Source of the DNA: an uncultured Acidobacteriota bacterium
GTDB lineage: Bacteria > Acidobacteriota > Thermoanaerobaculia > UBA5066
Assembly: GCA_963779415.1 (NCBI GenBank)
Contig: CAVZYA010000002.1
Coordinates: forward strand, 384,001 to 448,000
Direction: 5' to 3'
DNA: 64,000 nucleotides
Positions 1-64,000 of this stretch are shown in pieces. The notes under the pieces are model-generated. The model was not told where the DNA came from. It ran no database searches and saw only the letters and a list, made by a program, of their open reading frames with translations. A program made the translations under genes and the position numbers. Positions within the stretch are counted from its first letter, which is position 1, and each line of letters starts with the position of its first letter.

Positions 1-248
1 CTCGGATCCGTCTCGTCGGCCCAGCGGAGCGTCTCCTCCCGGAGAGTCAGCGTCCCGGTCCGCCAGCGTCCCCAGAGGAGCAGACCGTCCCGCCGGCGGA
101 CGAGCCCCTCCCACGTCCGGTCGACGGGCACCGCGGGAACGGCCGGCGGCTCGGCGGCCGGGGCCTTGACGGCGACGAGAAGGCCCCAAAGAAAAAGGGC
201 CCCGGCGGCCCGGAGCCCTCGTCTCGTCAAGAGAGCCGCGAGCGTCAC
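1..248 (-). CDS. Hypothetical exported protein, N-terminal part (runs off window edge)
   Basis: GTG at 248 overlaps the TGA of the preceding gene. The open frame MTLAALLTRRGLRAAGALFLWGLLVAVKAPAAEPP has a signal-peptide-like N-terminus. It overlaps a terminator-like hairpin, so the start is uncertain. Confidence 0.45.
   Translation of the reverse strand, partial: MTLAALLTRRGLRAAGALFLWGLLVAVKAPAAEPPAVPAVPVDRTWEGLVRRRDGLLLWGRWRTGTLTLREETLRWADETDP
188..219 (-). terminator. Rho-independent terminator-like hairpin after the DUF1573 gene
   Basis: Minus strand AGGGCTCCGG-GCCG-CCGGGGCCCT (10-bp stem, one G-U pair) followed by TTTTCTTT. Confidence 0.55.
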
Positions 249-1276
249 AGAATGACGCCGCGGATCGGGATTTTCACGTTCCCCTTCGCCTTGTCCGTCG
301 TCTGGATCTTCAGCTCGCCTTCGAAGACCCCCTTCTTGATCTTCTCGTCCACGACGAGGTCGACGCGGACCCGCCCCTTGTCGACCGGCACGACCGAGGC
401 GGAGATGCCGGGCACGTTCGTCTCGGCCTTCGTGACGGAAAAGTCGGGCCGCTGCGGGACGTTGTCGATCACCATGATGTTGCGGCGGACGGCCTCGCCC
501 TTCGGATCGAAGTTCCCGAAGTTGATCTGGCCGGGCGTGATCGTGACCGTCGGCTTGATGTAGCCCGAGATCGCCAGCTCCATCTCGGGCTGCTGCTTGA
601 CGCCCGTCTGGAGCTTCACGTATCCCGTGAGAAGCCCCTCGGGCGCCTCGGGGGCGTTCGAAAGGGCGAGCTTGTACTGTTTCGCGCCCTTCCCGGCCAT
701 CCGCTCTTTCTCGGGAACTTCCGTCACCGTCGCCTTGAGAAACTTGTAGGGCAGCTCGATCTTCGTCGGCGCGAACGCCGGATCGTCCGACGCGAGGACC
801 ATGTCCGAGGTGACCGTCTCGCCGGTCAGCGCCTGGATCCGGAAGAATCCGTAAGGGAATGCCTCGACGAACGGCTTGACGTAGGCTTGGACGTTGAGCG
901 TCACCTGTGGCGTCGTCGGGTCGTTGAAGAGGACGAGGGCCGTTTTCGAGATCGACCCCTGAAAGGCCTTCGTCTCGATCGACAGGGCGATCTTCCCCTC
1001 GGTCCCCGGCTTGATGACCCGGTCGTACTCCGACACGGTGCATCCGCAGGCCGGCTTGACGTCCGTGATCAGGAGATCCGCCGTGCCGGTGTTCTTCACG
1101 AGGAAGGTGTGCTTGATCACCTCTCCCTTGGGAACGGTCCCTACGTCCTTGTTGGGCTCGGCGATGACGGCTTTGGGAGCCGGCGCCGGCGTCTGTGCGA
1201 GGGCCGGCGCGGCAACGGCCAGGACGAGGGGGACGACGAGCAGCCGGGAGAACGTAAGTTGGCGGAAGAGATTCAT
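245..1276 (-). CDS. Exported DUF1573 / Ig-like domain protein
   Basis: Signal peptide; FLVKNTGTADLLITDVKPACGCT and IKPGTEGKI are DUF1573 hallmarks; GGAGG RBS before ATG 1276. Confidence 0.8.
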   Translation of the reverse strand: MNLFRQLTFSRLLVVPLVLAVAAPALAQTPAPAPKAVIAEPNKDVGTVPKGEVIKHTFLVKNTGTADLLITDVKPACGCTVSEYDRVIKPGTEGKIALSIETKAFQGSISKTALVLFNDPTTPQVTLNVQAYVKPFVEAFPYGFFRIQALTGETVTSDMVLASDDPAFAPTKIELPYKFLKATVTEVPEKERMAGKGAKQYKLALSNAPEAPEGLLTGYVKLQTGVKQQPEMELAISGYIKPTVTITPGQINFGNFDPKGEAVRRNIMVIDNVPQRPDFSVTKAETNVPGISASVVPVDKGRVRVDLVVDEKIKKGVFEGELKIQTTDKAKGNVKIPIRGVIL

Positions 1277-1331
1277 GGGGTCAGGGCCTCCTGTTTCTTC
1301 CCGACGCGACGGGCGGCGGCGGGGGCGGAAA

Positions 1332-1359
1332 AGTATACGTGGCGCACCCGATGGGCCAA
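1332..1359 (-). promoter_or_regulatory. Putative sigma70 promoter of the DUF1573 gene
   Basis: Minus strand TTGGCC-N16-TATACT. Confidence 0.35.
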
Positions 1360-1441
1360 AACGGCCCGGCTTGGCCGTGATCGGAACCCTCAGCAAACTC
1401 CGCGCCGCTGGCGCCCGAGGACGGTGGGGGACGCCGGAGGT

Positions 1442-2233
1442 TTACGCCGCCGCGCTGATCTCGACGGAAGTCATCGAGATCGAGCCGAGGACGGTCTTCG
1501 CGTTGAAGAACGAAACGACGTCGCCTTCCCGTTTCGAGGCAAGGAGATAGAGGAGCGGCAGGAAGTGTTCCGGCGTCGGGACGGCGAGGGATGCGTCCGG
1601 AAGCCTGTCGTAGGCGACGAGGGTCTCGAAGTCCCCGGAGAGAATCCGCCGCCGGACCTCTTCGTCGAACCGGACGGCCCAGTCGTAGCCTTCCTCCCGC
1701 CCGAAGTCGACGGCCCGGAGGTTGTGGACGATGTCGCCGCTTCCGAGGACGAGGACCCCCTCGTCCCGGAGGAATGACAGCTCCCGCGCGAGGGCCACGT
1801 GCGCGGCGGGAGACTTCGTCCGGTCGAGGCTGAGCTGGACGACCGGCACGTCGGCTTCGGGATACATCCTGCGGAGGACGCTCCACGCGCCGTGATCGAG
1901 GCCCCGCTCGCGGTCGAGACCGATCTTCACCCCCTTCACGCGGGTCGCGACCTCGCGGGCGAGAGCCGGGTCGCCCGGCGCCGGATAGGAGACCTCGAAG
2001 AGGCCTCGGGGAAAGCCGAAAAAATCGTGGATCGTCGGGGGGCGCTCCACGGCCGTGACGGAGACGCCCCGCGTCTCCCAGTGGGCGGAGATGCAGAGGA
2101 CGGCCTTCGGCCTTCCGGTCCGCCGCGCCGCGGCGGCGAAGCCGCGCGAGAATTCCGACTCCTCGATGGCGTTCATCGGAGAGCCGTGCCCGACGAAGAG
2201 GGCCGGCATCGGTCCGGGCCGCGCGCTTTTCAC
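1442..2233 (-). CDS. ygiD: 4,5-DOPA extradiol dioxygenase (LigB family)
   Basis: MPALFVGHGSPMN, ISAHWET, GLDHGAWS, PTPEHFLPL; GTGA overlap with the upstream gene. Confidence 0.88.
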   Translation of the reverse strand: MKSARPGPMPALFVGHGSPMNAIEESEFSRGFAAAARRTGRPKAVLCISAHWETRGVSVTAVERPPTIHDFFGFPRGLFEVSYPAPGDPALAREVATRVKGVKIGLDRERGLDHGAWSVLRRMYPEADVPVVQLSLDRTKSPAAHVALARELSFLRDEGVLVLGSGDIVHNLRAVDFGREEGYDWAVRFDEEVRRRILSGDFETLVAYDRLPDASLAVPTPEHFLPLLYLLASKREGDVVSFFNAKTVLGSISMTSVEISAAA

Positions 2234-2997
2234 GTCTCTTTCGCGACGGTCACCGAGAGAGAGCCCACCTTTCCGATCCGGACCTCGAGCGTCTGGCCGG
2301 GAGCGAGCGGGGCCACCCCTTCGGGCGTCCCCGTGAGAATCACGTCTCCCGGCTCGAGCGTCATCGCGTGCGAGGCCCAGGCGACGAGGCTGGGAACGTC
2401 GTGGACCATCGCCGAGGTCCTCCCCGACTGCTTCACGGCGCCGTCGACGAGCGTCTCGAGGAGGAGATCCGACGGGTCGACGTCCGTCTCGATCGCGGGG
2501 CCGAGCGGGCAGAAGGTGTCGAATCCCTTCGCGCGCCACCACTGGCCGTCCCCCTTCTGGAGGTCGCGCGCCGTCACGTCGATCGCGACCGTGTAGCCGA
2601 AAACGGCGCCCCCCGCCTCCTGGCGGGAGAGCCGTCGCGCGCGCCTGCCGACGATGACCGCGAGCTCCCCTTCGTAATCGACGCGCGACGACTCGGGCGG
2701 GAGGAGAACCGTCCCCTTGTGGGGAAGAAGCGCGCTCGGGGGCTTGAGGAAGACGAGCGGCTTTTCGGGCACTTCGTTCCCGAGCTCCGCCGCGTGGGCG
2801 CGGTAGTTCCGGCCGATGCAGAGGATCTTGGACGGAACGACGGGGACGAGGAGGCGGACCCCCCGCCGTTCGACGGGCGCTCCGGAGCGCGCCGGAGCGC
2901 TCACCTCCCACGGCGCCGACGAAAGCGGCACGATCGACTCCCCTTCCACGACCCCCCAGGACGCCGTCCCCGCCCTCTCGAACCGGACGAATCTCAT
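2230..2997 (-). CDS. Fumarylacetoacetate hydrolase family protein
   Basis: KILCIGRNY, FLKPPSA, DYEGEL, DVTARDLQ, KGFDTFCPLGP, GDVILTGTP. Confidence 0.9.
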   Translation of the reverse strand: MRFVRFERAGTASWGVVEGESIVPLSSAPWEVSAPARSGAPVERRGVRLLVPVVPSKILCIGRNYRAHAAELGNEVPEKPLVFLKPPSALLPHKGTVLLPPESSRVDYEGELAVIVGRRARRLSRQEAGGAVFGYTVAIDVTARDLQKGDGQWWRAKGFDTFCPLGPAIETDVDPSDLLLETLVDGAVKQSGRTSAMVHDVPSLVAWASHAMTLEPGDVILTGTPEGVAPLAPGQTLEVRIGKVGSLSVTVAKET

Positions 2998-3839
2998 GGC
3001 CACTCCTCGAACCGGATCTCTCCCTCGAAGAGGAGGCGCGCATCCCCCTCGAGGGAGATCTCCGAAAAGACGTCTCCCGTCCGTTTGAAATCGACGACGA
3101 GCGTCTCGCCCGACCGCGTTCGGGCCGAGACCGGAGGCGACTCGCCCGCCGTCCGGCAGGCCACGATGGCCGAGGCGACCGTCCCCGATCCGCAGGAGAG
3201 CGTCTCGTTCTCGACGCCCCGTTCCCAGGTCCGGAGGGCGATCGCCCCCCGTCCCGTCCGCGCGACGAAGTTGACGTTCGCTCCCTCGGGCATCTCGGGG
3301 TGATACCGGAGCGGTGGGCCGAGGTGCGGGAGGTCGAGCGCGGCGAGGGCTTCCGCCGATTCGACCCCGACGACGAGGTGCGGGACGCCCACCGTCACCT
3401 CGACCGCCTCGCTCGCGATGCCGCCTCCGGGCGCGAGCGTCGACAGTGTCCGGCCCGTCCGGACGGCCTCCGGAAGGGAGATCGTCACACGGCCGTCCGG
3501 CGCGACGCGCGCACCCACGGGGCCCCAGCCGGTCCGTACGACGAACCTCTCTCCGACGCCGAGCGAGTGCGCCGCGAGCCGTGCCGCACAGCGGGTCCCG
3601 TTTGCGCAGAAGCGGGAGGCGCCGCCGTCGGCATTGAAATAGTCCGCCACGATCCCCTCGCCCGCCCGCCGGACGAAAAGAACCCCGTCCGCGCCGACCC
3701 CCGTTCTCCGGTCGCAGAGCCGGCGGAGCGCCGAGGGCTCCTCCGCGCCCCCCGGAGGCGCGCCGAGGAACATCACGAAGTCGTTTCCGGCGCCGCTCAT
3801 CTTCACGAACCGGCGGGGGAGTGACGCGGCGACGGTCAC
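2994..3839 (-). CDS. dapF: Diaminopimelate epimerase
   Basis: KMSGAGNDF, GVGADG, FCANGTRC, GVPH, TWERGVENETLSCGSG. Confidence 0.93.
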   Translation of the reverse strand: MTVAASLPRRFVKMSGAGNDFVMFLGAPPGGAEEPSALRRLCDRRTGVGADGVLFVRRAGEGIVADYFNADGGASRFCANGTRCAARLAAHSLGVGERFVVRTGWGPVGARVAPDGRVTISLPEAVRTGRTLSTLAPGGGIASEAVEVTVGVPHLVVGVESAEALAALDLPHLGPPLRYHPEMPEGANVNFVARTGRGAIALRTWERGVENETLSCGSGTVASAIVACRTAGESPPVSARTRSGETLVVDFKRTGDVFSEISLEGDARLLFEGEIRFEEWP

Positions 3840-4924
3840 TTTCGCTCCTCCGAGCGGGGGCTCTCGTTGCCGGAGCGGTCGACCGCCGCCACGGCGTACC
3901 GCGTCCCGGGTGGGCTCCCCTTGTCGAACCAGAGCGTTTCCGTCAGGCCATCCGCCACTCTTGTCCACGAGGACGCTCCGGGCCCCATCCGGTATATCCG
4001 GTAACCGGCTAGATCCGGGGAGAGCACCGGGTTCCAGACGAGCCGCGCCCCTTCCGTCTCGCGAAGGACGAGGAACCCCCCGGGTGGAGGGGGCGGGAAG
4101 ACGTCCTTCGTGTCGACGACGATCTCGTCTGCCGCCGGGCCGAGGATGAGCGGCTTCTGGTCCGTCGGCGCGGCGCGGACGGTGTAGAGGTAGACGTGGT
4201 CGAGACGCGCCGACTCGTCGACGAACGACGTCACACCCTTCACGACCGCGATCTCCGCTTCGTACCACTCGTCGCCCCGCTCCTTCCGATAGACGGCGTA
4301 CGCGCCGACGACCGCCGGCCGGGCGCCGTCCAGCATCTCCTCCGGAGGGAGCCACTCGAGACAGACGCGTTTCTCCTCGACGGTGGCCTGGAGAAAGAGC
4401 GGGCGCCCCGGCGGGATGACCGGGATGATCCCCTCGATCGGGGAAAGGTCCGAGACGAGCCGCTTCCCCCGCGTCGCCGTGACGCCGTACCGGAGGAGGA
4501 CGCGCCCGAGCCTCTTGTCGCGGTAGAGCGGGAGGAGCGAATCGCGATAGAGAAAATCCTCCCCCTCCGTCCACTGGTCCATGTCGTCGCGTCCGATCAC
4601 GGCGATCACCTCGGCCCGCTTCCGGAACTCCTTCTCCTCCCGGTCGCGCGCGTCCCCCGCGGCCGCGGGGGGCTGCGGGCGGACCCCTTCGCGGGCCGGT
4701 TGCACTTCGCGGTAGATCGTCACCTTCCGGAGGTCCGAGAGCGGGACCCCTTCCGGCGTCACCGTGGGGAACGGGAACCGGACGACGACGTCCGAGCCGT
4801 CCTGGGTGATGCGAAGCGGCGTCGGGCGGGCCGGGACGACGAGAATCGGCGGCAGCGGATCCATCTTCTTCCCGCAGCCGGCCAGCAGGACGAGTCCGAT
4901 GAGGGCGAGGGGGGCCCGTCTCAC
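3836..4924 (-). CDS. Lipoprotein with LptM/YifL-like N-terminal motif and fibronectin type III-like domains
   Basis: Lipobox LAGC then GKKMDPLPP; FN3-like motifs LVWNP, GYRIYR, YAVAAVDRSGNES; GTGA overlap with the hslU stop. Confidence 0.7.
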   Translation of the reverse strand: MRRAPLALIGLVLLAGCGKKMDPLPPILVVPARPTPLRITQDGSDVVVRFPFPTVTPEGVPLSDLRKVTIYREVQPAREGVRPQPPAAAGDARDREEKEFRKRAEVIAVIGRDDMDQWTEGEDFLYRDSLLPLYRDKRLGRVLLRYGVTATRGKRLVSDLSPIEGIIPVIPPGRPLFLQATVEEKRVCLEWLPPEEMLDGARPAVVGAYAVYRKERGDEWYEAEIAVVKGVTSFVDESARLDHVYLYTVRAAPTDQKPLILGPAADEIVVDTKDVFPPPPPGGFLVLRETEGARLVWNPVLSPDLAGYRIYRMGPGASSWTRVADGLTETLWFDKGSPPGTRYAVAAVDRSGNESPRSEERK

Positions 4925-6255
4925 AGCACGAACCGCGAGAGGTCCTGGTTCCGGACGAGGCCGTGAAGCGCCCGCTCGACGTAGGGGCGGTCGACGACGA
5001 TCCGCGCCCCCGCGGCGTCCGGTCCGGCGAAGGAGATCTCCTCGATGACGGTCTCGAGGATCGTATGGAGGCGCCGCGCCCCGATGTTCTCGAGGTTTCC
5101 GTTCACCTCCGCGGCGGCGCGGGCGATCTCGGCGAGGCCGTCCTGTGCGAAGACGACGTCGATCTGGTCCGCGGAGAGGAGCTGCGCGGCCTGCTTCGGA
5201 AGGGCGTGCTCCGGCTCGGTCAGGATCCGGACGAAGTCCGCTTCCGTCAGGATGTCGAGCGAGACGCGGATCGGGAAGCGCCCCTGCAGCTCGGGGATCA
5301 GGTCCGACGGGCGCGCCACGTGGAAGGCGCCGGCCGCGATGAAAAGGACATGATCGGTCTTGACCATGCCGTGCTTCGTCTTGACGGACGTTCCCTCGAC
5401 GAGCGGGAGAAGATCGCGCTGCACCCCTTCGCGTGAGACGTCCGGGCCCGCCCCCTTCCCTTCGCGTCCCGCGATCTTGTCGATCTCGTCCAAAAAGACG
5501 ATCCCCGCTTCCTCCGCCCGGCGGATCGCCTCCTGCGGGACGGTTGCTTCCTCGGTCAGGGCGTCGGCTTCCCGCTCGACGAGAAGCGGGCGCGCTTCGG
5601 CCACGGTCGTTTTGACCTTCTTCTTCTTCGGGCCGCCGAAGAGGCCCGGCATCATCCCGGGGAGGTCGATTCCCATCTCCTCGACCCCCTGCGGCGTCAT
5701 GACGGAGATCTGCGGCGTCCGGTCGTCGGCCACCTCGATCTCCACCTCCCGCGCTTCGAGCTTTCCCTCCTTCAGCTCCCGCCGGATCCGGTCGCGCCCC
5801 TCGAGGGGCGCGCCTTCCGGAGGGGGCTGCGCGACGAGAAGGGCGACCAGCGTCTCTTCCGCCGCCGCGGCCGCCCGGTCGGCCACGCGGGCGCGCCGCT
5901 CCTCCTTGACGAGGCGGATCGCCGCGTCGACGAGGTCGCGGGCGATGGAGTCGACGTCCCGCCCCACGTAGCCGACCTCGGTGAACTTCGACGCTTCGAC
6001 CTTCACGAACGGGGCGTCCGCGAGGCGGGCGATCCGGCGCGCGATCTCGGTCTTCCCCACCCCCGTCGGCCCGATCATCAGGATGTTCTTCGGCGTGATC
6101 TCCCGGGCGATCTCGGGCGGGAGCTGCTGCCGCCGCCACCGCTCGCGGAGCGCGATCGCGACGGCCCGCTTCGCCTTCGCCTGCCCGACGACGTGCCGGT
6201 CCAGCTCGGCCACGATCTTCCGCGGCGCGAGGTCGCGGAGGCGCCCGGATCTCAT
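4921..6255 (-). CDS. hslU: ATP-dependent protease ATPase subunit HslU
   Basis: [23 protein letters not shown] pore loop, [23 protein letters not shown]. Confidence 0.97.
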
Positions 6256-6797
6256 GGGAGGGTCTCGATCCGGATCGTGTCGTTCGTGTAGACGTCGATC
6301 GAGGCGGCGATGAGGAGCGCTTCCTTCACGATCGCCGGGGCGTCGAGCCCCGAATGGAGGAGGAGCGCCCGGGCCGCCGCCGCGGCGTACGGCCCCCCCG
6401 AGCCGACAGCGAGGACCCCTTCGTCCGGCGCGATGACATCCCCCGTTCCCGAGAGAAGGAGGGACGTCTTCGCGTCGGCGACGACGAGGAGCGCTTCGAG
6501 CTGCCGGAGCGTCTTTTCCGTCCGCCAGTCCGTGGCGAGCTCCACGGCGGCCCGCTCGAGCTGCCCGTGGAACTCCTCCAGCTTCCGCTCGAAGCGGGTG
6601 AAGAGGGCGACGGCGTCCGCCGTGGAGCCGGCGAAGCCCGCGAGGACCTTCCCGTCCAGGAGCCGGCGGAGCTTCGAGGCGCCGTGCTTGACGACTGTCG
6701 TCCCCATCGTCACCTGCCCGTCGCCTCCGAGCGCGACGCGCCCGTCGCGGCGGACGCAGAGGATGGTCGTGTGTCGGAAGAGAGGTTCCCTGCTCAC
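6252..6797 (-). CDS. hslV: ATP-dependent protease peptidase subunit HslV
   Basis: TTIL after a short propeptide, GDGQVT, AGFAG, GSGG. Confidence 0.96.
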
Positions 6798-6825
6798 GGC
6801 GCGAGTCTAGCCGGGAAGGGGCCCG

Positions 6826-7740
6826 TCACTCCCCCCCGGCGCGTGGATGGCTCTTCCGGTAGACCTCGATCAGCCGCTCGGCGTCGAGGTGCGTGTACTT
6901 CTGCGTCGTCGAGAGGGAGGCGTGGCCGAGCATCTCCTGGATGGAGCGGAGGTCGGCCCCGGCAGCGAGGAGGTGGGTCGCGAAGCTGTGCCGGAGGGCG
7001 TGCGGCGAAGCGGCGCGGGTCAGCCCGGCCAGGCGGACGGCGCGCGTGAGGATCCGCCGGACGCTCCGGTCGGTGAGGCGTCCTCCGCCCGGGTTCAGGA
7101 AGAGGGCGTCTGCCTCTCTCCGCGTCTTCGGCCGCGGCCGTTCCCGAAGGTACTCGCGGAGGGCGGAAGCCGCCTTCTCCCCGAACGGGACGATCCGCTC
7201 CTTCTTCCCCTTCCCGAGCGTCCGGAGCTGGCGGGAGGCGAGGTCGACGTCGGGAATGTCGAGCCCGACGAGTTCGGAGACTCGAAGGCCGGTCGCGTAA
7301 AGGAGCTCGAGGAGCGCGCGGTCGCGCGCCGAGAGCGGCTCGTCCCCCTCGTGCGCTTCGACGACGGCCGCGGCTTCGGTCACGGAGAGGGTCCGCGGAA
7401 GCGGCCGCGCCGCGCGAGGGGTCGCGACGGCACGGGCCGGGTTCGAAGAGCCGATCCCTTCGCGCGCGAGGAACCGGAAGAAGGTCCGGAGGGCCGACAG
7501 GTGCCGACCGACGGAAGTCTTCGAGAGGCCCTGCGTCCGGAGATGCGCGAGATACGACCGGACCGCGAGGACGTCGGCCTCCGCCGCCGAGACCGACCCG
7601 GCCGGCCGCGACAGGAACTCGCCGGAGAAGAACTCGGCGAAGCTCCCGACGTCGCGAAGGTACGCGGTCCGCGTGTGCGGGGAGACCCCCCGTTCGTCGC
7701 GGAGATGACGCTCGAAGGCGGCGATCTCGTCGGCCAGCAC
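6826..7740 (-). CDS. xerC: Tyrosine recombinase XerC
   Basis: LLYATGLRVSEL, GKGKKERIVP, HALRHSFATHLL, LGHASLSTTQKY; context between trmFO and hslV. Confidence 0.88.
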   Translation of the reverse strand: MLADEIAAFERHLRDERGVSPHTRTAYLRDVGSFAEFFSGEFLSRPAGSVSAAEADVLAVRSYLAHLRTQGLSKTSVGRHLSALRTFFRFLAREGIGSSNPARAVATPRAARPLPRTLSVTEAAAVVEAHEGDEPLSARDRALLELLYATGLRVSELVGLDIPDVDLASRQLRTLGKGKKERIVPFGEKAASALREYLRERPRPKTRREADALFLNPGGGRLTDRSVRRILTRAVRLAGLTRAASPHALRHSFATHLLAAGADLRSIQEMLGHASLSTTQKYTHLDAERLIEVYRKSHPRAGGE

Positions 7741-7757
7741 GCCTCTATTGTGCGGCT

Positions 7758-9119
7758 CTATCGCGTCTGTCGCGTCGCGTTGGCGCCAAGGGCGGCATCG
7801 GCCCACGCCCCGATCTTCCCGAGTGCGGTCCGGACGAGAAGCTCGCGCCGTGCCCCCTTGTCCCGTATCTTCGGAACGTCCTCGTCGTCCATCAGGCCGA
7901 AAGTGACGTTCGCCGGCGTGTAGTCGTTCTCGCGCGGCGCCGAGACGTGCCGGGCGAGCGACCCGAGCGCCGTGGCGTACGGGACCAGCAGCGGCTCCTT
8001 TCCTTCGAGGAGCTGCGCCAGCGTCGCGCCGACCATCAGCCCCGTCGCCGCGCTCTCGAGGTACCCCTCCACCCCGGTCAGCTGTCCGGCGAAGAAGACG
8101 TTCGGATCTCTCTTCCACCGGAAGAGCGGGTCGAGGTGGGCCGGCCCGTTGATGTAGGTGTTCCGGTGGAGCTGCCCGTACCGGACGAAGAGGGCCTCCG
8201 GGAGGCCGGGAAGCGTCCGGAAGATCCGCCGCTGCTCCCCCTGTTTCAGCTTCGTCTGGAAGCCGACGAGGTTCCAGTGCTCGCGCGCGAGGTCGTCCTG
8301 CCGGAGCTGGACCACCGCGTACGGCTCGCGCCCTGTCACCGGGTCCCGGAGGCCGAAGGGCTTCATCGGCCCGTGACGCAGCGTCTCAATCCCCCGCTCG
8401 GCCATCGCCTCGATCGGCAGGCACCCTTCGAAGTAGACCGCCCTCTCGAAGTCATGGAAGGGAACCTTCTCGCCGGCGAGGAGCTCCTTCACGAAGGACT
8501 CGTACTCCGCCTTCGAGAGCGGGATGTTCAGGTAGTCGTCGCCGCCTCCTTTTCCCCAGCGGCTCGCGGCGAAGAGTTTCGTTGGGTCGAGCGACGAGGC
8601 CTCCACGACCGGTGCGACGGAATCGTAGAAGTAGAGGTAGCTGTCTCCCAGCGCTTCCTTCAACGACGATGCAAGCGATTCCGAGGTGAGCGGCCCCGTC
8701 GCGACGACGACGTATCCGCCACCGGAGCGCACCTCCTCGAGAGCCCCGACCTCCGCCCGGACGAGGTCGATCTCCGCCCTCCCGGCGACCCGGCGGGTCA
8801 CCCCCTCGGCGAAGATCCCCCGGTCGACGGCGAGGGCGTCACCGGCCGGGACGGCGGCCCGGCGGGCCTCCTCGAGGATCACGCTCCCGACGATCTCCAT
8901 CTCGCGCTTCAGAAGGCCGACGGCGTTCTGGGGATTGTCGGATCGGAAGGAGTTCGAGCAGACCATCTCGGCCAGCCGGTCCGTCGCGTGGGCCTCGGTC
9001 TTCCGGATGGGGCGCATCTCGACGAGCCGGACCCGGTGCCGGCGCCTCGCGAGCTGCCACGCGCACTCCACCCCGGCGAAGCCGCCGCCGACGACCGTGA
9101 CGAGGGGAGTCTCCGGCAT
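7758..9119 (-). CDS. trmFO: Folate/FAD-dependent tRNA (uracil-54) methyltransferase
   Basis: GGGFAGVE, AEMVCSNS, YFEGCLPIE, GPMKP, AGQLTGVEGY. Confidence 0.95.
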   Translation of the reverse strand: MPETPLVTVVGGGFAGVECAWQLARRRHRVRLVEMRPIRKTEAHATDRLAEMVCSNSFRSDNPQNAVGLLKREMEIVGSVILEEARRAAVPAGDALAVDRGIFAEGVTRRVAGRAEIDLVRAEVGALEEVRSGGGYVVVATGPLTSESLASSLKEALGDSYLYFYDSVAPVVEASSLDPTKLFAASRWGKGGGDDYLNIPLSKAEYESFVKELLAGEKVPFHDFERAVYFEGCLPIEAMAERGIETLRHGPMKPFGLRDPVTGREPYAVVQLRQDDLAREHWNLVGFQTKLKQGEQRRIFRTLPGLPEALFVRYGQLHRNTYINGPAHLDPLFRWKRDPNVFFAGQLTGVEGYLESAATGLMVGATLAQLLEGKEPLLVPYATALGSLARHVSAPRENDYTPANVTFGLMDDEDVPKIRDKGARRELLVRTALGKIGAWADAALGANATRQTR

Positions 9120-9158
9120 GGGCCGGTGATTCTAAGAGGAGCGGGAGAGAATCCCGCC

Positions 9159-9869
9159 GTGACGTTCGAGGAGAGGCACTACGGGCGGGAGTACTTCGAG
9201 CGGCTTCACCCGGATCACTGGTTCAGGAACCCGCCGCGAAAATACACGGAGCGGAACCGGGATGCCCTCCGCGTCGTCGCGCCGCGGCCGGAGGACCGGA
9301 TCCTCGAGCTCGGGTCGGCCCGCGGGGACGTCACCTTTCTTCTCGCGGACAAGGCCCGGGAGATCGTCGGTCTCGACGCTTCCGACGAGGCGCTCGGCAT
9401 GGCCGAGGCCGGGCGGAGCCGCCGGGGCCTTTCGAATGTCCGGTTCGTGAAAGGGGACGTCGCGGATCTCTCGATCTTCCCAGACCGCTCCTTCGACGCG
9501 GTCGCGGCGATCGACCTCGTCGAGCACGTAGACGATGCGACGCTCGCGTCGATGCTCCAAGAGACGAGGCGCGTTCTCGTCCCGGGGGGGCGGCTCGGGA
9601 TCTACACCCCCGACCGGGCGCACTACGTGGAGAGGCTGAAGGCGCACGATTTCGTTCTCTCGCAGTTTCCGGAGCACATCGCCGTCCGGCGGGTCGATGA
9701 ATACGTCCGGTTTCTCGCGGCGGCAGGATTCGAAATCGACCTCCTCGACTGGTCCGTCTCCCCCTTCCCCGTCGTCCGGTGGATCGAGAAGGCGCTCGCC
9801 CCCCTCCCGCTCGTCGGAGAGACGTTTCGCTACCGGATCCTGATCCGCGCGGTAGCCTCTCCGGCATGA
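9159..9869 (+). CDS. Class I SAM-dependent methyltransferase
   Basis: ILELGSARG, GLDAS, SFDAV, VEHV, RVLVPGG. Confidence 0.85.
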   Translation: MTFEERHYGREYFERLHPDHWFRNPPRKYTERNRDALRVVAPRPEDRILELGSARGDVTFLLADKAREIVGLDASDEALGMAEAGRSRRGLSNVRFVKGDVADLSIFPDRSFDAVAAIDLVEHVDDATLASMLQETRRVLVPGGRLGIYTPDRAHYVERLKAHDFVLSQFPEHIAVRRVDEYVRFLAAAGFEIDLLDWSVSPFPVVRWIEKALAPLPLVGETFRYRILIRAVASPA

Positions 9870-10765
9870 AGGTCGACTTCGTCACTTGCGACGTCTTCAC
9901 GAGCCGTTCCTTCGCCGGCAACCCGCTCCTCGTCGTCCCCGATGCGCGCGGCCTTTCCACGGCGCAGATGCAGGCCGTCGCGCGCGAGATCAACTACTCG
10001 GAGTCGACGTTCGTCCTCCCCCCCGACGACCCCCGCCACGCCTACCGGCAGAGGACCTTCGTCCCGTTCAAAGAGATCCCCTACGCCGGGCACCCGACGG
10101 TCGGGACCGCCGTCGTGATGGCGGCGCTCGGAAGGATCGGGGCCCATGGCGAAGAGCAGATCGAAATCGAGGTCGGCTTCGGCCCGCTCGCCCTCGAGCT
10201 GATCCGCGAAGAGGGCTCCGTCCGGCGCGTCCGGATGACTCAAGGGAGGCCGGCATGGGAGGCTCTGCTTCGGGACGGCGCTTCACGAACGCGCGCGGCC
10301 GCGGCGATCGGCCTTCCGGAGGGCGGTCTTCATCCGGACCTCCCGGTGCAGGTCGTCTCGACCGGAAACCGGACGCTCGTCCTCCCGCTTTGCGACGTCG
10401 CCTCCGTCTCCGCCGCCGTCGCCGACGTCCGCGCGCTCGTTCTTCTCGAGAAGGAGCTCGACGTTCTCATCGCCTATTTCTTCGCCTTCGACAAGGGGAG
10501 GATCCGTGCCCGCGCGTTCTGCCCGGGCGCGGGGGTTCCGGAGGACCCGGCCACCGGCTCGGCCGCCGGCCCGCTCGGCGTCTACCTCGCCCTCCACGAT
10601 GCGCTCCCCGGAGGCTCGCCGCGCTTTTTCATCGATCAGGGGATCGAGATGGGGCGCCCGTCGGAGATCGAGGTGACCGTGGAGCGGGACGGAAGCGGCC
10701 TCCCTTCCGGGGTCCGCGTGGCCGGGAGCGCGGTTCTCATGATGCACGGGATTCTCGAGCTCTGA
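9866..10765 (+). CDS. PhzF family isomerase/epimerase
   Basis: DVFT..GNPL, EINYSESTF, AGHPT, EDPATGSAAG, QGIEMGRPS. Confidence 0.9.
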   Translation: MKVDFVTCDVFTSRSFAGNPLLVVPDARGLSTAQMQAVAREINYSESTFVLPPDDPRHAYRQRTFVPFKEIPYAGHPTVGTAVVMAALGRIGAHGEEQIEIEVGFGPLALELIREEGSVRRVRMTQGRPAWEALLRDGASRTRAAAAIGLPEGGLHPDLPVQVVSTGNRTLVLPLCDVASVSAAVADVRALVLLEKELDVLIAYFFAFDKGRIRARAFCPGAGVPEDPATGSAAGPLGVYLALHDALPGGSPRFFIDQGIEMGRPSEIEVTVERDGSGLPSGVRVAGSAVLMMHGILEL

Positions 10766-10861
10766 GAGGAGTCGGCCTTCCCTGATCGGGAACACCGCGG
10801 AACGCGAGTCGTTCCTTTCCGACCCGGTTCCCCCTTCAGCTCTCGAGCTTCACGATGCGCG

Positions 10862-11575
10862 TCATTTCCCGAAGACTTCCTTCAGGAGCGTGGTGACGCG
10901 CGCCGCGGGGTCTTTGCGAATCTTGCGTTCCTCCTCGCCGATCGTCAGGAAGAGTCCGTCGAGGGCCTTCCCGACGACGTACTGGTTCAGGTCGAACGAC
11001 GGGACATTCACGAACGGGAGAGACTGCGCGCGGCCCAGAAGCTCGTTGTACTGACGCGTGACACCGACCTCGTCCATCGATTTCTTCACCACGGGCAGGA
11101 ACGTCTCGGTGAGCTTCCCGGTGGTCTTTTCCTTGAAGTAGTCGGTGGCGGCCGTCTCGCCTCCCGAGAGGATCTTCCGGGCGTCGTCGAAGCTCATCTC
11201 TTTGATGGCGCCCCAGAAGATCTCCTTGGCGGCCGGAGCGGCTTTCTCCGCGGCCCGGTTCATGCTGAGAACGAACTCGTCGATCTGCGGGCCGTAGCCG
11301 ACCGTGCGCAGGCCTTTCTCCACGGTCGCGAGCTGCTTTGGCATCAGGATCTTGATGGCCTCGTTCTTGAAGTAGCCGTCGGTCTTTCCCGTCAGGCTGA
11401 CGGCACTGCCGGTGCTGATCTTCAGCGCCTCCTTCAGCCCGGAAGCAATCTTCTCGCTGCTGAGCTGGGACTTGTCTCCGAGGCCGAGGCGATTCGTGAC
11501 GTCTTCGATCTGCGCGGCAACCGGGCGGCCGATGAGGATGAGGGTGGAGGTCGTGAGAACGAGGAGAATCCGCAT
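10862..11575 (-). CDS. DUF4197 exported protein
   Basis: Signal peptide; [46 protein letters not shown]. Confidence 0.9.
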
Positions 11576-11639
11576 GGGCGTTGTCCTCCAAAAAGATCAT
11601 ATGGCCGATTCCCGCCAGCTGCTCGAGGCCCGGGGAGAG

Positions 11640-11687
11640 GTTGCGGAGGACGCCGTCCTGATGATGCAGGGGCATCTCGAAGTCTGA
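11640..11687 (+). pseudogene. Relic second copy of the phzF-family 3' end
   Basis: Encodes VAEDAVLMMQGHLEV-stop versus VAGSAVLMMHGILEL-stop at 10718-10765 (35/48 nt, 10/15 aa identical). Confidence 0.7.
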
Positions 11688-11714
11688 GGCGGCCCGCTTC
11701 TAGACTCGTCGCCG

Positions 11715-12454
11715 ATGAGCGTCCCCCCCTGATCGGCATCACGTCCGGCACCGAGCCGGTCCTCCCCGGTTTCTACATCCTCCGGCACGACTACGTCCGG
11801 GCCGTCGAGCTTTCCGGCGGCGTCCCTCTCGTCCTCGCCCCGGCCGGCGCCGCGCTCCACCCGGCGCTCCTCTCGAAGCTGGACGGCCTCGTCCTGACGG
11901 GGGGGATCGACGTGACGCCCCTCCTCTACGGCGAGGCGGCGAAGAGGACCGTCACCGACACGAGCGCCGAGCGGGACGAGTTCGAGGTGAAGCTCGTCCT
12001 GGCGGCGCTCGCGCACGGCCTTCCGATCCTTGCCATCTGTCGCGGGATGCAGCTTCTGAACGTCGCCCTCGGCGGGACGCTCGTCCAGGACATCCGGTCG
12101 GAGACCGGCTCGGGAGTCCGCCACGACGACTTCGCGCGGCCACGGACCGACGTCGCGCACACGGTCTCGATCCGGCGCGGCTCCCGGCTTCACGCCCTCC
12201 TCGGGCTCGACGAGGTGGAGGTGAACAGCCTTCACCATCAGGCGGTCGACCGCCTCGCGACCCCGCTCGTCGCCGCGGCTTTTGCCCCCGACGGGCTCAT
12301 CGAGGCGGTGGAAATCCCCGAAGAGCGTTTCGTCCTCGGCGTCCAGTGGCACCCCGAAGCGTGGTGGCGCGAAGGGCGCTTCGGAGCCCTCTTCCGGGCG
12401 CTCACCCGCGCTGCCGAAGCAGAGCCCGCCCCCCGCGTCGCCGCGTCCCGCTGA
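11715..12454 (+). CDS. Peptidase C26 / PuuD-like glutamine amidotransferase, with an apparent 1-nt frameshift near the start
   Basis: LIGIT, LDGLVLTGG, AICRGMQ, VNSLHHQ, GVQWHPE. ATG 11715 is one base out of frame at the C7 run 11723-11729. Confidence 0.85.
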
Positions 12455-12466
12455 ACGGAACGGGCG

Positions 12467-12901
12467 CTACTTCGTCTCGAGCACCTTCGCCACCCGCTCG
12501 CGATAGATCCCGAAGAGCCGGCGGCCGACGGCCGTCTCCTTCGAGACCCACTCGGCGTTCTGGAAGGCCATCGGGGAGTATTCGCGGCGGAGCGCCTCGA
12601 GATGGGGCGCCATACGGGCGAAGAGGAAGAGTCCCTCGCCGCTCGACTCCATGAAGTAGTCGGGGTTCACGATGCCGTGCTTCACGACGCCGTAGACCAT
12701 CTCCCAGTAGGTGGAGACCTGCCGGAAAGGAGCGTTGAGCGGGTGGTCGGGCTTCAGGACGGCGGCGATCTCGTCGTAGCTCTTCGGCCAGAACTTCTGG
12801 AGGATCGCCGCTCGCGACTCGCGCATGAGGCCCTCGCGGCGGAGGTCGTAGGCCCGGAAGGCCAGCTCGGCGTCGTGGTGGTCGGGGGCTTTCGTCTTCA
12901 T
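12467..12901 (-). CDS. Conserved hypothetical protein (DUF4760-like)
   Basis: ATGA overlap with the topA stop; DAEL..YDLRRE..MR and YWEM pattern. The family call is from memory. Confidence 0.65.
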   Translation of the reverse strand: MKTKAPDHHDAELAFRAYDLRREGLMRESRAAILQKFWPKSYDEIAAVLKPDHPLNAPFRQVSTYWEMVYGVVKHGIVNPDYFMESSGEGLFLFARMAPHLEALRREYSPMAFQNAEWVSKETAVGRRLFGIYRERVAKVLETK

Positions 12902-15582
12902 CCGGATCCGCCTTTCTTCCTTCGCGATCTTTCGCCCGTACGCTTCGGCGCGCGGCGGCGGGTGTTTCCCGAAGCCGGGACGGCGGCCGCGGCGGCGGCC
13001 TCCGCAGCCGCGGCCAGCGCGCCGTCGGGGATCTTCGTGACCGGCGCGAAGAGATCGAGGTCCCCGGCCGGAGAATCGAAGCCGCACCCTTCCCGCTCGC
13101 AGACGAGGAAGGCGCCCGCTTTCCGGTCGCGGACGAGGAGATACGGTGCGCCGCAGGCGGGACACGCCTTCGGGACGGGGCGCGCCCGGAAGTTCTTCGG
13201 GCAGGAGGGATAGTTCGAGCAGCCGTAGAAGGGGCCGAATCGCCCGCGCCGGACGAGGATCTCCCCCTTCCGGCACTCCGGGCAGGTCACGCCGGTGGTC
13301 GTCACGGGCTTGGGCGGGCGGTACCGGCAGGCCGGCCACCCCGAGCAGGCGACGTAGTCGCCGTAACGGCCGTGCTTGGTGACGAGGGGCTTTCCACAGA
13401 CGGGACAGCCTTCCCCGGTCGGAACGTCGGGGCGCGCCTCCGCCTTTCCCCCGGCGACCTTGACGGGGACCGTGTTGCGGCAGGCCGGATAGGCGGTGCA
13501 GCCGAGGAACGCCGAGCCGCTCCGACCCGTCCGGAGCTTCATCGGGCTGCCGCACTCCTCGCAGGTCTGCCCCTCGACGTCGCCCGTGTCGATCGGGTCC
13601 TCCTCGATCTCCGGGATGTCGAGCGTGAAATCGCACTTCGGGTAGCCGCCGCACGCGATGAAGAGCCCCGCTTTTCCCATCCGGAGCTTCAGCGGGTGGC
13701 CGCTCTTCGGACAGGTGTCGCCCGGGCCTTCCGGAAGGCGGAAGTGGACGAAGAGCTTCCGGACGTCGGAAAGTGGAAGGCCGGCCTTGATCGAGACCAT
13801 CTTCTTCTTCGCCCGATCCCGGTCCTTCACGAACTTTCCGTCGAACTCCGCGAGGGCCTTGCGCCAGTCGAGGCTCCCCGCCTCGACCTCGTCCAGCTCC
13901 TCCTCCATCCGCGCCGTGTAGCCCGTGTCGAAGAACTCCTCGAACCCCTCGAGCATCAGGTCGATGACGAGCCGGCCGAGAGGCGTCGGGATGAAGCGAC
14001 GCTCCTTCTTCCGCGCGTACTCGCGATCCTCGATCTTCCGGAGGATCTCCGCGTAGGTGGAGGGGCGGCCGATGCCGTTCTCCTCGAGGAACTTCACGAG
14101 CGAGGCTTCGTTGAACCGGGGGGGGGGCTGCGTCTCGTGCGCCTCGGCCGCCGCCGAGACGAGGGCGAGAGGGTCCCCTTCGACGATCTGCGGAAGCCGG
14201 GTCTTCCCCTCCGTGCCTTCCTCTCCGTTCCCGTTTCCGCCGCCGTTTCCCTCCTCGGGCGTCTCGTCGTCGGCCGTCTCGCCATGCGCGCGGAGCCATC
14301 CCGGGTCGCGGAGGACCGAGCCCGTCGCGCGGAGGAGCGCCGAATCCGCCCCCCCTTTCTCGCGCGAGGCGATCTCCACGGTCGTGACCTCCGAGACGGA
14401 GGAACTCATCTGCGAGGAGACGAAGCGGGTCCAGATCAGCCGGTAGAGTTTCAGCTCATCAGCCGAGAGATGGCGGGCGACGGCTTCCGGTGGGAGGTCC
14501 ATGGAGGTGGGGCGGATCGCCTCGTGGGCGTCCTGAACGCCCTTCTTCTGCCGGAAGCGGCGCACCTCCGGATTCACGGCGCCATCGCCCCAGGTCCGAC
14601 CTATGTATTCGCGGACCGAGGCGAGAGCCTCCTCGGCCGTCCGCGTCGAGTCGGTCCGCATGTAGGTGATGAGGCCGACCGAACCGCGCTCCCCGAGCGT
14701 CCTTCCTTCGTAGAGCCGCTGCGCCACCTGCATCGTCCGCCGGACGGTGAAGCCGAGGACGCGCGCGGCGGCCTGCTGGAGTCTGGAGGTCGTGAACGGC
14801 GGAGGGGGCGAGGAGCGGCGCTCCTTCGCCTCGACCGAGACGACGCGGAGATCGGCGCGGCGGAGATGGGCGACGACCTCCTCCGCGGCTCCGGCGGTCG
14901 AGAGGCACGGGTCGGTCCCGTCGAACTTCAGCCTCTCGCCTCTCCAGAGGGCGACGCGGGCCGGGAAGGCGGCCTCCCCTTTCTGCAGCGTGACGGGAAC
15001 CGAGAAATAGGGGACGGCGACGAACTTCTCCCGCTCGGTCTCGCGCTCGACGAGGATCCGGAGGGCGACCGTCTGGACCCTCCCCGCCGAGAGCCCCCGC
15101 CAGACCTTCGACCAGAGGAGGTCCGAGACCTCATAACCGACGAGCCGGTCGATGATCCGGCGGGCCTGCTGCGCGCCGACGCGGTTCACGTCGATCGTCC
15201 GGGGGCTGGCGACGGCACGCGTGACGGCGGACTTCGTGATCTCCTGGAACTCGGCGCGGCGGAACCGGGCCGACGGAAGGGTCCCGAGAAGGACCTCGCG
15301 CAGGTGCCAGCAGATCGCCTCCCCTTCGCGGTCGGGGTCGGCCGCGAGATAGACGATCTCCGCCCCCTTCGCGGCCTTCTTCAGCTCGGCGAGGACCCGC
15401 TCCTTCCCGGGAAGGACCTCGTAGACCGGCTCATACCCGTTCTCCCGGTCTACGGAGATCCCCTTTTTCGGCAGGTCGCGGACGTGGCCGTAGCAGGCGC
15501 GGACCGTGTAGTCCTTCCCGAGGAACTTGGCGAGAGTCTCGGCCTTCGCGGGCGATTCGACGATCACGAGTGACTTGGCCAT
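12898..15582 (-). CDS. topA: DNA topoisomerase I
   Basis: LVIVESPAKA, DPDREGE, SAGRVQ, GLITYMRTDS, five C-terminal zinc-ribbon repeats. Confidence 0.97.
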   Translation of the reverse strand: MAKSLVIVESPAKAETLAKFLGKDYTVRACYGHVRDLPKKGISVDRENGYEPVYEVLPGKERVLAELKKAAKGAEIVYLAADPDREGEAICWHLREVLLGTLPSARFRRAEFQEITKSAVTRAVASPRTIDVNRVGAQQARRIIDRLVGYEVSDLLWSKVWRGLSAGRVQTVALRILVERETEREKFVAVPYFSVPVTLQKGEAAFPARVALWRGERLKFDGTDPCLSTAGAAEEVVAHLRRADLRVVSVEAKERRSSPPPPFTTSRLQQAAARVLGFTVRRTMQVAQRLYEGRTLGERGSVGLITYMRTDSTRTAEEALASVREYIGRTWGDGAVNPEVRRFRQKKGVQDAHEAIRPTSMDLPPEAVARHLSADELKLYRLIWTRFVSSQMSSSVSEVTTVEIASREKGGADSALLRATGSVLRDPGWLRAHGETADDETPEEGNGGGNGNGEEGTEGKTRLPQIVEGDPLALVSAAAEAHETQPPPRFNEASLVKFLEENGIGRPSTYAEILRKIEDREYARKKERRFIPTPLGRLVIDLMLEGFEEFFDTGYTARMEEELDEVEAGSLDWRKALAEFDGKFVKDRDRAKKKMVSIKAGLPLSDVRKLFVHFRLPEGPGDTCPKSGHPLKLRMGKAGLFIACGGYPKCDFTLDIPEIEEDPIDTGDVEGQTCEECGSPMKLRTGRSGSAFLGCTAYPACRNTVPVKVAGGKAEARPDVPTGEGCPVCGKPLVTKHGRYGDYVACSGWPACRYRPPKPVTTTGVTCPECRKGEILVRRGRFGPFYGCSNYPSCPKNFRARPVPKACPACGAPYLLVRDRKAGAFLVCEREGCGFDSPAGDLDLFAPVTKIPDGALAAAAEAAAAAAVPASGNTRRRAPKRTGERSRRKKGGSG

Positions 15583-15607
15583 GAAGCGGATTACGATGCC
15601 ACGCCTG

Positions 15608-16549
15608 TCAAGCCCGGCCGGCGAGACGGACGAAGAGGGCCCCCGGCAGAGCGGTCGCGAGCCCATCCAGCTCGAGGCGGACGAGCGCCGACGAGAGGCG
15701 CGCGGCAGAGAGCTTCGTGGCCTCGACGAGGGCGTCCGTATCGCGCGGCTCCGACGAGTCGAGTGCGGCGAGGACGGCCGCCGCATCCGGGTCGAGGTCG
15801 GGGGGCGGCGCTGCGGCCTTCAGCCCCGTCCGGGTCGCCGGGCGGAGAAGGGCCGGGGACTCCAGCTCCGCCAGAACGTCCTCCACATCCCTCACGAGTA
15901 TCGCCCCGTCCTTCAGGAGGGCGTTCGTCCCGGCGCACCCTTCCGTCCGGATCGGGCCGGGCACCGCCGCCACGTCCCGCCCGAAATCGGCGGCGAACCG
16001 CGCCGTGATCAGAGAGCCGCTCTTTTCCGCCGCCTCGACGACGAGGACGAGGCGCGACAGCCCGGCGATGATCCGGTTCCGGATCGGAAAGTAGTAGGGG
16101 AGCGGGGGCTCGCCCGGATCGAACTCGGAGAGCGCCGTCCCCGCCGCCACGAGCTCTTTCAGGAGGTCGCGGTGCTCGGGGGGATAGCAGACGTCGAGCC
16201 CGCAGCCGAAGACGGCGACCGTCCGTCCTCCCGCCTCCAGCGCTCCGCGGTGCGCCGCCGCGTCGATCCCGCGGGCGAATCCCGAGACGATGGTCACGCC
16301 GGCTCCGGCGAGGCCTGCCGCGAGCTCCCGCGCCGCGGCGAGTCCCACCCGCGAGGCACGGCGCGCCCCGACGACCGCGACGGCGGGTGCGGCCGTGAGC
16401 GGCGCCCCGAGCGCCCAGAGGCGCTTCGGGGGGCGGGGGATCTCGCACAGGAGCGCGGGGTATTCCGCATCGCCCGGATGGATCTCTCTCCCCCCGCGTC
16501 CCCGGAGGGCTTCTTCCCGCTCGCGTGCTCCCGAGAAAACGTCTCTCAT
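15608..16549 (-). CDS. dprA: DNA-processing protein DprA
   Basis: AVVGAR, VSGFARGIDAAAH, FPIRNRIIAGLS, VEAAEKSGSLITA, C-terminal winged helix. Confidence 0.94.
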   Translation of the reverse strand: MRDVFSGAREREEALRGRGGREIHPGDAEYPALLCEIPRPPKRLWALGAPLTAAPAVAVVGARRASRVGLAAARELAAGLAGAGVTIVSGFARGIDAAAHRGALEAGGRTVAVFGCGLDVCYPPEHRDLLKELVAAGTALSEFDPGEPPLPYYFPIRNRIIAGLSRLVLVVEAAEKSGSLITARFAADFGRDVAAVPGPIRTEGCAGTNALLKDGAILVRDVEDVLAELESPALLRPATRTGLKAAAPPPDLDPDAAAVLAALDSSEPRDTDALVEATKLSAARLSSALVRLELDGLATALPGALFVRLAGRA

Positions 16550-16618
16550 CCGGATCGTCTGGCGGCCCCGTCTCCGGGCCGGAGAAAAATCGCCGTGACT
16601 ATAATGCCCGCGCGATCC

Positions 16619-17032
16619 GTGGCGAGAAGGACCTTCTCCCCCCGTCTCCTTCCGGTGGCGCTCGCCGCGGCGCTTGTCGCCCTCCTCGGCTGCGCCTCGA
16701 ACCCCCTGGATACGGGGGTCCCCGCCGAGAAAGCGTACGGTGCCGAGATGGCGAAGAAGGGTTTCTGGCGGGAGGCGCTCTTCCGCTTCCAGAAGGCCCA
16801 GAAGGAGGCGCCGAACGACGCGGAGATCCTGAGCAACCTCGGCGTGGCGTACGAGGCGGTGGGCGAGACCGCCAAGGCGCTCGCGGCCTATCGCCGGGCC
16901 CTCGAGCTCGCCCCGGAGGAGACGCACATCCGCCGGAACTACGCGCGGTTCGCGGAGTACTACACGGCGGCGCAGCGGGCAGACACCGGCCCCGAAACCC
17001 CGCCCGCCCCGCGCCCGACGCCGAAGCCATGA
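16619..17032 (+). CDS. TPR lipoprotein
   Basis: Lipobox LLGC; TPR motif NLGVAYEAVGETAKALAAYRRALELAP. The alternative ATG at 16604 overlaps a TATAAT box. Confidence 0.8.
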   Translation: MARRTFSPRLLPVALAAALVALLGCASNPLDTGVPAEKAYGAEMAKKGFWREALFRFQKAQKEAPNDAEILSNLGVAYEAVGETAKALAAYRRALELAPEETHIRRNYARFAEYYTAAQRADTGPETPPAPRPTPKP

Positions 17033-17739
17033 GACGCTCTCGCGCCCTTGCTCTTCCCGCCGCCGCCGCGCTTCTCGCCGCGGCTGCGGCGCCGCTCCTC
17101 GCGGGAGTGTTCGAGACGAAGCTCCGCCTGCCGCTGCGCCCCAAGCTCGCCGTGACGGGACGCGAACGGATCTCGATCGCCCCCTTCCTCGTCGCCTCGC
17201 GCACGTCGGACGCCCGGGAGGCGCAACGGGTCGCCGATGTCGACCTCGACGGCGAGTTCCGCCGCTACCTGACGAAGCTTCTCTCGAAGCGGACGAAGAT
17301 GACGCTCGTCGCGATGCCGTCGGACGTGAAGCTCCCGGCCGCCACTCTCCGGGAGGTGGCCGAGAACGCCGCGTTCTGGCGGGGGCTCGGCGCCCGCACC
17401 GGCGCGGACATCCTCGTCTCGGGCGTCGTCGACTTCCGGGTCGAGAACAAGTCGGGCTACCGGACCGAGGAGTACAAGAGCCCCGTCGACAACAGGATCT
17501 ACACCCGCCAGGTCCTCGTCGAATCGACCGGGTTCACGTTCGACGTGAGCGTCCTCGCCCTCGACGGCCGGACGGGTGCCCAGCTCTTCCTCGAGAACTT
17601 CCACGACCAGAAGGAGAAGCCGAAACGGGCGGCCGACGAGATGGCCGGACTCTTCGAGAACCTCTTCTCGCTCGAGGGGCAGATCCTCGGCCTTTTCGTC
17701 GTCCGGGAACGCGAGGCGAACCGCTATGTATTCGACTGA
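17029..17739 (+). CDS. Exported hypothetical protein, possibly CsgG/TolB-N/LpoB-like fold
   Basis: Ala-rich signal peptide; RISIAPF ... GADILVSGVV ... LDGRTG pattern. The fold is inferred. Confidence 0.6.
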   Translation: MRRSRALALPAAAALLAAAAAPLLAGVFETKLRLPLRPKLAVTGRERISIAPFLVASRTSDAREAQRVADVDLDGEFRRYLTKLLSKRTKMTLVAMPSDVKLPAATLREVAENAAFWRGLGARTGADILVSGVVDFRVENKSGYRTEEYKSPVDNRIYTRQVLVESTGFTFDVSVLALDGRTGAQLFLENFHDQKEKPKRAADEMAGLFENLFSLEGQILGLFVVREREANRYVFD

Positions 17740-20704
17740 AATCGGGGGGAGCGTCGTCCGTCCCCGCGAGAAGTCCGGCCGGGTTCGCTCCCCCCGTGCC
17801 CCCCTATTTCTTTCTTTCTTTGCCGTCGTCCTCGCGCTCCTTCTGGCCGCCCCGGCCCGGCCCGAAGGGCAGAACAAGATCGTCTACGACACCTTCGACT
17901 GGTCGATCTACAGCTCGACCCATTTCGACGTCTACTTCTACGCGCGGGAGAAGGGCTCGCTCCAGAAGGTCGTCTCGATGGCGGAGTCGGCCTACGACGA
18001 GCTCTCCCGCCGCCTGAACTACCAGATTCCCAAGCGTGTCCCGCTGATCTACTACGCGACCCACTCCGAGTTCGAGCAGAACAACGTCATCCTCGACTTC
18101 ATCCCGGAGGGAATCGGCGCCTTCGCCGAGCCGGCGCGCAACCGGATGGTCCTGCCGATCGACCTCCCGGACGAGCGGCTGCAGGCCCTGATCCAGCACG
18201 AGCTGACGCACGTCTTCCAGTTCCAGATCCTCTACGGCGGAAGCTACGCGCGCGCGATGACGTCGAATGCCCCGACCTGGCTCATGGAAGGGATGGCCTC
18301 CTACTTCGGGAACGACGAGGACGAAAAGGACAAGGTCTTCGTCCGCGACGCCGTCAACTCCGACCTGATCCCTCCGATCACGAAGGTCCAGATCGAGGGC
18401 TATCCCGCCTACCGCTTCGGCCACGCCTTCTGGGACTTCCTCGAGGCCGAGTGGGGGAAGGACGCGCCGCGCGACTTCGTCTACGAGTACCGCTCCTTCC
18501 TCGGCCGCGGGGTGGCGCAGACCCTCCGTCGCGCATTCGACGTCACCCCCGACGACTTCAACCTGAAGTTCCGCCGCTATCTCCGTCGGAAGTACCTCCC
18601 CCTTCTCGCGCAGAAGGGCGAAGCGTCCGAGTACGGCCAGAAGTTCACGTTGAAGGAATCCCGCTTCTCATACGAAGTCGGAACGGCGGCCGCGCCGTCG
18701 GGCGATTTCGTCGCGACGCTGACCACGATCGGGGACCAGGTCGACATCGTCCTTCTCTCCGTGAAGGACCGGAGCTACTACAAGAACCTCTCCTCGGGGC
18801 GGACCACGAAGTACGAGTACATCATCGGGCAGTACCTGACGACCGGCCCCGCTGCCGGCCGGGACCTCTCCTTCGGGCCGGACGGCGACCAGATCGCCGC
18901 CTTCGGCCGCTACGAGCGGGGACGCCAGCTTCTCCTCTTCTCGGTCCGGAAGGGGGGCCTCATCGCCCGGATCCCGGTTCCACCCGACCAGCCGCTCTCG
19001 CCCGCCTTCTCCCCCGACGGGAAGAGCATCGCCTTCGCGGGGACGCTGAACGACAAGCGGGACATCTACCTCCTCGACCTCTCTGCGAAGACGGTCCGGA
19101 ACATGACCGATGACGCCGCCTACGACGAGGCCCCGGTTTTCTCCCCTGACGGGAAGTTCCTCTACCACGTCAAGTGGGTCGGCGGTCTCGCGAAGATCGT
19201 CCGTTTCCCCGTCGACGATCCTTCGAAGATCGAGCAGGTCACGTGGGGGGACGGCAACGACGAGGATCCGGTCCTCTCCCCCGACGGCAACCGGCTCTAC
19301 TACACCTCCTCGCGTGGCGGGGGGATCTTCAACATCTACGGGCAGGACCTCGCGACGGGCGAGATCCTCCAGTACACCGACGTCATCGGCTCGGCCCTCG
19401 GCCCCTCCGTCTTCATCGGTCCGGACGGGCAGGAGAAGGTCGTCTTCGCCGGCTACCAGGCCCAGCGGTCGCAGCTCTACCTCGCCGACGCGAAGAAGCC
19501 GTTCCGGAAGCTGGACGAAAAGGCCCCCCTGGCCGCCGCGATCAAGCCCCCGGCCGCACCGGATTTCACCCCGGCCCTCGAGGTCTCCGTCGATCCGGAG
19601 AAGGTGACACGGCCGAAGAGGTTCAAGCTCTTCGTCTCGGACGTGGGCGGGTCCGCCGGCATCGGCTCGGACGGATACTTCTACTCCGACGTCCGCCTCG
19701 ACTTCTCCGACTACCTCGGCAACGACCGCGTCACGTTCATCTTCAGCTCGATTTACACCTACTCGAACTTCCTCCTCTCCTACTTCAACCTCCGGAACCG
19801 CCTCCAGTGGGGCGTCGCGGTCTACGACCAGCGGCAGTACTTCGTCACGCTCGATCCGACGACGGGCTACACGTCGAACCGCCAGCAGGTGACGCGGGAG
19901 ACCGGCGTGTCGGTGCAGGCCTGGTGGCCGTTCGACCGGTACACGCGCGTGGAGGGGGGTGTCGGCTTCATGTCCCGGCAGATCCCGGTCCTCGCGTACG
20001 GCGAGGTCACCGATAACATCGGCAACCCCGTCTCCTGCACGGATGCTAATGGGAATATCACGACCGACTGCCCCTACTACGCCCAGCGGACCGACAACGC
20101 CCCGACCGCCAGCCTGGGATTCTCCCGCGACGACGTCCAGTTCCAGTCTTACGGCCCGTGGCGGGGGACCGGCGTCGACCTCAACGTCCAGTACATGCCG
20201 GACCTGAAGGACGGAGGGACCCTCGCCCTGACGGAGATCGCGCAGATCCGGGAGTACATTCCGATCTCGCGTCGCGTTCTCTTCGCGATCCGGCTCTACG
20301 GTGCCTTCTCGAGCGGCAATCTCCCCTACTACTTCTCCCCGACCGGGTACGACCGGCTGCGCGCCTACGCGTACGGCGACCTCTACGGGAACAACGCCTT
20401 CGTCGGGAACATCGAGTTCCGCTTCCCGCTCGTGGACGCGCTCGTCCTTCCGTTCATGCAGTTCGGCGGCATCCGCGGGCGGCTCTACCTCGACGTGGGC
20501 GGGTCGTGGCTGAAGGGGCAGTCCTTCCAGTTCTGGAACTCGGACCTGAACCAGCTCCAGGATGCCCTCGCCGACTACGGCGTCGGCTTCTCGATCTTCC
20601 TGCTCGGCATCCCGTTCAACTTCGACTGGGTTCAGCCCTGGAACTTCCGCACCAAGACCGCCCCCACGCAAATGATCTTCTCGATCGGATTCCCCTCCTT
20701 CTGA
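17726..20704 (+). CDS. Metallopeptidase + PD40 beta-propeller + Omp85 (BamA/TamA-type) barrel outer-membrane protein
   Basis: Signal peptide; HELTH and WLMEGMA (gluzincin); three or more SPDG PD40 repeats; barrel motifs LRAY, NIEFRFP, YLDVG; C-terminal Phe. Confidence 0.8.
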   Translation: MYSTEIGGSVVRPREKSGRVRSPRAPLFLSFFAVVLALLLAAPARPEGQNKIVYDTFDWSIYSSTHFDVYFYAREKGSLQKVVSMAESAYDELSRRLNYQIPKRVPLIYYATHSEFEQNNVILDFIPEGIGAFAEPARNRMVLPIDLPDERLQALIQHELTHVFQFQILYGGSYARAMTSNAPTWLMEGMASYFGNDEDEKDKVFVRDAVNSDLIPPITKVQIEGYPAYRFGHAFWDFLEAEWGKDAPRDFVYEYRSFLGRGVAQTLRRAFDVTPDDFNLKFRRYLRRKYLPLLAQKGEASEYGQKFTLKESRFSYEVGTAAAPSGDFVATLTTIGDQVDIVLLSVKDRSYYKNLSSGRTTKYEYIIGQYLTTGPAAGRDLSFGPDGDQIAAFGRYERGRQLLLFSVRKGGLIARIPVPPDQPLSPAFSPDGKSIAFAGTLNDKRDIYLLDLSAKTVRNMTDDAAYDEAPVFSPDGKFLYHVKWVGGLAKIVRFPVDDPSKIEQVTWGDGNDEDPVLSPDGNRLYYTSSRGGGIFNIYGQDLATGEILQYTDVIGSALGPSVFIGPDGQEKVVFAGYQAQRSQLYLADAKKPFRKLDEKAPLAAAIKPPAAPDFTPALEVSVDPEKVTRPKRFKLFVSDVGGSAGIGSDGYFYSDVRLDFSDYLGNDRVTFIFSSIYTYSNFLLSYFNLRNRLQWGVAVYDQRQYFVTLDPTTGYTSNRQQVTRETGVSVQAWWPFDRYTRVEGGVGFMSRQIPVLAYGEVTDNIGNPVSCTDANGNITTDCPYYAQRTDNAPTASLGFSRDDVQFQSYGPWRGTGVDLNVQYMPDLKDGGTLALTEIAQIREYIPISRRVLFAIRLYGAFSSGNLPYYFSPTGYDRLRAYAYGDLYGNNAFVGNIEFRFPLVDALVLPFMQFGGIRGRLYLDVGGSWLKGQSFQFWNSDLNQLQDALADYGVGFSIFLLGIPFNFDWVQPWNFRTKTAPTQMIFSIGFPSF

Positions 20705-20777
20705 CACCTCGCCGGGTGACGGCCGTCACGCGGGAGTCGGCCGGAGGCGGCGAGCCGGGGCCATAATCCCCTCCGCC

Positions 20778-21539
20778 GTGCGCATCCGCGTCCTCGGCGC
20801 CCACGGGGGCGCCTCGCCCCGTCACCGGCAGACCTCCTTCCTTCTGGATGACGACGTCTGTCTCGACGCGGGAGCGGTCGCCGAGGCTCTGTCGCTCGCC
20901 CGACAGGCCCGCATCCGGGCCGTCCTTCTGACGCATGCGCACCTCGACCACGTCGCCTCCCTCCCCTTTCTTCTCGACAACGTCCTCGGACGGCGGGAAG
21001 GCCCCGTCGAGGTGGCCGCTCCGGCCGAGGTGATCGCCTCGCTCCGCCGTCATCTCTTCAACGACGAGCTCTGGCCCGATTTCTCGCGGCTTCCCGGCAG
21101 CCATGGGCCCGCCGTCGCGTTCCGGACGCTCGCGTGGGAGACGCCCGCGCGGGTGGCCGGCCTGACCGTGACCGCCGTCCCCGTCACCCACGTCGTCCCC
21201 GCGTGCGGCTATCTGGTCTCCGACGGGACCGGGACAGTCGTCTTCTCGGGCGACACCGGTCCGACCGAGCGGCTCTGGGAGGCGGCGCGCGCGGCGACGG
21301 ACGTCCGCGCCGTCTTCGTGGAGTGCTCCTTCCCCGACGAGAAACGTGAAGTCGCCCGCCTCTCGCGCCATCTCACACCGGAGACCGTCAAGAGCGAACT
21401 CGCGAAGATGCCCCCCGATCTCCCGGTCTTCCTCTACCACATGAAGCCGCCCGGGCTCGAGGCGATCGCCGTGGAGGTCGCGGGCCTCGGCGAACCACGC
21501 CTCCGTCTTCTCTCGGACGGAGAGGAGATCGTCCTCTAG
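20778..21539 (+). CDS. MBL-fold 3',5'-cyclic nucleotide phosphodiesterase (class II-like)
   Basis: VLGAHGG, LDAG, THAHLDH, HLFNDELWPDF, SGDTGPT, ECSFP, YHMKP. Confidence 0.82.
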   Translation: MRIRVLGAHGGASPRHRQTSFLLDDDVCLDAGAVAEALSLARQARIRAVLLTHAHLDHVASLPFLLDNVLGRREGPVEVAAPAEVIASLRRHLFNDELWPDFSRLPGSHGPAVAFRTLAWETPARVAGLTVTAVPVTHVVPACGYLVSDGTGTVVFSGDTGPTERLWEAARAATDVRAVFVECSFPDEKREVARLSRHLTPETVKSELAKMPPDLPVFLYHMKPPGLEAIAVEVAGLGEPRLRLLSDGEEIVL

Positions 21540-21561
21540 GAAGCGCCCGGCCCGGGACACC

Positions 21562-22452
21562 TCACTTCGTGTCGAGGATAAGCGGGAGGCCGTCCTTTCC
21601 CGACCCGATGATCACGACTTTGGTGTTCGGTGCCTGTGCGATCTTCTCGGTCGCCTCGATCCCCTTCCACCGGAGGAGCTGGTCGCTGATCCCCTTCGTG
21701 ACGATGGCCTGGAAGTCGGCGATTCCCTGCGCCTCGATCCGCTTCCGCTCGGCCTCCTGCCGCTCCTTCGTCAGGACGAACTGCATCCGCTGGCTCTCCT
21801 GCTCGGAGCGGAGCTTCTCCTCGATCGACGCCGTCAGGCCGGCGGGGAGGCCGACCTTCCGGAGCGGGGTCGACTCGACCGAGATGCCACGCGGCTCCAC
21901 GATCGCCTGCAGGTCCTTCAGGATCGTCTGGGCGAGCTGCTCGCGCTCGGAGGTGTAGAGCGCCCTCGCGTCGTACGAAGCCGTGACGCCCCGCGCGACC
22001 GACCGGAACTGCGGGACGAGGACGATGTGCATGTACTCCGGCCCGATCGTCTTGTAGACCTCGGCCGCCTTCTCCGGATTCAGGTGAAAGAGGGCCGAGA
22101 GCTCGAGCTGGACCGTCAGCCCCTCCTTCGACGGGACGTCCATGACCTCCTTGAGCTCCTGCGTCTTGACGGAGAACTTGACGACCCGCGCGAGCGGGTT
22201 CACGAGGTTGATCCCGGCCTTGAGCGTCGCCGGCGAGACCGTTCCGAAGAAGTCGACGACGCCGACGTTCCCGGCGGGAATGACGGTGACCGCCTCGAAG
22301 AACGCGACGGCGGCGAAGACGACCGCGGCGAGGAGCGCGAAGGCCGAGACCGGTCGGGCGGGAGATCCCGGCTCGGTGCGCACGCGGCGCCGGAGAGCCG
22401 AGAGGACGAGGAGGGCGAGGATGGTCCCGGCCACACCGAGAACGAAGAGCAT
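21562..22452 (-). CDS. SPFH/prohibitin family membrane protein
   Basis: Two N-terminal TM helices; IPAGNVGV, SKEGL, EAERKRIEAQG; GAGGAGG RBS. Confidence 0.9.
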   Translation of the reverse strand: MLFVLGVAGTILALLVLSALRRRVRTEPGSPARPVSAFALLAAVVFAAVAFFEAVTVIPAGNVGVVDFFGTVSPATLKAGINLVNPLARVVKFSVKTQELKEVMDVPSKEGLTVQLELSALFHLNPEKAAEVYKTIGPEYMHIVLVPQFRSVARGVTASYDARALYTSEREQLAQTILKDLQAIVEPRGISVESTPLRKVGLPAGLTASIEEKLRSEQESQRMQFVLTKERQEAERKRIEAQGIADFQAIVTKGISDQLLRWKGIEATEKIAQAPNTKVVIIGSGKDGLPLILDTK

Positions 22453-22549
22453 GGAAGCCTCCTCGCTCCATCCTATGCGGTCGCCTTTCCGCACGAAAGG
22501 AAGAGGACGCGAACCCCTCCGCGGTCCTCGATCCGGAGCCTCTCGCTCA

Positions 22550-23140
22550 TCAAGGCTCCTTCGCCGCCCGAAGCGGCGCGAGGAAGAGATTGATCACGCG
22601 GCCGTCGTCGCCGAGCTCGGGATGAAACGTCGCGGCGAGGAGATTCCCCTCGCGGACGAGGACGGGATCGCCGTCGCGGCGCGCGAGGACGGCAACTCCG
22701 GGGCCGACCGCGGCAAATTTCGGGGCCCGAATGAAGACCGCCTCGAGTGGCCCCTCGCCGAACGTGCTTTGGTCGAGGTCATGGAGAGAGACGACGGCCG
22801 AGTCGAGCTGCCGGCCGTACGCGTTCCGGACGATCGTCGCGTCGAGGAGGCCGAGCCCGGAACCCCGCGGGTGAAGGATCGTCTTCGAGAGGAGAATCGC
22901 CCCTGCGCAGGTGCCGAAGACGGGGTCCCCGCGCCGCGCCACCGCCACGATGGCCTCGGCGATTCCGGACCCCTCCATCAGCTTCTGGAAGGTCGTCGAC
23001 TCTCCTCCCGGGATCACGAGGGCCGAGGCGCGAAGGACGTCCGCTGCCGTCCGCGCCTCGTGCCATGGCACGCCGACACGTGCGAGGGCCGCGCCGTGGG
23101 CCTCGAAGTCGCCCTGGAGGGCGAGGACCGCGACCGACAT
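22550..23140 (-). CDS. pdxT: PLP synthase glutaminase subunit
   Basis: VLALQGDF, PGGEST, GTCAG, RNAYGRQ, FIRAP, FHPE. Confidence 0.95.
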   Translation of the reverse strand: MSVAVLALQGDFEAHGAALARVGVPWHEARTAADVLRASALVIPGGESTTFQKLMEGSGIAEAIVAVARRGDPVFGTCAGAILLSKTILHPRGSGLGLLDATIVRNAYGRQLDSAVVSLHDLDQSTFGEGPLEAVFIRAPKFAAVGPGVAVLARRDGDPVLVREGNLLAATFHPELGDDGRVINLFLAPLRAAKEP

Positions 23141-23141
23141 C

Positions 23142-24053
23142 TCACCAGCCGCGAGTCTGGAGCAGATCCGATTCCGCGAGCTTCGCCGCCTCGATCCCCC
23201 TCATCCCTTCGCCGAGCGCTTCCGAAGCCTTCGCCACGCGGTCCCAGTCCGTGAAGTGCGTCGTCGCCTCGACAATCGCGCGCGCCCTCCTGGCCGGATC
23301 GTCGGACTTGAAGATCCCCGAGCCGACGAAGACGGCCTCTGCACCGAGCATCCGGCAGAGGGCGGCGTCCGCCGGCGTCGCGATGCCGCCCGCCGCGAAG
23401 TTCGGCACCGGGAGCCGGCCATGTTCGGCGACGTAGACGACGAGCTCGAACGGGGCCTGGAGGTTCTTCGCCGCCGTCATCCACTCGTCCTTCGAGAGAA
23501 GAGTCAACGCCTTCATCTGCCGTGTCACCTCGCGCAGGTGCTTCACGGCGTGGACGATGTCCCCCGTCCCGGCCTCCCCCTTCGTCCGGATCATGGCGGC
23601 CCCCTCGCCGATCCGCCGGAGCGCCTCGCCGAGGTTCCGGCAGCCGCAGACGAACGGGACCTTGAAATCGTGCTTGTAGACGTGGTTCTCCTCGTCGGCC
23701 GGCGTCAGGACCTCCGACTCGTCGATGAAATCGACCTCGAGTGCCTCGAGGATGCGGGCCTCGGCGAGGTGCCCGATCCGGCACTTCGCCATGACCGGGA
23801 TGGAAACGGCCTTCTCGATCTCGCGGATCTTCGAGACGGGGGACATCCGCGCCACGCCCCCGTCGCGCCGGATGTCGGCCGGGACCCGCTCGAGAGCCAT
23901 GACGGCCACGGCTCCCGCGTCCTCGGCGACCTTCGCCTGCTCGGCGTTGACGACGTCCATGATGACTCCCCCCTTGAGCATCTCGGCGAGACCGACCTTC
24001 AGGCGGAAGGCGTCGGAGACGAAAGGGGTCCGGATCTCGAAACTGCTGGCCAT
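23142..24053 (-). CDS. pdxS: PLP synthase lyase subunit
   Basis: [55 protein letters not shown]. Confidence 0.97.
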
Positions 24054-24081
24054 GGCCGTTCTCTCCTTGATCCTGCTCTTT

Positions 24082-25575
24082 TCAGACGCCGATGAGCGCC
24101 GCTTCTTCGTCGATGCGCTGTCCGGCGGCCTTCCGGCGCGTGGCCTGCCGGGCGAGGGCCCGCGCCGCGGCCCCGACGGCCGAGAGGCCCCGTGCGAGGT
24201 CGGCGGGTTCCTCGCGGGCCACGGTGACACGGACTGCCGGAACGTCCGCGAGGTCGGGGTGAAAATCGGAGCCGGCCGAGACGAGGACTCCCCTGTCGCG
24301 CGCGGCCTCGGCGAGCGCGCGCCCGGAGACTCCGGCCGGCAATTCGATCCAGAGGACCCAGCCTCCGGAGGGGCGCGCACAGCGCGTGCCGGCGGGGAAC
24401 CGTTCCCGGATGACGCGGTGGGCGAGAGCGAGCCGCCCCTTCAGACGCGCGCGCGTCCGGGCGAGGTGCCGGTCGTAGTCTCCGCGCGCGAGGAAGAGGT
24501 TGAGCGCCGCCTGGAGGACGAGAGGCGACGTCAGCTCGCCGACCCGCTTGAGCGCGGCGAGCCGGTGGACGAACTCCCTCGGGCCCGAGATCCACCCGAC
24601 GCGCACCCCCGGGAAGAGCGCCTTCGAGAGCGTCCCGAGGTGGACGACGTGCTCCGGCGCGAGCGCGGCGAGCGGGGGCGGCAGCTCCCCCTCGACACGG
24701 AGATCGGCGTCGAAGGCGTCCTCCACGACGAGGACCCCCGCCGCCGCAATCCGTCCGGCGACATCCGCGCGGCGAGCGGGAGAGGCGAGAAGCCCCGTCG
24801 GATTGTGGAAATCGGGAATCGTGTAGAAGAATTTCGGCCGCTCGGCGAGGGCGCGGGAGAGCGCTTCCGGCTCGGGTCCTTCGGCATCGAGCGGGACTCC
24901 GAGAAGCCGCGCCCGGTGCACCCGGAGGAGCGTCAGAGCGAGCGCGTAGCTCGGCACCTCGACGGCGACCGGATCGCCCGGGTCGACGAGGGCACGCGTG
25001 ATCAGGTCGAGCCCCTGCTGGGCGCCGTTCACGATCAGGAGTCCCTCCGGATCCGCCGGGATCCCCCGCCGCCGGAGACGCTCGGCGAGCGTCTCGCGGA
25101 GCGGGCGATAGCCGAACGGGGAGCCGTACGCGAGGAGGGCACCGTCGCGCGCGACCTCGGCGAGGAGCTTCGCGAAGGCGTCCGCCGGGAAGTCCTTCTC
25201 GTCCGGGGCGAGGCGGGAGAGATCGAGGGCGCCCTCCGGAGCCGCGTCCGCCGCCGGCCGCTCGGCGAGGACGCGCGCAAGGAGCGACGAGGCGAGCCGG
25301 TCCCACGCGGGAGCCGGCTCCGGACGGGGTGCGGCCACCGAGCGAGGCACGATGCGCGTCCCGCCCCCGTGGTTCGTCTCGATCCATCCTTCGCTCTTGA
25401 GGAGCTGCAGGGCCTGATGGACCGTCGCCCGGTTCACCTCGAACGAACGGGCGAGATCCCGCGAGGCCGGAAGACGTTCCCCTTCCACGTACCGGCTTTT
25501 CCGGATGTCGCGGATCAGGTTGTCCGCGATGGTTCGGTAGAGCGGGACCCGCGGAGAGGGGGCGGAGGCATCCAT
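24082..25575 (-). CDS. pdxR: MocR/GabR family regulator (GntR HTH + PLP aminotransferase-like domain), PdxR-like
   Basis: [36 protein letters not shown]; immediately upstream of pdxST. Confidence 0.8.
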
Positions 25576-25591
25576 CGGTTCAAAGTTAGCC

Positions 25592-25607
25592 TTTGGCCTA
25601 GACCAAA
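25592..25607. promoter_or_regulatory. Palindromic operator candidate upstream of pdxR
   Basis: TTTGGCCTAGACCAAA (7 of 8 pairs), just upstream of a -10-like TAACTT (25583-25588, minus strand). Confidence 0.5.
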
Positions 25608-25663
25608 ATCAACCCGGTACGGAATCGGGGCCAACCAAGCCCGGAACGGGACCGGCCGGGCGC

Positions 25664-25948
25664 TCAGCCGCCGCGCGCCGCGAGGGCGGCGTAGGCGCGC
25701 TCCATCTCCTCGGCGAAAAACAGGTCCCACTCGCGCGACCCCTCGACGGGCTTCCGGGGCTTCGCAAGGAGCTTCGCGCGAACCTCCACCTCGAGCCGCG
25801 CGCTTTCGCGGTCCCACTCGAGGAGCGCCTTCAGGAGATGGTTTCGGACGAATTCCGTCTCGTGGGTCAGCTCGACCCCCGACATCCCGTGGAGGCGCTC
25901 CACCATCCGGTGGGAGAGATCCACCGCGCGCTCGCGCGACCGAGGCAT
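25664..25948 (-). CDS. DUF507 family protein
   Basis: 94 aa; EVRAKL..RKPVEGSREWDLFFAEEM pattern; ATG overlaps the upstream TGA. Confidence 0.75.
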   Translation of the reverse strand: MPRSRERAVDLSHRMVERLHGMSGVELTHETEFVRNHLLKALLEWDRESARLEVEVRAKLLAKPRKPVEGSREWDLFFAEEMERAYAALAARGG

Positions 25949-26601
25949 CAGTGGATCCTCCGTGGGCCGTCGGCCAGGGGGGTCCGGAGGCTCGCGACCC
26001 CTTTCTGCGTCAGCGGGTGGTCGAAGAGCTTGTCGAGAACGGCGAACGGCAGGATGGCGACGTCGGCCCCCATCATGGCGGCGTCGAGGACATGGAGCGG
26101 GCTCTGGACCCCCTGAACGGCGATCTGGGTCTGGAGACCGTAGTTGTCGTAGACGCGGACGATCCCCTCGACGACGTCCATCCCGATCTGTCCCGCGTCG
26201 TCCAGCTCCCCGATCGCCGGGGAGACGTAGGCGCTTCCGGCACGCGCCGCGAGGAGGGCCTGCGCCGCGGTGAAGACGAGCCCCACGTCGGTCGCGATCT
26301 GGTCGTCGTTCAGGAGGCGGACGACGCGGAGCCCCTCGCGAGTCATCGGCACGCGGATGACGATCGCCTTGCCGAGCTTGTGTACCTCGCGGGCTTCCTT
26401 GTACATCGCCTTGGCGTCCCCGGCCGCGATCGTGGCGATGACCGGACCGTCCCCGACGGCCGCGACGTCGGCGAGGAGACGGCGGTACTCCTTCCCGGCG
26501 GCGAGCGCCGCGTCCGGCCGGACGAGCGCCCCGTCGAGAAGCCCCCATTCGCGGACGCGGCGGGCCTCGTCGGGGTCGCCGGTGTCGAGAAAGAATCGCA
26601 T
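25948..26601 (-). CDS. Transaldolase/fructose-6-P aldolase family homolog lacking catalytic residues
   Basis: FFLDT, VF.AAQALLAA.AG..YVSP and KLFDHPLT match TalC/FSA. The Schiff-base Lys position is Arg83 and TTNP is replaced by LVRP. Confidence 0.85.
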   Translation of the reverse strand: MRFFLDTGDPDEARRVREWGLLDGALVRPDAALAAGKEYRRLLADVAAVGDGPVIATIAAGDAKAMYKEAREVHKLGKAIVIRVPMTREGLRVVRLLNDDQIATDVGLVFTAAQALLAARAGSAYVSPAIGELDDAGQIGMDVVEGIVRVYDNYGLQTQIAVQGVQSPLHVLDAAMMGADVAILPFAVLDKLFDHPLTQKGVASLRTPLADGPRRIH

Positions 26602-26622
26602 CGTCCCTCCGGAGGGCGAACT

Positions 26623-29220
26623 CTACCCGTTTTCGCCCGCGCCGGCCGGCTCCGCGGCCGGTTCGGTGGTCGTGTCGTCGTCGCGCTCGACGAGCGTCGC
26701 GACGGCCACGACGCGATCCCCCTCGTCGAGGTCGATCAGCTTGACCCCCTGCGCGGCACGCCCCGTCTCGCGGACGTCGCTCGTCGCGATCCGGATCAGG
26801 ATCCCCTTCTCGGTGATCAGGAGGAGCTGGTCGGCGTCCGTCACCGATTTGATCCCGACGACGGCCCCGTTCTTCTCCGTCACCTTCACGTTGATGACGC
26901 CCGTACCGCCGCGCCCCTGCTGCCGGTACTCGGCCACGTCCGTCCGCTTCCCGTAACCCCGCTCCGTCACCGCGAGGAGCGTCGACGACTCCTCGACGAG
27001 GTCCATCTCGACGACGACGTCCCCCCCCCGGAGTTCGATCCCCTTGACTCCCGTCGTGTCGCGCCCCGTCGGCCGCACGTCCGTCTCGGAGAACTTGATT
27101 CCCATCCCGTCGCGGGTCCCGAGGAAGACGAGGCGGCTGCCGTCGGTGATCCCCGCCGAGAGGAGCTCGTCCCCCTCCTCGAGGTTGATCGCGATGATCC
27201 CGGACGCGCGCGGGTTCCCGTAGGCCGAAAGGAGCGTCTTCTTCACGAGCCCGTTCTTCGTCGCGAAGAGGATGAAGCGGTCCTCCGGGAAGGTCCGCGT
27301 CGTCGCGAGCGCCGCGACGCGCTCCCCCTCGCCGAGCTGGATCAGGTTCACGAGCGCCTTCCCCCGCGCCGCGGGGCCGAGGGAGGGGAGGTCGTACGAC
27401 TTCACCCAGTGGACGCGCCCCCGGTTCGTGAAGACGAGGAGGTAGTCGTGGGTCGAGGCGACGAAGAGCTGCTCGACGACGTCCTCTTCCTTCGTGGCCG
27501 CGCCCGTTCGCCCCTTCCCGCCCCGGCGCTGCGCCCGGTAGAGGGAGAGCGGCGAGCGTTTCGCGTAGCCGCCGCGGGTGACCGTGAGGACGACCTCTTC
27601 CTCGGCGATGAGGTCCTCCATCTCGAGAGAGCCCTCCGCCGCGGCGATCTCCGTCCTTCGCGGGTTTCCGAAGCGCTCCCGGAGGGAGGTCAGCTCGGCC
27701 TTCAGGATCGCGGTGACGCGCTCTGGCCGGCCGAGGATGTCGCGAAGGTCCGCGATCTGGGCGAGGACCTCCCGGTACTCCGCGACGATCTTGTCTCGCT
27801 CCAGCCCGGTCAGGCGCTGGAGGCGCATCTCGAGGATCGCCTGCGCCTGCACGGCGTCGAGCTTCAGGAAGCCCTCCTCGAGGCGCGCAGTGCCGGTCAG
27901 GTCGAGGGAGTCGACGCCGAGGAACCGCTCGAGCGCCCCCTTCTCGAAGGCGACCTCCGTCGTGAGCCGCTCCTTCGCCTCGCCCGGATCCTTCGAGGCG
28001 CGGATGATGGCGATGACCCGGTCGAGGTCCGCGAGGGCGAGGGCGAGGCCCAGGAGAAGATGCGCCCGCTCCTCGGCCTTTTTCAGGTCGAACTTCGTCC
28101 GCCGCACCACGACCTGCCGGCGGTGATCGAGGAAGTGCCGGAGCAGGTCCTTCAGCGGGAGGACCCGGGGCTGTCCGTCGACGATCGCGAGGAAGATAAC
28201 GCCGAAGGACGACTGGAGCGGTGTCAGGGCGAAGAGCTGGTTCAGGACGACCTGTGAGACGACGTCCCGCTTCAGGTCGACGACGATCCGCATCCCCTCC
28301 CGGTCCGATTCGTCCCGGATCGCGGAGATTCCCTCGATCCGCTTGTCGTTGACGAGCTCGGCGATCTGCTCGATGAGCCGCGCCTTGTTCACCTGGAACG
28401 GGATCTCGGAAACGACGATCGACTCCTTGTCCCCCTTCTTCGCCTTCTCGATCTCCGCGCGCCCCCGGACCTGGAGGATCCCGCGGCCGGTCCGGTAGGC
28501 GTCCGCGATTCCCTGCCGGCCGAGGATGACGCCCCCCGTCGGAAAGTCGGGACCGGGGAGGACGCGGAAGAGCTCGGCGAGCGGCGCCTGCGGGTCCTCG
28601 AGAAGGAGGATCGCCGCGTCGCACGCCTCCGCGAGGTTGTGCGGCGGGATCTTCGTCGCCATGCCGACCGCGATCCCCTCGGCCCCGTTCACGAGGAGGT
28701 TCGGGAAGGCCGCGGGAAGCACCGTCGGCTCCTCGAGGGAGACGTCGTAGTTGGGCGTCCAGTCGACGGTCTCCTTGTCGATGTCGTCGCCGAGCATCTC
28801 CTCGGCGAGGCGGGTCAGCCGGACCTCGGTGTAGCGCATCGCGGCCGCGGCGTCGCCGTCCACGGAGCCGAAGTTTCCCTGGCCGTCCACGAGGATCTCC
28901 CTCATGGAGAAGGCCTGCGCCATCCGGACCATCGTGTCGTAGATCGCGGCGTCGCCGTGGGGGTGGTACTTCCCCATGACGTCGCCGACGATGCGGGCCG
29001 ACTTCTTGTAGGGCCGCCCCGCCCGGTTCCCCTGCTCCCACATCCCGAAGAGGACGCGGCGGTGGACGGGCTTCAGGCCGTCGCGGACGTCGGGGAGCGC
29101 GCGCCCCACGATGACGGACATCGCGTAGTCGAGGTAGCTCCGCCGGATCTCCTCCTCGATGGAGACCGGGATCCGCTCGCCCGGCTCGACCGGCGGCGGC
29201 TTTTCGGGCTCGTCGCTCAC
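26623..29220 (-). CDS. gyrA: DNA gyrase subunit A
   Basis: [29 protein letters not shown], GyrA-box QRRGGKG. Confidence 0.98.
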
Positions 29221-29221
29221 G

Positions 29222-32865
<3,644 letters not shown>

Positions 32866-32874
32866 GAACGACCG

Positions 32875-34002
32875 CTACATCCTCATCGGCATCACGACAT
32901 AAAGGTAGTTCCGGATGCCGGCGAGTGGCTCGCCGGGGCGGCCCTGACATTGCGCCTGTTCGTCTTTTACGTAGAGATGGACGTCCTTCGTCTCGGCCAC
33001 CTCCAGAAACTGCTCGAGGTAGCGTGCGTTCAGCCGGAGCGACAGCGGCTCGTGCTCGAACACGATCGGCAGCTCCTGGCTCCCGTCGCCGACGTCCTGG
33101 CTCTCCGACGAGATGACGAGCTGTCCCGATCCGAACGCGAGGCTCACGGCCTTCGTCCGCTCTCCGGAAAGGAGCGCGATCCGTCGGACGGCGCCGAGCA
33201 GCTCCTCGCGAGAGACGACGGCCTTCTTGTCGTTCTCCTTGCTGATCACCTTCTCGTAGTCGGGAAAGCGCCGCTCATCCAGCTTCGCGTAGAGGCGGCG
33301 CGGGCCGATCGAGAAGCCGAGGTGATTCGTCCCGCGGACGAGAGAGACCGGGGTGTCGTCCGCGGCGTCGAGCTTGCCGAGTTCGTCGAGGATCTTTTTC
33401 GAGACGAGGACCGGCTCGAAGCCGGCCTCCACCTTCACGCCATCGATCTCCACGAGCGCCAGACGATGGCCGTCCGTCGCCACCATCTCCGCCGTTCCGG
33501 CTGCCTTCGCCTTCAGCAGCGCCCCTTGCAGCTGCAGGCGCATTTCCTCGGTCGATACGGCAAACCGGATCTTCTCCACCATCCGTCGCAGCGCGCCGAA
33601 CGTCAGCGTCAGTGTCGGGCCGCCCCCCGCTTCCGGCCGGGTCGGATAGTCGGTCGCCGGCAGGCCGTTCAGCCGGATCCGGATCTTCGGCTCCTTGCAC
33701 GAGAGGACGACATGGTGGTTTTCCAGAACCTTGATTCCCAGCTCCGCAGAGGTCGGCAGGTCCCGGACCACGTCATAAAGGCGTCGTGCGGGGACCGTGA
33801 CCGCTCCGCCCGTTTTCACCGTGACCGGCTGGATCTCCGACACGAACGTCGTGTCGAGGTCCGTCGCGGTGAGCGTCAGCCTGGCGTCCCGCGCTTCCAG
33901 GAGGACGTTGCCGAGAATCTGATGGGTCGTTCGCCGCTCCACGACCCCTTGCAGGAGGCCGAGTTCACGCGAGAAATTGGCTGCCGAAACGTACAGCTCC
34001 AC
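32875..34002 (-). CDS. dnaN: DNA polymerase III beta clamp
   Basis: ATDLD, VATDGHRL, FPDYEKVI, VVMPMR; AAGGAG RBS before GTG 34002. Confidence 0.96.
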   Translation of the reverse strand: MELYVSAANFSRELGLLQGVVERRTTHQILGNVLLEARDARLTLTATDLDTTFVSEIQPVTVKTGGAVTVPARRLYDVVRDLPTSAELGIKVLENHHVVLSCKEPKIRIRLNGLPATDYPTRPEAGGGPTLTLTFGALRRMVEKIRFAVSTEEMRLQLQGALLKAKAAGTAEMVATDGHRLALVEIDGVKVEAGFEPVLVSKKILDELGKLDAADDTPVSLVRGTNHLGFSIGPRRLYAKLDERRFPDYEKVISKENDKKAVVSREELLGAVRRIALLSGERTKAVSLAFGSGQLVISSESQDVGDGSQELPIVFEHEPLSLRLNARYLEQFLEVAETKDVHLYVKDEQAQCQGRPGEPLAGIRNYLYVVMPMRM

Positions 34003-34237
34003 AACGGCTCCTTTACGATTCAAATATTAGCATTAGAAGAGCTTAGAACCGAAGAAGTAGTCGTAGGAGGGGGTAGAATGTGAACTTCAACGTAAATGAT
34101 TAACACAGAATTATTTAAACACACAGAATGGGTGTGTATGACGGGCATGTGTTCCTGTGAAGAAAGCAGAGAGTCTTCCGGCCGGAAGAGAGGATTCCAG
34201 AGACTGGTGAAAATCGGTGGAGAACGCCGTGAAAATC
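34003..34237. other. Replication origin oriC (dnaA-dnaN intergenic region)
   Basis: The only strongly AT-rich stretch in the window. DnaA-trio-like AAG AAG TAG TCG TAG GAG at 34052-34069; degenerate DnaA boxes at 34115-34123, 34133-34141, 34156-34164 and 34216-34224. Dominant gene orientation flips in this region. Confidence 0.8.
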
Positions 34238-35550
34238 TCAGTGAAGCTGCGCCAGGAAGCCGGACAGAAGACGATCCAGGTCTCGGTCCTCTTCGCGAAG
34301 AGCCGCGATCTTCCGGATGGAATGGAGCGCCGTCGTGTGGTGCTTGTCGCTGAAGAGACGGCCGATCTCCGGAAGCGAAAGGTCCGTCGCCTCCTTGAGA
34401 ACGTACATCGCGACCTGACGCGGAAAGACGATCTGACCTCGCTTCGACCTGGCCCGGAGATCGCCCGGCTTCAACCCGTAATGCGCCGCTACGGTCCGGA
34501 TGATCTCGGCCGGCGACGCGCTCTGCTCGTCGCCCCGGAAAACGTCCCGGAGCGCCTCGCGGGCCAGGTCGAGGGTCACCGCCTCCCCCTTGAGCGACGC
34601 GAAGGCGACGACGCGGTTGAAGTACCCCTCCAGCTCCCGGATGGAGGACTTGATCTTTCCGGCCAGGAAGAAGGCGACATCGTCGTTCAACGCCATCTGA
34701 AGGCCGTCCGCCTTTTGCCGGAGGATCGCGACCTTTGTTTCGAAGTCCGGCGACTGGATGTCGACGATGAGCCCCCCCTCGAACCGGCTCTTCAGCCGGT
34801 CCGTGAGACCGGGGATCTCGCGCGGCGGCACGTCGGACGAAAAGACGATCTGGGTTCCCTCGTCGTAGAGCGCGTTGAAGGTGTGGAAAAGCTCGTTCTC
34901 GGATGCTTCCTTCCCGACAACGAACTGCACGTCGTCGAGAAGGAGGATGTCGGCTGCCCGGAGCCGCTGACGGAGGCTCTCCATCCGGTTGAACCGAACC
35001 CCCTGCACCACCTCGTTCACGAAGCTCTCGGAGGTCAGGTAGATCACGCGCTCCCCCCTCTCCGCGAGAGGCGGCGATGCCCGATTGCCTGCATCAGGTG
35101 TGTCTTGCCGAGACCCGTCCCGCCGCAGATGAAGAGGGGGTTGTACTGCCGCGAGGTCTGATCGGCCACGCGAAGCGCGGCGGCGTGGGCGAGACGGTTT
35201 GATTCGCCCGTGACGAAGTTCTCGAAGGTGTAGGCCGGGTTGAGGCCGCCGGCGCGGCGGCGCGGTTCGGCCGGCACGCGGAGGGGCTCGGCGGCCGAGG
35301 CATAGTCGCCGTCGGCGACGAACCGGATCTCCCGGTTGCCGTACCCGGCCTTCTGGGCGGCCTCGGCGATCTGGGGGCCGAACGCCTCCGGAATGTAGTT
35401 GACGTAGAGCGGGGCCCGGACGTGGACGACGATCGCCTCGGCCGATTCGGCTCGCTGACGAGAATCTCGAAACCAGGTCTCGAAGTCGCGCTCGTCGACG
35501 CGGCTCCGGAGGTGCTCGAGGATCTTGGTCCAGGCGTTGGTCTTTTCCAC
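34238..35550 (-). CDS. dnaA: Replication initiator DnaA, split by an apparent 1-nt frameshift at a G6 run
   Basis: [11 protein letters not shown] and [10 protein letters not shown] in ORF 35044-35550; [19 protein letters not shown] and HTTALH in ORF 34238-35047. Adding one base at 35053-35058 fuses them. Confidence 0.95.
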
Positions 35551-35551
35551 A
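35543..35551 (+). promoter_or_regulatory. Consensus DnaA box overlapping the dnaA start codon
   Basis: TTTTCCACA matches TTWTNCACA. Confidence 0.55.
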
Positions 35552-35647
35552 GGATCTTCAGCGCTGTGTAAATCGTCCCCGGGAGGCGGGCGGGCGATGC
35601 TATCAGCGCTCCGGGTGGCCGCAAAGGGCCCGTCAATTCGCCCCCGG

Positions 35648-35676
35648 TTGACAGGGGACGGCGCCTCCCCGAGAAT
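35648..35676 (+). promoter_or_regulatory. sigma70 promoter of the rpmH operon
   Basis: TTGACA-N17-GAGAAT. Confidence 0.55.
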
Positions 35677-35704
35677 CGCCCGCTCCCTTCAGGGGGGTGA
35701 TGGT

Positions 35705-35839
35705 ATGAAAAAAACGTTCCAGCCCAACAATCGCCGCCGCAAGACGACGCACGGCTTCCTTGTCCGGATGAGGACGAAGAGCGGGCGCGCCGTCCTCGCG
35801 CGTCGTCGGGCCAAGGGCCGCAAGCGGCTCTCCGTCTGA
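35705..35839 (+). CDS. rpmH: 50S ribosomal protein L34
   Basis: [22 protein letters not shown]...[11 protein letters not shown]. Confidence 0.98.
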
Positions 35840-35880
35840 CCAGCGGACGGACCGCCGGCCGGCCTAAAGCCGCCCCGCCG

Positions 35881-36270
35881 ATGGCCGCCGAGACATTGCG
35901 CGAAACCTCACCTGCCCGGCCCGAGGGCCACCCTCGCGGGCGGCGGCTTCGAAAGCGCGCCGATTACCTCCGGATCTACGAAGAAGGCCGTCGTCTGCAC
36001 GGGCGCCTCCTCGTGATCTTCGTGTCGCCAGGCGTCGGGAGCAGCCCCAGGCTCGGGATCACGGTGACGCGGAAAGCGGGGGGCGCGGTCGTCCGGAACC
36101 GACTGCGCCGTCGTCTCCGGGAGGCGTTTCGCCGGGCGGGCGCGACCGGGGCGCCCGGAACCCTCGACGTCGTCGTGAACGTCTCTCCGCGCGCCGCCGA
36201 AGCGTCCTACGAGGAGCTGAAGAACGAGCTCGGTCGTCTTCTCGCCCGCGCGGCGGAAGCGGCGTCGTGA
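35881..36270 (+). CDS. rnpA: RNase P protein component
   Basis: [22 protein letters not shown]. Confidence 0.94.
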
Positions 36271-36512
36271 GCGCACCCGTGCTCTCCGCCGTACCCGGCA
36301 GGGGGAGCCGTGCCGCCGCCGCGATCCTTCTCGCCTACAAGAAGATCGTTTCGCCTCTCCTGCCACCGGCCTGCCGGTTCCACCCGACCTGCTCCGAGTA
36401 CGCTCGAGAAGCCATCCTGCGCCACGGACTCCTCCGCGGGACGGGGCTCTCCCTTCGCCGGTTGGCGCGTTGTCACCCCTTCCATCCGGGGGGAATCGAC
36501 CCGGTGCCTTAA
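36267..36512 (+). CDS. yidD: Membrane protein insertion efficiency factor
   Basis: [24 protein letters not shown]. Confidence 0.95.
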
Positions 36513-36537
36513 GCTCCCACCCTTTCGAGGAGATCCC

Positions 36538-38205
36538 TTGGACACGAAACGCCTCGTCATCGCCCTGACGCTATCGGCCGCCGTCCTGATTCTCTGGACG
36601 TTGGTCTTCCCCCCGCCTCCCCCTCCGAAACCGGCGGCCCGTCCCGCGCCGACGGCGGCGGCAGAGGGCGTCGCGACGGCGACGCCGGCGCCCGCCGCGG
36701 CGAGCGTCCCGGCCCCCGCAGCGCCGGTCGCGCGGAACATCCCCCCGATCGAAGCGGCATCCGAGTCGCTGATCACGGTGGAGTCCGGTCTCTACCGGGC
36801 CACCCTCACGAATCGGGGCGGGGCGGTCCGGGCGTTTACGCTCAAGGCCTACAAGGATTCCACGGAGCACCCGCTCGACCTCGTCCGGGAGAGTCCGGGC
36901 TTCCCGGGCGTCACGCTCACGCTCGATCCCGCCGATCCGTTCCTTTCCCGTGCGGCGCGGGCCCTCTTCACCGTCGAAAAGGAGGAGAAGGACGCGACGG
37001 TGACGCTCCGCTTCCGGTACCGCGAAGCCGACGGAGCCGGCCTCGTCCGGACATACGTCTTCCGGAGCGGCTACGTCGCCTCGATGCGGGTGGAGCGGGA
37101 GGGCCCCGGAAGCCTCCCCGTGGGAGTCGTGGCCGGGCCCGGAATCGGGAATCCATCCGCCGACGAGATGAAGAGCCGCTACACGCGGCCCGGCTCCGCG
37201 GTCGCCCTCTTCGGGACGGGCTCCGTCACGCGGAAGGCAAGCGGCAGCCTGAAGGAGCCGGAGAGCGTCGGACCCGGCCTGACCGCCGTCGGCCTCGAAG
37301 ACAACTATTTCCTCACGGCGTTTCTTCCCGATGCCCGGGCGACGGCCCTCCTCCGGCCGGAGGCCGTCGCGGCTCCACCGGGGCCAGACGGCAAGCCCGA
37401 GCCGCCGGAGATCGCCGTGGTTCTCGAGGGAGCGGGAGTCCTCGCGGCCGACCTCTATTTCGGTCCGAAGGAAATCTCCATCCTCGAGAAGGTCCGACCG
37501 GGGATGGAGAAGCTCATCGACTACGGCTGGTACGCGATCCTCGTGAAGCCTCTCCTCTGGACGCTGAAGGAGATCCAGAGCGTGGTGAAGAACTGGGGCG
37601 TCGCGATCCTCGTCATCACCTTCCTCATCAAGGTCCTCCTCTATCCGCTGACCCACAAGCAGCTCGTCTCGATGAAGAAGATGTCGGCGCTGCAGCCGAA
37701 GATGGAGGCGATCCGCGCGAAGTACGCGACGAAGGTCAAGAGTGACCCGACCGCGCGGATGAAGATGAACGAGGAGACGATGGCGCTCTACAAGCAGGAG
37801 GGGGTGAACCCCGCCGGCGGGTGCCTTCCGCTCCTTCTGCAGATGCCGATCCTGATCGCCTTCTACAACCTCCTCGCGCATTCGATCGAGCTGCGCCACG
37901 CTCCGTTCATGCTCTGGATCACCGACCTCTCGGCGAAGGATCCCTACTACGTCACGCCGATCCTGATGACGCTGACGATGTGGATCCAGCAGCAGATGAC
38001 CCCCGCCACGGGCGAGCCGGCCATGCGGCGGATGATGAACATCATGCCGTTCGCGATGGGGTTCTTCTTCAAGGACATGCCCTCCGGCCTCGTCCTCTAC
38101 TGGCTGATGCAGAACGTCCTGACGATCGTCCAGCAGCTTCTTCTCAACCGATACACGGATCTCGGCCCGACCTCGATGAAGAGGGCGTCGGCCCGGACGG
38201 GCTGA
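36538..38205 (+). CDS. yidC: Membrane protein insertase YidC (diderm type with periplasmic domain)
   Basis: TTG start with GAGGAG RBS; YFGPK, IDYGW, NWGVAI, GGCLPLLLQMP, GLVLYW. Confidence 0.96.
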   Translation: MDTKRLVIALTLSAAVLILWTLVFPPPPPPKPAARPAPTAAAEGVATATPAPAAASVPAPAAPVARNIPPIEAASESLITVESGLYRATLTNRGGAVRAFTLKAYKDSTEHPLDLVRESPGFPGVTLTLDPADPFLSRAARALFTVEKEEKDATVTLRFRYREADGAGLVRTYVFRSGYVASMRVEREGPGSLPVGVVAGPGIGNPSADEMKSRYTRPGSAVALFGTGSVTRKASGSLKEPESVGPGLTAVGLEDNYFLTAFLPDARATALLRPEAVAAPPGPDGKPEPPEIAVVLEGAGVLAADLYFGPKEISILEKVRPGMEKLIDYGWYAILVKPLLWTLKEIQSVVKNWGVAILVITFLIKVLLYPLTHKQLVSMKKMSALQPKMEAIRAKYATKVKSDPTARMKMNEETMALYKQEGVNPAGGCLPLLLQMPILIAFYNLLAHSIELRHAPFMLWITDLSAKDPYYVTPILMTLTMWIQQQMTPATGEPAMRRMMNIMPFAMGFFFKDMPSGLVLYWLMQNVLTIVQQLLLNRYTDLGPTSMKRASARTG

Positions 38206-38212
38206 CAAGGGC

Positions 38213-39565
38213 GTGGGCGCGCTCGTCGCCGATCCCGAAGGGACGGGCGACGTCATCGTCGCTCCCGCGACACCGCCGGGCGCGTCCGCCCTCGCGATCG
38301 TCCGGCTGAGCGGGCCGAAGGGCGCCGCGTTCGCCGTGGCCCGGCGGCTCGTTCCGTCGCTCCCGGAGCGCCCCGAGGAGCGCCGGGCGCTCGTTTCCCG
38401 GTTCGTCGACGGGGACGGGCGTCCCGTCGACGAGGGGGTCGTTCTGCCGTACGAGGCGCCCCGGTCAGCGACCGGCGACGAGGTCGTCGAGCTCTTCTGC
38501 CACGGATCGCCCGCGATCGTGGCGGCACTCCTTTCGGCGGCGTGCGTCGCCGGGGCCCGTCCCGCGCGGCCCGGCGAATTCACGCGACGCGCGCTCGCGA
38601 ACGGAAAGCTCGACCTCGCCGAGGCCGAGGGGATCGCACGCCTCGCGGCGGCCGAGAGCCGCGGGGCGGCGCGGCGGGCGCTCGGGCTCGTGGAGGGGGA
38701 GCTTTCGCGCCGCGTCCGCGCCGTCCGGGAGGAGCTGCTCGACCTTCTCGCGGAGATCGAGGCCGGGCTCGATTTTCCCGAAGACGTCGGGCCGCTCTCG
38801 GCGGACGCGCGCCAAGAGGCGCTGGGCCGGACCCTCGCGTCCCTGGCCGCGCTTCTTTCAGCCGCCGAGGGGAGCGCGGCGAGGGAACGGATCCCGACCG
38901 TGGCGATCGCGGGGCGGCCGAACGCGGGGAAGTCGACGCTCTTCAACGCCCTCCTCGGAGCGGACCGGGCCATCGTCACGCCCCACCCCGGCACGACGCG
39001 CGACGCCGTCTCGGAGGCTGCAGACCTTCTCGGCTTCCGGATCCGCCTCGTCGACACGGCGGGGCTCCGGGAGGCCGAGAGCGAGGTGGAGAAGATCGGC
39101 GTCGACGTCGCCCGTCGGACGGCCGGCCTCGCGGACCTCGTGCTTCTCCTCGTCGACGGCTCTTCTCCTCCCTCGGCGGAGGATGAAGCCGTGGCCCGGG
39201 TGCTCGGAGAGCGGGCGCTCGTCGTCCGGACGAAGGCCGACCTGCCGGGCGTCATGCCGTGGAACCTCCCGGTGGACGCCGCGGTCTCCGCGCGATCCGG
39301 GGAGGGACTCGACGCGCTCCGGGCGCTCGTTCGTCACCGGCTCGGCGGCGCGGAGAGCGAGGGGGAAATCCTGGTCCTCGACCGCCACCGCGACGCCCTC
39401 CGCCGCGCCGCGGCCGCGACCGCCGCGGCCACGGAGGTGTCCGGGGACGAGATCGCCGCCTCGTCGCTCCGGGAAGCTCTCCACGCGCTGGGGGAGATCA
39501 CGGGCGAGACGGCGAGCGAGGAGCTCCTCGACAGGATCTTCTCGACGTTCTGTATCGGAAAATGA
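38213..39565 (+). CDS. mnmE: tRNA modification GTPase MnmE
   Basis: CHGS, PGEFTRRA, GRPNAGKS, GTTRD, DTAG, FCIGK. Confidence 0.96.
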   Translation: MGALVADPEGTGDVIVAPATPPGASALAIVRLSGPKGAAFAVARRLVPSLPERPEERRALVSRFVDGDGRPVDEGVVLPYEAPRSATGDEVVELFCHGSPAIVAALLSAACVAGARPARPGEFTRRALANGKLDLAEAEGIARLAAAESRGAARRALGLVEGELSRRVRAVREELLDLLAEIEAGLDFPEDVGPLSADARQEALGRTLASLAALLSAAEGSAARERIPTVAIAGRPNAGKSTLFNALLGADRAIVTPHPGTTRDAVSEAADLLGFRIRLVDTAGLREAESEVEKIGVDVARRTAGLADLVLLLVDGSSPPSAEDEAVARVLGERALVVRTKADLPGVMPWNLPVDAAVSARSGEGLDALRALVRHRLGGAESEGEILVLDRHRDALRRAAAATAAATEVSGDEIAASSLREALHALGEITGETASEELLDRIFSTFCIGK

Positions 39566-39596
39566 GGAGCCGGCCCGCGAGGCCGGGAGGAGAGGG

Positions 39597-41513
39597 ATGC
39601 GCGCGCGATACGAGGTCGTCGTCGTCGGGGGCGGGCACGCCGGCTGCGAGGCCGCGCTCGCCTCGGCGCGTCTCGGGCGCGATACGCTCCTTCTGACCCA
39701 CGACCCGGCCCTGCTTTCGCGGATGAGCTGCAATCCGGCCGTCGGGGGGCTCGCGAAAGGGCAGGTCGTCCGCGAGATCGACGCGCTCGGGGGGGCGATG
39801 GGGCGCGTCGCGGACCGGACGGGGATCCAGTTCAAGGTCCTGAACGCCTCCCGCGGCCCCGCCGTCCGGGGCCCGAGGGTCCAGTCTGACAAAGTACTTT
39901 ACAGCGAAGAGATGTCGCGAACGGTCCGGGCCACCCCGGGACTCACGCTCGCGGCGGGCGCGGTCGCCGCGCTCCGGTGCGAAGGCGGCCGCCTTTCGGG
40001 ACTCGTCCTGGAAGACGGAAGCAGGATTTCCTGTGCGGCCGCCGTCGTGACGACCGGGACCTTTCTCCGGGGCCTCGTCCACGTCGGCGACGAACGGCGC
40101 GAGGAGGGGCGCTGGGGCGAGCCTCCGGCCCGCTCCCTCTCGGAGAACCTCCGCTCGTTCGGGCTTCGGCTCGGCCGGATGAAGACCGGGACCCCGCCAC
40201 GAGTCCGCGCGGCGAGCCTCGACACGGCGAAGATGAGCGCCTCGCGCGGGGACGAGCGCCCGGTCCCGTTTGCCTTCGCCTCGCGGGGCGAGCCGTTCCC
40301 GCGGCTCCCGCAGGTCGACTGCTTCCTCACCCACACGACGGAGCGGGTCCACGACCTGATCCGGAAGAACCTCTCGCTCTCGCCGCTCTACTCCGGCCGG
40401 ATCACGGGGCGCGGGCCCCGCTACTGCCCGTCGATCGAGGACAAGGTCGTCCGGTTCCCCGAGCGGCCGCGCCACCAGATCTTCGTGGAGCCGGAAGGGC
40501 TCGCGACCGACTGGACCTACCTGAACGGCCTTTCGATGTCGCTCCCGGCCGGAATCCAGGAAGAGATCGTCCGGGCGATTCCCGGGCTGGAGCGGGCGGA
40601 GATTCTCCGGCCGGCCTACGCGATCGAGTACGACGTCGTCTTCCCGGAGCAGCTGGGCGACACGCTCGAGCTCCGGGCGCTCCCGGGGCTCTTCCTCGCC
40701 GGCCAGATCAACGGGACCTCGGGGTACGAGGAGGCGGCCGGGCAGGGGATCGTGGCCGGGACGAATGCGGCTCTCGCGGCCCGGAGAGGAGAGCGCGCGC
40801 CCCTCGTCCTCGGCCGCCACGAGGCCTACATCGGCGTGATGATCGATGATCTCGTCACGCTCGGAACGGAGGAGCCGTACCGCCTCCTCACGTCGCGGGC
40901 CGAGTACCGGCTCCTCTTGGGCGCCGAGACCGCCTACGCCCGTCTTACCCCGAGGGCCGTCGAGATCGGCCTCGTCGACGAGAGGACGGCGGACGAGATC
41001 CTTGAGCGCGAAGCCCGCCTTCGAAGGGTCCGCGGCGCCCTCGAGGAGACGGTCGTGACGCCGGACCGGGAGACCGTGGCCCGGCTCGCCGCCCGGGGCG
41101 TGGCGCTTTCGGAAGAAGCGACCCTGGCCGGCCTTCTCCGCCGGCCGGAGATCTCGGCGGAGTCGTTCCGGGCCGTCGCGGAGGGGCGGATCGAGGATCC
41201 GCGCGTTGCGGCGGAGTTCGAGGCCATGGACGCAGGGGAGATCGATCGACTCGCCGCGGAGATCCGCTACGCCGGGTTCCTGACCCGGGAGGAAGAGACC
41301 GTCCGTCGCCTCTCCCGTTCCCTGGAGCTTCCGATCCCGCGCGACCTCGAGTTCCGGGGAATTCCGGGGCTCTCGGCTGAAGCGGCCGAGAAGCTGGATC
41401 GCCACCGCCCCCGGACGCTCGGACAGGCGGGAAGGATCCCGGGCGTCACGCCGGCCGCGGTCACCCTCCTCCTCGCCCGCCTGACGCTCCGGAAGAGGAG
41501 AGACGCCGCGTGA
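39597..41513 (+). CDS. mnmG: tRNA uridine-5-carboxymethylaminomethyl enzyme MnmG
   Basis: GGGHAGCEA, MSCNPAVGG, KTGTPPR, PRYCPSIEDK, AGQINGTSGYEEA. Confidence 0.97.
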   Translation: MRARYEVVVVGGGHAGCEAALASARLGRDTLLLTHDPALLSRMSCNPAVGGLAKGQVVREIDALGGAMGRVADRTGIQFKVLNASRGPAVRGPRVQSDKVLYSEEMSRTVRATPGLTLAAGAVAALRCEGGRLSGLVLEDGSRISCAAAVVTTGTFLRGLVHVGDERREEGRWGEPPARSLSENLRSFGLRLGRMKTGTPPRVRAASLDTAKMSASRGDERPVPFAFASRGEPFPRLPQVDCFLTHTTERVHDLIRKNLSLSPLYSGRITGRGPRYCPSIEDKVVRFPERPRHQIFVEPEGLATDWTYLNGLSMSLPAGIQEEIVRAIPGLERAEILRPAYAIEYDVVFPEQLGDTLELRALPGLFLAGQINGTSGYEEAAGQGIVAGTNAALAARRGERAPLVLGRHEAYIGVMIDDLVTLGTEEPYRLLTSRAEYRLLLGAETAYARLTPRAVEIGLVDERTADEILEREARLRRVRGALEETVVTPDRETVARLAARGVALSEEATLAGLLRRPEISAESFRAVAEGRIEDPRVAAEFEAMDAGEIDRLAAEIRYAGFLTREEETVRRLSRSLELPIPRDLEFRGIPGLSAEAAEKLDRHRPRTLGQAGRIPGVTPAAVTLLLARLTLRKRRDAA

Positions 41514-42169
41514 CGACGGAGGAGATCGCCGAACGGATACGGGGAGCGCTCCCACGTCTTGCGGAGGGGGACCGCGCCGCGATCGAGAGCGAGATCCCGG
41601 CGCTCGCGCGGTACCTCGCGCTTCTCCTTTCCGCCAGCGCGCGGATGAATCTGGTCTCCGCGGCGGCCGCAAGCCCCGGGGAACTCGTCCAGCGACACCT
41701 CATCGACGCGCTCCTGGGACTCCCGCTTCTCCCTCCGGTCCGGAAAGGGGGAGGGGCGCTCCTCGACGTCGGCTCCGGGGGGGGCTTCCCGGCCCTTCCG
41801 CTCCTGATCGTCCGGCGGGACCTACGGGGGACGCTCGTCGAGTCGACCGGTAAGAAATCCCGCTTTCTCGCGGAGGCCTTCTCCGAGCTCGCGTTGACCG
41901 GAGACGTGGTGAACGCTAGATTCCCAATCTCCTTTCCGATGAAACGTCCCGACCGATTCGACGTCTTCACGAGCCGCGCCGTGGCGGGGGGGGGCCTCCT
42001 CGTCCGGGCGGCCCGCCCCCTCTTCGCAAAGGGAGCGAGAGCTCTTCTCTGGACGACCTCCGCGCTCTTTCCGGAAATCGTCCGGACGAGCCGGTGCGGG
42101 GAGAGCGCGTTCCACCCTTCTCCGGGTTCGGAGAGGCGGGGGATCGCCCTCCTCGGATGTTTCACGTGA
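41510..42169 (+). CDS. rsmG: 16S rRNA m7G527 methyltransferase
   Basis: RHLIDAL, DVGSGGGFP, VESTGKK, TSRAV; located between mnmG and parA. Confidence 0.88.
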   Translation: MTTEEIAERIRGALPRLAEGDRAAIESEIPALARYLALLLSASARMNLVSAAAASPGELVQRHLIDALLGLPLLPPVRKGGGALLDVGSGGGFPALPLLIVRRDLRGTLVESTGKKSRFLAEAFSELALTGDVVNARFPISFPMKRPDRFDVFTSRAVAGGGLLVRAARPLFAKGARALLWTTSALFPEIVRTSRCGESAFHPSPGSERRGIALLGCFT

Positions 42170-42173
42170 AACA
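42158..42173. promoter_or_regulatory. parS centromere site
   Basis: Perfect TGTTTCACGTGAAACA (18-bp palindrome at 42157-42174) overlapping the rsmG stop, just upstream of parA. Confidence 0.93.
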
Positions 42174-42192
42174 TTCCTCTCCGGAGGGGTCC

Positions 42193-42990
42193 GTGGCGGG
42201 GGGAGCGATCGTCCTCGCCGTCGCGAACCAGAAGGGGGGAGTCGGGAAGACGACGACGGCCATCAGCCTCGGCGCCGCGCTCGCGGCGCTCGAGAAGCGC
42301 GTCCTCCTGATCGACTTCGACCCGCAGGGGAACACGACCGGCGGGCTCGGCGTAGACAAGAAGGCGCTCGGCGCCACGGCGTACGGCTGGCTTCTCGGGA
42401 GCTCGGGCTTCGGCGAGACGGTCCGGGCGACCGAGCTCCCGTTTCTCTCGCTCCTTCCGTCGAACCGGGACCTCGTCGGGGCCGAGGTGGAGCTCGTCGC
42501 CGCGGAGCGCCGCGAGCACCGCCTTCTGGAAAAGCTCCTGCCGCTTCGCGCCGGGTACGACTTCATCCTGATCGATTGCCCGCCGTCGCTCGGGCTTCTC
42601 ACCGTCAACGCCCTCACGGCGGCGGACGGGGTCCTGGTACCGGTCCAGTGCGAATACCTCGCCCTGGAAGGGGTCAGCGAGCTCCTCTCGACGGTCGAGC
42701 GGGTTCGCGAGAGCCTCAACACCCAGCTCGAGGTGACGGGAATTCTCCCGACGATGTGGGACGACCGGACGAATCTCTCGAGGCAGGTTCTCGACGAGAT
42801 CCGGCGCTACTTCGGCGAGAAGGTCTTCCGGACCCCCATTCCCAGAAACATCCGCCTGGCGGAAGCGCCCTCCCATGGAAAGCCGATCCTCCTCTACGAC
42901 ATCCGTTCGAAGGGCTCGGAGGCCTATCTGGCGGTCGCGCGGGAGCTGCTGGAGCGGACATGTAAAGCGGAACTCATTGAAAATGAATAA
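42193..42990 (+). CDS. parA: Chromosome partitioning ATPase ParA/Soj
   Basis: NQKGGVGKTTT, DPQGN, DCPPSLG, VQCEYLALEG, LAEAPSHG. Confidence 0.96.
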   Translation: MAGGAIVLAVANQKGGVGKTTTAISLGAALAALEKRVLLIDFDPQGNTTGGLGVDKKALGATAYGWLLGSSGFGETVRATELPFLSLLPSNRDLVGAEVELVAAERREHRLLEKLLPLRAGYDFILIDCPPSLGLLTVNALTAADGVLVPVQCEYLALEGVSELLSTVERVRESLNTQLEVTGILPTMWDDRTNLSRQVLDEIRRYFGEKVFRTPIPRNIRLAEAPSHGKPILLYDIRSKGSEAYLAVARELLERTCKAELIENE

Positions 42991-42999
42991 GATACAGCC

Positions 43000-43860
43000 A
43001 TGACGAAGAAGCCGGCACTCGGCCGGGGCCTCTCGGCGCTGATCCCCGGAAAGCGGGACGGAGAGCCCGCGATGGGCCTTCTGACCGTCCCGCTCGACCG
43101 GCTCGACGCCAATCCGCGGCAGCCGCGACGCCGCTTCGACGAGGACGGGCTCGAGGAGCTGGCGAAGTCGATCCGGAAGGCCGGAATCCTCCAGCCGCTT
43201 CTCGTCACGCGCGTCGGCGAGAGGTACCGGATCCTCGCCGGCGAGCGCCGCGCCCGCGCGGCGCGGGCGGCCGGCCTCTCGGAGGTCCCCGTCGTCGTCC
43301 GCGAGGGGCTCCAGGACCGGGACCACCTTCTCCTGGCCCTCATCGAGAACCTCCAGCGCCGGGACCTCACCGCTCTCGAGGAGGCCGAGGCGTACCACCA
43401 CCTTCGCGGCGAGTTCGGCCTGACGCAGGAGGAGATCGCCGAACGGGTCGGGAAGGACCGGGCCACGGTGGCAAACGCGCTCCGGCTTCTCAAGCTTCCC
43501 GCGGAGGTCCGTGTGGCGCTCGAGGCCGGAACACTCTCGGCCGGGCATGCGCGTGCTCTTCTCTCCCTCGGATCGGCGGCTGACCAGGAGAAGCTGGCGC
43601 GCGAGTTCGTCCGGCGCGGCCTTTCGGTTCGTGCGGCCGAGGCGCGCGTCGCGTCTCTCGTGAAGGGAGAGTCGACGCGCCGGCGGAGCGACCGGAGCGT
43701 GGACGCCGACACGCGGGACGCGGAGCTCCGCCTCTCCCGGGCCCTCGCGACGCGCGTGGAGATCCACCGGCGGCGTCGCGGCGGTGACGTCCGCGTCTTT
43801 TTCTACTCGGAGGAAGAGCTGATCGGCCTCTTCGACCGGCTCGTAAAGGGGGCGAAGTGA
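43000..43860 (+). CDS. parB: Chromosome partitioning CTPase ParB/Spo0J
   Basis: LGRGLSAL, QPRRRF, GERRARA, ENLQR, HTH, GHARALL. Confidence 0.96.
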   Translation: MTKKPALGRGLSALIPGKRDGEPAMGLLTVPLDRLDANPRQPRRRFDEDGLEELAKSIRKAGILQPLLVTRVGERYRILAGERRARAARAAGLSEVPVVVREGLQDRDHLLLALIENLQRRDLTALEEAEAYHHLRGEFGLTQEEIAERVGKDRATVANALRLLKLPAEVRVALEAGTLSAGHARALLSLGSAADQEKLAREFVRRGLSVRAAEARVASLVKGESTRRRSDRSVDADTRDAELRLSRALATRVEIHRRRRGGDVRVFFYSEEELIGLFDRLVKGAK

Positions 43861-44249
43861 CCCAGAGACCGAAGACCGGGGCGCTGAACGGATTTCTCGA
43901 CAGCGGCGCCCGTTTCGAAGGGACACTGACGTTCGAGGACGTCTTCCGGATCGACGGGCACTTCCGGGGAGTCGTCATCTCGGAGAGCGAGCTCGTCGTC
44001 GGGGACCGTGCGGTGATCGAAGGGGAGATCCGCGTCGGAAAGCTCGCCGTCTCGGGGACGATCCGCGGCGTGATCCACGCCCGCGAGCGGGTGGAAATTC
44101 ATGCCGGCGCCCGGATCTATGCCGAGATCCACACGCCGGCCCTCGTCGTCGAGGAAGGCGCCGTCCTGCAGGGACCCGTCGAAGCGGGGGCGAAGCCCGT
44201 TCCCGAGGAGCCGCCGCGCCAGGACGCCGTACCGGGGATACACGCATGA
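43857..44249 (+). CDS. Bactofilin (polymer-forming cytoskeletal protein)
   Basis: Beta-helix pattern FEGTL..RIDG.F.G..LVVG..IEGEI..VSG.I.G; GTGA overlap with parB. Confidence 0.88.
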   Translation: MTQRPKTGALNGFLDSGARFEGTLTFEDVFRIDGHFRGVVISESELVVGDRAVIEGEIRVGKLAVSGTIRGVIHARERVEIHAGARIYAEIHTPALVVEEGAVLQGPVEAGAKPVPEEPPRQDAVPGIHA

Positions 44250-44378
44250 GAACCGAAACGATTGACCGGGCTCGATCCATGTGGCATAAACCGGCGGCTC
44301 GTCCGGGTCCCGAAGATTCTCTCTCTTCCGCTTGGCAAACGAGGCCCTTCTGAGTTCACCGGGCGCGCCGGGCTCCAG

Positions 44379-44810
44379 ATGATTCAGCTGCCGGACCTTT
44401 CGCTCCTCGTCATCGCCGCTCTCTTCTGGGCGACCTACTGGGTACTCCGCCAGAAGGTCTTCAAGCCGCTCGGAGGGATCCTGGACGGGCGGGAGAGGGC
44501 CATCTCCAGCGCGTCCTCCGCGCTGACGAAGGCGCTGGAGAGCGAGAAAGAGACCCTCGCCGAGATCGACCGGCGGATGACGGAAGCCCGCCGCCAGGCG
44601 ATGGCGGCGAAGGACGCGACGCGGCAGGCCGCCGCGCGCCGGCGGCAGGAGCTGCTCGACGCCGCGCGCGAGAAGGCGAGGGGGTGGATGACCGAGGCGC
44701 AGCGAGGCCTCGACACGGACATCGCCTCGGCCCGCGAGCAGCTTCGCCTCCAGGCGAGCGCGCTCGGCGCGGAGATCGCCTCCCGGGTGCTCGGGCGGAG
44801 AATCGCGTGA
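44379..44810 (+). CDS. ATP synthase F0 subunit b'
   Basis: N-terminal TM helix, FKPL..ILD.RE, coiled coil ending in VLGR. Confidence 0.88.
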
Positions 44811-45355
44811 GCGCGCTCCTGCCTCCGGTCGCCTTCCTCCTCTTCGCGGAGGGAGGCCACGCGGAGACGTTTCTCGGCCTCCCCGTCGTCCTCTGGAAGA
44901 CGGCGAACCTTCTCCTCTTCTTCGGTCTCATGTGGTGGCTCCTGAAAAAGCCGTTCACGAGCTTCTTCCGCGAGAGGCGCGGCGAGATCGAGAAGGCCCT
45001 CGCAAAGGCCGAAGAGGACCGGGCCCGCGCCGAGGCCCTGGCCGCGCAGCTCTCCTCCCGCCTCGCACAGATCGAGACGGAGCTCGAGAAGCTGAAAGAG
45101 GCGGCCCACAAGGACGCCGAGGCCGAGCATGCGGCCCTCCTCGCGGACGCGGAGGCCGAGGCCGGACGGATCGTCGCCCGGACGAAGGGGGAGATCGAGA
45201 GCCGGATGCGGCACGCGCGCATCGAGCTGACGGAGTACGCCGGGGACCTCGCCGTCGAGATGGCGCGGGAGATGCTCGCCCACAGCGTCACCGCGGAGGA
45301 CCAGAAACGCCTCGTCTCCGCCGGCATTGCCGCCGTGGCGGAACGGAAAGGCTAG
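44807..45355 (+). CDS. atpF: ATP synthase F0 subunit b
   Basis: [19 protein letters not shown] followed by a coiled coil. Confidence 0.9.
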
Positions 45356-45370
45356 ACGGGGAGGCGACGA

Positions 45371-45919
45371 ATGGCTGCGGCCTTCACAAAGCCCTACATC
45401 GACGCGCTCCTCGCCGTGGCGGGCTCCGCGGAGGCGGCGGGCGCCCTCCTCGCGGACCTCGACGCCCTGGATCGGACGCTCGGCTCCTCGCCGGAGCTTC
45501 GGGAGCTCTTCCGGAATCCGGCGGTCGAGCGCTCCCGCAAAGCGGGTCTCCTCGGGGCGGTCACGGCGAAGCTCGGGACCGCGCCGCTGGCCGCGCGGCT
45601 CTGCTCGGTCCTCCTCGTGAACCGACGGCTGCCGCATCTCGGCGAGGTGATCGCGGCCCTCCGCGAGCGTCTCGACCGCGACCGGAACGTCGTCGAGGCG
45701 CACGTCCGGGCGGCCCGGCCGCTCGCGGACGCGGAGGCGGAGGAGATCCAGAAGTCGCTCGAGGGGCGGACCCGCCGGACCGTCCGGCTCCGGACGGAGA
45801 CGGAGCCGGCGCTTCTCGGGGGATTCGTCATCCGGATCGGCAGCGAGGTCTACGATGCGTCGCTCGCCACGCGCCTTTCGCGCGTGCGTGCGTCGCTTCA
45901 CGAGGAAACGGGTCACTGA
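45371..45919 (+). CDS. atpH: ATP synthase F1 delta
   Basis: [27 protein letters not shown]. Confidence 0.92.
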
Positions 45920-45960
45920 AGGTGGCGCCGGGCTCCACCGGCGCACGTGAGAAACGGACT

Positions 45961-47496
<1,536 letters not shown>

Positions 47497-47503
47497 GAGT
47501 GGC

Positions 47504-48382
47504 ATGGCGAACCTGATCGACCTCCGCCGCCGGATCCGCAGCGTCAAGAGCACGCAGCAGATCACCCGGGCCATGAAGATGGTGGCGGCCTCGCGCCTGC
47601 GCCGCTCGCAGGAGCGCGTCCTCGCGGCCCGACCCTACGCGGCTGCCCTCGAGGCGACGCTCGCGTCGGTGGCCCTGCACGTCCCGCCGAAGGAGGACGG
47701 CTCGCCGCTCCACCCCCTCCTCGTGCAGCGCGAGGAAAAGCGGATCGTCCTCATCGTCGTCGCGGGCGACAAGGGGCTCTGCGGCGGCTTCAACGCGAAC
47801 ATCAACCGGGCCGTGGGCGCCTTCCTCCGGGATGCGAAGGAGCGGGGTGTCGAGGAGGTCCGGCTCGTCACCCTCGGACGGAAGGCCGTCGATTTCTGGA
47901 AGCGGCGGAGCCTCCCGATTCTCGACGCACGCCCCGGCCTCTTCGCGCGCTTCAGTTACGACACGGCCGTCGAGATCATCCGGAAGGTGGCCGACCTCTT
48001 CGTCGCGGGAGAGGTCGACGCCGTCCATGTCATCTACAACGAGTTCAAAAGCGTCATCTCGCAGGTGATCCGGACGAAGCGGCTCCTTCCGGTGGAGCTC
48101 CCCGCGGGCGCCTCCGCTCCGGAGATCGATTATCTCTACGAGCCGTCGGCGGAAATCATCCTCGGGCGGCTCGTCCCTCGGCACCTCGAGTTCCAGGCCT
48201 ATCGGATCCTCCTCGAGTCGAACGCCGCGGAGAACGCCGCGCGGATGACGGCGATGGACGCCGCCGCGAAGAACGCCGGGGAGATCATCGATTCCCTCAC
48301 GCTCACGTACAACCGCGCCCGGCAGGCGCGGATCACCAAGGAACTGATCGAAGTCGTCTCGGGCGCCGCGGCGGCGAAATAG
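47504..48382 (+). CDS. atpG: ATP synthase F1 gamma
   Basis: ITRAMKMV, DKGLCGGFN, RMTAM, RQARITKELIEV. Confidence 0.97.
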   Translation: MANLIDLRRRIRSVKSTQQITRAMKMVAASRLRRSQERVLAARPYAAALEATLASVALHVPPKEDGSPLHPLLVQREEKRIVLIVVAGDKGLCGGFNANINRAVGAFLRDAKERGVEEVRLVTLGRKAVDFWKRRSLPILDARPGLFARFSYDTAVEIIRKVADLFVAGEVDAVHVIYNEFKSVISQVIRTKRLLPVELPAGASAPEIDYLYEPSAEIILGRLVPRHLEFQAYRILLESNAAENAARMTAMDAAAKNAGEIIDSLTLTYNRARQARITKELIEVVSGAAAAK

Positions 48383-49837
<1,455 letters not shown>

Positions 49838-49838
49838 C

Positions 49839-50248
49839 GTGGCGTCAGGCCGGCTCTCCCTGACGATCGTGACCCCGGAGCGCGCGCTCGTGAGCAAGAT
49901 GACGTGCGACGAGGTCACCCTCCCCGGGGAGCGCGGCGAGCTCGGCATCCTCCCGTCACACACCCCTCTCATCACGCTTCTCGGTATCGGGATCGTCCGG
50001 TGGACCGGAGGGGAGAGTTCCGGCCCGATCGCCGTCCGGGGGGCTTCGCCGAAATCGCGGGCGACGTCGTCCGGATCCTGGCCGACGCGGCCGCGACGAA
50101 GGAAACGATCGACACCGCGGCGGCGGCGCGCGACAAGGAAGCCGCCGAAAAAGCGCGTGCCTCCGTGCAAGGCGAGGAGCAGCTCGACGCCGTCAACGCC
50201 GACGCGGCGTACGCCGAGGCCCGCCTCAGGATCGCTTCCCCCGGCTGA
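49839..50248 (+). CDS. atpC: ATP synthase F1 epsilon, with an apparent 1-nt frameshift at a G6 run
   Basis: IVTPE and GELGILPSH in the first frame, GGFAEI..V.ILADAA in the second. One extra G at 50038-50043 restores the ORF. Confidence 0.9.
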
Positions 50249-50257
50249 GGCGGCTTC

Positions 50258-50272
50258 TGGCACGACGATTGC
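50258..50272 (+). promoter_or_regulatory. sigma54 (-24/-12) promoter
   Basis: TGGCACG-ACGA-TTGC matches the consensus TGGCACG-N4-TTGC exactly. Confidence 0.75.
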
Positions 50273-50283
50273 GATACAGAGGC

Positions 50284-50380
50284 GGGTGGCGCCCCGGTGA
50301 CGCCAGAACGAGACGACCCAGGAAGCCTCCTCTCCTCCTACCGGGAAAGGGCCTCGCATTCGCGGGGTCCTTTCCTTTTT
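50284..50380 (+). ncRNA. Candidate sigma54-dependent small RNA with anti-SD CCUCCU motifs
   Basis: Bounded by the sigma54 promoter and a strong intrinsic terminator; no plausible ORF; CCTCCTCTCCTCCT at 50326-50339. Confidence 0.55.
50344..50380 (+). terminator. Intrinsic terminator (atp operon and/or sRNA)
   Basis: GGAAAGGGCCTCGC-ATTC-GCGGGGTCCTTTCC followed by TTTTT. Confidence 0.88.
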
Positions 50381-50399
50381 CCCCCTATCATTCTCCGCG

Positions 50400-51989
50400 G
50401 TGACCGGTTTCGCTGACGCCCTTCTCCCCCTCGCGTCTGTTCCAGGCATCCCCGATCTGGCGCGCGAGTTCGCGGAGGGCTCTTCCCGGGTCGTGCGCTT
50501 TCTTCCGGACGCCGGGGACGCCGGCGCCGTGGCGGCCCGTGCCCGCGAGGTCCTCGGGCGCTTCCGGCCCCGGAGCCCGGGGCAGGCCGATCCGGCGCTC
50601 GTGGAGCTGACGTCGGGACGGGCGGCGGCGATCGTGGCCGGCCAGCAGGTGGGGTTGTTCGGGGGCCCTCTTCTGACACTGGTCAAGGCATTGGCTTCCA
50701 TTCAGCTCTCCCGCGACGTCTCTGCCCGCGGCGTCCCGGCCGTCCCCCTCTTCTGGTGTGCGTCGGAGGACCACGACCTCGTCGAGGTGACGCGCTTCGC
50801 GATTCCCGCCGAAGGGGGCGCCGTCGAGATCGGTCCCGATCCCGCGTCGCTCCGCTCGAATCGCCGGCCCGTCGGGAATCTGCCGATCGCGGAGAACGCA
50901 GCCGCTCTTCTTTCACGAGCCGCCGAAGGCCTTTCCGAAGTCGGCGCCGGCGACCGGGAGGCTCTCCTCGCCTTCCACGAAGGGCGAACCTATCGCGAGG
51001 CTTTCGTCAGGACCCTGACATGGCTGGCGGACGAGCCTGCCCTCCTTTTCGCCGACGCGGCGCGCTCCGGCGACAAGCCCGACCTCGTCGCCCTCGCGGT
51101 GCGGCTCGTCCGGGAGCGCCGGGAGGTCCGAGGGATCCTCGGAACGCGCGGGGCCGATCTCGCCTCCTCGGGGTTCTCCCTGCAGGTGACGAACGAACCC
51201 GAGGTCCTCCCCCTCTTCGCCGTCGTCGCCGGGGAGCGGTTCGTCCTTCGCGAGGAGGGGTCCGGGAAGCTCCGCCTGAAGGGAGCCGCCGACGACCGGG
51301 CGTTCGATGCCGAAGAGGTCGTCGCGAATTTCGAGAGCGGGCGCTGGGCGCCGTCGTTCTCGGCCCTCTCGCGACCTCTCGCGACGTCGCGCCTCTATCC
51401 CGTCGCGGCCGTGGTCCTCGGGCCCGCCGAGATCGCCTACTGGGCGCAAAGCCATCCTCTCTTCGCGTGGGCGGAGCTCCTCCCGCCCGTTCTCGTTCCG
51501 CGCCCCATGGTCGCCCCGCTCTCCCCGGCGGCACGGCGGGCTCTCTCGAAACTCGGGCTCGGCCTTTCGGACGCGCTCGCGGGGGAGGAGGCCTTTCGCG
51601 CGCGCGCGGGCGCGATCCGTTCGGGCGCGGCGCTCGACCGGCTCCGGTCGGTCCGCGATCGGGCGCTCGGCGAGGTCGGCACGCTCGCCCCGGAGCTTCT
51701 CGCGATCGACCCCTCCCTCGCGCGGGCGCTCGAGGCGACGCGGCAGAACGTCGCCTTCGCCTTCACGAAGCTGGAGGAGAAGTCGGTGCAGGCGGCCGCG
51801 CGAGCCGATGCGACCCTCGACGCCTGGATTCGCCGGGTCGCCGGGGAGGTGGCGCCGGGTGGGACGCTCGCCGAGCGCGTTTACACGGCGGTGCCGTGGA
51901 TTCTCCGCCACGGCCGGGAGGGTCTCGTCGGGCCGCTGAAACATCGTCTCCGCTGGGACGTACCCGGGCTTCAGGTGGTGGAGCTGTGA
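50400..51989 (+). CDS. bshC: Bacillithiol cysteine-adding enzyme BshC
   Basis: GQQVGLFGGP, PLFWCASEDHD, GPAEIAYWAQ, coiled coil, LAERV. Confidence 0.88.
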   Translation: MTGFADALLPLASVPGIPDLAREFAEGSSRVVRFLPDAGDAGAVAARAREVLGRFRPRSPGQADPALVELTSGRAAAIVAGQQVGLFGGPLLTLVKALASIQLSRDVSARGVPAVPLFWCASEDHDLVEVTRFAIPAEGGAVEIGPDPASLRSNRRPVGNLPIAENAAALLSRAAEGLSEVGAGDREALLAFHEGRTYREAFVRTLTWLADEPALLFADAARSGDKPDLVALAVRLVRERREVRGILGTRGADLASSGFSLQVTNEPEVLPLFAVVAGERFVLREEGSGKLRLKGAADDRAFDAEEVVANFESGRWAPSFSALSRPLATSRLYPVAAVVLGPAEIAYWAQSHPLFAWAELLPPVLVPRPMVAPLSPAARRALSKLGLGLSDALAGEEAFRARAGAIRSGAALDRLRSVRDRALGEVGTLAPELLAIDPSLARALEATRQNVAFAFTKLEEKSVQAAARADATLDAWIRRVAGEVAPGGTLAERVYTAVPWILRHGREGLVGPLKHRLRWDVPGLQVVEL

Positions 51990-52807
51990 TGGCCGTCCCG
52001 GTCGACGTTCTAGCGTTCGGCGCGCACCCGGACGACGTGGAGCTCGGCTGCGGCGGGACGCTCGCCGCGCTCGCGATACGGGGCTACCGAATCGGGATCT
52101 GCGATCTGACGCGCGGGGAGGCGGGAACGCGCGGAACGCCGGCGACCCGCGCCGCCGAGGCGAGGCTTGCCGCGGAGATTCTCGGTGCCGCCTTCCGGGC
52201 GACGCTCGATCTCGGCGACGGAAACCTCCGGACCGACCGTGCCGCGGAACTCGACGTGATCGCGGTCATCCGGGCTGCGCGCCCGCGAATCGTTTTGGCG
52301 CCCTGGGTGACGGCCCGGCACCCGGACCACGCCCGCGCCTCGAAGCTCGTTGCCGAGGCGGCGTGGTACTCGGGCCTCCGTAGCCTCGACACGGGCCTCG
52401 CCGCCTGGCGCCCCCAGCAGGTTCTCTACTACGCTTCCTCTCCGGTCGCCAATGTGTCGTTCCTCGTCGACGTGACGGCGGTCTTCGAGACGAAGCTCCG
52501 GGCGATCGGGGCCTTCCGGAGCCAGTTCCACGACCCGGGCTCCACCGAGCCGGAGACCTACATCTCGACGGCAGGATTCCGGGATGGGATCCGGGCCCGT
52601 GCGCAGGCGCTGGGACAGATGGCGAACGTCGCGTACGCCGAGGCGTTCCTCGCCCACGTCCCACCCCGGGTCGACGATCCCGTCTGCGGCGTTCGAAGGA
52701 TACGAACCGGGATTTCCGAAATGAAGATCGGAATTGGCTCGCCGGGGGGCTTGCCTGCAACGACGGGGCCCCACCCCGTCGTTCCCCCGGACCCCCTAAA
52801 GGAGTAG
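51989..52807 (+). CDS. bshB1: N-acetylglucosaminyl-malate deacetylase BshB1 (true stop probably 52724)
   Basis: GAHPDDVELGCGG, DLTRGE, HPDH, SQF. As read it ends at 52807; removing one base near 52685 gives the tail AAFEGYEPGFPK-stop at 52724. Confidence 0.88.
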   Translation: MAVPVDVLAFGAHPDDVELGCGGTLAALAIRGYRIGICDLTRGEAGTRGTPATRAAEARLAAEILGAAFRATLDLGDGNLRTDRAAELDVIAVIRAARPRIVLAPWVTARHPDHARASKLVAEAAWYSGLRSLDTGLAAWRPQQVLYYASSPVANVSFLVDVTAVFETKLRAIGAFRSQFHDPGSTEPETYISTAGFRDGIRARAQALGQMANVAYAEAFLAHVPPRVDDPVCGVRRIRTGISEMKIGIGSPGGLPATTGPHPVVPPDPLKE

Positions 52808-52810
52808 CTG

Positions 52811-53929
52811 GTGAAGATAGGTATTGCCTGTTACCCAACTTTTGGGGGGTCGGGGGTCGTCGCGACGGAGCTGGGGCGCGAGCTGGCGCGGCGCGGGCAC
52901 CATGTCCACTTCATCACGTACGCCCCTCCCTCGCGTCTGACGGCCTTCACCGACCGGATGAGCTACCACGAGGTGTCGGTCCCGTCGTATCCGCTCTTCC
53001 AGTACGCGCCGTACGACCTCGCTCTCGCGACGCGGATCGTCGACGTGGCGGAGCACGAGGGCCTCGACCTCCTGCACGCCCACTACGCTCTCCCGCACGC
53101 GATTTCGGCCCATCTCGCCCGCGAGATGCTGGCGCCGCGGCACCTCGGCGTCGTGACGACGCTCCACGGCACCGACATCACGATCGTGGGCCAGGACCGG
53201 TCGTACCTCCCGATCACCCGTTTCGGGATCGACCGCTCCGACGCCGTGACCGCCGTCTCGAAGTACTTGCGGAAGGTGACCGAGGACGTCTTCCGCCCCT
53301 CGCGCGCGATCGAAGTGATCCCGAACTTCATCGACCCCGAGCGATGGAAGCCCCACGCCGACGGCACGGTCTGCCGAGTGGCGCCGGCGGGACGGAAGGT
53401 CCTTCTCCACGTCTCGAACTTCCGACCGGTCAAGCGAGTCCTCGACGTCGTCGAAATCTTCGACCGGGTGAACCGGATCGTTCCGTCCTGGCTCGTGATG
53501 GTGGGCGACGGCCCGGATCGTCCGGCGGCGGAGGAACTCTGCCGCGCCCGCGGACTCGCCGGCTCGGCGACCTTCCTCGGGAACATGCCGTTCCTCGAGG
53601 CGATCGTCCCCGGCGCGGATCTCTACATTCTTCCGTCGAACTCGGAATCGTTCGGACTCTCGGCCCTCGAGGCACAGGCCAGCGGCGTCCCCGTCCTCGG
53701 CTACGACGTCGGAGGCCTCCCGGAGGTCGTCGAGAAAGGGCGGACCGGCTTCCTCCGGGCGGTGGGCGACCTCGACGGCCTCGCGGGTGACGCCATCGCG
53801 ATCCTGTCTGATCCCGCGCGCTATGACGCCATGTCGAAAGCCTCGCGGGAGCGGGCCGTCGGCCTCTTCAACGCGGAGTCGATCGTCCCGTTCTACCTCG
53901 AGGTCTACGAGCGGGTCCTCGCGCGCTGA
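52811..53929 (+). CDS. bshA: N-acetyl-alpha-D-glucosaminyl L-malate synthase
   Basis: KIGIACYPTFGGSGVVATELG, HAHYALPHA, TTLHGTD, SNFRPVKR, ESFGL. Confidence 0.95.
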   Translation: MKIGIACYPTFGGSGVVATELGRELARRGHHVHFITYAPPSRLTAFTDRMSYHEVSVPSYPLFQYAPYDLALATRIVDVAEHEGLDLLHAHYALPHAISAHLAREMLAPRHLGVVTTLHGTDITIVGQDRSYLPITRFGIDRSDAVTAVSKYLRKVTEDVFRPSRAIEVIPNFIDPERWKPHADGTVCRVAPAGRKVLLHVSNFRPVKRVLDVVEIFDRVNRIVPSWLVMVGDGPDRPAAEELCRARGLAGSATFLGNMPFLEAIVPGADLYILPSNSESFGLSALEAQASGVPVLGYDVGGLPEVVEKGRTGFLRAVGDLDGLAGDAIAILSDPARYDAMSKASRERAVGLFNAESIVPFYLEVYERVLAR

Positions 53930-54888
53930 AGGGCGGCGCGGCGCGACGCGCGGGCGAGGGCCGCAAGCTCGGCTTCCGTCAGGCCCGCTGCCGCGAGCGC
54001 TCGATACTCGCCGAGAAGCGTCGTCCCGAAGAGGCCGGGGTCATCGGTGGAAATCGTCACGGCGACCCCGGCCGCGAGAAGAAGACGGACCCGGGAGGCG
54101 ACGTCGCCGATCGAAGCGAGCGCGCCCGTCGCGATGTTGGACGTCGGAGAGACGTCGAGGACGACGCCGCGCGCCGCGAGCCGACGCATTAACGCGGGAT
54201 CCTCGGCGGCGCGGATGCCGTGGGCGATCCGAACGGGTCCGAGCCAGCGGAGCGCGGACGCCACCGACTCGGGGCCGCTCCACTCCCCGGCGTGGACGAG
54301 CGGCGCGAGCCCGAGTTTCCGGACGCGGGCGTAAACCGTCGCGAAGTCGCGCGCCGGGAGAGCCGTTTCGTCGCCGCCGAGGCCGAAGCCGCAGGCGCGA
54401 GGCCACGGGCGCCGCTCGTGGTGGTCGAGGACGCGGTGCGCGGCTTCGGGTCCCCATTGCCGGACCGAGTCGTAGAGGACGACGATCCGGCCGCCGCCGC
54501 GGCGCTCGTGGGCCGAGAAGACGTCTTCGATCGCGTCCCGAACGGGATCCCACGGAAGGCCGATCCGCTCCACGACAGCGGGAGAGACGTAGAGTTCGGC
54601 GTGACGGATCCGCTCGCGGCGGAGGCGGCGGACGAGGTCGCGGGCGACCGCGGCGTAGTCGCCGGGGCCGGTGAGGCAGCGGCAGACGTCTCGGTAGAAG
54701 TCGAGGAATGCCCGGAAATCTCCCCGCAGGCGACGCCGTGCACGGACGGAGGAAAGGTCGGCGAAAATAGGACGAGGGGAGCGGCAGGAGAGCGCGACGA
54801 GCGTCGCGGGCGAGATGGATCCCTCGAGGTGCAGGTGGAGTTCGACCTTCGAAGAGGAACGGAAGCGACGGAGAAAGCGGGTGGACAA
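53905..54888 (-). CDS. add: Adenosine/adenine deaminase family
   Basis: KVELHLHLEGS, GLGGDE, HAGE, RIAHG, PTSN, STDDP. Confidence 0.88.
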   Translation of the reverse strand: MSTRFLRRFRSSSKVELHLHLEGSISPATLVALSCRSPRPIFADLSSVRARRRLRGDFRAFLDFYRDVCRCLTGPGDYAAVARDLVRRLRRERIRHAELYVSPAVVERIGLPWDPVRDAIEDVFSAHERRGGGRIVVLYDSVRQWGPEAAHRVLDHHERRPWPRACGFGLGGDETALPARDFATVYARVRKLGLAPLVHAGEWSGPESVASALRWLGPVRIAHGIRAAEDPALMRRLAARGVVLDVSPTSNIATGALASIGDVASRVRLLLAAGVAVTISTDDPGLFGTTLLGEYRALAAAGLTEAELAALARASRRAALQRARTRS

Positions 54889-54921
54889 GGCGTTCCATCC
54901 TACGGCGTCCTCCCGCCGGGA

Positions 54922-55329
54922 ATACCCCCTGTCGAGCGGGTCTGGCTCCGTGCCGCGGCGTACGGGGTCGATCTCCTGATCCTGGCCGGGGTCCCTCTCC
55001 TCGTCTCGACCGTTGCGATCGTCGCGGTTCTGCTCGTGGTCGACGACCCGCCGGCATCGCTTGGCGCCGCCTTCCTCGCGGCGCAGGCGCTCTTCGGAAT
55101 GCTCTTCCTCCTTCGGGATGTCGGTGGCCAGAGTCCTGGCAAGCGCCTTTTCGGCCTTCGGCTCGTCCGGGAAGGGGGCCGGCCCGTGGGACTTTTCGCC
55201 TCCATCGCGCGAAACCTCCCGATGCTGATACCCGGCTGGAATCTCCTTGAGCTGCTTGCGGTTATACGGCGGGCGGACGGCCGCCGCGGCGGCGACCGCA
55301 TGGCCGGGACGACCCTCGTCGAGTCCTAG
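54922..55329 (+). CDS. RDD family membrane protein (start uncertain)
   Basis: RAAAYGVD, GQSPGKRLFGLRLV, RNL, RRGGDRMAGT. There is no in-frame ATG/GTG/TTG before the domain. Confidence 0.75.
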   Translation: MPPVERVWLRAAAYGVDLLILAGVPLLVSTVAIVAVLLVVDDPPASLGAAFLAAQALFGMLFLLRDVGGQSPGKRLFGLRLVREGGRPVGLFASIARNLPMLIPGWNLLELLAVIRRADGRRGGDRMAGTTLVES

Positions 55330-55340
55330 AGTCCCGGGGC

Positions 55341-55368
55341 GGAAACTTTTTCATCGGAGTTTTCGTTC
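55341..55368 (+). promoter_or_regulatory. ECF sigma-type promoter candidate
   Basis: GGAAAC-TTTTT..N17-CGTTC upstream of the DUF4097 gene. Confidence 0.45.
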
Positions 55369-55391
55369 AGGATGAACGGGAGCCCGAAACC

Positions 55392-56213
55392 ATGCGAGGA
55401 GAGTTCTTCTACCCCCGACGCCTCACGGCCATCGCCACGGCGGTCGCTGCGGTTCTCGTCTTTGCTGCCGGACCCGCCCGGGCAGCCGATGACCGGGAAG
55501 AGCGGATCGAGAAGACGCTCGATCTCGTCGGCATCCAGAAGGTCCGCGTCGAGAACGTCAACGGCTCCGTCCGGGTCGACTCGTGGGAAAACCCGACGTT
55601 GTCTCTGGTCGCGGTGAAGAAGGCAAAGGGCTCGAATGCGGCCGAGACGCTCGCGCAGACGGACGTGAAGATCCAGAAGACTGCGACGACGATCGAAATC
55701 GAGACCGTCCTTCCGAAGAATTCAGCCTGGAGCTTTTTCTCGTGGTGGGGCCGCGCGTCTGCCGAGGTGAGCTACGAGCTGAAGCTCCCGCCGTCGGTCG
55801 CGGTTCAGGTGGAGACCGTGAACGGCCGGATCGTGGCCGAGCGCCGCACCGGACCGCTCGTCCTCAACACGGTGAACGGTTCCATCCACGTCTCCGGTCA
55901 CGAGGGGGAGGTCCGGGCGACGACGGTCAACGGATCGGTCGAGGTGACCTTTGCCGGGAACGCTCGAAAATCCAGCCTCGAGACTGTGAACGGCTCGGTC
56001 ACGCTCACGGCCGCGCGGCAGTCGTCCATCCGGTACAGTCTGCAGACGGTCAACGGCCGGATCCGTTCGGAGTTCGCCGACCTGAAGGTCGAGGGGAAAT
56101 GGGGCCCGAAAGAGGCGCGCGGCGAGCTGAACGGCGGGCGCGAGGCGGTCTCGGTCGAGACGGTGAACGGATCGGTACGCCTGCAGGTAGCCGAGGCCTC
56201 GCCGCCTCACTGA
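55392..56213 (+). CDS. DUF4097 beta-strand repeat exported protein
   Basis: Signal peptide and repeated (E/T)TVNG(S/R)(I/V) motifs. Confidence 0.85.
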   Translation: MRGEFFYPRRLTAIATAVAAVLVFAAGPARAADDREERIEKTLDLVGIQKVRVENVNGSVRVDSWENPTLSLVAVKKAKGSNAAETLAQTDVKIQKTATTIEIETVLPKNSAWSFFSWWGRASAEVSYELKLPPSVAVQVETVNGRIVAERRTGPLVLNTVNGSIHVSGHEGEVRATTVNGSVEVTFAGNARKSSLETVNGSVTLTAARQSSIRYSLQTVNGRIRSEFADLKVEGKWGPKEARGELNGGREAVSVETVNGSVRLQVAEASPPH

Positions 56214-56270
56214 GCCCGAAGGGGGATTTGACCCGTCCGTCGTAGACTCACGGGACGAAAGGAGTCTGCG

Positions 56271-56639
56271 ATGTCGAACGAAGGCGTTCCCCCGCCCCCG
56301 GCTCCGCCCGCTCCACCGCCCTCGGCTCCGTCGGGGCAGAGAAACACCGGGATGCTGGTGCTCTGCTACCTCGGTCTTCTCGCCCTGATCCCGCTCCTCG
56401 TGGAGAAGAACGACCGGGAGGTGCAGTGGCACGCCAAGCACGGACTCGTCATCACCGGTCTTTTCTTCGTCATCTGGTTTGCGATCGCGGCCCTCGGCTA
56501 CATGATGCCGTTCTTCTTCCTGCTTCACCCGCTCTCGTGGCTCGCGTGGCTGGCGATCACGATCCTGTGCATCGTGAAGGCCGTGAACGGCCAGCGGTTC
56601 CTGATTCCGGGAATCTCGGAGTTCGCGGACAAGTTCTGA
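56271..56639 (+). CDS. DUF4870-like membrane protein
   Basis: LCYLG..VQWHAKHG..KAVNG.RF.IP with three TM helices; AAGGAG RBS. Confidence 0.8.
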   Translation: MSNEGVPPPPAPPAPPPSAPSGQRNTGMLVLCYLGLLALIPLLVEKNDREVQWHAKHGLVITGLFFVIWFAIAALGYMMPFFFLLHPLSWLAWLAITILCIVKAVNGQRFLIPGISEFADKF

Positions 56640-56662
56640 GAGGATCCCCCGCGGGGAAATCG

Positions 56663-56692
56663 AAAGGGGGGGGCGGCGCCCCCCCTTTTTTT
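56663..56692. terminator. Bidirectional intrinsic terminator
   Basis: AAAGGGGGGGGC-GGC-GCCCCCCCTTTTTTT between the convergent DUF4870 gene and tRNA-Leu. Confidence 0.8.
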
Positions 56693-56703
56693 CAGGATCT
56701 GTA

Positions 56704-56788
<85 letters not shown>

Positions 56789-56840
56789 ACGAGCGCGAGG
56801 GACGGGGATGATAACTCTCCCCCGCCCGTAATCAAGAGCC

Positions 56841-57209
56841 CTACTTCGTCGCGGGAGCGGGAGCCGCGGGGACGGCCGGGGCCGCCTGCTGCAGCGGTGC
56901 CGGAGCGGCGGGAGAAGCGGGGGCCGGGGCTGCCGGGGCGGGGCGGGCGCCTTTCTGCGACTGGAGGACGGCCGACTTCGGCCTGGCCTGGAGAAGCGAG
57001 ATCGCGACCGCGAGAACCGAGAAGGCGACGAACGACCAGGTCGTGATCTTCTCGAGAAGCGTCGTCGCCCCCCGGGCGCCGAACGTGGTCTGGGAGGAGG
57101 AGGCGCCGAAAGCGCTCGCTACGTCGGCTCCCTTCCCCTGCTGGAGAAGGACGACGAGGATCAGGAAGATGCAGACGAGAACGTAGATGGGAACGAGGAC
57201 GTAGATCAT
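56841..57209 (-). CDS. secG: Preprotein translocase subunit SecG
   Basis: VLLQQGKGAD..AFG..FGARG..LEKIT. Confidence 0.95.
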   Translation of the reverse strand: MIYVLVPIYVLVCIFLILVVLLQQGKGADVASAFGASSSQTTFGARGATTLLEKITTWSFVAFSVLAVAISLLQARPKSAVLQSQKGARPAPAAPAPASPAAPAPLQQAAPAVPAAPAPATK

Positions 57210-57308
57210 CGGTTCGGGTCCTCCGGTCGGTCCCGCCTAAAGGAGCCGGACCGGCCCGGCGGGGCCGCAGAGAATAGACGAAAAGACGGGTCTTGGCGAG
57301 TTCCGGCC

Positions 57309-58067
57309 TCAACCGGCGGCCCGGACGATGGCGGCAAACCCTCCCGGATCGAGGGACGCGCCCCCCACGAGACCTCCGTCGATCTCCGCCTCCGCGAAGA
57401 GCAGCGGGGAGTTGGCCGCGGTGACCGACCCGCCGTAGAGGATCCGGAGCCCGTCCGCGGCGGCGCGCCCGAAGCGGGCGGCAAGGCCGGCGCGGAGGAC
57501 GGCATGGGCTTCGGCAGCCATAGGCGGCGTCGCGGCGCGGCCGGTCCCGATTGCCCAGACGGGCTCGTAGGCGAGGACGAGACCGGGGTGCGGGGCCGAC
57601 AGGCCGTCGAAGGCGGTCAGTTGCCGCGCGAGGATCCGCTCCGTTGCACCGGCCTCCCGCTCCTCCAGACTCTCGCCGACGCAGTAGACGGGCGAGATCC
57701 CCGCTTCCACGAGGCGCTCCATCTTCTTCGCGAGGTCGGGCTCCGTCTCCCGCCGGTACCGGCGCCGCTCGCTGTGCCCGACTAGACAGAAGACGACGCC
57801 GAGGTCCTTCAGCATCCCCGACGAGACCTCTCCCGTGTAGGCCCCCTCCTTTTCGCCGTAGACGTCCTGCGCCCCGAGAAGAACGGGAGTTTCGCGGAGG
57901 AGAGCCCGGCCGACGCGCTCGAGGGCTGGAAAGGCCGGCGCGAGGCCGATCCCGACGCGGTGCGGGAGGGAGCCGAGCTCGCCCCGGAAGGCCGTGACGA
58001 ACCGCTCCGCCGCCGACGGCGCGAGATTCATCTTCCAGTTGCCGATGACGAGGCGGGCCCGGCTCAC
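57309..58067 (-). CDS. tpiA: Triosephosphate isomerase
   Basis: [35 protein letters not shown]. Confidence 0.97.
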
Positions 58068-59254
58068 CGCAAGGCCTCGATTCCCGGGAGCTTCGCGCCG
58101 CTGACGAGGTCGAGCGAGGCGCCTCCGCCGGTCGAAACGTGCGAAATCTTCCCGGCGACACCCGCCGCGTGGACGGCCTCGACGCTCTCTCCGCCCCCGA
58201 CGACCGTGAACGCCGTCGACGTGGCCAGCATCCGTGCCACCTCCATCGTCCCTTCGTCGAACGGCCGGGTCTCGAAGACGCCCATCGGCCCGTTCCAGAA
58301 GATCGTCCTCGCGTCCTTCGTCATCCGGCGGAACATCTCGAGCGTCCTCGGGCCGACGTCGAACGCCGAGGCGCCGGCCGGGATGGCGTTCATCGCGACG
58401 GCGCGCGCCTCGGCGGCCCTTTCTAGCGACGGGGCGACGATGAAGTCGGACGGCAGAACGAGCGAGACGCCGCGCTCGCGGCAGCGGTCCATCACCTTCC
58501 GGGCGATCGGGACGCCGTCCGGCTCGAGGAGCGAGGTTCCGATCTCGAGACCGAGCGCCTTGACGAAGTGATTCGCCATCCCGCCGCCGACCAGAACGGT
58601 GTCGGCCCTCTCGACGAGCGCCTCGAGCGCCGCGATCTTTCCGAGGATCTTGGCGCCACCGAGGATCGCGGCAAAGGGGCGGTCGATCGAGTCGACGACG
58701 CGCGAGAGGGCCTTCAACTCCTTCTCCATCAGGAGGCCGACGCCGCGGGCCTCCTTCGGGAAGAAAGCCGCCATGCCGGCCGTGGAGGCGTGGGCCCGAT
58801 GCGCCGTGCCGAAGGCGTCGTTCACGTAGACGTTCGCGAGCGAGGCGAGCTGTTTCGCGAAGGCCGCGTCGTTCTTCTCCTCGCCGTCGTGGAAGCGGGT
58901 GTTCTCGAGGAGGAGGACGCCACCGGCCGGGAGCGCCTTCACGCCGGCTTCCGCCGCCGCTCCGACGCAGTCGGCGGCGAAGGCGACCGGCGAGCCGAGA
59001 AGCTTCTCGAGCGTCTTCGCGACGGGGGCGAGCGAGTACTTCGGGTCCGGGGCTCCCTTCGCCTTCCCGAGATGGGAGGCGAGGAGGACGCGGGCCCCCT
59101 TTTCCCGCGCGAGGCGGATCGTGGGAAGGGCCTCGGAGACGCGCGTGTCGTCCTTGACGACGCCGTCCTTGATCGGGACGTTGAAGTCGACGCGGAGAAA
59201 GAGCGTCTTTCCCGCGAGCGAAAGGTCGCGGATGGAGGTTGGAAGGGCGGACAT
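58064..59254 (-). CDS. pgk: Phosphoglycerate kinase
   Basis: [41 protein letters not shown]. Confidence 0.97.
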
Positions 59255-59331
59255 GGTCGCTCCTTTTGAGGAGGAATGTCCCGCGAAGGCGGGTGGGGGC
59301 GGATCTCCCGGAAGGATTCTATAGTCGGCGC

Positions 59332-60429
59332 GTGACAGGAAGCCCGCTCGAAACCCGCGTCGTCCCCTGGTCGTACCGTGACGGGCGGCTTCTGCTTCTC
59401 GACCAGCGCCGGCTTCCGCACGAGGAGCGGCTTCTCGAGTGCGAGAGCGCCGCCGAAACGGCCGAGGCGATCCGCTCCCTCGCCGTCCGGGGCGCCCCGC
59501 TCATCGGCGTCGCGGCCGCGTTCGGGCTCGCCGCAGAAGCTCGCCGCGTGGCGGAGCGCGTTCCCGAGGACCTCGACGCGGCGATCGAGATCGCGGCACG
59601 GCGGCTCGCGGGCGCCCGTCCTACGGCCGTGAACCTCTCCGCCGCCGTGGCGCGGATGCTTCGCGCCGCGGCCGCGACGGCTGGCCGCCCGGCGGGAGAG
59701 CGGGTCGCGGCGCTGGAGCGGGAAGCGGCCGCGATCGCGGCGGAGGACCGCGAGGCATGCCTCCGGATCGGACGGCTCGGAGCCACCTGGATCCGGAGCC
59801 GGAGGAAGGACCGCCCGGCCGGAAAGTCCCTGACCCTCCTGACGCACTGCAACGCGGGGGCGCTCGCGACGGCAGGGATCGGAACGGCCCTCGGCATCGT
59901 CCGGGCGCTCGCGGCGGATGGGCCCGTCACCGTTTTCGCCGACGAGACGCGCCCCTTCCTTCAGGGGGCGCGGCTGACCGCGTGGGAGCTGATGCAGGAC
60001 GGGATCCCCGTGACGCTCCTTCCCGATGTCGCGGCCGCCGCGACGATCGGCTCCGGGCGGGTCGACGCGGTCGTGGTCGGGGCGGACCGGATCGCGGCCA
60101 ACGGGGACGTCGCGAACAAGGTCGGAACGTACGGCCTCGCCCTCGCCTGCCGCGCGCACGGAGTCCCCTTCGTCGTCGCGGCGCCGACGACGACGCTCGA
60201 CCCGGACTGCCCCGACGGAGCGGCGATTCCGATCGAGATCCGCCGGTCGGAGGAGGTTCTCTCGATCCCGACCCCGGCCGGCAGGACGATCCGCCTCGCC
60301 CCCGAAGGAGTCGCCGCTCTCTATCCCGCCTTCGACGTCACCCCCGCGGCGCTCGTCGACGCGATCGTCACGGAGCGGGGCGTGAGCGAGCCGCCGCATG
60401 TCGAGGCGCTGAGAGCGCTCCTCTCGTGA
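59332..60429 (+). CDS. mtnA: S-methyl-5-thioribose-1-phosphate isomerase
   Basis: [50 protein letters not shown]. Confidence 0.95.
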
Positions 60430-61505
60430 CCCTCGTCCTCGGGATCGAGACGTCGTGCGACGAGACGTCGATTGCCCTCCTCGACGGCGACGGGCGCGCG
60501 GTCTCTTCGGTCGTCGCCTCCCAGACCGTCGCTCACGCGCGGTTCGGCGGCGTCGTCCCGGAGATCGCGGCCCGCGCGCACCTGACGAATCTCCCCCCTC
60601 TTCTCGACCGGACGCTCGCCGGGGCGGGAGCCTCCCTCCACGACGTGACGCTCGTTGCGGCGACGGCCGGGCCCGGGCTCGTCGGCGCGCTTCTCGTCGG
60701 TCTCTCCGAGGCCAAGGGGATCGCCTTCGGCCTCGGCGTTCCGTTCGTCCCGGTCCACCACATCGAGGCGCACGCGCTTTCGCCGTTCCTCGGCCCGGAT
60801 CGGGAGCCGGCGCGGCCGGTTCCCGAGGAGTTCTCCGCCCTCGTCGTCTCCGGCGGGCACACGCACCTCTACCGGTTCCACGGCCGGCGAGTCGCGCTTC
60901 TCGCCCGGACCCGTGACGACGCCGCCGGCGAGGCCTACGACAAGGTGGCGAAGATGGCCGGCCTCGGCTATCCGGGAGGGCCGGTCGTCGACCGCCTCGC
61001 CCGGAGCGGCCGGCCGTCTCGACCGTTCACAGTCCCGCGATTCTCCGACGGGTCGCTCGACTTCAGCTTCTCGGGGCTCAAGACGGCGGTCCGCGACCGT
61101 CTCGCGGCGCTCGGCCTCCGGCCCCAGACGGGGATTCCCGACGCCATCCGGACGGTCGAGGAAAACGAGGCCCCGGCGCCGCTTCGGGATCTCCTCGCGG
61201 AATTCCAGGAGGCCGTCGTGGCGCAACTGGAGGAGAGGCTCTCCCGCGTCCTCTGCGAGGAGCCATTCGTCACGCTGACCGTCTCGGGGGGCGTGGCGGC
61301 CAACTCGCTCCTCCGGGAGAGGCTGGTCGCGTGGGGGCGGAAGCGCGGCGTCGAGGTTCTCCTTCCGGACGATGCCTTGACGGGCGACAACGCAGTCATG
61401 GTCGCCTTCGCCGGCCTCCGCCGCCATCTCGCCGGGCAGAGCGGCGAGGGATTCGCCGCCGTCGCCCGGTCGCGCTGGCCGCTGGAATCGCAATCGGGCT
61501 CCTGA
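60426..61505 (+). CDS. tsaD: tRNA t6A37 threonylcarbamoyltransferase
   Basis: LGIETSCDET, GGVVPE, HHIEAH, SGGHT, DDAAGEAYDK, SFSGLKT, DNA. Confidence 0.96.
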   Translation: MTLVLGIETSCDETSIALLDGDGRAVSSVVASQTVAHARFGGVVPEIAARAHLTNLPPLLDRTLAGAGASLHDVTLVAATAGPGLVGALLVGLSEAKGIAFGLGVPFVPVHHIEAHALSPFLGPDREPARPVPEEFSALVVSGGHTHLYRFHGRRVALLARTRDDAAGEAYDKVAKMAGLGYPGGPVVDRLARSGRPSRPFTVPRFSDGSLDFSFSGLKTAVRDRLAALGLRPQTGIPDAIRTVEENEAPAPLRDLLAEFQEAVVAQLEERLSRVLCEEPFVTLTVSGGVAANSLLRERLVAWGRKRGVEVLLPDDALTGDNAVMVAFAGLRRHLAGQSGEGFAAVARSRWPLESQSGS

Positions 61506-61569
61506 GAAGACCGGAGTGAACGGAGCGGCGAGCCTTTGGGACCGGCAGCCGGTGCTACCCTTCGCCGCC

Positions 61570-62268
61570 ATGCGATCGGCGTACGAGGTCCGTTTCGTCG
61601 GCCCGCCGGGGTGGCGGCGCCTCCCTCCGGTGACGCGCGCGACGCTCGTCCTTGCGGCCGCCGGCTACCTCGCGTCGCTTCTCTTTCTGGAGAAGGCCCT
61701 GTGGCTCGCGGCCGTGCCCGAGCAGGTCTGGCCGGGCCTCGAGCTCTGGCGCCTCGTCACCTATCCGCTCGTGAACGTCGGGATCGTCTCGATCCTCTTC
61801 GCCCTCCTCCTCCTCTGGAGCTTCGGATCCGAGCTGGAGCCGGAGTGGGGCTCGCGTGGCTACGCCCTTTTTCTCTTCCTCGCCACGATCTCGGGCGGGG
61901 CGCTCGGCGTCGGAGCGGCGCTCCTCCTCGGCGGAGGCTTCGGGACGGGTTACGGCCTCGCCGGCCCCCTGACGGCCGTCATCGCGGCGTGGACGTTCGA
62001 GGGCCCGTCACGGCCGACGAATTTCTTCGGCGTTCTTCCGATGACGAGGCTCGTCTTTGGGGCGATTGCGGTCCTCGTCGTCGCATTCGGAGAGCTCGAG
62101 CAGACGCACTCGCTCGCGAGGCTCGTCTTCGTGCTCGGGGGATTACCCGTCGCCTGGGCTTTCGCGCGGCGACGGCCCGGAGGCGGTCGCCCGACACCGA
62201 GAATCCCGCGCTTTCTCCGCCGCCGGCGCTTCCGTGTCGTGGGGGGCGGCAACGGGCGCATCCACTGA
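61570..62268 (+). CDS. Rhomboid-superfamily membrane protein, probably non-catalytic
   Basis: WRLVTY, LW.FG.ELE..WG. The GxSG motif reads GLAG and no TM6 His is visible. Alternative start at 61516. Confidence 0.75.
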   Translation: MRSAYEVRFVGPPGWRRLPPVTRATLVLAAAGYLASLLFLEKALWLAAVPEQVWPGLELWRLVTYPLVNVGIVSILFALLLLWSFGSELEPEWGSRGYALFLFLATISGGALGVGAALLLGGGFGTGYGLAGPLTAVIAAWTFEGPSRPTNFFGVLPMTRLVFGAIAVLVVAFGELEQTHSLARLVFVLGGLPVAWAFARRRPGGGRPTPRIPRFLRRRRFRVVGGGNGRIH

Positions 62269-62286
62269 CCGCGTAGAATGGGCCGC

Positions 62287-62802
62287 ATGAGGCCTACGAT
62301 CAGCCCTCTCGAAGTCCGCAAGCGGAGCTTTTCCCGTGCCTTTCGCGGCTTCGACCGCCCGGAGGTCGAGCACTTTCTCGAGGCGCTCGCCGAGGACCTC
62401 GAGGAGCTGTTCCGCGCGCTCGACGAGCTGGAGCGCGAGAACGCGCGGCTCGGTGAGGAGGTCGCCCGGCACCGCGACACCGAGGCGACGCTGAAGGAGA
62501 CTCTCGTCCTCGCCCAGCGGTCGGCTGAGAACCTCCGCGCCACCACCGAGCAGGACGCCGAGCGGATCCTCCGCGAAGCCGAAAACAAGGGAGATGCGAT
62601 CCTCCGCCAGGCGATGGAGCGCGTTTCGGAGATGGAGCGCGCCATCCGCGAGCTTCGGGTCGAGCGGAAGAACTTCCACCTGAAGCTGCAGGGGATGATC
62701 GACATGTTCCAGCAGGTCCTCAACTTCGACAAGCAGGAGGACGAGCAGGACAAGTCCGTCTCGCTCTACCGGCCGAAGAAGCGCGAGGGGGATCCCGGCT
62801 GA
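62287..62802 (+). CDS. divIVA: DivIVA domain protein
   Basis: ISPLEV...F...FRGFD..EV..FL followed by a coiled coil. Confidence 0.88.
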   Translation: MRPTISPLEVRKRSFSRAFRGFDRPEVEHFLEALAEDLEELFRALDELERENARLGEEVARHRDTEATLKETLVLAQRSAENLRATTEQDAERILREAENKGDAILRQAMERVSEMERAIRELRVERKNFHLKLQGMIDMFQQVLNFDKQEDEQDKSVSLYRPKKREGDPG

Positions 62803-64000
62803 AGACCTCGGTCCGGCATCTCTCCGAGCTCGCGACGCCCGAAGGGGGGGCCGCGCGGGCGGGGACGGTGCAGGGAGCCGTTCGGCGCGTCCGGGACGCG
62901 GCCCTCCGGATCGAGAACGGGACGATCGTCTTTTCGGGGACGGACGAGGAGTTCGTCCGGAACTTCGGGGAAGAGCCCGCGGCGGGCGAGACGGTCCTCG
63001 ACGGGCGGGGGAAGACCGCCATCCCCGGCTTCGTCGACTCTCACACGCACCTTCCGTGGGCGGGCTTCCGCGAGGAGGAGTTCAACGAGCGGCTGAAGGG
63101 GCGGAGCTACGCGGAGATCGCTGCCTCCGGCGGGGGGATCGTCGCGACGGTCGCCGCCACGCGGCGCGCGACCGAGGAGGAGCTCGCGGCGAACGTCCGC
63201 GCCCGCCTCGACCGGATGCTTCTCCACGGCACGACGTTCTGCGAGGCGAAGACCGGCTACGGTCTCGAGCGGGGAGCCGAGGAGAAGCAGCTTCGCGCGA
63301 TCTTCCGCGGAAGCGAGGGGCACCCGGTCGGCGTCGTCGCGACGGCTCTCCCCGGCCACGAGGTCCCGCCGGAGCGCCGTGGCAACGCGGCCCTGAAGCG
63401 CCGGTACGTCGACGAAGTCGTCCAGGAGATCCTCCCGGCTCTCGCCGCCGCGGGGGCCCGCTTCGTCGACGTCTTCTGCGAGACGGGGGTCTTCGACCTC
63501 GCCGAGTCGCGCGAGATGCTGCTGGCCGGGAAAGCGCACGGGCTCCGTCCGCGCCTCCACGCGGACGAGCTTTCGCCGCTCGGCGGGGCCGAGCTGGCCG
63601 CCGAGGTCGGCGCTCTCTCGGCCGATCACCTCCTCTTCGTGACCGGGCGCGGGATCGACGCGTTGGCGGGCGCGGGAGTCGTCGCCACGCTCCTTCCGGG
63701 GACGTCGGTCTTCCTCCGGATGAACCGGTTCGCGCCGGCGCGGGCCCTCGTCGCGGCCGGCGTCCCGGTCGCCCTCGCGACGGACTGCAACCCCGGGTCG
63801 TCGTACACGGAGTCGCTCCCGGCCGTCGCGTTTTTCGCGGCCCTCGGGATGGGCCTCACCGTCGAGGAGACGCTCACGGCGATGACCTTGAACGGGGCGG
63901 CCTCGGTCGGCGAGGCGGCCGTCCGCGGCTCCCTCGAGAGCGGAAAACGGGGCGACGTCGTCCTCCTCGACGCCCCGACGGTCGCTCACCTCGTCTACCA
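62799..64000 (+). CDS. hutI: Imidazolonepropionase (partial, runs off window; CTG start inferred)
   Basis: My translation gives PGFVDSHTH, YAEIAASGGGI, EAKTGYGL, DVFCETG, HADE, SADHL, ATDCNPG. It is absent from the ORF track because there is no stop in the window. Confidence 0.92.
   Translation, partial: MKTSVRHLSELATPEGGAARAGTVQGAVRRVRDAALRIENGTIVFSGTDEEFVRNFGEEPAAGETVLDGRGKTAIPGFVDSHTHLPWAGFREEEFNERLKGRSYAEIAASGGGIVATVAATRRATEEELAANVRARLDRMLLHGTTFCEAKTGYGLERGAEEKQLRAIFRGSEGHPVGVVATALPGHEVPPERRGNAALKRRYVDEVVQEILPALAAAGARFVDVFCETGVFDLAESREMLLAGKAHGLRPRLHADELSPLGGAELAAEVGALSADHLLFVTGRGIDALAGAGVVATLLPGTSVFLRMNRFAPARALVAAGVPVALATDCNPGSSYTESLPAVAFFAALGMGLTVEETLTAMTLNGAASVGEAAVRGSLESGKRGDVVLLDAPTVAHLVY

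Follow-up and report, generated by a model that had tools for sequence, protein, structure and literature searches.

A transaldolase-like protein without the Schiff-base lysine encoded next to gyrA in Thermoanaerobaculia: a probable TalC-derived pseudoenzyme

The 217-amino acid open reading frame that follows gyrA in an uncultured soil or sediment acidobacterium of the class Thermoanaerobaculia probably encodes a pseudoenzyme derived from the short transaldolase TalC, which has the right fold, no longer performs Schiff-base chemistry and is kept for another role. The protein belongs by homology to an enzyme family, its essential catalytic residues are gone, and the gene has been retained for a long time under purifying selection. 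Since the catalytic lysine and the phosphate site have been lost and the gene is nevertheless preserved family-wide, its job is probably other than transaldolase catalysis. Judged by its residues, the protein is likely to be inactive, and a pseudoenzyme is favored over an enzyme repurposed for another reaction. A search of the literature, which did not extend to subscription journals, brought up no account of a pseudoenzyme among bacterial transaldolases; it also found no publication pairing Thermoanaerobaculia with transaldolase and, among the matches listed, nothing relevant on a replaced Schiff-base lysine in paralogs. The case provides a clean trajectory with a working ancestor in a fixed genomic slot, a second isozyme, three families at different stages of active-site loss and a constraint similar to that on gyrA, and thus a natural series for asking why a TIM-barrel aldolase scaffold is kept once its chemistry is gone.

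Genomic context of the transaldolase-like gene

The gene lies in a window of 64,000 nucleotides, the whole stretch of DNA that was analyzed, which contains the following features:

29222-34023, minus strand: gyrB, recF (31696-32865) and dnaN (32875-34023), upstream of gyrA, assigned by Pfam
26623-29220, minus strand: gyrA (PF00521 with 536 bits and six GyrA C-terminal repeats)
26602-26622, minus strand: spacer of 21 nt between gyrA and the transaldolase-like (Tal-like) gene, with the ribosome-binding site GGAGGG 4 nt before the ATG
25948-26601, minus strand: Tal-like coding sequence for a (beta/alpha)8 barrel of the TalC/FSA type with 217 aa, which lacks the Schiff-base lysine (PF00923, TIGR00875, alignment to 1VPX, AF2 and Foldseek)
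26518-26520, minus strand: codon 28, CGG (Arg), in place of the Asn of TTNP
26353-26355, minus strand: codon 83, CGC (Arg), the Schiff-base lysine position
26287-26289, minus strand: codon 105, GAC (Asp), in place of the invariant Asn of N-x-T
25951-25968, minus strand: C-terminal tail G-P-R-R-I-H, residues 212-217, a conserved family-specific motif
25946-25950, minus strand: TGATG, in which the Tal-like stop overlaps with the start of DUF507; GGAGGA lies 7 nt upstream, within the Tal-like coding sequence
25664-25948, minus strand: gene for a half-size DUF507 protein of 94 aa, equivalent to the C-terminal half of a full-length DUF507 (profile match to PF04368 and 8T8K)

An earlier, sequence-only reading had placed the open reading frame 21 nt behind gyrA and in overlap with DUF507, at the end of a dnaN-recF-gyrB-gyrA array; its coordinates and reading frame are right, both junctions were verified, and the gene order on the minus strand was borne out by Pfam. 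The stop codon of gyrA is TAG (26623-26625), and the stop codon of the Tal-like gene, TGA (25948-25950), overlaps the ATG of DUF507 (25946-25948). A simple consensus scan of positions 25300 to 26900, a method with little power in non-model phyla of high GC content, detected neither terminator-like nor promoter-like sites (0 each). The listed gyrB open reading frame starts at 32119 and overlaps recF; this start was probably placed too far upstream. In a search of public sequencing runs, the best DNA run shared 0.28 of the sampled words, and no RNA run was listed.

Fold and active site

The AF2 model of the Tal-like protein is a confident TIM barrel (pLDDT 93.6, pTM 0.87), which Foldseek superimposes on the Thermotoga maritima TalC structure 1VPX with a TM score of 0.92 and an rmsd of 1.1 A. 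The sequence aligns to 1VPX over residues 1-203 without gaps (40% identity, E 3e-54), and it exceeds the PF00923 gathering score with 103.5 versus 27 bits. The scaffold motifs FLDT, QALLAA.AG and KLFDHPLT are retained. The gapless alignment, in which every substitution listed by the sequence-only reading was seen again, reveals a different picture for the active site: GVTTNP has become GALVRP, the glutamate is replaced by Thr57, VIKIP by VIRVP, NVTL by DVGL, SPFVGR by SPAIGE and ASIR by QGVQ. Consequently, the protein has Arg83 instead of the Schiff-base lysine on strand 4 (K86 of TacTal), Thr57 instead of the acid/base Glu (Tal) or Gln (FSA) on strand 3, LVRP and DVG instead of the substrate motifs TTNP and N-x-T, and Glu132, Gly164 and Gln166 instead of the Arg of SPFxGR and the Ser and Arg of ASxR, which form the phosphate site; Asp6 is kept. 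The roles of the TalC active-site residues are presumably those described for TalB, TacTal and FSA, and they are echoed here, via the titles of PDB entries, for K86, E60 and F132 only. The arginine codon CGC is three base changes away from AAA or AAG, so that a single-base error is no explanation for Arg83, as had been argued before. No other family-invariant lysine is located at the catalytic (C-terminal) end of any strand; the invariant lysines K68, K75 and K78 (and K64, with 98%) lie in helix 63-74 and in the loop before strand 80-85.

Among the best 150 of about 4,175 TalC-like representatives, most full-length members carry the canonical signature DTTNP-E-K-N-T-S-F-R-A-S-R. The Tal-like protein has the same length and fold as the short (TalC/subfamily-4) transaldolases of T. 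maritima (TM0295, 1VPX), Thermoplasma acidophilum (3S0C) and Bacillus subtilis (3R8R), shares FLDT, QALLAA.AG and HPLT with them, and descends from the gyrA-linked canonical talC of its own class. It differs from them by the lack of the Schiff-base Lys, the Glu, the Asn of TTNP, the Asn and Thr of N-x-T, the Phe and Arg of SPFxGR and the Ser and Arg of ASxR, by a TIGR00875 (fsa/talC equivalog) score of 199.3 bits, below the cut-off of 245.95, and by a new C-terminal tail, GPRR[I/V]H. The Escherichia coli fructose-6-phosphate aldolase FSA (1L6W) belongs to the same barrel family (E 3.7e-20) and keeps the lysine, whereas the Tal-like protein has Arg83. FSA enzymes carry Gln and Tyr at the positions of the Glu and Phe of transaldolases; with Thr57 and Ala129, the Tal-like protein is therefore not FSA-like either. 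The expectation that automatic pipelines would mislabel the gene as fsa/tal came true for its relatives, which are named "transaldolase", "transaldolase family protein" or "fructose-6-phosphate aldolase" in the databases; however, the score below the TIGR00875 cut-off speaks against it. Despite such labels, the gene should not be counted as a transaldolase or fructose-6-phosphate aldolase in metabolic reconstructions of Thermoanaerobaculia.

Conservation and selection within the family

The order to which the organism belongs comprises three families with Tal-like genes, which are referred to as f1 (the family of the window) and f2 and f3 (two other families). The sequence-only reading proposed that a clade with arginine at the lysine position should exist if the gene is selected, and this is the case: Arg83 and Asp105 are present in 121/121 family sequences at 63-95% identity, and at all 35 species-representative loci. 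Arg28 (109/121), Gln166 (113/121), Ser127 (120/121) and Asp6 (112/121) are also widely conserved, and seven pocket positions are maintained as polar residues at a level of at least 78%. Position 57, by contrast, varies (T 81, A 25, P 6, S 5, V 4). The f1 substitutions are seen again throughout the family, which is more than chance. At 20 family loci, Arg83 is encoded by CGC (15), CGG (3), AGA (1) or AGG (1).

Outside the pocket, a new C-terminal tail is conserved. In 117 full-length homologs, G212, R214 and R215 are invariant (100%), and P213 (99%) and H217 (91%) nearly so. The sequence PRR might simply reflect the ribosome-binding site of DUF507 (CGGAGG), but this was rejected as the sole cause, since other codons are used as well (CGC CGC, AGG CGG, CGA AGG), even at loci whose DUF507 start lies 130-230 nt further downstream. 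A helix is predicted at residues 196-206 near the C terminus, and in functional short transaldolases and fructose-6-phosphate aldolases the C-terminal helix mediates assembly into pentamers or decamers; the tail block (residues 212-217) was modeled with low confidence (pLDDT 58) and is probably flexible.

Within the genus (15 pairs), the dN/dS ratios of the Tal-like gene (0.05-0.14) are far below 1 and similar to those of the last 300 codons of gyrA (0.07-0.16), and DUF507 shows values of 0.11-0.22. Intact reading frames of 207-218 codons were found in all 33 copies extracted from the three families, and the gene order gyrA, Tal-like gene, DUF507 is conserved at 20/20 and 35/35 loci. In one relative, G002, the Tal-like gene, gyrA and the gene for the long transaldolase all contain frameshifts; these were taken as assembly errors, and the genome was excluded from the dN/dS and tree sets. 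The invariance of Arg83 and Asp105, the low dN/dS ratios and the use of four different arginine codons rule out sequencing error or recent decay. The Arg83 clade, the conserved synteny, the low dN/dS ratios and a canonical transaldolase elsewhere in the genome all uphold the earlier proposal of a selected pseudoenzyme.

Evolutionary history within Thermoanaerobaculia

Elsewhere in the class, in other orders, 11/11 short TalC proteins examined have a fully canonical signature, and 10 of the 11 are encoded directly after gyrA. Most genomes outside the window's order that have a short TalC lack the long transaldolase (25/28); the three that have both (3/28) belong to another family. Conversely, a long, actinobacterial-type transaldolase was detected in 40/41 genomes of the window's order, with four fragmentary matches, and the only genome without it is 51% complete. 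The genome of the window encodes this long form on another contig (G000 contig 1; 381 aa, PF00923 237 bits); the sequence-only reading had suggested looking for a canonical tal elsewhere in the genome. The protein passes TIGR00876 (310.9 versus 233.75) and NF002881 (432 versus 367), keeps TSNP, E, K, N.T and S.F..R, and is likely the working transaldolase of this organism. It shares PF00923 with the Tal-like protein, but it is canonical and only distantly related to the short form. The long transaldolase may have replaced the function of the gyrA-linked TalC; as the genomes concerned are kin and not independent, this replacement counts as one phylogenetic event only, and the three genomes with both forms weigh against it.

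The three families differ in the extent of active-site loss. Family f3 (signature ESVPP-E-K-N-S-S-F-R/S) retains Lys83, Glu57, Asn105 and, in one genus, the phosphate-binding Arg; f2 is characterized by DWLSA-E-R/Q-C-S-A-A-P and f1 by DLVRP-T-R-D-G-S-A-E. All three together form one clade on a long stem (SH-aLRT 99, stem 0.46). Relative to the C-terminal domain of gyrA, protein divergence is 0.72 for canonical TalC and 1.11, 1.66 and 1.89 for f1, f2 and f3, respectively, and the Tal-like copies therefore appear partly relaxed yet still constrained. In the careful tree, f1 and f2 are joined at 91/78, below starred support, the quick tree leaves the number of lysine losses open, and a clade of f2 and f3 was not rejected by the AU test (p-AU 0.436); the loss of the lysine in f1 and f2 may hence have been one event or two, and the order of events may have been either. 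Close relatives that keep the lysine, which the sequence-only reading had regarded as a sign of recent decay, do exist at the level of the order (f3), but they are absent from the window's own family, so that the loss is old rather than recent.

These data suggest the following scenario. The ancestor of the Thermoanaerobaculia would have had a working talC directly after gyrA, and the window's order would in addition have possessed the long transaldolase, which could cover the pentose phosphate reaction. The gyrA-linked copy would first have lost the substrate motif TTNP, a loss common to all three families; in the window's family, the Lys, the Glu and the Arg, Ser and Arg of the phosphate site would have gone next. 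The old pocket was presumably re-fixed in part, with the new polar residues Arg28, Arg83, Asp105, Gln163 and Gln166 next to the retained Asp6 and Ser127, while positions 26, 27, 57, 129 and 132 would have become free to vary, and the conserved tail would have arisen. Synteny of the Tal-like gene with gyrA is real, as first noted, but the special meaning attached to a link with replication genes did not hold: canonical talC follows gyrA at 10 of 11 loci from other orders, the linkage was inherited from this ancestor, and co-expression with replication genes would therefore say nothing particular about the dead form.

The DUF507 neighbor and the possible role of the Tal-like protein

The protein would most likely act as a non-catalytic barrel, which is probably still oligomeric like TalC, and the relined pocket and/or the conserved surface and tail might hold a small ligand, anionic or polar, or contact another protein. 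The roles first proposed, a scaffold, a metabolite sensor or a partner of an active transaldolase, are candidates only. The protein would be produced together with the half-size DUF507 protein encoded next downstream. The latter passes the PF04368 gathering score (38.1 versus 24.7 bits), covering only profile positions 95-174 of 182, and matches residues 97-171 of AaDUF507 (8T8K; profile match, E 3.3e-8). Unlike AaDUF507, the DUF507 of the window's lineage is encoded by two genes that lie apart from each other, one for the N-half and one for the C-half, and the N-half gene sits with an acyl-CoA carboxylase/decarboxylase operon. According to the available text of the AaDUF507 paper, short DUF507 proteins are proposed to dimerize via an intermolecular four-helix bundle, and that text mentions neither transaldolase nor gyrase, operon or neighboring genes (PMC10439177; 8T8K/8T8L).

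The Tal-like barrel may, as a tentative reading, be an obligate partner of the DUF507 C-half, perhaps together with the N-half, the complex being the functional unit. The C-half gene lies directly downstream of the Tal-like gene in 39/39 genomes of the order that possess the latter (37/37 when the unpublished genomes G025 and G030 are left out) and at 35/35 species-representative loci. At the 20 family loci, the two genes overlap by TGATG in 7 cases and are separated by at most 25 nt in 15. Within the class, DUF507 was found only in f1, f2, f3 and a further family, f5, and none was found in families with a canonical gyrA-linked TalC (0/5 in one check). However, this co-occurrence represents a single evolutionary event, 130-230 nt lie between the genes at 5/20 loci, and DUF507 evolves faster than the Tal-like gene (family-wide median dN/dS 0.46 versus 0.25). 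DUF507 also occurs without a linked Tal gene in f5 and at three "Deltaproteobacteria" loci, and adjacency alone is a weak sign of binding. The pairing is not tied to the dead form: DUF507 likewise follows the f3 copy with Lys83, Glu57 and Asn105, and the pairing is therefore independent of the loss of the lysine. As f3 keeps Lys, Glu and Asn with the same synteny and a similar constraint, the selected trait may not need the loss of catalysis, and the f3 copy may still be an enzyme. The Tal-like gene may also offer a handle on DUF507.

A less likely alternative to a non-catalytic barrel is an enzyme repurposed for a reaction without Schiff base, for instance acid/base catalysis with a substrate that is carboxylated or carries no phosphate, in a pocket formed by Asp6, Arg28, Arg83, Asp105, Ser127, Gln163 and Gln166. 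Several former active-site positions are indeed fixed to new polar residues rather than drifting, the constraint is strong according to dN/dS, and an unrelated TalC-like protein, P0178, also pairs Arg83 with Asp105 while keeping TTNP and the phosphate site. However, the corresponding positions of f2 are occupied by very different residues (R/Q83, C105, A127, P132, E164), so that there is no new catalytic set common to the clade. Moreover, Arg83 and Asp105 lie on neighboring strands and may just form a structural salt bridge, and no neighboring gene hints at a substrate.

It is tempting to speculate, even if this is a long shot, that the Tal-derived barrel is the ligand-sensing or scaffold subunit of a complex with the split DUF507, in which the barrel and an N/C heterodimer would link a signal from central carbon metabolism to two loci, the end of the gyrase operon and the acyl-CoA carboxylase/decarboxylase locus; DUF507 would thereby gain its first function, and no regulator derived from a transaldolase would have preceded this one. 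A second job of the barrel in modulating GyrA, or another protein encoded in the dnaN-recF-gyrB-gyrA operon, is still more improbable. The position after gyrA is conserved throughout the class, and metabolic enzymes acting on gyrase are known, such as the glutamate racemase MurI; however, canonical TalC holds the same slot in other orders, so that inheritance explains the linkage, and in f2 and f3 the gap to gyrA amounts to 0.1-0.4 kb, with two loci at 1.2 and 2.1 kb. A functionless relic, a decaying talC surviving through the gyrA transcription unit and translational coupling to a needed downstream gene, would fit the faster evolution relative to gyrA (1.11-1.89 versus 0.72) and the catalytic positions that differ between the three families, but it can hardly be reconciled with, and is already largely refuted by, dN/dS ratios equal to those of the gyrA C-terminal domain, 33 intact copies from three families, many invariant positions in 117 full-length homologs, and the fact that coupling would constrain the last few codons only and that the gene is intact even with DUF507 130-230 nt away.

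The Tal-like protein of the window's family is not the only TalC-like protein without a lysine at the aligned position. Among the best 150 representatives, the residue is also missing in P0178 (R83 and D105, otherwise canonical), P0221 (Armatimonadota), P0252 (Alicyclobacillus, with Asn at position 83), P0163, P0179 and P0210. The nucleophile thus appears to have been lost on more than one occasion. These proteins sit on long branches of their own, and none has the f1 signature.

The Tal-like gene and its locus

The gene that follows gyrA in the window encodes a short-transaldolase (TalC/FSA-type) homolog, for which a TalC-derived pseudoenzyme retained in a putative non-catalytic role is the best-supported account. 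The genes of this region are arranged as follows:

32875-34023, reverse strand: dnaN (Pfam)
31696-32865, reverse strand: recF (Pfam)
29222-32119, reverse strand: gyrB (Pfam), longest ORF, 965 aa
26623-29220, reverse strand: gyrA (Pfam)
26602-26622, reverse strand: 21-nt spacer with a GGAGGG ribosome-binding site
25948-26601, reverse strand: Tal-like ORF, 217 aa (PF00923)
25664-25948, reverse strand: DUF507 ORF, 94 aa, whose start overlaps the Tal-like stop as TGATG
24082-25575, reverse strand: GntR-HTH and aminotransferase-fold (MocR/PdxR-type) regulator
23142-24380, reverse strand: PdxS (SOR_SNZ) gene

The longest gyrB ORF reaches back about 420 nt into recF, and no Pfam domain appears in it before residue 189; translation probably starts near 31690. 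The regulator and PdxS genes lie downstream of DUF507 on its strand, beyond a 90-nt gap, and since the two listed ORFs overlap each other, PdxS probably starts further downstream than 24380.

The Tal-like protein matches PF00923 with 103.5 bits and falls below the NCBI equivalog model for fsa/talC (199.3 bits, 245.95 needed). Its residues 1-203 align without gaps to Thermotoga maritima TalC (1VPX, E 3e-54), and this alignment yields the same active-site substitutions that the sequence-only reading had listed, namely TTNP to LVRP, Glu to Thr57, Lys to Arg83 (CGC, 26353-26355), Asn-x-Thr to Asp105-Val-Gly, SPFxGR to SPAIGE and ASxR to QGVQ. Most full-length members among the best 150 representatives listed, from 1.84 billion proteins, carry the canonical signature D-TTNP-E-K-N-T-S-F-R-A-S-R. 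These residues are presumed to act as described for TalB, TacTal and FSA; the PDB titles "variant Lys86Ala" and "E60Q/F132Y ... Schiff base" are consistent with this for three of them. The AlphaFold2 model of the barrel (pLDDT 93.6, pTM 0.87) is uncertain only in the last ~15 residues and superimposes on 1VPX with a TM score of 0.92 and an rmsd of 1.1 Å (Foldseek).

A relined pocket and a conserved surface

A comparison of 117 full-length members of f1, the family of the window, with 38 canonical representatives revealed that positions 26, 27, 57, 132 and a few neighbors have been released to vary in f1, whereas others have been re-fixed to another residue (N28 to R, K83 to R, N105 to D, S111 to T and R166 to Q). 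Among these 117 members, no invariant Lys sits at a strand's catalytic end in the AlphaFold2 model; K68, K75 and K78 (plus K64 at 98%) belong to helix 63-74 and to the loop that leads into strand 80-85.

Of the two sister families within the same order, f2 has the signature D-WLSA-E-R/Q-C-S/A-A-A-P-S-E-R, with an invariant Cys at position 105 (8/8, L028-L035), and Cys at 109 is common to f2 and the second sister family, f3. In f3 (L023-L026, L036), the signature is E-SVPP-E-K-N-S-S-F-R/S-E/D-S-R; since Lys, Glu and Asn are kept despite SVPP in place of TTNP and Glu in place of Asp6, the f3 protein may be an altered enzyme rather than a dead one. It is conceivable, though unlikely, that the window's barrel was repurposed to catalyze another reaction: its pocket is partly re-fixed with polar residues in f1, but f2 has a quite different set of residues at the same positions.

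As a pseudoenzyme, the Tal-like barrel might use its relined pocket for ligand binding, and its conserved surface and tail could bind a partner with or instead of a ligand. Many surface-type residues, in helix 63-78 and beyond it, are shared by f1, f2 and f3 without change (K64, Y67, K68, R71, E72, K75, K78, R95, D142, R149 and D152-G155); this is only suggestive, as the comparison set is much deeper. The f1 tail G-P-R-R-[I/V]-H is conserved. It is not merely an imprint of the DUF507 ribosome-binding site, because it is encoded by several codon sets and persists where DUF507 sits 130-230 nt away.

Probable origin from a canonical talC downstream of gyrA

The order gyrA/Tal-like/DUF507 is found in 20/20 f1 loci and in 35/35 Acidobacteriota species-representative loci retrieved via DUF507, all of which encode R83 and D105; the Arg83 clade thus has the conserved synteny that had been proposed for inspection. 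The Tal-like gene is likewise downstream of gyrA in 14/14 loci examined, one of f1 and 13 of f2 or f3, at gaps of 0.1-0.4 kb, with two loci at 1.2 and 2.1 kb. Short TalC is fully canonical in all 11 examples examined from other orders of the class (Thermoanaerobaculia), and ten of these genes directly follow gyrA. Hence gyrA-talC is taken to be the ancestral arrangement, from which the degenerate forms derive. The position after gyrA is the sole argument for a gyrase-related role of the protein; this order is itself inherited, and such a role is very improbable.

The phylogeny groups f1, f2 and f3 in a single clade (SH-aLRT 99) whose stem is long (0.46); the stems of f1 (0.49) and f2 (0.32) are long as well, and that of f3 (0.16) is shorter. 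A more careful reconstruction places f1 with f2 at 91/78 (not starred), but the AU test does not reject a grouping of f2 with f3 (p-AU 0.44); the trees are compatible with one loss of the Lys as well as with two.

Short-Tal homologs without Lys at the aligned position also occur in unrelated lineages (P0178, P0221, P0252, P0163, P0179 and P0210), including, by source names, Armatimonadota and Alicyclobacillus. P0178 combines Arg83 and Asp105, the identical pair in f1, with otherwise canonical motifs. One locus labelled "Acidithiobacillales bacterium" (L066) contains the full gyrA/Tal-like/DUF507 block with 87% identity to the window and is probably from a mislabelled or contaminated bin.

Fixation and purifying selection

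The sequence-only reading had suggested a search for an Arg83 clade with dN/dS below 1, and such a clade exists. Among the best 120 homologs listed (63-95% identity) plus the query, Arg83 and Asp105 are present in 121/121, Ser127 in 120, Gln166 in 113 and Arg28 in 109. Arg83 is encoded by CGC (15), CGG (3), AGA (1) and AGG (1) in the 20 f1 loci. Within the genus, dN/dS of the Tal-like gene is 0.05-0.14 (Nei-Gojobori, 15 pairs), comparable to the 0.07-0.16 of the final 300 gyrA codons and below the 0.11-0.22 of DUF507; family-wide medians are 0.25, 0.26 and 0.46, respectively, with synonymous sites near saturation. Frames are intact in all 33 extracted copies from the three families (207-218 codons), a set that excludes the 65%-complete genome G002. 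Given this fixation, the varied Arg codons, the low dN/dS, the intact frames and the predicted fold, the gene is neither a sequencing error nor decaying. Relative to the gyrA C-terminal domain, divergence is 0.72-fold for canonical TalC versus 1.11 for f1, 1.66 for f2 and 1.89 for f3; the degenerate forms are therefore somewhat relaxed, yet clearly constrained. A functionless relic is contradicted by this constraint and can hardly be upheld.

The low-quality genome G002 (L018, L065) was omitted because frameshifts break up its Tal-like gene, its gyrA and its second transaldolase gene alike; this looks like assembly or indel error rather than pseudogenization.

Two DUF507 halves

The DUF507 ORF of the window matches only positions 95-174 of the PF04368 profile and, in the crystal structure of Aquifex DUF507 (8T8K), residues 97-171. 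The paper on that structure (PMC10439177) describes a helical fold, Y-shaped and pseudo-symmetric, without known function, and suggests dimerization for short DUF507 proteins. Two half-size DUF507 genes are present in 35/41 genomes of the order (E <= 0.001), with three more C-terminal halves at E <= 0.01. The C-terminal half, DUF507-C, directly follows the Tal-like gene in 39/39 genomes of the order that have one (37/37 without the unpublished G025 and G030), and the two proteins would be produced together. The N-terminal half, DUF507-N, is found elsewhere in the window's genome (G000, contig 1):

L060:6056-6334, reverse strand: DUF507-N, 92 aa, profile positions 1-92, 15 nt upstream of the mmdA-like gene
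L060:4482-6041: mmdA-like carboxyltransferase
L060:2906-4405: biotin carboxylase

DUF507-N lies directly upstream of this methylmalonyl-CoA-type carboxyltransferase and biotin carboxylase in the window's genome and in 6/7 others checked, from all three families; DUF507 is thus divided between two genes, each at a fixed locus of its own. Among the genomes sampled from the class, DUF507 occurs in f1, f2 and f3 as well as in 15/18 genomes of another family, f5, where it is a single copy unlinked to Tal; it was not found in any other family, including every one with canonical gyrA-linked TalC. At three DUF507 loci that bear the label Deltaproteobacteria, there is no Tal and no gyrA close by. Pairing of the Tal-like gene with DUF507 is therefore a feature of this order alone, and it extends to f3 with its retained Lys.

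A second transaldolase

A canonical tal elsewhere in the genome, which the earlier reading had advised looking for, was found: an actinobacterial-type long Tal of 381 aa, which exceeds the cut-offs of TIGR00876 (310.9 vs 233.75) and NF002881 (432 vs 367), aligns with the Corynebacterium-type Tal 3R5E (E 8e-78) and has intact catalytic motifs. Full-length long Tal is present in 40/41 genomes of the order, the exception being a 51%-complete genome; four matches are broken up by contig ends or frameshifts. Outside the order, 25 of the 28 sampled genomes with short TalC lack any other PF00923 match. This pattern, which counts as one evolutionary event, fits a loss of Tal-like catalysis after another enzyme covered the function. 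Co-occurrence does not force decay, because the remaining three genomes (one genus) keep both forms. In f5 and some other families of the class sample, many genomes have their long Tal inside open frames of ~930-1,250 aa, and the long Tal of the window's genome also scores 437 bits, below the cut-off, on a model of 949 positions for bifunctional transaldolase/phosphoglucose isomerase; fusions of Tal with PGI seem to be frequent in a sister family.
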